Of a stretch of DNA of 25,064 bases, positions 1-25,064 are shown piece after piece. Within the stretch, counting starts at the first letter, position 1. Every line of letters starts with the position of its first letter. A model generated the notes under the pieces. It saw nothing but the letters and a program-made list of their open reading frames with translations. It was not told where the DNA came from and ran no database searches. The position numbers and the translations under genes were made by a program. Origin of the DNA: a virus (lineage: Duplodnaviria > Caudoviricetes); the IMG/VR virus record IMGVR_UViG_3300032233_001855, positions 1 through 25,064 of that record. One strand, 5' to 3'.

Positions 1-87
1 ATCGCGGGACAGTCCACCTTGCCCCAGGAGGCCCGGAATGCCTTGGCAAGGGCCACTGGGGTGACGTTGCCTGCACTGCCTGCCTGA
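1..87 (+). CDS. 3' end of a gene running into the window, probably the portal protein
   Basis: Frame 1 is open from base 1 to TGA at 85-87 (IAGQSTLPQEARNALARATGVTLPALPA*). The product call rests only on its position upstream of the prohead protease. Confidence 0.4.
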   Translation: MAGQSTLPQEARNALARATGVTLPALPA

Positions 88-109
88 TTGACCATAAAGG
101 AGTACTGTG

Positions 110-829
110 ATGAGCCGACGTATTGAAACCCATCTCGCTTCGACGACGTTTGAGGTTCGAGGTATTGATGATGGACCCCGGCAGATCGTCGGGTACGCGG
201 CTGTCTTCAACTCTCCAACGACCATCAGGGGGGCATTCGGGGATTACACGGAGAGGATCCGTGCCGGCGCGTTTTCCAAGACGATCCAGGAAGCGGACGT
301 GCGCGCACTGTTCAACCACAACGAGAACTTCGTATTGGGGCGGAACAAGGCAGGAACATTGCGCCTATCGGAAGACGCAATTGGCCTGCGCATGGAGATC
401 GACCTGCCTGATACCTCGTACGCACGGGACCTCATGGCATCCATGAGCCGGGGTGACATCAACCAATCATCGTTCGCGTTCTCCCCAATCACGCAGGAAT
501 GGCAGCGCGCACAAAGCATTGACCAAGTTGATGAGCGCACTCTTAACGAAGTCAGGTTGTATGATGTCAGTGTCGTGACGTATCCGGCGTATCCTGACAC
601 CACCTCGGCCGTCAGGCAAGCGGCATTCGACCCACTCGCAATGCGGGCACTGGCGCGGTTTGAACGCGTCCAAGAACTCAATGTGGATGATGTCGAGGCG
701 TTGCGGCAATTGGTGCGATCAATCGAGACCAGCTTGGGGCCGGTGACCCACCCCGAATCGGAGCCGCCTAGCGGGCACTCCCTGGAATTGTTGCGACGCA
801 AGTTGGCAATTCTTGAGAAGGAAATCTAG
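110..829 (+). CDS. HK97-family prohead protease
   Basis: Motifs IVGYAAVFN, GAF, ALFNH, LGR..AGTLRL.ED..GL, SFAF, DVSVVTYPAY. AAGGAG at 97-102 precedes ATG 110 (GTG 107 is an alternative start). Confidence 0.95.
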   Translation: MSRRIETHLASTTFEVRGIDDGPRQIVGYAAVFNSPTTIRGAFGDYTERIRAGAFSKTIQEADVRALFNHNENFVLGRNKAGTLRLSEDAIGLRMEIDLPDTSYARDLMASMSRGDINQSSFAFSPITQEWQRAQSIDQVDERTLNEVRLYDVSVVTYPAYPDTTSAVRQAAFDPLAMRALARFERVQELNVDDVEALRQLVRSIETSLGPVTHPESEPPSGHSLELLRRKLAILEKEI

Positions 830-831
830 CA

Positions 832-2076
832 ATGGTTAGTTCAGTGGAACTGCGTCAGGAGCGTCGATCGCTCGTGGAGCAGATGCGTTCACTCGTTTCC
901 CGCGCCGAAGCGGAGAAGCGTGGCCTCGACGGTCTTGAGACCGAGCAGTGGGAGAAGCTTGACACTGCTTCCAATGCGCTTGATTCGCGCATCGAGCGCC
1001 TTGAGCGTGTTGAGCGGGATTCATACGCCGACATCCCGGAGGCACGTGCAGCGTCGCGCGAGATTGCTTCCGCGCCCCCTCGCGTTGATGACGAACTGCG
1101 CGACATCGCGTTTGGCAAGTACCTGCGCAACGGCATGCAGGCGCTGCTCCCCGAGGAGCGCAACATACTCGCATCCGGGTACCAGGCATTTCCCGAAACC
1201 CGTGCCCTCTCGGTGGGAACCGATAGTGCCGGCGGGTACACGGTCTCCAAGATCTTTGATACCACTGTGCAGACCAGCATGCTTGCCTATGGTGGCATGA
1301 TGAATGTGGCGACGCGGATTCCAACCGCGACGGGCGGACAGTTGCTCATTCCCACTTCCGATGACACTGGCAACGTCGGCGCGATTCTGTCGGAAAATTC
1401 GCAGGTTTCGGAACAGGATGTGTCTTTCGGCCAGACGACCATTGATACGTATACGTACAGTTCCAAGCTCATCCGGGTTTCGTTCCAGCTTTTGCAGGAT
1501 GCGTTCTTTCCCTTGGAGACTTGGCTGGCGGAACGTCTTGGTGAGCGTCTCGGACGCATCATGAACACTCATTTCACGACGGGTGACGGATCCTCGAAGC
1601 CCTACGGTATCGTCACTGGCGCGTCACTGGGCAAGACCGGTGCTGCCGGCCAGACGACCACCATCATCTACAACGACCTGGTGGATCTGGAACACAGCAT
1701 CGATCCTTCGTACCGTGTCGGTTCAGCGTTCATGATGTCGGATGCTGCACTCAAGACCCTGAAGAAGCTGGTTGACGGCCAGTCGAGGCCGCTTTGGCAG
1801 CCGGGTCTCACCGTTGGCGAACCCAGCACGATCCTCGGATATCCGTACTACATCAACCAGGATGTTGCTGTTCCGGCCGCTTCGGCGAAGAGCCTGCTCT
1901 TCGGGCGTCTGGAGAAGTACTACTGGCGCGATGTGCAGGGCATTCAGGTCATGCGTCTCTCCGAGAGGTACAGCGATTACCTTCAGACGGGGTTCATGGC
2001 ATTTGCACGCGGCGGAGGTCGATTGATCGATGCCGGTACCGATCCTGTCAAGTACTACCAGCACCCCGCGTCCTAA
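832..2076 (+). CDS. HK97-fold major capsid protein
   Basis: N-terminal coiled-coil delta domain, then AGGYTV, S.QLLQD, GDGSSKPYGI, D...RPLWQ, ILGYPY. Directly follows the protease. Confidence 0.96.
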   Translation: MVSSVELRQERRSLVEQMRSLVSRAEAEKRGLDGLETEQWEKLDTASNALDSRIERLERVERDSYADIPEARAASREIASAPPRVDDELRDIAFGKYLRNGMQALLPEERNILASGYQAFPETRALSVGTDSAGGYTVSKIFDTTVQTSMLAYGGMMNVATRIPTATGGQLLIPTSDDTGNVGAILSENSQVSEQDVSFGQTTIDTYTYSSKLIRVSFQLLQDAFFPLETWLAERLGERLGRIMNTHFTTGDGSSKPYGIVTGASLGKTGAAGQTTTIIYNDLVDLEHSIDPSYRVGSAFMMSDAALKTLKKLVDGQSRPLWQPGLTVGEPSTILGYPYYINQDVAVPAASAKSLLFGRLEKYYWRDVQGIQVMRLSERYSDYLQTGFMAFARGGGRLIDAGTDPVKYYQHPAS

Positions 2077-2080
2077 CCCT

Positions 2081-2103
2081 TGGGGAGGGTCTGACCCTCC
2101 CCA
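2081..2103 (+). terminator. Stem-loop after the capsid gene (weak terminator or mRNA stabiliser)
   Basis: TGGGGAGGGTC-T-GACCCTCCCCA is a perfect inverted repeat, followed only by TTCTT. Confidence 0.6.
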
Positions 2104-2124
2104 TTCTTCACTTCGGAGGTTGGA

Positions 2125-2355
2125 ATGGTCACCATCAAGATGCTCGTTTCAATGGCTGGACCGGATGTGTCCTACACACCGGGCCATCTCTACGAAGTGA
2201 CCGAGGTGATTGCGCTGGCATGGAAGGAGGCGGGTATTGCCATACCCGTCTCCGACACTGCGCCAGTTGAGTCGGAAGGCCCTGCAATCGACGTGGAGAC
2301 CGCTAGCGCCCCCGAAGCGCCCGAACGTGCTGCACGGGTTCGGCGTCCACGCTGA
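2125..2355 (+). CDS. Small hypothetical head-associated protein
   Basis: GGAGG RBS; acidic/Pro linker and basic tail; typical position after the capsid gene; TGATG overlap with the next gene. Confidence 0.7.
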   Translation: MVTIKMLVSMAGPDVSYTPGHLYEVTEVIALAWKEAGIAIPVSDTAPVESEGPAIDVETASAPEAPERAARVRRPR

Positions 2356-3200
2356 TGCCGGCAGTTCCGCACTGGTACGCATCCCTCGCGCAGGTGAAGC
2401 GTCAACTGCGCATCTCTGACACGACGGATGACGAGGTACTGAAGACCACGATATCGAACGTCTCTCGGCAGATCGACCAGTTCTGCGATCGACACTTCTT
2501 CCCGATCGTTGCGATCAAGTTTTTTGAGACCGATGACTACTCCGAGCTGTCGATACCCGGCGAAGACCTCCTTTCTGTCACGACCCTTGAGGTAGATCAG
2601 GACGATGACGGGACGTACGAAGAATCCTGGGCATCGAACACCTACGTTCTGTGCCCTCGGAACGCTGCGACGGAATATCCTTCCCGCCCGTATTGGGAAG
2701 TCGAGGTTCCCTTGCGCAACACCAACTACTTCCCGGTTGCCGGGGAATACCCCATCAAGATCACGGGTCTTTGGGGCTACTACAACCAGTTGACGGCGAC
2801 CACCACGGTTCATGCGTCAATCAACAGCAGCGCGACATCGATCGCGCTGCACAATGCGAATACCCTGCTTGAAGTCGGGCAAACGATCCTCATTGACTCC
2901 GAGCAGATGTTTATCACGGATATCTCGGGCATCAACGTGACGGTGACGCGTGCCTGCAATGGCACGACCGGGGCATCTCATGCGGTCGATGCGGTCGTAT
3001 CGACGTATACGTACCCCGTCATCGGGGAAGCTGCGACCCACCAAGCGGTACTGGCCTACCGGCAGACCACCAACCCCTATGGGACGGTCGGTGTCGGGGA
3101 AGTGCTGACGGAACCCCGGGTGATGACCGCTGCCGGTTTGCATCCTTTCGTGCGGGGAATGATCGCACCGTTCAAGCGGTTGCGATACGACGGCGTCTGA
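2355..3200 (+). CDS. Head-tail connector (gp6/gp15-like) with an inserted beta-rich domain
   Basis: YASLAQVKRQLRI..DDEVL..SRQIDQFCDRHF N-terminus; ITGLWGY; C-terminal VRGMIAPFKR. Confidence 0.8.
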   Translation: MPAVPHWYASLAQVKRQLRISDTTDDEVLKTTISNVSRQIDQFCDRHFFPIVAIKFFETDDYSELSIPGEDLLSVTTLEVDQDDDGTYEESWASNTYVLCPRNAATEYPSRPYWEVEVPLRNTNYFPVAGEYPIKITGLWGYYNQLTATTTVHASINSSATSIALHNANTLLEVGQTILIDSEQMFITDISGINVTVTRACNGTTGASHAVDAVVSTYTYPVIGEAATHQAVLAYRQTTNPYGTVGVGEVLTEPRVMTAAGLHPFVRGMIAPFKRLRYDGV

Positions 3201-3811
3201 TGGCGGCAATCACGCTCGGCCGGCCAATCAATGCGAGGGCGACCGGACCCCGAGGGTTCGGGCGCGCAACTGCGTCGCGTCTGAGCAAAACCAGCGTGAG
3301 CGTTCTTGGGCACCTCAAGATCATTGAGAAACTGAACAACCAGAAATTCTGGGTTGTGCCGACCAAGGAGACCATGCTCTTGCTTCAGAATTATTCGTTC
3401 AACCTGGCAAAGAAGCGTTCACCGCGTCTTACCGGTGACGCGAAGGGCAAGATCACGAAAAGCACCGACAAGGCAATCACCCCGAAGTTCGCAGACGTGA
3501 TCCTCAAGCCATCCTTGGCGAAGTCTGACGGCACGTTCCGCTACTCGTTCGCGCTTGATGCTGCACGCCGGCGCGCCCCGAAGGGAATGTCGGGCAAGGG
3601 TGAGTTCGCAAGGGTCCGGCGCACCAAGTTGACCAAGACCAAACGGATCCGGGTGACGAACAAGAATGCGCCCTACAAGTACCGTTCGACGAGTTTCAAG
3701 GGACAGAAGACGTTCAACTGGTTCCACGGTACATCCAAGCTGACGGCCAAGCAATTGAGGACCGGCGTGATGCAGATGGCGCACAAGATCCAGTCTGCGT
3801 GGTCTGCCTGA
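3200..3811 (+). CDS. Neck/tail-completion protein (HK97 gp10-like), very basic
   Basis: AKKRSPRLTG resembles the gp10 A...P..TG motif; position; TGATG coupling. Confidence 0.55.
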   Translation: MAAITLGRPINARATGPRGFGRATASRLSKTSVSVLGHLKIIEKLNNQKFWVVPTKETMLLLQNYSFNLAKKRSPRLTGDAKGKITKSTDKAITPKFADVILKPSLAKSDGTFRYSFALDAARRRAPKGMSGKGEFARVRRTKLTKTKRIRVTNKNAPYKYRSTSFKGQKTFNWFHGTSKLTAKQLRTGVMQMAHKIQSAWSA

Positions 3812-3812
3812 C

Positions 3813-4283
3813 ATGGCTCATCCGGTTGTCGCCTCGATGGCTGCACTCGCGCGGTGGTTGCGCCTTGAAGCGGATCTCTCCACGTTTGCCGGCGACGTTT
3901 GGGACGTGCCACCCGATAACCTCCCCCGCGTGCCGGCAATCGTGATCCTCTGGGATAGCGAGGCGGCCTCGGAGTTCGATGGGCAGGGTGACGTACCGGT
4001 CACGAGGCAGTACCTCGATGAGACGTTCGAGGTTCGCATCTTCTCTGATGCCCCGGATGCGGTGCGCGCACAGGTGCAAGTACTGAACGCGATCGATGGG
4101 GTCCGCAAGGCGGTCAACGCCCACCAGACCCTCAAGGATGCAAGTGGCATCTCAACGTGCCTCGTGTGCCGATACGATGGGGCCAAGCAGGAACCGGTAG
4201 AATATGGCGACCGCGGTGATATACCGGGAGCTACGGTTACGCTACGTTGTCTGATTGACGTTGCAGGTAATTTTGGCGGATAA
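3813..4283 (+). CDS. Probable tail terminator protein
   Basis: Size and position before the tail tube; P...PAIVI pattern and alternating beta strands. Confidence 0.55.
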   Translation: MAHPVVASMAALARWLRLEADLSTFAGDVWDVPPDNLPRVPAIVILWDSEAASEFDGQGDVPVTRQYLDETFEVRIFSDAPDAVRAQVQVLNAIDGVRKAVNAHQTLKDASGISTCLVCRYDGAKQEPVEYGDRGDIPGATVTLRCLIDVAGNFGG

Positions 4284-4293
4284 TGGAGGCAAC

Positions 4294-4506
4294 ATGATCT
4301 TGATTGAAACTGTGGACGAAGCAGTCCAAGTGTCGATTGGTGCGCGGACCTGGATTGGTCACACCGGAGGCATTGAAGTGGACGATGATCATGCTGCCGA
4401 GGTTCGGAATGCGCTCCACCTCGCCGGTCAACTGTATGTCGAGGATGACGGAGACCCCGTCGAACCCCCGGTGATCGTGGAGGACCCGAACAATGGCTCT
4501 GTCTAA
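4294..4506 (+). CDS. Small acidic hypothetical protein
   Basis: GGAGG precedes ATG 4294 ([11 protein letters not shown]...); fills the gap between structural genes. Confidence 0.65.
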
Positions 4507-5623
4507 TGCAGTAAAGGCGAAATTCGCCAAAGAGACGACGTGGGGCACTGCGGTCACTCCGACCGTCATGCTCCCGTTCACTACGTTCACCGCCGATCCC
4601 GAGTTGGACGAGATCATTGACGACGCCACCCGTGGCGACGCATCGATGGATTACGCCACCTATGCGGGCATGGGTCGTTCGAATGTCGAGATCGAGTCGA
4701 ACGCCTATCCGGTCGAAGTCGGGCACTTTCTCTACGGCATCATGGGGTCCTCGACCTATACCGCAGCCGCTTCTCAGGCGGTCGTGACCGGTTCGATCGC
4801 GACAACGACCCTGACGGTCACCGCGGTCACATCGGGCGTGCTTCGTACCGGACAGGTGCTGACTGGCACCGGGGTCACCGCGGGCACGACCATCACCGCC
4901 TACATCTCCGGGCAGGGTGGCGCTGGGACCTATACCGTCAGTGCAAGCCAGACGGTCACCAGTACCACCATCACTGCTGCTGGTGGCACGCACGTGATTG
5001 CGGTTGCCAATTCGGTGCCTTCGTTCACCTTCCAGAACGATGACCCGGTACAAGCGCGCACGGTTGCCGGATGCCAGGTCTCTTCCTTCGGGATCCGCTT
5101 TGCACGCGCCGAGGGAATGCTGACGTTCAACGCGAAGATGATGGGCAAGCTTCCGACCACGGTAACGGCAACGACGATCGCTGATGCGTCCGGGAAGCCA
5201 TTCATTGGCTGGAGCGGGGTATTCACGGTTGCCGGTACGGCCACTGCGTCACTCATCTCAGGTGAACTGACTTGGGAGCGGTCCCAGGAAGCATCGCCAC
5301 ACGCAAACAACTCGCAGGATATGGCGCGTCTGGACACTGGACGGATCCGGTACACCGGTTCACTCGTCCTTGATGCCGGAACGGACAATCTTGCCAAGTA
5401 CCTCGCAGCGACGCGGGAATCTGTCCAGATTGCGTTCACCAACGCGGATGGCGACTCGATCACCGTGCTGTCAACCGATACAAGCTATCTGCGTGAGAGC
5501 ATGACGCGTGACATGGGCGCGAACGCAATCCGAAATAACCTCGGATTCCGTGGCGTACGGAATTCCACCGATGGTGGCCCTTGCAAGATCACGCTTGTGA
5601 ATGGTCGCAGCAGCGCCTACTAG
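4493..5623 (+). CDS. Major tail tube protein with an internal Thr/Gly-rich domain
   Basis: [13 protein letters not shown] start, PSFT, GCQVSS, terminal ITLVN..Y; lies just before the chaperone and tape measure genes. Confidence 0.85.
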
Positions 5624-5631
5624 GAGGGTTT

Positions 5632-5961
5632 GTGACAAACCGCTACGGAAAGACGATCACGGTAACGCTTGACGAGTTCGGTGCTGCTGGGGAGTGGATC
5701 GAGATCACCAACCCGATGTGGTTGAAGCAGAAGGATCTCGCGAAGCTCCAGGGCGCGGAGAATGACCCCGAGGTGATGGCTGGCTGGATTGCCAGTCTGA
5801 TCCACGAGTGGAATGTCACCGATGTCGATGGGGTCGCCGTGCCGTCGATTAAGGACGATCTAGAGAACATCAACGAACTCCCCTTGATTGTCGTCCGCAA
5901 GCTTGGGGAAGTCATCAGGGACGCGCTTCAGGTCCCTTTAGGGACAGCGACGCCCTCATAG
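5632..5961 (+). CDS. Tail assembly chaperone (gpG-like)
   Basis: AGGAGG precedes GTG 5632; I.EWNV.D.DG motif; lies between tail tube and tape measure. Confidence 0.85.
   Translation: MTNRYGKTITVTLDEFGAAGEWIEITNPMWLKQKDLAKLQGAENDPEVMAGWIASLIHEWNVTDVDGVAVPSIKDDLENINELPLIVVRKLGEVIRDALQVPLGTATPS
5934..5940 (+). other. -1 ribosomal frameshift slippery heptamer C CCT TTA
   Basis: X XXY YYZ in the correct phase near the end of the chaperone gene; the -1 frame stays open to 6146. Confidence 0.85.
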
Positions 5962-6146
5962 CGTGGGCGCACGGCACGTCGTCCAATGTGCCGTGGTGGA
6001 CGGAGGACGTTGCACTAGCCGAGCAGTTCCACTGGTCACTTGAGTACGTGACAAACCTGCCACCCTACTGGCGGGCACGTATCAGGTTGTGGAACGAGGC
6101 GAAAGCTGAGGCACAAGAAGTGCAGGCGCGGAAGGCGAAGAAGTAG
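5940..6146 (+). CDS. Frameshift extension of the chaperone (gpT-like part of gpGT)
   Basis: The -1 frame reads RDSDALIAWAHG...LAEQFHWSLEYVTNLP...ARKAKK* (68 aa); its TAG overlaps the tape measure GTG. Absent from the ORF track. Confidence 0.85.
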   Translation, partial: RDSDALIAWAHGTSSNVPWWTEDVALAEQFHWSLEYVTNLPPYWRARIRLWNEAKAEAQEVQARKAKK

Positions 6147-9100
6147 TGGCATCTGAGGTCCTGCGGATTCGCATCCGGGCGGACAGTGGGAACACCGCTG
6201 CCGTCTTCAACGACATTTCGCGCAATATCCTCGGCATGACGGTCGGCGCTGCCGGTGCCCGGTCCGGGATGATGGGTCTCGGTGCTGCACTCTCCGGGGC
6301 GCAGATCACCGGTCGCCTAGCCGCTGCGATGTTCGGGGCCGCTGCATACGGTGTCTACTCGATGGGTAGCGCCATGATTCAGGCAGCCGGCGCGCAGGAT
6401 CAATTCCGCGTCTCCATGACGGCCCTGCTCAAGGATACCGCCAAGGTCGATCAGGTTACCTCTGCGGTCAAGCGGTTCGCTGATGCGACAAGTTTTTCCA
6501 ACGAGGCGGTATTCCAGGTTGCGCAAAACCTCGTGGCGGCGAAGGTTCCCCTTAGCAACCTGATACCGACCCTCCAGATGCTCGGGGATGTCTCCCTTGG
6601 CAATGCCGAGAAGTTCTCGGGTATTGCGACGGCGTGGTACCAGATCATCGCCAAGGGCAAGTTGACTGCCGAGGAAATCAACCAGATTGCCGAGCGTGGC
6701 GTATCGGTGTGGTCGATCCTTGCGGAAGAGACCGGCAAGAGCGTCCCGGAGCTTCAGAAACTGGCGGAAGCCGGGAAGCTCACGGTTGATGCCTACATGC
6801 CGATCCTCCAGCGAGGATTGGCGAAGAACTATGCCGGCAGCCTCAAGGAAGCATCGAACCTTTCGATGAACCTTCTGGTGAACATCACCAAGTCGATTAC
6901 CAACTTCGCCTCTGCGATTGGCAAGGGACTTGAGGATACGGTCAATCCGTTCCTTCAGTTCCTGGCACAGGCGTTCCAGCGTGCTGCGCTGTATGCCGAG
7001 GCATTGACGCGGAGTGCGATCTGGGCGCGATTCACCCAGAGCCTGCAAGCTGCTGCCGAGGCACTTGCGCCCATCATCAAGGGCATCGGGGTTGCCGGGT
7101 TCATCGGCCTGATACGGGTCGTTCAGATCCTGACCCCGTTGATGTACTTCTTTGCTGCTGCGCTTCGTGGCATCGCATTCGCTGCCGTCCAGGCGATGCA
7201 GTTCCTGAAGCCACTCATGGATACGTTCAGGAGAATTGCCACACAAATCAAGGCGCTGGACTGGCAGGGTCTCTGGACATCCATCAAGACGCAGAGCAGC
7301 GACATCGGAAAGAAGATCGGGACGCTGCTGCTCGAAACGATCTCGATCGCTTGGGACGAGTTCCGGAAGAACCTTGCACCAGAACTCTCGACGCTTGCGA
7401 AGGAAATACTTGATGGCATCGGCAAGGCAATTGCCGATCACCCGAAAGAAGTTTTCACGGCAGCAGTCATTGCTTGGTTCCTCGCCGGAATGCGTGGACT
7501 GCCTGGAGGAATCTCCGGCCAATTGAACTGGGGAACCATCATTGCTGGAATGTTCGCCACTGCGGACATACAGACCGGCATTGAGAGTATGGATTTCGGG
7601 TTGGTGGCGCAGGGAGTCGCGACGGCGATTGCCGCTGGTTTCTTGAACGTGCGTCTTGGTCCGGCCGCTGCACTTCTTGGGGCATTGTTGCTGAGAACCG
7701 TCGTGCAGGACGTGCGCCAGTCGTTTGCGGAGAAGGATTGGCCTGGGTTCTGGTCGGACATACTTGCAATTATCGGGGCAGGAATTGCGCTTGCATCGGG
7801 AGCGCCGCTTGTCGCCGGATTGGCATTGGCACTCGGGCCAGGGTTTGTTGAGGAAGTTTTCCTGAAAATCAAGGAAGACATACAAAAGTATGACTTTGGA
7901 AGTTTGGAACTGCTCATTTTTGGCGTCATAAGCGGTGTCTTCGCCACCGTGTTTCTTGGCCTGCCTGCTGCGATTGGAGCCGCAGTCGGCACCGTTGTCG
8001 GATTGATTGCGTTGCGTATCACGCGCGGGCTACAAGGGTTGCTGACCGGACAGGGCATCGATTGGCGAGAATTGTTCAGCGGTGTGCTTGCGTTAGTTGT
8101 TGGTGGTTTGCTTCTGGTCTTCACGGGCTTGCCGGTCATCGTCGTCGCTGGGATTGCGGGGGCGTTGGTCGTGTTCGGTCCCGCGATCTATGATGCATTA
8201 GCAGCCGGTTTCACTTGGTCAATGGAGAAAATACAAGGGTATTGGCAGAGTTTGACTGAGCGAGCAAAGACGTGGATGAAGGCAGGGGTCATTGCTTGGG
8301 TGGGCGAAGCCATTAGCATCGGCTTGCTTGCAGCAGTCGGCGTCATTAGCTTGCCTATGGCGGGACTCGCTGCCATAGGCGCTGCGATCGTCACCGGCCT
8401 CATCCTTGGATTGCAATACTTCCAACCGAACATCTTCAAATGGATTGCTGATTTCTTCCGTTCCTTCATGGAGACCATCAAGCGGTACTACGGAATAGAA
8501 TCCCCATCAACCGTCATGGCTGAGGTCGGTCAATCCATCGTCGAGGGGCTATACCTTGGTCTTGTTGACGGACTTGCTGCCGGGTGGGACTCGATGACGG
8601 CATCATTCCAGTCATGGGTCGATGACGTAGGCATCTGGTTTGAGGACTGGAAGACCAAGGTCTTCACGGTCTCCATGTATGCCCTGTTCTCGGCGCAAGG
8701 ATTGATCGACGCCATCGGCACGGGATTCCAGCACACCTGGGACATGGCAAAGCTGGCCGTGCAAAGCACCCTTGATGGAGTCATCACGTGGTTCCGTTCA
8801 TGGGCGACCGGCGAAGGTGGCTTCGCAACCAAGCTGCTTGAGTTCTTCTCTCAACCTGACTCAATGACCAAGGGCATCGAGGCGATGTGGAACGGGGCGA
8901 AGAGCCTCGTTTCCAGCACGCTCGATTCCATCATTGAGTATTTCCGCTCATGGTCCACCGGGGACTTTGCCAAGAAGTTGCAGGATTTCTTCGGTGCCGA
9001 TGTGATCTCCAATGCCATCAAGAATGGGTTGAAGGCGGCTTGGGAGGGTGCGAAGTCCGTCCTAGGCGGATTCGTCACGGACGCCAAGAACGCGGTATCC

Positions 9101-9496
9101 AATGCCTTCTCCGGCATGACTGGCGGCGGTGGTGGCGGTGGAGGAGGGGGCGGTGGTGGTGCTGGTGGTGGAACTACTGACCAATGGGGTACTTACAATT
9201 ACAAAGTAAATACCGAAGGGCAGGACGCTGCGGATCGTTGGCGTGCGAGCCAAGGCTTCGCTATGGGGGGTTCCTTCCGGGTCGGTGGGTCCGGCGGAAC
9301 AGATAGCCAACTCGTGCAGTTCCGTGCGTCACCAAACGAGACGGTAACCATCCGGCGACCCGATCAAGGTGGTGGCGGTCTGGTCATCCAGACGATGAAC
9401 GTCTACGCGGACAGCTACCAGGGTGGACAGGACGCGGCTCGGGCAATTCGCGATGCACTCGGGGGACAACGCAAGATGTTGTTCGCGACGACATAG
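6146..9496 (+). CDS. Tape measure protein
   Basis: 1116 aa; tape-measure domain (QIIAKGKLTAEEINQIAERG), GIESPS motif, Trp-periodic repeats, C-terminal FAMGGSFRVGGSGGTDS. Confidence 0.95.
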   Translation: MASEVLRIRIRADSGNTAAVFNDISRNILGMTVGAAGARSGMMGLGAALSGAQITGRLAAAMFGAAAYGVYSMGSAMIQAAGAQDQFRVSMTALLKDTAKVDQVTSAVKRFADATSFSNEAVFQVAQNLVAAKVPLSNLIPTLQMLGDVSLGNAEKFSGIATAWYQIIAKGKLTAEEINQIAERGVSVWSILAEETGKSVPELQKLAEAGKLTVDAYMPILQRGLAKNYAGSLKEASNLSMNLLVNITKSITNFASAIGKGLEDTVNPFLQFLAQAFQRAALYAEALTRSAIWARFTQSLQAAAEALAPIIKGIGVAGFIGLIRVVQILTPLMYFFAAALRGIAFAAVQAMQFLKPLMDTFRRIATQIKALDWQGLWTSIKTQSSDIGKKIGTLLLETISIAWDEFRKNLAPELSTLAKEILDGIGKAIADHPKEVFTAAVIAWFLAGMRGLPGGISGQLNWGTIIAGMFATADIQTGIESMDFGLVAQGVATAIAAGFLNVRLGPAAALLGALLLRTVVQDVRQSFAEKDWPGFWSDILAIIGAGIALASGAPLVAGLALALGPGFVEEVFLKIKEDIQKYDFGSLELLIFGVISGVFATVFLGLPAAIGAAVGTVVGLIALRITRGLQGLLTGQGIDWRELFSGVLALVVGGLLLVFTGLPVIVVAGIAGALVVFGPAIYDALAAGFTWSMEKIQGYWQSLTERAKTWMKAGVIAWVGEAISIGLLAAVGVISLPMAGLAAIGAAIVTGLILGLQYFQPNIFKWIADFFRSFMETIKRYYGIESPSTVMAEVGQSIVEGLYLGLVDGLAAGWDSMTASFQSWVDDVGIWFEDWKTKVFTVSMYALFSAQGLIDAIGTGFQHTWDMAKLAVQSTLDGVITWFRSWATGEGGFATKLLEFFSQPDSMTKGIEAMWNGAKSLVSSTLDSIIEYFRSWSTGDFAKKLQDFFGADVISNAIKNGLKAAWEGAKSVLGGFVTDAKNAVSNAFSGMTGGGGGGGGGGGGGAGGGTTDQWGTYNYKVNTEGQDAADRWRASQGFAMGGSFRVGGSGGTDSQLVQFRASPNETVTIRRPDQGGGGLVIQTMNVYADSYQGGQDAARAIRDALGGQRKMLFATT

Positions 9497-10981
9497 ATGC
9501 CGCCACTGACGTTCTCCCTCACCGTCAACGGAACCGAATACCTGCCGACCTATGCTGACCCGAGGACAATCCGTCCCACGGACAGCATCAAGGATCGTAC
9601 GGATACGATGTCCGGCCTGATCATCCGCGTGCCGTACTCGGGGGCATCCCCGGTAGTGGCGGTGCCGTTGTCGGGGCAGGAGATCGTGTTCACGCGCGGA
9701 GGGGTGCGCGAGTTTGCCGGCATCATCCAGCGCGTGCGTGAACGGTTCATCAATCCGAACCTATACGAATACGAGGTTCAGGCGGGGGATTACACCCGGT
9801 ACTTCGACCGGTGGATGCTGACGATGGAGATCGCGCAGTTGCCGGCGAACGAGCAGGTAGCCCTCATTGTCGATCAGGTGAACGCGAGGGAATCCTCGGC
9901 TGGCGGATCGCTTGTATGGAGCAAGGCGGGGATATCCTCGACAACCTCACTTGGATTGGCGTTGCCGACGCTCCCAGTCATGAAACTCGACTACATGTCG
10001 GCTTCACAGGCGATCGACTCGATCGCGAAACTCATTGGGTACCGGTGGGATGTGGACTACGACAAGGTCGTGCAGTTCACGGACGCGGACACGCTGGTAG
10101 CACCGATCGCGACCATTGATTGCGAAACCGATGTCACGGCAACAACTGCCGGGAATCTTGTGCTTGAGGATATTGCGGATCAGGTCGTGAACACCGTCTA
10201 TATCAAGGGCGCGAAGACCAAGGGCACGTTCATCGATGCGTCCGGCAATGTCCAGCCGCAAAGCCATACGGATCCATTTACGCAGAATGCTGACGCAGAC
10301 ACCACATTCTTTGGCCTTGGGTATGAAGTGCCCGATCTGGATTCTATCTTCGTACAAGTCACGCCACCGGGTGGCCCGACAACCATCTACCGTCGAACCC
10401 CAGGAGCTGGCGAACTGCCACTTTCGTTTGAGGGTGAAGGCAACCCCGGAGATGGCAGCACCACTGATACGGTCTACGTATGTCTACCTAACTGGGGCAT
10501 ACGGTTCAATCCTGCTGCGCCAAGTTTCCCCGTTGCAGATTCGAAGATCGAGGCCGTCTACCAACCGTTGACGGCAGCGGACGCGGTCTACACTCGGCAG
10601 GATTACGCATCAATCGCGGACATCAAGGCGCGGGAGAGTTACGGTGCGTTCATTTCCACGGGCATCTACGAGGAAGTCATCGACGCCGGCGATTTGATGA
10701 ACGTCTCGACCGATGCGGTGAACGCGCGTGGGGACCTGATCATGCTTGTGCGCAACCGCAAGTACGGGGCAACGTGCCGCTTCATCGGCTCGACCGGGTG
10801 GAGATCGGGGCAGTACCTGACGATCCTGAGTACCAAGCGGATGGGGGGCGCATTCTACACGCAAACGGACGGCACGCTAGGGCGTAAAATGTGGGTGATG
10901 GAAGTGACAAAGAGCATCCTCAACGCCGAGACGATGGCCTATGATGTGCGCTTGTCGTCCGACGTGTACGGGGAGGTCTGA
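9497..10981 (+). CDS. Tail tip / baseplate hub protein
   Basis: Directly after the tape measure; FAGII, AIDSIAKLIGYRWDVD, VNTVYIKG and GQYLTI resemble hub-fold proteins. Confidence 0.7.
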   Translation: MPPLTFSLTVNGTEYLPTYADPRTIRPTDSIKDRTDTMSGLIIRVPYSGASPVVAVPLSGQEIVFTRGGVREFAGIIQRVRERFINPNLYEYEVQAGDYTRYFDRWMLTMEIAQLPANEQVALIVDQVNARESSAGGSLVWSKAGISSTTSLGLALPTLPVMKLDYMSASQAIDSIAKLIGYRWDVDYDKVVQFTDADTLVAPIATIDCETDVTATTAGNLVLEDIADQVVNTVYIKGAKTKGTFIDASGNVQPQSHTDPFTQNADADTTFFGLGYEVPDLDSIFVQVTPPGGPTTIYRRTPGAGELPLSFEGEGNPGDGSTTDTVYVCLPNWGIRFNPAAPSFPVADSKIEAVYQPLTAADAVYTRQDYASIADIKARESYGAFISTGIYEEVIDAGDLMNVSTDAVNARGDLIMLVRNRKYGATCRFIGSTGWRSGQYLTILSTKRMGGAFYTQTDGTLGRKMWVMEVTKSILNAETMAYDVRLSSDVYGEV

Positions 10982-10984
10982 CCA

Positions 10985-11203
10985 GTGCCCAATGAAGTCG
11001 CACGCATCCTTGCCCGCATCCTTGACGGACAACGCCCGGTAGGAACGAACCAGAACGGCCGGCCACTTCTGACCTATGTTGGGTTCCTGGAAGTCCAGCA
11101 GGTACTCGACAATAACCAGAGCGCGACACTGCGGGTCCCGGCCACTGATCCTTCCACGTTCGGGTCGGCACGGTTCGGTATCGGTACGTTCGGAAAAGCA
11201 TGA
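10985..11203 (+). CDS. Small tail-tip hypothetical protein
   Basis: GGAGG RBS; C-terminal FGSARFGIGTFG repeats. Confidence 0.65.
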   Translation: MPNEVARILARILDGQRPVGTNQNGRPLLTYVGFLEVQQVLDNNQSATLRVPATDPSTFGSARFGIGTFGKA

Positions 11204-11655
11204 TGACGGATGCGCTTGCCCTGACCGGTGCGATCACTGTCACCCTCAAGCATGAGGATGGCCGGGAGGAGGTATCGGTATACCGGAACCTGATTGTGAA
11301 TGCCGGTCGTGCAGCGATCACGAATGGATTGATTGGTTCAACGACAGCGTACCCGAACTACCTCGAATTGGGAACCGGTACCACGGCAGTGGCAGCGACG
11401 GACACCGCACTTGTGACGCCATCCACGGCAACGTGGAAGGGTATTGCTGCCAAGACGTTGTACAGTACGTATATCGCATCGTTTGACACTACCTATGTGA
11501 CGAGTGAGGCGAATGGGACGTTCAGCGAGATCGGCATCTTTGCCGGAGCAAATGCGACTGCGAATACCGGCACGTTGTTTGCGCGGGCATTGATTGCAAT
11601 CACGAAGACAAGCAGCATGACCCTGACCGTCAACTGGCGGATACAGGTCGCCTAG
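11200..11655 (+). CDS. Minor tail / fibre-attachment protein
   Basis: NLIVNAG...LGTGT......DTAL...EANG..SEIGIF..LFAR..ITK pattern of tail-collar-like beta proteins. Confidence 0.7.
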   Translation: MMTDALALTGAITVTLKHEDGREEVSVYRNLIVNAGRAAITNGLIGSTTAYPNYLELGTGTTAVAATDTALVTPSTATWKGIAAKTLYSTYIASFDTTYVTSEANGTFSEIGIFAGANATANTGTLFARALIAITKTSSMTLTVNWRIQVA

Positions 11656-11664
11656 GAGTATCGG

Positions 11665-11997
11665 ATGGTTACCCAGACACTGACCAAGCCTGCTGAAGGC
11701 GAAGTGATCTACGCACTCAAGGCAACGTCCGGGGCGACCTCGACGAAAACCTGGGAAGCACTTGTGGATATCTGCAATGAGCTTGCCGGCCGATCGGGAA
11801 CCATCGCCTTCGAAGCGGGACTCTCCACGACCGGGTCGGTGACTCTCACGCAGATCGCGTCACCAGGCGCAGCGGCAGCGGGCACCATCCGGCTGTACGC
11901 AAAGACGGACGGAAGCGTGGTGAAGATCGACTCGACCGGGTCCGAGTCGTCGCTAGGCGGCGGGTTTGCCCGCACGTTCCTCTTGATGGGAGCCTGA
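11665..11997 (+). CDS. Short tail-fibre-like protein ending FLLMGA
   Basis: AGGAG RBS; PGAAAAGTIRLYAKTDG motif; hydrophobic C-terminal FLLMGA. Confidence 0.6.
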   Translation: MVTQTLTKPAEGEVIYALKATSGATSTKTWEALVDICNELAGRSGTIAFEAGLSTTGSVTLTQIASPGAAAAGTIRLYAKTDGSVVKIDSTGSESSLGGGFARTFLLMGA

Positions 11998-11998
11998 C

Positions 11999-12325
11999 AT
12001 GGCCGAAGTGATCAAGCGTCTCGGCACCACGGTGGCGACGAGCGCAACAAACATCCACGATAACGGCGCGACGGCATCGACGTATACCGTCGTGTCGCGG
12101 ATTGTGATCGCCAACACGTCCGCGACGTCGTACACGTACAACGTCAGCACGTCGGCAGTGACCGGCACGCATGGCGCGTACATCGTGTCTGGTGCCACGA
12201 TTGCAGGCAACGACAGTGTCATGCTCGGCGACGGCGTGTGCCTCGATCCGACCAATCGGTACCTTGTGGCGCATTCCAGCAACGCAGCCGTACACATCAC
12301 CGCGTACGGGTTGACCGGGCCGTGA
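11999..12325 (+). CDS. Small beta-sandwich virion protein
   Basis: GGGAG RBS; [10 protein letters not shown]..., [14 protein letters not shown]. Confidence 0.6.
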
Positions 12326-13335
12326 GTGTAAGCACGGCGAACCATTCGAATATTGGCGGGTACAAGGCGCGGACGTTGGGTGCGTCGGTGCAGACCGGAA
12401 CGCAACCGGGTAGCCTCGACCCATTGGCCGTTACGGGCACGGGCGCATGTGTGGTGGGTACGTACATTGATGCCTCCACCTCTACGCGGTATGCGGTGTA
12501 TCGGTTTATCGCTACCGGCACTGTAGCCGCGCGGAGTGGCACGGTGACTGCTGATTGGTGTGTGCTTGCAGGAGGTGGCGGCGGATCGGCGGCCGGTGGT
12601 GGTGGTGGTGGATACATGGCCGGAACGGGTGTGTCCATTGGCACAACGGCAACCACTATCACGATTGGCGGTGGTGGCGCGTCTGGATCAGCCGGTACTA
12701 CAACAACATGGGACATTACGCTGGTCTCATTTACCGCGACAATATCCACAACTGTACTTAATGTGTCCGCGGTTGCGTCAGGTACGTTTGTAATCGGTCA
12801 ACTAATTGTTGGAAGCGGCGTAGGCGCATTGACACGGATAACATCGTTTGGGACTGGAACCGGCGGAACTGGCACGTACAACTTGTCAGTATCTTCCACG
12901 GTATCAACCGCCACTGCAATGACCGCCCAGTTATCGTTGGTCGGTGGCGGGGCAGGTAGTGCTTCGGGGGGTGGCGCGGGTGGCTCAAGTGGCTCGGGCA
13001 CGGCGGGCCAAGGGTTTAGTGGCGCAAGTGGTCATACCAGTGGGTCGGAATCCTTGGGTGGTGGCGCGGGTGGTGCCGGTGGTGCGGGTGCGCTTGCAGC
13101 ATCTGGCAATGGCGCAACGAACACGCTGACGGGCGTGACAATGTATCTCGGTGGCGGTGGCGGGTGTACTGGCGTCAATGGGTGGAATGGCAACAAAACG
13201 ACGAGTCCCGGCAAAGGTGGAGGCGGTCAGGCAAACAGCACGCTTGGCGACGCAAATACCGGTGGTGGCGGTTATGGATACGGCGGTTCTACAGCAGGCG
13301 GTTCCGGTACGGTCATCATTAGGGTGGCAGTCTAA
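12322..13335 (+). CDS. Glycine-rich fibre/receptor-binding-like protein
   Basis: VLAGGGGG...GGGGGG...ANTGGGG...GGSGTVIIR architecture; GTG 12322 overlaps the previous stop (GTGA). Confidence 0.75.
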
Positions 13336-13628
13336 TGGCACATTACGCTGAACTCGACGCAACAAACACCGTCATCCGCGTCCTTGTGGTCGCCAACGAT
13401 GTGATAACCACGCCGGATGGCACGGAAGATGAGATGCTCGGCAAGGTGTTCCTAAGCGACCTACTCGGTGGCACGTGGGTGCAGACGTCGTATAACGGGC
13501 GCATCCGCGCACGATACGCCGGTATCGGCTACGCGTACGATGCCGAGCGTGACGAGTTCGTACCGCCAGGGTGGTCCCTGATCGACGGCGTGTGGACGGC
13601 GCCGCCCGACCCGGAACCAATGCCATGA
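13335..13628 (+). CDS. Conserved hypothetical partner of the Gly-rich protein
   Basis: [11 protein letters not shown]..., WVQTSYNG.IR..YAGIGY.YD..RDEF.PP, a pattern I recognise from uncultured phages; TAATG coupling. Confidence 0.7.
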   Translation: MAHYAELDATNTVIRVLVVANDVITTPDGTEDEMLGKVFLSDLLGGTWVQTSYNGRIRARYAGIGYAYDAERDEFVPPGWSLIDGVWTAPPDPEPMP

Positions 13629-13717
13629 TCCGCATCGCCATCGGCGCGATTTTCATGTGGATCGTGATCGCGATGATCGGTCACAGCATTGAGGCGGGGG
13701 GATCTAGTGGGAAGTGA
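13625..13717 (+). CDS. 30-aa hydrophobic / signal-peptide-like ORF
   Basis: ATGA overlap with the previous stop; MIRIAIGAIFMWIVIAMIGHSIEAGGSSGK*; below the ORF track cutoff. Confidence 0.55.
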   Translation: MIRIAIGAIFMWIVIAMIGHSIEAGGSSGK

Positions 13718-14186
13718 ACGGAATGCGTGGGAACCGATCGCCAGGGAGATTGCCCAGCAAGTGGGCATCGATGGTGATGTGTTTTCCTCGCTCATCAACG
13801 TTGAGTCTGGCTTCAATCCCAACGCCCTAGGGAGTGATGGATCGAGTGGGATTGCCCAGATCCAGCCAAGCTTCCACGCAGTCAACGTCTGGGACCCCTA
13901 CGCCAGCCTCTGGTACTCCGCTCGCTTGCTCCGTTCCTACGTTGAAGCATTCGGACGGTATGACTTGGCACTTGCGGCGTACAACGTTGGTTCCCCGACC
14001 ATCGCCAGTCTCGGTCGCCTGCCACTGAACGGCAGGACCGAACTCTTCGTGGCACGCATCCTGTCCGACGCGATCGGGATGCGCACGATTACCACTTGTC
14101 CGACCCCGGTGCTGACACCTGAGGTACCGGAATCGGATACCCTATCAGTATGGCTATCGTTGGCGATGGCACTCGCAGATAGGTGA
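13707..14186 (+). CDS. Lytic transglycosylase (SLT domain)
   Basis: LINVESGFNPNA (catalytic Glu), GIAQI, ALAAYNVG. Start uncertain (GTG 13707, TTG 13689, or fusion to the upstream ORF). Confidence 0.88.
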   Translation: MGSERNAWEPIAREIAQQVGIDGDVFSSLINVESGFNPNALGSDGSSGIAQIQPSFHAVNVWDPYASLWYSARLLRSYVEAFGRYDLALAAYNVGSPTIASLGRLPLNGRTELFVARILSDAIGMRTITTCPTPVLTPEVPESDTLSVWLSLAMALADR

Positions 14187-14195
14187 GGTGAATGC

Positions 14196-14921
14196 GTGTT
14201 TCCGTTAGAGGACGTGCGTGAAAGCGACCCCGAGAATGGCGGCTTCTCGTACCTTGACTTCTCGTCGTTCCAGAATGGCTACCACGAGGGTACGGATTTC
14301 AACTCCGGCGTAGGTCCTGCCGGGGATCTGGGCGCAGACTTGCTGGCGTGCGCGGACATGGTCTTGCGTGCCAATCTCGTCAACGCAACCGGATTTGGCC
14401 GGCATCAATGGTGGGAAGTGATCAAGGGTCCCGGCCATCTGCTGGGCAGCTACGTCCACTACGCACATGCTGACAGTTTCCTGCTTGGCGATGCGGACCT
14501 CGGCACCATTGCCTACCGGGGCGACAAGATCGGCGAATGCGGAGCATCCGGCAGCAAGGGAATGCATCCCCACTTGCACTTCGTGGTGACGCGCGAGAAG
14601 CCTCCTACATGGGGCTGGTATGGCGCACCAGGAATGTCGCGCGACTCGGTCCAGCAAATGACGTGGAACCCTGTTGCTTACTGCGAGGAACTGAACCAGT
14701 GGTATGCCGAGCAAGGAAAGGAACCGGACGTGACAGACGAACAGAAGGCGGTATTGGCAGCAATCGAGGAGACTGGCTATCCGATCACCGAGATTCCCGC
14801 ATTGCTGAAGGCGTGCAAGGAATGGTCGGCGAACGCGGATTCACTCGCGGAGTGGATAAGCAAGATCGGCGCGCTTGAGGCTAGGCTAGCCGAACTGGAA
14901 CCGCCAGTTGCCTCCAACTGA
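14196..14921 (+). CDS. M23-family peptidase endolysin
   Basis: HEGTD (HxxxD), YAH, IGECGASG, PHLHF (HxH), NP; helical C-terminal tail. Confidence 0.88.
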   Translation: MFPLEDVRESDPENGGFSYLDFSSFQNGYHEGTDFNSGVGPAGDLGADLLACADMVLRANLVNATGFGRHQWWEVIKGPGHLLGSYVHYAHADSFLLGDADLGTIAYRGDKIGECGASGSKGMHPHLHFVVTREKPPTWGWYGAPGMSRDSVQQMTWNPVAYCEELNQWYAEQGKEPDVTDEQKAVLAAIEETGYPITEIPALLKACKEWSANADSLAEWISKIGALEARLAELEPPVASN

Positions 14922-15153
14922 CTACCATCCTCCAACTTTCCGTGACATCATTGCTGGCGTGATTGCGGTGATGGTGGTCGGGGCAATCTGCTGGAGCGCC
15001 CTCTACGACGGCTCGCAAGCATCCGGCACGGCGTTGGTGGGCGCGATGGGTAGTGTGGCAGCGTGGTTGTTCCGTGGCTCCACCATGCCTGCGAATAGCA
15101 ACGGGAATGGGGACAAGACCTCCGCGCCTCCACCGCCACCTGCAACACCGTGA
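14908..15153 (+). CDS. Putative holin (two TM helices)
   Basis: Two hydrophobic segments (IIAGVIAVMVVGAICW; ALVGAMGSVAAWLF) next to the endolysin. Confidence 0.6.
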   Translation: MPPTDYHPPTFRDIIAGVIAVMVVGAICWSALYDGSQASGTALVGAMGSVAAWLFRGSTMPANSNGNGDKTSAPPPPPATP

Positions 15154-15437
15154 AGCAATTGCGACCGCTTGCCGAATCCCTCCTGTGGCACTCCTTCCGG
15201 GCAATGCTTGCGATTCCTGGCAGGATGGCACGTCACTGGCGCAAGGCGGTCGCAACGGCAACCCTTGGCCTTGCAATTGCACGCGTCATGATCTGGATTG
15301 CGCGGGCCATTGCAACGACCGGCACGGTAGACCAAGCGGCGCATCTTGTGGGCCTCGAAGACTATGTAGCGCCATTCGAGCAAGCGTTCGATCAAGCGGT
15401 ATTGGTAGTGCTTGGGGCACTCGGCATCGATCTATAG
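15150..15437 (+). CDS. Membrane-associated hypothetical protein of the lysis block
   Basis: GTGA overlap; hydrophobic stretch AVATATLGLAIARVMIWIA and a hydrophobic C-terminus. Confidence 0.55.
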   Translation: MKQLRPLAESLLWHSFRAMLAIPGRMARHWRKAVATATLGLAIARVMIWIARAIATTGTVDQAAHLVGLEDYVAPFEQAFDQAVLVVLGALGIDL

Positions 15438-15512
15438 ACATCCCGCATCATGGATACATGCCGCGCGTTCAGATAGTGCCGGCAGCGTCGGACCCGATGC
15501 CGGTACCACCTG

Positions 15513-15562
15513 CCGCAAGTGCCGCCGTGCCGACCCCTCTCGGAGGCACTTGCGGTTTTTTT
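15513..15562 (+). terminator. Intrinsic terminator at the end of the late operon
   Basis: CCGCAAGTGCC (15513-15523) pairs with GGCACTTGCGG (15545-15555), followed by T7. Confidence 0.85.
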
Positions 15563-15578
15563 ACGAAGGGAACATGAC

Positions 15579-16070
15579 GTGTCAAGCATTAACAAGGCGA
15601 TCATAGTCGGGAGGGTCGGCAGGGACCCCGAGAAGAGGTACACGCCGAACGCGGATGCCATCACTTCCTGGAGCGTCGCCACCAATCGCAAGTGGAAGGA
15701 TGCGGAAGGCGAGCCGAAGGAACACACCGAGTGGCACAACGTCGTAGCGTTCCGCCAGCTTGCTGAGCAGGCACACGAGTTCCTTGTGAAGGGTAGATTG
15801 GTCTACATCGAGGGTCGTCTGGAGACCCGTTCCTGGGACGACAAGGACACCGGCAAGAAGATGTACCGCACCGAGATCATTGCGGACGTGATGCGAATGC
15901 TTGATTCCCGGTCAGAAGCCGAAGGAATGCGTGCATCGACGACTGGGGAGCGCCCAGCTGCGGTCACGGCGACCGGAAATACCGATGGTTACCGAACTGC
16001 GACAAAGCTTCCCAAGCGTGCTGCGCCAGATGCCGATCGTCACTTCGAGATGGACGATTCACCGTTCTGA
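15579..16070 (+). CDS. ssb: Single-stranded DNA-binding protein
   Basis: INKAIIVGRVGRDPE, SVAT, TEWHNVV, KGRLVYIEGRL, acidic tip DDSPF; GTG 15579 follows AAGGGA. Confidence 0.96.
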   Translation: MSSINKAIIVGRVGRDPEKRYTPNADAITSWSVATNRKWKDAEGEPKEHTEWHNVVAFRQLAEQAHEFLVKGRLVYIEGRLETRSWDDKDTGKKMYRTEIIADVMRMLDSRSEAEGMRASTTGERPAAVTATGNTDGYRTATKLPKRAAPDADRHFEMDDSPF

Positions 16071-16104
16071 TTTGCTAGGATATTCTCGGTCTCTCCTGCT
16101 TTCT

Positions 16105-16140
16105 GCCGGCCTGAAGGTGCGAACTTCAGGCCGGTTTTTT
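16105..16140 (+). terminator. Intrinsic terminator after ssb
   Basis: GCCGGCCTGAAG...CTTCAGGCCGGT stem followed by a T-run. Confidence 0.88.
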
Positions 16141-16153
16141 CATGCACAGGGCA

Positions 16154-16186
16154 TAAAAGTGCCGGTCAGGTGCTAGCCTGACCGGC
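16154..16186 (-). terminator. Intrinsic terminator of the leftward arm
   Basis: GCCGGTCAGG-6nt-CCTGACCGGC perfect stem, followed on the minus strand by ACTTTTA. Confidence 0.7.
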
Positions 16187-16212
16187 GAGACCGCCAGAAG
16201 GAGAACTGGTGG

Positions 16213-16632
16213 TCATCCAGTGAGTTTCGCCAATGTCCTCTCAACGACTGCGGTGAAACTCAGGTTATCCGCATGGGCTTCCATGCGCAATGCGTTGACG
16301 ATCGTTGCAGGAAGACGCAGTGAGACGGCAATCATTTCACGCTTTTCACGTGCGCCGTATCGCTCCTTGAGGAAACATGCCTGACATCGCGCAACAGGGG
16401 AACGGTTCTCGCGGACGAGGGTTCCGCACGTCACGCACGGACGCTTCCGCACGTACGTCTTGCGCGTCGAGTTCATCGAGGTAATCAATAAATCCTCGAC
16501 CGTTGGCTTTCCCAATTGAGCGCGTTCGCGACGTGCAATCCGTTCCTGCTGCGAGTGGGATCGGCACAACCCACGATGGATTGCCGTGACAACACTCACC
16601 GGCGTATCACACAGTTTGCAAGTTGCCTGCAT
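16213..16632 (-). CDS. Zn-finger plus ribbon-helix-helix DNA-binding protein
   Basis: CxxC/CxxH pairs (CKLC, CRSH, CVTC, CQAC); C-terminal VSLRLPATIVNALR..A..DNLSF RHH; GGGAGA precedes ATG 16632. Confidence 0.7.
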   Translation of the reverse strand: MQATCKLCDTPVSVVTAIHRGLCRSHSQQERIARRERAQLGKPTVEDLLITSMNSTRKTYVRKRPCVTCGTLVRENRSPVARCQACFLKERYGAREKREMIAVSLRLPATIVNALRMEAHADNLSFTAVVERTLAKLTG

Positions 16633-17413
16633 TACGTTTCTCCCAACAATAGATATCTGCTCCGCATGCGTTGCGTAATCGATCACGCGCTACTCTCAAC
16701 ACTGTACCACTCCCTGCAAAGGGATCAACGACAAGACCCCCTACCGGGCAGAGTTGATCCACGAGACGTGCTACCAATTGCTCCGGCATCAGCGCCGGGT
16801 GATTGCCACCTTGCCGGCGTGCAGGATTGACGGTCCAGACATCGTGCGTGCCGTACTCGGCAAACCCACCATGCTCCGTGCGGGAGAAGTACGATTTGGC
16901 GGAACGTGCAAAGACGTGGACGACCTCGTAGGAAAGGTTCCAACGATCAGTCGCCGTCGTGGGAAGTGGCGAGGTCTTGTGCCAGATTATCGTATTACGG
17001 CACCGCCAGCCTCGGTCGATCATGGCGATCTTGAGACGCTCCGGGACCCCGGCTTGCGTCTTGAGTGGCAACCCGGCAAGCGATCGCATCGGCGCAGACC
17101 CTGCCTTCGCCCGGTTGGAAGCGGAGACCCCGGACTTGTCCGAATGCCGGTACTGTCCAGGTTGGTTGGCGTACGTGTCAGCAATGTTGACCGCGACCCA
17201 TCCGGTAGGCCGAACGCATGACCACGCTTCGTGCAGAATGCCTGCGAGGCGGTTAATGTAATCGAGGACGACGGGTTCCGTGCCAAGTTCGCGCACATCA
17301 TCCCCGTAGGTGCGTTGGCACCAATACGGGGGTGAGGTAAGGACGAGATCGACCGATGCCGGGGCAAGCTCCCGCAGGAACTCGCCGGCATCCTTGTTGG
17401 TGATCATGTCCAA
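16607..17413 (-). CDS. DNA N4-cytosine/N6-adenine methyltransferase, beta class
   Basis: SVDLVLTSPPY catalytic motif precedes VVDPFAGSGT SAM-binding motif; also IIWHK, DVW, HPA..P..L. Confidence 0.93.
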   Translation of the reverse strand: MDMITNKDAGEFLRELAPASVDLVLTSPPYWCQRTYGDDVRELGTEPVVLDYINRLAGILHEAWSCVRPTGWVAVNIADTYANQPGQYRHSDKSGVSASNRAKAGSAPMRSLAGLPLKTQAGVPERLKIAMIDRGWRCRNTIIWHKTSPLPTTATDRWNLSYEVVHVFARSAKSYFSRTEHGGFAEYGTHDVWTVNPARRQGGNHPALMPEQLVARLVDQLCPVGGLVVDPFAGSGTVLRVARDRLRNACGADIYCWEKRNAGNLQTV

Positions 17414-18042
17414 AGTGGCACACGCTTGTAGTCAAGACCCTTCATCCACCCAATCTGTTCCCAAATGCGCCGAGGGTTCATCGCCGCTGCATTTCCATCG
17501 ATTGAATCTGCGCGCAGCAACTCATGACAATGCCGAATACGCTCGGAATTATTTACTCGGCCGACATGTATCCACGTGCGTCGCAATTTCGCTTCCTGAC
17601 AGATTTTCACGACCTCATGTCCCATCTTCCACCGCGTTGTACCTCCGATGAATAGTGCATCTATGGCATCCCACGGAACCGCTTCTGCTGTCAAGCCATC
17701 TTGGCATACGAGTGCGGGACGAGCGCCAATCGATCGCAATCCCGGCAAGACTGGCTCCGTAAGTCTCCATGTGCCGAGATGGTCTCCAACGATGTCCGGC
17801 GCTGCGGTGAAAAGAGGTGGCCGGTTTGCAACCGCCATGAGTTTGGAAACAAACGACAAATACTTTTCAAGATTGAACGGAACCTTGCTGGCGTAGCATC
17901 CATTGTCAATCGCATACGGTCTGATGGTCTGTGAGGTACGGGAAAACTTTGGAGAAAGTGGCGTGCAAAGATGTCCGATCCAATCCGGCATCCCTTGAAA
18001 ATCCATTGTCGCCCCGGTCAGGAAAATCAAGAAAACTTCCAT
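17404..18042 (-). CDS. TGT/DpdA-like 7-deazaguanine transglycosylase
   Basis: TGT-like motifs in order: DNGCY, APDIVG, VCQDG, LFIGG, IHVGRV, DSIDG; adjacent to a VUT transporter. Confidence 0.7.
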   Translation of the reverse strand: MEVFLIFLTGATMDFQGMPDWIGHLCTPLSPKFSRTSQTIRPYAIDNGCYASKVPFNLEKYLSFVSKLMAVANRPPLFTAAPDIVGDHLGTWRLTEPVLPGLRSIGARPALVCQDGLTAEAVPWDAIDALFIGGTTRWKMGHEVVKICQEAKLRRTWIHVGRVNNSERIRHCHELLRADSIDGNAAAMNPRRIWEQIGWMKGLDYKRVPLWT

Positions 18043-18557
18043 CGTCCCAATGCAAATAGAAGGGTGATGAGAATCTTTCCAACGACCTGTCCTTCAACAA
18101 AGGCAAGCGACCCGAACGCGACAAGCAGGAAGATGGCACTATCGACAACGCTCCCGGCTAATCCAGAAGCAATGGTTGCCACCCATGCTGATTTCTTCCT
18201 AAGTGGTGTGTAGATTGCAAAATCACAAAGCTCGGACAATGCAAACGCACACGCGCTGGCAACCACCAATGGTGGAGGCGCAAGAATCGCTGTCAAGAAG
18301 ATGCCAGCGGCTATTGCAACGGATGCCCAGCGTGTGCCGTAGTAATCTTGCACAACATCGCGCAACCACAGCGATGCACCTACCATGAACACCCCGGATG
18401 GTGCCATCAATCCGAAACCGACCGGCAATAGCCGTGGGCCTCCATCTTGCATTGCCCATCCGACATGCACGAGCATCAGGTTTGCGCCAGGTATTGTCAG
18501 AACGTATCCGGCAAAAGCAAGGATTCCAAGCCAATTGGATGCCTTCGGCAATCTCAC
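18027..18557 (-). CDS. VUT/YhhQ-family queuosine-precursor (preQ0/preQ1) transporter
   Basis: Multi-TM; LRDVVQD.YG, AS..AF..SEL.DFAIY..LR, SG..GSVVDSAIF..AF, GQVVGK; GTG 18557 overlaps the upstream stop. Confidence 0.85.
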   Translation of the reverse strand: MRLPKASNWLGILAFAGYVLTIPGANLMLVHVGWAMQDGGPRLLPVGFGLMAPSGVFMVGASLWLRDVVQDYYGTRWASVAIAAGIFLTAILAPPPLVVASACAFALSELCDFAIYTPLRKKSAWVATIASGLAGSVVDSAIFLLVAFGSLAFVEGQVVGKILITLLFALGRWKFS

Positions 18558-18853
18558 TCCCGTCGCCTCAGTTCCGCAGTGATCATCCGCACTAGTTGCG
18601 CCATCGTCGTTGGCTGCACTCCGATGATGGCCCACGTCTCATACGCGACGTGCCTTGTCAGGTACTCGCAAGCAACAAAGGTGATGAGTGAGTGCCACTC
18701 AAGAGGATCCTTCACATTGTTTGGAATCACGCCACCGAAGCCCATCCGCACGTGGAAAACCACATCATTGACAAAATGTATCCAACCGTAATAGACAAGC
18801 GGAACCGGCTCCCACGCACCAGGAATCCCATCGTATTTGATCTGTACGCTCAG
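18554..18853 (-). CDS. Hypothetical protein (start uncertain)
   Basis: Fills the gap between the HTH gene and the VUT gene. The frame extends to 18970; the best-coupled start is CTG at 18853. Confidence 0.55.
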   Translation of the reverse strand: MSVQIKYDGIPGAWEPVPLVYYGWIHFVNDVVFHVRMGFGGVIPNNVKDPLEWHSLITFVACEYLTRHVAYETWAIIGVQPTTMAQLVRMITAELRRRE

Positions 18854-19509
18854 ATCGTCTCCAAGGTCTCTCCCAGCATCCGAGCCAGCAGACCATCCAC
18901 GTGATCCACCAAAGTCTGCGGTGCCTTGCCCATTTCCACTTCGCATAGTTGTTCCTTTGTCAGACCGCACTGATCCGCTACAAATGCCGAACTCAGGTAG
19001 CCAGCAAGCCTGCGCCGGCGAATTGATCGACCGCGCATCGTCATCTCATCCTCCGCGGTCCTGGAGTTGCCGACCCGGATGCCATCCACCCTTGAGCGTG
19101 GATGAAGCGTGGGAAGGTGCTTGATGGACTCCGCAACCTTCAGGTACTTTGAGATGTCCCGTTCCCGTCCCTGAGTCAGTGCGTCCAGTGTCTCCACCCG
19201 GACATCCAGCATGGTGGCTAGGGATTTCCATGACACCATGTGCCACCGGCGTTTCCGCTTCAACAGATCTCGTATTGCGTTTGCCTTCCGGCAACTCTCG
19301 ATGCCACCGCGCATCGTGATCTCGTTGATGTACCACCCCCGAACTCGCTCAAGTTGGGCAGGATCATCGCCACTGCACCACTGCACAAATTCGGGGTTCC
19401 TTACCCTGAGTGACTGGCGGACGCTGTCGCGCGTGAACCCAAGGATTTCATGCAGTTCCGATACCGTAAGTGCGTCGCAACCATGCGTCGGTAACGGCGG
19501 CAAGCTCAT
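18850..19509 (-). CDS. Tandem XRE-like helix-turn-helix protein
   Basis: Two HTH-like units (SWKSLATMLDVRVETLDALTQG; LSSAFVADQCGLTKEQLCEVEMG); GAGGAG precedes ATG 19509. Confidence 0.6.
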   Translation of the reverse strand: MSLPPLPTHGCDALTVSELHEILGFTRDSVRQSLRVRNPEFVQWCSGDDPAQLERVRGWYINEITMRGGIESCRKANAIRDLLKRKRRWHMVSWKSLATMLDVRVETLDALTQGRERDISKYLKVAESIKHLPTLHPRSRVDGIRVGNSRTAEDEMTMRGRSIRRRRLAGYLSSAFVADQCGLTKEQLCEVEMGKAPQTLVDHVDGLLARMLGETLETI

Positions 19510-19672
19510 CTGTCTCGGTCTCCTCCAACAACGCAAGCAGTGACGCCAGCACCACGTCAGGGGCGCTGGTCGACACATGAACCCGCCATACCTGCTTGTC
19601 CATCAGTATCTGCCGTTGCCGGCCCTTGCCGGCTTTCGACATCTTGAGGCTGTCAGGCGAGAATTTCGGCAT
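19448..19672 (-). CDS. Small hypothetical protein
   Basis: MPKFSPDSLK...LRRTYGIGTA*; bridges and overlaps both neighbours. Confidence 0.45.
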   Translation of the reverse strand: MPKFSPDSLKMSKAGKGRQRQILMDKQVWRVHVSTSAPDVVLASLLALLEETETDELAAVTDAWLRRTYGIGTA

Positions 19673-20393
19673 TCCGGTATTTCCCGGCAATTCCCAGCAG
19701 TTTTGGCCGGAAAACCTCCCAGAATCCATCGAAATCATCAGGAACCGGGCAAGTCTCCCCAAGCGCCCCTGAAGGACCCTCCATCCAAGTAAGGACAAGA
19801 CGACCCTGATCATCAGGGTGCATTACTGCCGGCACCCCGAATTCAAGATCCACGGCAAGCGAGACGAATGCGCCGATCCCGTTTCCGGCCAGTGCATCGT
19901 CGACGTTGTGCCCCGCACCCTCAAGGGATGCCACGAGGATTTCCCTCGTCTCACGCATCTCCTCCGTGATCACCACGCTGATCTCACGGGAAGCATCGGT
20001 CAGGCGATCGACGAGCAACTGGGCACGGACATGACCCTGCACGGCCTCGGCAAGAGCCTTGACATCCTGGGTGCGGTACCAGCGCAGACGAGCCTCGTGG
20101 TTTGTCGCCACTTGCGCCTCTAGCCAGTGCTGCATCTCCTGCGGGTACGGTATTGCGGTTCTCATCCTGCCCTCCTCAAAGCGTCGTTTCAATGCGACGA
20201 CAAACGCCCTGTTTGCACCACGCTCCATGTTATGTCGCGTGATGTTGTTATCCTCGTCCTGTCTGCCGGGTAGCGTATCACGTCGGCAAGACTGGCATGT
20301 AGTAGCAGGTTCATCCCCTACACGATGCATCGTACCGTATCGTGAGCCGCACTGCAAGCACGTCCGCCAAGTGCAACTCCATGTAGCCATCAT
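19653..20393 (-). CDS. Hypothetical protein with an N-terminal Zn ribbon
   Basis: CLQC...CQSC followed by a helical region; first gene of the leftward arm. Confidence 0.6.
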   Translation of the reverse strand: MMATWSCTWRTCLQCGSRYGTMHRVGDEPATTCQSCRRDTLPGRQDEDNNITRHNMERGANRAFVVALKRRFEEGRMRTAIPYPQEMQHWLEAQVATNHEARLRWYRTQDVKALAEAVQGHVRAQLLVDRLTDASREISVVITEEMRETREILVASLEGAGHNVDDALAGNGIGAFVSLAVDLEFGVPAVMHPDDQGRLVLTWMEGPSGALGETCPVPDDFDGFWEVFRPKLLGIAGKYRNAEILA

Positions 20394-20398
20394 GCGTT

Positions 20399-20406
20399 AG
20401 TATACT
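20399..20406. promoter_or_regulatory. Palindromic -10 element (AGTATACT) between the divergent arms
   Basis: Gives TATACT on both strands within a 26-bp divergent gap; no clear -35 on either side. Confidence 0.5.
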
Positions 20407-20419
20407 GTCAGCGCACCGT

Positions 20420-20653
20420 ATGCTGCTGGCCCGGAGGAACCAAGTGGAACGGGTACGATTGCTCTTTCTGGCCTACCTGACGCTGTTCGTCGTGGGCACC
20501 GCCGAGATGATCTGGTTCATCGTGCTTGTCACGGTGAACGTGATTGACGAGGCGTTCCGCCGCTTTGTTGCCAGCCGCTATGGTTGGCTCTTCACCATCA
20601 TTGGGATGGCGTACTACTTGGAGGTTGTATATGGGTCGGGAACTTGCCCCTAG
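20420..20653 (+). CDS. Small membrane protein
   Basis: Long hydrophobic segments; first ORF of the rightward arm; no obvious RBS. Confidence 0.5.
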   Translation: MLLARRNQVERVRLLFLAYLTLFVVGTAEMIWFIVLVTVNVIDEAFRRFVASRYGWLFTIIGMAYYLEVVYGSGTCP

Positions 20654-21302
20654 GCCGTCCGGTGCGGATGCACTTGAAGCCGTCATTGCTGCTGGCGATC
20701 TGAACAACCTGTCCGCGTCACAACGCCTCGACCTGTACCAGCGGACGTGCGACACCCTCGGACTGAACCCACTCACTCGACCGCTTGAGTACCTCAAGCT
20801 CCAGGGCCGGACCATCATGTATGTACGCAAGGAAGCGTGCGACCAACTCAGGCGCATCCATTCGATCACGATCCAGATCGTCGAACGCGTGATCGAGAAT
20901 GATGTATTGACGGTGGTTGCGCGTGCCTCGACCCCAGAGGGCCGGTGTGATGAGGAGATAGGATCCGTGTCGGTGGCCGGGTTGCGTGGTGAAGCACTCG
21001 CCAACGCACAGATGAAGGCGCTGACGAAGGCGAAGCGTCGTGCAACCCTGTCGATCTGCGGGCTTGGATTCCTTGACGAGACCGACAGTGAAGCTGTCGC
21101 GACGGTTGCGGTTCCTGCCCTGGCAGTGCCCAGCAGACCACAGAAGTCGCCGGCGGAGTATTACCGGGAACTGGCTATCGTAGCCGAGGAAAAGGGTCTC
21201 GCCGAACACATCCTGCCGATTGATGACGACATGCCGGCGGATGAGATCCGTGAGGCATATACCTTCCTGAAGAAAGCCATTGCATCCAATGCAAGTGCAT
21301 GA
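20631..21302 (+). CDS. Single-strand annealing protein (RecT/Bet/Rad52-like)
   Basis: C..LGLNPL, NAQMKALTKAKRRA..SICGLG..DE; GGAGG precedes ATG 20631. Confidence 0.78.
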   Translation: MGRELAPRPSGADALEAVIAAGDLNNLSASQRLDLYQRTCDTLGLNPLTRPLEYLKLQGRTIMYVRKEACDQLRRIHSITIQIVERVIENDVLTVVARASTPEGRCDEEIGSVSVAGLRGEALANAQMKALTKAKRRATLSICGLGFLDETDSEAVATVAVPALAVPSRPQKSPAEYYRELAIVAEEKGLAEHILPIDDDMPADEIREAYTFLKKAIASNASA

Positions 21303-21957
21303 GAGTGCTGAATCGACCGAGCTTCGGGCTGCATTGCGTGACGGATGCGAACGTGCGTGGACGGCGATCTACGAACGCTATACCCCGAAACTGATTACCT
21401 ATGCGCTGGCGACATGCCAGTACCGTTGGCGGTACGACGTTGAAGCGATCGTTGCAGCGGTCTGGCTGTCCACTTGGAACCGGCGCGACAAACTGGATGA
21501 CAACATCTTGCTTCCGCACCGCTTCCACGGCTACCTGCAACTTGGGGTCCTGAACCACATCCGCACGCAATCGCGGAGGGATACGTTCAGGCAGGAACTG
21601 CCGATGGCATCCTACAGGAAGCTTATCGAGGAGGGCCAGGGTGATGAGGAGGATTTCACCACGCTGATTGAGATCATTGGTGGCCGGATCGAATCCGCCC
21701 CAAACCCTGCCGAGCTGTTCGAGAGAGCCGAGACGGTTGCCGAGGTGCGCGAGATCCTCCACGAGATGGCTACCGATCCGTGGCACGGCAACGAGACGCG
21801 CGGGCAAGTGCTTATGCTCGCGCATGGTAACGGGTTGAGCTACGAGGAGGCCGCAGAAAAACTGGGCATCTCGTTCTGCGGAGTAAAAACCAAGATATTC
21901 CGGGCACGCCGTTCGTTCACAAGGAAGTGGAACGAGAAACACGGGGGATTGGTGTGA
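21289..21957 (+). CDS. ECF-type sigma-70 factor
   Basis: Region 2 (AWTAIYERY.PKL..YA...FHGYL...NH) and region 4.2 (GLSYEEAAEKLGIS..GVKTKIFRAR). Confidence 0.88.
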   Translation: MQVHESAESTELRAALRDGCERAWTAIYERYTPKLITYALATCQYRWRYDVEAIVAAVWLSTWNRRDKLDDNILLPHRFHGYLQLGVLNHIRTQSRRDTFRQELPMASYRKLIEEGQGDEEDFTTLIEIIGGRIESAPNPAELFERAETVAEVREILHEMATDPWHGNETRGQVLMLAHGNGLSYEEAAEKLGISFCGVKTKIFRARRSFTRKWNEKHGGLV

Positions 21958-22457
21958 GAATTCCTCGAGCAATCAGGCAGGCAAACGCACCCAAGGCGCA
22001 GAAGCCTGCCATTGAACTGGACATCGATCCGACCGAGGCATGGATTCGGTGGGCATCCGGCCTGCATCTGTCACCGAGGTTCGACCGGTTTGCATACGAC
22101 GTCGCGTTCCTGACGCATTTGGTCAACCTCATTGGTGAGGATCCAGAATGCATTGAGGACGAGATCGAGACCATCGAGGCTGATGCGCCTGCTGTTGATG
22201 ACCGACCAATGCATCAAGGCACAGGAAACACCAAGGGTGTCCAGGCGCACCATATGAAGGCGTGGCTGCAAATTGTGAACCTATCCCGGCAAGCTGGTTC
22301 GGATCTTCTCGGCTGGCACCGTTCATCGATCGTCAAGGCCCTTAGTGGGGAACGCAACGTCACTGAGGGACAGGCGGTGCGGTTCCTTGAAGTACTTGCA
22401 AAGTTGGACGACTGGCAACGGTTGCAGTACTTTGCGATGGTGAAGGGGATGGAATGA
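21954..22457 (+). CDS. Hypothetical protein, possible C-terminal HTH
   Basis: GTGA/ATGA coupling on both sides; LSRQAGSDLLGWHRSSIVKALSGER is HTH-like. Confidence 0.55.
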   Translation: MRIPRAIRQANAPKAQKPAIELDIDPTEAWIRWASGLHLSPRFDRFAYDVAFLTHLVNLIGEDPECIEDEIETIEADAPAVDDRPMHQGTGNTKGVQAHHMKAWLQIVNLSRQAGSDLLGWHRSSIVKALSGERNVTEGQAVRFLEVLAKLDDWQRLQYFAMVKGME

Positions 22458-23815
22458 GGTACTTGAGTGTCTGTTCCGGGGTCGGCACTGACCACATTGC
22501 GTGGGAGGGTCTCGGGTGGGAGTGCGTTGGGTTCAGTGAGATCGAACCGTTTCCTTCAGCAATTCTGGCGCATCGGTATCCGGGAGCAAGGAACTATGGC
22601 GACTTCACGACGATCCCTGCCGACATCGGTTCAATCGACCTTTTGGTTGGAGGAACCCCCTGTCAATCTTTCTCCGTTGCCGGACAGCGTGCAGGGCTTG
22701 ACGATCCACGGGGAAATCTCACCCTTGAGTTTGCGCGACTGGCTCGCCGGGTACGCGCTCGCTGGATCGTCTGGGAGAACGTCCCTGGCGTCCTTAGCAG
22801 TGATGGGGGAAGGGATTTCGCTGCAATCCTCACAGCGTTTCGGGAGTGCGGGTATAGCGTCTGCTACCGGGTGCTGGACGCTCAACACTTCGGAGTACCC
22901 CAGCGACGCCGTCGCGTCTTCGTTGTCGGATATTTTGGAGACGACTGGCGACCATCTGCCGAAGTACTTCTTGAGCAAGCAAGCATGCGCGGGGATTCTC
23001 CGAAGGGCGGAACGAAGGGGCAAGAAGTTGCCGGAACGCTTGGCGGAGGCTCTGGAAGCCGTGGTTGGAGCAGCGACCTAGACCGCACGACGTTCATCCC
23101 GGTTGAGGTTGATGCGTCAAGGGTGAATGGATGCGTCACCACCACCTATGGAAGCAAGAACTATTCCAATCATGAAGAAGTCATGTCAGGCAGTCTGGTG
23201 AGTGGCGCATGGGTTCCAATGCCGTTTGACTTGGCTCAAATCACGTCGAAGCTCAACTATTCCCAAGCTCGCCCCGGCGACCCGGTACCTCCGCTGAACA
23301 CGGTCAGTCAGATGCATGTAGCTCTTGCGGTCAAGACCGCACAGACGTCCTCGAATGGCATCGGTGTGGCCGAGGACGTGGCGTACACGCTTGACGGGGC
23401 GCAGGGACAGGCAATCGCGTTCAGCGCCAAGGATCACGGCGGCGACGCCGGCCCGCTTAGCCCGACGCTCCGGCCAGGAACCCACGACGCCAGCCATGCG
23501 AATGGCGGGGTCATGCCCGCGCTAGTACATCAGAACAAAACCAATAACGTTTCGGTTCTCGATTATTCGCCAAGCCTGCGATCTGGTGCCAGTCACAATA
23601 GTCACCTAGCACTATCAACGGTCGTGCGCCGTCTGACACCTAGGGAGTGCGAACGCTTGCAAGGGTTGCCGGATGACTGGACATTGGTTCCGTATCGTGG
23701 CAAGCCTGCTGCTGATGCACCCCGGTACAAGGCGATTGGGAACGGGATGGCTGTGCCGGTGCTGCGGTGGATTGGACAGAGGATTGCAATGGTTGAGGGA
23801 GAGATGAACGCATGA
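22454..23815 (+). CDS. DNA (cytosine-5) methyltransferase
   Basis: Motif I CSGVG, IV GGTPCQSFS, VI WENVPG, VIII PQRRRRVF, IX RRLTPRECERLQG, X GNGMAVPV. Confidence 0.95.
   Translation: MRYLSVCSGVGTDHIAWEGLGWECVGFSEIEPFPSAILAHRYPGARNYGDFTTIPADIGSIDLLVGGTPCQSFSVAGQRAGLDDPRGNLTLEFARLARRVRARWIVWENVPGVLSSDGGRDFAAILTAFRECGYSVCYRVLDAQHFGVPQRRRRVFVVGYFGDDWRPSAEVLLEQASMRGDSPKGGTKGQEVAGTLGGGSGSRGWSSDLDRTTFIPVEVDASRVNGCVTTTYGSKNYSNHEEVMSGSLVSGAWVPMPFDLAQITSKLNYSQARPGDPVPPLNTVSQMHVALAVKTAQTSSNGIGVAEDVAYTLDGAQGQAIAFSAKDHGGDAGPLSPTLRPGTHDASHANGGVMPALVHQNKTNNVSVLDYSPSLRSGASHNSHLALSTVVRRLTPRECERLQGLPDDWTLVPYRGKPAADAPRYKAIGNGMAVPVLRWIGQRIAMVEGEMNA
22596..23081 (+). CDS. Nested +1-frame ORF inside the C5 methyltransferase gene (possible second subunit)
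   Basis: Frame open 22467-23081; ATG 22596 follows GGGAGCAAGGAA; C-terminus LSDILE...KYFLS..ACAGILRRAERRGKKLP looks like real protein. Confidence 0.65.
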   Translation: MATSRRSLPTSVQSTFWLEEPPVNLSPLPDSVQGLTIHGEISPLSLRDWLAGYALAGSSGRTSLASLAVMGEGISLQSSQRFGSAGIASATGCWTLNTSEYPSDAVASSLSDILETTGDHLPKYFLSKQACAGILRRAERRGKKLPERLAEALEAVVGAAT

Positions 23816-24552
23816 ACGAGACGAAGGCAGTCACGCGAACATTGGAGGACATTCAGCCAGTCCCATACACGTTGGCTGGGCATTGGGAGCGGTTGCTAGC
23901 CGAGGCACGGGAGGTTTACCGCACTCTTGTGGCACGGCAGGCGAATGATCGGTTTGCGGAAGCGATCAAGCTGACGGCATCGCGTCTGGAATTTGACATT
24001 GCCGGCCACCTGTGCAGGCACGTCATCGAGGCGCGGTTCCAACGCAACCTCGACCGGGCGTGCGAACAAAGTGGCCGTGCGTCGATACCCGGTCTTGGCA
24101 GTGTGGTGGTGAGTGCCCGCCTCGGCGAGATCAGTTCCTGCGATGAGGCGTGCAAGGAGAGCATGCCCAATGCCGAGAAGGTACTTGGCCTGGTGAGGCT
24201 CGGTCGGAAGCTTCCGGCGGATCATCCCACGTGGGAGCCATACTCCCTCGATTTGCGCGACTGGGCAGACCGCAAGGGATTGCAGATGGTCGATGTCCTT
24301 TGCCTGATTGCCTCAATGTCTCCGAAGTCGAGCAATCGCATCGAGTCGGATCGTGCATGGCACGTCACCTTGCCACAGGCAATCGAGGAAGCCGGAGTGA
24401 GGTGGATAGTCATCCCGAGGTTCACTCCGGGATTCAAGTCCAACATCAACTCGGCATGGTGCATCGCCCACAATGTAGGGCTGATCGAGGCGTTCCCGAG
24501 GATTGCCGGCAAGCACATCCGCTTCCCATTGCGCGAGATGGGGTTTGATTGA
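23812..24552 (+). CDS. Hypothetical protein
   Basis: ATGA overlap, 246 aa, no family recognised. Confidence 0.6.
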   Translation: MNETKAVTRTLEDIQPVPYTLAGHWERLLAEAREVYRTLVARQANDRFAEAIKLTASRLEFDIAGHLCRHVIEARFQRNLDRACEQSGRASIPGLGSVVVSARLGEISSCDEACKESMPNAEKVLGLVRLGRKLPADHPTWEPYSLDLRDWADRKGLQMVDVLCLIASMSPKSSNRIESDRAWHVTLPQAIEEAGVRWIVIPRFTPGFKSNINSAWCIAHNVGLIEAFPRIAGKHIRFPLREMGFD

Positions 24553-24554
24553 AG

Positions 24555-24571
24555 TGTGCCAAGGTGGCACA
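24555..24571. promoter_or_regulatory. Inverted repeat, candidate operator upstream of the replication gene
   Basis: TGTGCCA-AGG-TGGCACA perfect 7-bp arms in an intergenic gap. Confidence 0.4.
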
Positions 24572-24605
24572 TGTTAACAGAACTGATAAGTGAAAGAATG
24601 ATCAG

Positions 24606-25064
24606 GTGAAGAAGATCTTTATTTCCACGACGATGGGACTTGATGAGGCAGTGCTTGCGGTTGCGGATGAGGATCCGATGGCGGCGATGTTCTGGCCGTG
24701 GTTGCTCTGTGCGTTGGACGATTGGGGTCGTGCGTCGTCGAACCCCCGGACGATCAAGGCGCAGGTGGTCCCGTCGTTTGCTTCCATCACGCCGGATCAC
24801 ATTGCCGGGTGGATTGCGCTCTACGAACGGCACGGACTGGTGACGGTCTACGGTCCGGCACTGGCGGTGTCAGGGGATGCGTGGCGGAGGTACCAGACGC
24901 AGATACCCAACTCCAAGCGCGAGAAGGAAGGTTCGAGACTGCCTCCGCCACCAATCCGCGCTAGTTCTAGCGAGAACGCGCTAGTTTGCGCTAGTTCTAG
25001 CGAGAACGCGCTAGTTTGCGCTAGTTCTAGCGAGAACGCGCTAGTTTGCGCTAGTTCTAGCGAG
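24606..25064 (+). CDS. Phage replication initiator / replisome organiser (N-terminal part, runs off the window)
   Basis: My translation from GTG 24606: MKKIFISTTMG...FWPWLLCALDDWGR..NPRTIKAQ..P...WRRYQ...SRLPPPP. The DD.GR motif is typical of these initiators. Not in the ORF track because it has no stop. Confidence 0.75.
   Translation, partial: MKKIFISTTMGLDEAVLAVADEDPMAAMFWPWLLCALDDWGRASSNPRTIKAQVVPSFASITPDHIAGWIALYERHGLVTVYGPALAVSGDAWRRYQTQIPNSKREKEGSRLPPPPIRASSSENALVCASSSENALVCASSSENALVCASSSE
24958..25064 (+). repeat. Perfect 30-bp tandem repeat (3 copies plus 17 bp), probable iteron array
   Basis: GCGCTAGTTCTAGCGAGAACGCGCTAGTTT at 24958, 24988, 25018 and partial at 25048. Confidence 0.92.

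Follow-up and report, generated by a model that had tools for sequence, protein, structure and literature searches.

A conserved gene nested in the +1 frame of a phage cytosine-C5 methyltransferase gene likely encodes a partner subunit

The methyltransferase locus

We analysed a window of 25,064 nucleotides, the whole of the stretch taken from virus record IMGVR_UViG_3300032233_001855, the completeness of which is estimated at 28%. Genes for a prohead protease, capsid, tail tube and tape-measure protein are present, and DNA like that of the window was found in freshwater and lake metagenomes. The methyltransferase gene shares an ATGA overlap with each of its neighbours, and no nuclease was recognised beside it among the domain matches of the flanking genes in this incomplete record. 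Its product, called alpha here, is arranged in the order motifs I-VIII, variable region, motif IX and motif X, where the motif names follow standard usage for C5 methyltransferases. The presence of motifs I-X, with the catalytic Pro-Cys and ENV, identifies alpha from its sequence as a member of the C5 cytosine DNA methyltransferase family (PF00145). An AlphaFold model of alpha alone was confident at residues 1-175 and 390-450, with pLDDT above 90 in the core. The coordinates of all features are collected in Table 1.

The first-pass annotation had described an open +1 frame of 204 codons at 22467-23081 inside the methyltransferase gene, and the frame, which counts from a GTG, is present as described. 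A Shine-Dalgarno-like sequence had also been noticed before the ATG at 22596, and we find there GGAG at 22583-22586, 9 nt upstream, and AAGGA at 22588-22592. Motif IX stays in the main frame at this locus, again as reported. The product of the +1 frame is called beta below.

Table 1. Features of the methyltransferase gene and of the frame nested in it (window positions)
Feature	Position	Strand	Evidence
C5 cytosine methyltransferase alpha chain, 453 aa	22454..23815	+	PF00145 (E 1e-56), TIGR00675, phrog_116
Upstream part of the open +1 frame, from GTG 22467, 43 codons; probably incidental	22467..22595	+	229 stops against 307 expected in main codons 1-55
Shine-Dalgarno-like GGAG and AAGGA before ATG 22596	22583..22592	+	sequence; comparison across relatives
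Beta chain gene nested in the +1 frame, start ATG 22596, 161 aa	22596..23081	+	stop depletion, excess amino acid conservation, homologues, phrog_16143, homology to EcoHK31I-type beta
Alpha catalytic Pro-Cys, motif IV, C70	22658..22663	+	P69 and C70 invariant in 79 aligned relatives
Beta 81-93, predicted pairing with alpha motif VII strand (136-140)	22836..22874	+	co-fold contacts; alpha 128-140 is read from these bases too
Alpha motif VIII (QRRRRVFVVGYFG); beta 103-115, with LSDILE, lies across it	22901..22939	+	codon register
Beta 110-127, LSDILE..KYFLS	22923..22976	+	co-fold: predicted packing on alpha motif IX
Alpha variable region, presumed target recognition	23039..23617	+	poorly conserved; partly swapped in a close relative
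Alpha motifs IX and X, main frame	23627..23770	+	IX and X both in alpha in 145/160 genes

Three further observations concern the surroundings of the gene. A phage-encoded ECF-like sigma factor lies two genes upstream of the methyltransferase (21280-21957). On the minus strand, opposite to the structural genes, a Vut_1 (PF02592) transporter-like gene adjoins a phrog_15826 gene (17404-18635). At the end of the contig, inside an open reading frame beginning at 24606 on the plus strand, a perfect 30-bp tandem repeat is present in 3.6 copies (24958-25064), which could be either an artefact of assembly or iterons of an origin that belongs to a replication initiator.

Selection on the +1 frame

The open frame in this window alone is weak evidence, since 923 of 20,000 synonymous recodings of the gene (4.6%) also kept codons 48-208 open, and the proof is comparative. 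That percentage is what would favour regarding the frame as a by-product of the conservation of alpha, of GC content or of an RNA or DNA signal, with no functional protein made. Homologous loci (160) were fetched with alpha residues 1-170 only, and 159 were scorable for stops; L104, in which the motif VIII pattern was absent, was left out of the counts, and L170, L177 and L182, in which the motif patterns were unmatched, were not scored for stops. A non-redundant set of 113 genes below 85% identity, the window's included, was compared with a null model that fixes the alpha amino acids and GC.

Stops in the +1 frame of homologues would have spoken against the nested gene, and we looked for them: from motif IV to ten codons past motif VIII, the frame is stop-free at 158 of the 159 scorable loci. 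Counted along the 113 genes, 6 stops were observed against 95 expected at codons 56-66, 1 against 474 at codons 67-160 and 2 against 74 at codons 161-195, and the depletion then ended abruptly (75 against 79 at codons 196-215). The +2 frame, scored as a control over codons 67-160, contained 388 stops where 333 were expected, and the +1 frame of the seven single-chain controls that were scored contained 5-11 stops. Kinship among the genes inflates these counts, but the sharp boundaries of the depletion cannot come from kinship. Suppression of synonymous variation, proposed earlier as a check, was seen as well: in the 104 of these genes that are complete, the entropy at four-fold degenerate third positions was 1.01 and 0.62 bits where the frames overlap, compared to 1.85 and 1.82 bits elsewhere.

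The amino acids of the +1 product were themselves constrained. Their entropy fell well under the synonymous null inside the overlap only (1.03 bits at codons 131-163, where the null gave 1.94; 2.13 and 2.23, respectively, for codons 2-45), and the constraint was strongest at codons 164-195 (1.06 against 2.51 bits expected), where alpha varies. This peak speaks against a by-product, and the null that found 474 expected stops had already held the residues of alpha and the GC content fixed. In addition, the homologous frame of M.EcoHK31I is a proven protein, according to PMC2836561. We therefore regard the by-product explanation as very improbable. The depletion of stops, together with the drop in third-position and amino acid entropy in the overlap, leads us to conclude from these alignments that the nested gene is real and that its protein is under purifying selection from about codon 56-60 to about codon 200.

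The position of the depletion also bears on the start. Stops are depleted between motifs IV and VIII and not upstream, so that the sequences place the beginning of the conserved gene near ATG 22596, giving 161 residues, and GTG 22467 was dropped as a candidate start. The 43 codons ahead of the ATG are probably incidental and not part of the gene. The overlap with motifs I-VIII claimed at first thus holds for motifs IV-VIII and extends about 45 codons beyond, and does not hold for motifs I-III. Ribosomes would initiate internally at ATG 22596. A +1 ATG before codon 70 is found in 89 of the 113 relatives and in none of the other 24. A Shine-Dalgarno match of at least four bases precedes 44 of these 89 first ATGs; the corresponding shares are 52% for main starts (n = 87), 25% for internal +1 ATGs (n = 297) and 18% for codons overall. 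By Shine-Dalgarno energy, the first ATGs (-3.2) were not separable from internal ones (-3.44). RNA run X16, the source of which is a relative without the gene, covers only 22427-22447 and the flanks, and contigs are no measure of expression.

Predicted partnership of the two chains

The segment SLSDILETT..LPKYFLS..ACAGILRRA, noticed at the C-terminus of the +1 product in the first reading, is present, and the main frame was correctly said to be without a segment of this type: the LSDILE pattern was found in alpha in 0 of 113 relatives and in the +1 product in 111 of 113. The beta C-terminal segment was seen in 158 of 160 genes, the remaining two being cut by contig ends. In single-chain controls, a V.DILE..Y-like segment follows motif VIII in frame. 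The beta profile matched two of seven such controls at E below 0.01 (3e-4 and 3e-3), two marginally and three not at all, which lends limited weight to the idea that beta provides what single-chain enzymes carry at this point. Since alpha is without the segment, beta has it and the controls carry it in frame, beta may supply the post-motif-VIII segment in trans. Word-limited searches of 332 database homologues revealed no protein in which beta continues motifs VI-VIII in frame. The most constrained residues of beta lie in its C-terminal helices (128-152), which have no counterpart in alpha.

Co-folding of the two chains, suggested as a check in the first-pass annotation, gave a score of 0.83 for the pair and 0.00 for the best of three controls. 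The mark used for this score is reached by 116 of 157 solved pairs and by 2 of 215 mismatched pairs. Runs agreed in at least 47% of contacts, and pLDDT of the partner was at least 53; the alignments were self-built, and the score may in part reflect likeness to solved single-chain enzymes. The surest contacts formed two sets. One linked beta 82-88 with alpha 136-140, on the motif VII strand; in the other, motif IX of alpha, at residues 395-398, met beta 114-124. As a prediction, the model supports binding of alpha and beta. In the predicted complex, beta 81-93 would extend the catalytic sheet by one strand at its edge, and beta 110-126 would take the place of the post-motif-VIII segment, packing on motif IX and bracing the catalytic and small domains. 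The beta profile had no relevant match among PDB sequences (one irrelevant match at E 0.14). A natural protein in which beta is joined to IX-X (P0041) was modelled at a mean pLDDT of 63 and gave weak rows only in a fold search of 48,161 chains, where a C5 methyltransferase, 3qv2_A, ranked 27th, tied with unrelated helices (Z 4.1, 83 residues aligned at an rmsd of 3.0; model 92-244 against chain 187-304), a weak match that is compatible with beta supplying the missing segment.

We infer that the 161-residue product and the 453-residue main chain assemble into a two-chain DNA cytosine-C5 methyltransferase, with a probability of about 0.8, and that alpha would depend on beta for activity. Beta is likely to be a separate partner subunit that is usually missed by annotation. 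The original suggestion had left open a heterodimer or an enzyme assembled by frameshifting; the first is favoured by homology and register with the EcoHK31I type, by selection and by the co-fold score. Under the second, a programmed +1 frameshift would fuse the catalytic part of alpha and the +1 segment into a single polypeptide. Joined frames do exist in the databases, where 10 of the 332 homologues link motifs I-III to beta and 49 link beta to IX-X. However, relatives of a beta-IX-X protein mostly have the layout of the window (68 genes of exactly this layout among 99 loci, of which 80 were fetched with that protein), and the fusions near the clade of the window are exceptions, perhaps errors. 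Within the gene, LSDILE (beta 110-115) lies on alpha codons 157-162, inside motif VIII, and a single chain cannot carry both; a shifted product would stop at 23081 and lose the variable region together with IX and X; and the depletion of stops starts about 100 codons ahead of motif VIII. Homopolymers of five bases occur at just two places, C5 at 22656 and G5 at 22805. We reject assembly by frameshifting because of the shared codons, the missing IX-X and the early onset of selection, and consider it hardly tenable.

Related enzymes and the spread of the nested gene

According to PMC2836561, the beta chain of M.EcoHK31I (E. coli, YGGCCR) is encoded inside alpha in another frame and carries motif IX. 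Alpha is inactive without beta, internal ATGs gave rescue, and deletions of beta from residue 37 onward lowered activity and raised the dissociation constant. We made the comparison with a near-identical E. coli gene (L172), found with a primer from the supplement of that paper. Such a gene was present in 81 of 5,426 E. coli genomes and was not found in the plasmid collection searched. It encodes a 309-residue alpha and a 176-residue beta, and its beta, which carries motif IX, scored 73 bits against our family profile (E 1e-22, among about 100 frames).

The beta of the window is identical to the EcoHK31I-type beta at 18 of 66 residues, ungapped and in the same codon register. In both enzymes the second chain is encoded wholly inside the alpha gene, in its +1 frame; the two beta chains are homologous and keep one register over motifs VI-VIII, the motif VIII strand coinciding with beta 110-115 in the window and with beta 65-70 in the EcoHK31I-type enzyme, and both alpha chains carry motifs I-VIII and X. 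Window residues 82-88 correspond to EcoHK31I beta 37-43, and 81-93 to 36-48. The deletions from residue 37 thus correspond to window beta 82 onward, where the best-predicted contacts lie, so that the predicted interface is independently matched. The EcoHK31I beta extends through motif IX, which is essential in that chain, and its alpha is without it, whereas the beta of the window ends after the C-terminal helices and alpha keeps IX; motif IX is on beta in none of the 160 genes. The E. coli gene also adjoins a restriction endonuclease, unlike the gene of the window, which has no recognised nuclease neighbour in a record estimated to be 28% complete. Because the defining placement of motif IX differs, the sequences make the window enzyme a variant of the M.EcoHK31I type and not a strict member.

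For the same reason, and because alpha here has all ten motifs and a core that folds alone in the model, the necessity of beta in M.EcoHK31I does not transfer automatically. Beta could be translated and bind alpha as an accessory chain that stabilises, regulates or times an enzyme already active by itself, and its most constrained helices, which match nothing in alpha, would suit such a role. The near-total retention of beta (158/160) and the absence of LSDILE from alpha in all 113 genes fit a structural need better, and assembly in M.EcoHK31I is driven by the N-terminal part of beta, which the two enzymes share. We consider an accessory role unlikely and favour the two-chain enzyme. It would be an optional, solitary phage methylase that shields phage DNA from host restriction.

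The 161-residue beta has 570 homologues among 873 candidates, mostly of 150-170 residues, and its profile gathered 5,980 clusters at 50% identity. Protein searches listed 113 phage records and, at E up to 1, 536 plasmid records, of which 448 are from Escherichia. Beta matches PHROG 16143 (phrog_16143, E 2e-8), and no Pfam or NCBIfam model matched it. Ten phage genes hand-picked from 60 spread rows comprised four with a clear beta match, three with a weak match and three single-chain genes, the latter with 5-8 stops in the +1 frame. The nested gene is kept across thousands of protein clusters, has no Pfam or NCBIfam model and is absent from the annotation of the records examined for P1 dmt, SJ46 dmt, Omega gp127 and Dove 107, in which the frame is present. 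To our knowledge, prokaryotes rarely have a gene that lies entirely within another on the same strand and shares its function.

The arrangement varies among known systems. Phage MM1 of Streptococcus pneumoniae (AJ302074.2) has a nested +1 frame, ORF14 (141 aa, E 2e-24), annotated as 'putative methyltransferase' inside ORF13; judged from the annotation the layout is that of the window, with a nested beta without IX and with IX in the main chain, although ORF14 has a shorter C-terminus. The 754-residue Dmt of coliphage P1 (L164:4413-6677), annotated as bifunctional (adenine, perhaps cytosine), has a nested +1 frame of 163 codons (codons 100-262; E 1e-30) in the same register, which starts later than that of the window. 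In mycobacteriophage Omega (gp127/gp128) the nested +1 frame keeps this register as well (E 7e-48), and in Omega and Dove the enzyme is in three parts: motifs I-VIII, a nested beta and a downstream IX-X gene (L161:2191-3495, L162:2266-3384). M.AquI, as described in a passage of PMC3404938, is a two-polypeptide C5 methyltransferase with motifs I-VIII on one chain and a second chain that completes the enzyme, as proposed here; there the small chain, unlike the beta of the window, comprises IX-X and the distal variable region, and nesting is absent from that description.

The principle is therefore already known from M.EcoHK31I and M.AquI, and the layout is already annotated in MM1. No survey or test of the nested phage family was found in the literature searched, and an earlier description may exist. 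The portions of PMC3706429 and PMC6755750 that we consulted make no mention of a nested beta family, and the out-of-frame gene of PMC11855218 is a different one, an HNH insertion. We lean somewhat towards a broader proposal, in which M.EcoHK31I represents one variety within a large class. C5 methyltransferases of phages and mobile elements, in their thousands and with P1 Dmt among them, would be enzymes that require several chains, one of them an overprinted subunit missed by annotation. Both faces of the predicted interface, beta 81-93 and alpha 128-140, would come from a single stretch of about 40 bases, IX-X would move between alpha, beta and a third gene in close relatives, and recoded synthetic versions would be inactive. 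If beta is needed, many phage methylases have been mis-described as single proteins, and codon-optimised clones would lose activity.

The methyltransferase gene is, on read evidence, an optional cassette, since a close relative (runs X3, at a depth of 255, and X16) is without the whole gene, position 22447 joining 23846 with 43 other bases between. Another relative keeps 22454-23097 with part of the variable region replaced (run X2, joints at 23097-23389 and 23521-23612). The locus illustrates how an enzyme divided in two can hold its halves together within a single cassette, acquired or lost as a unit.

Rearranged forms were observed elsewhere. In a group of gut phages (L264-L282), the methyltransferase starts near motif IV and ends with IX-X-I-III, with the nested beta kept, and from its sequence it seems to be circularly permuted; among close relatives in this group, the IX-X module is found in alpha (L266-268, L270), in beta (L264, L265, L269) or in a third open reading frame. 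Paenibacillus phage Gohan (L176:1201-2238) has an open +1 frame of 236 codons with weak matches to the beta N-terminus and to motif IX, possibly an EcoHK31I-like or longer layout.
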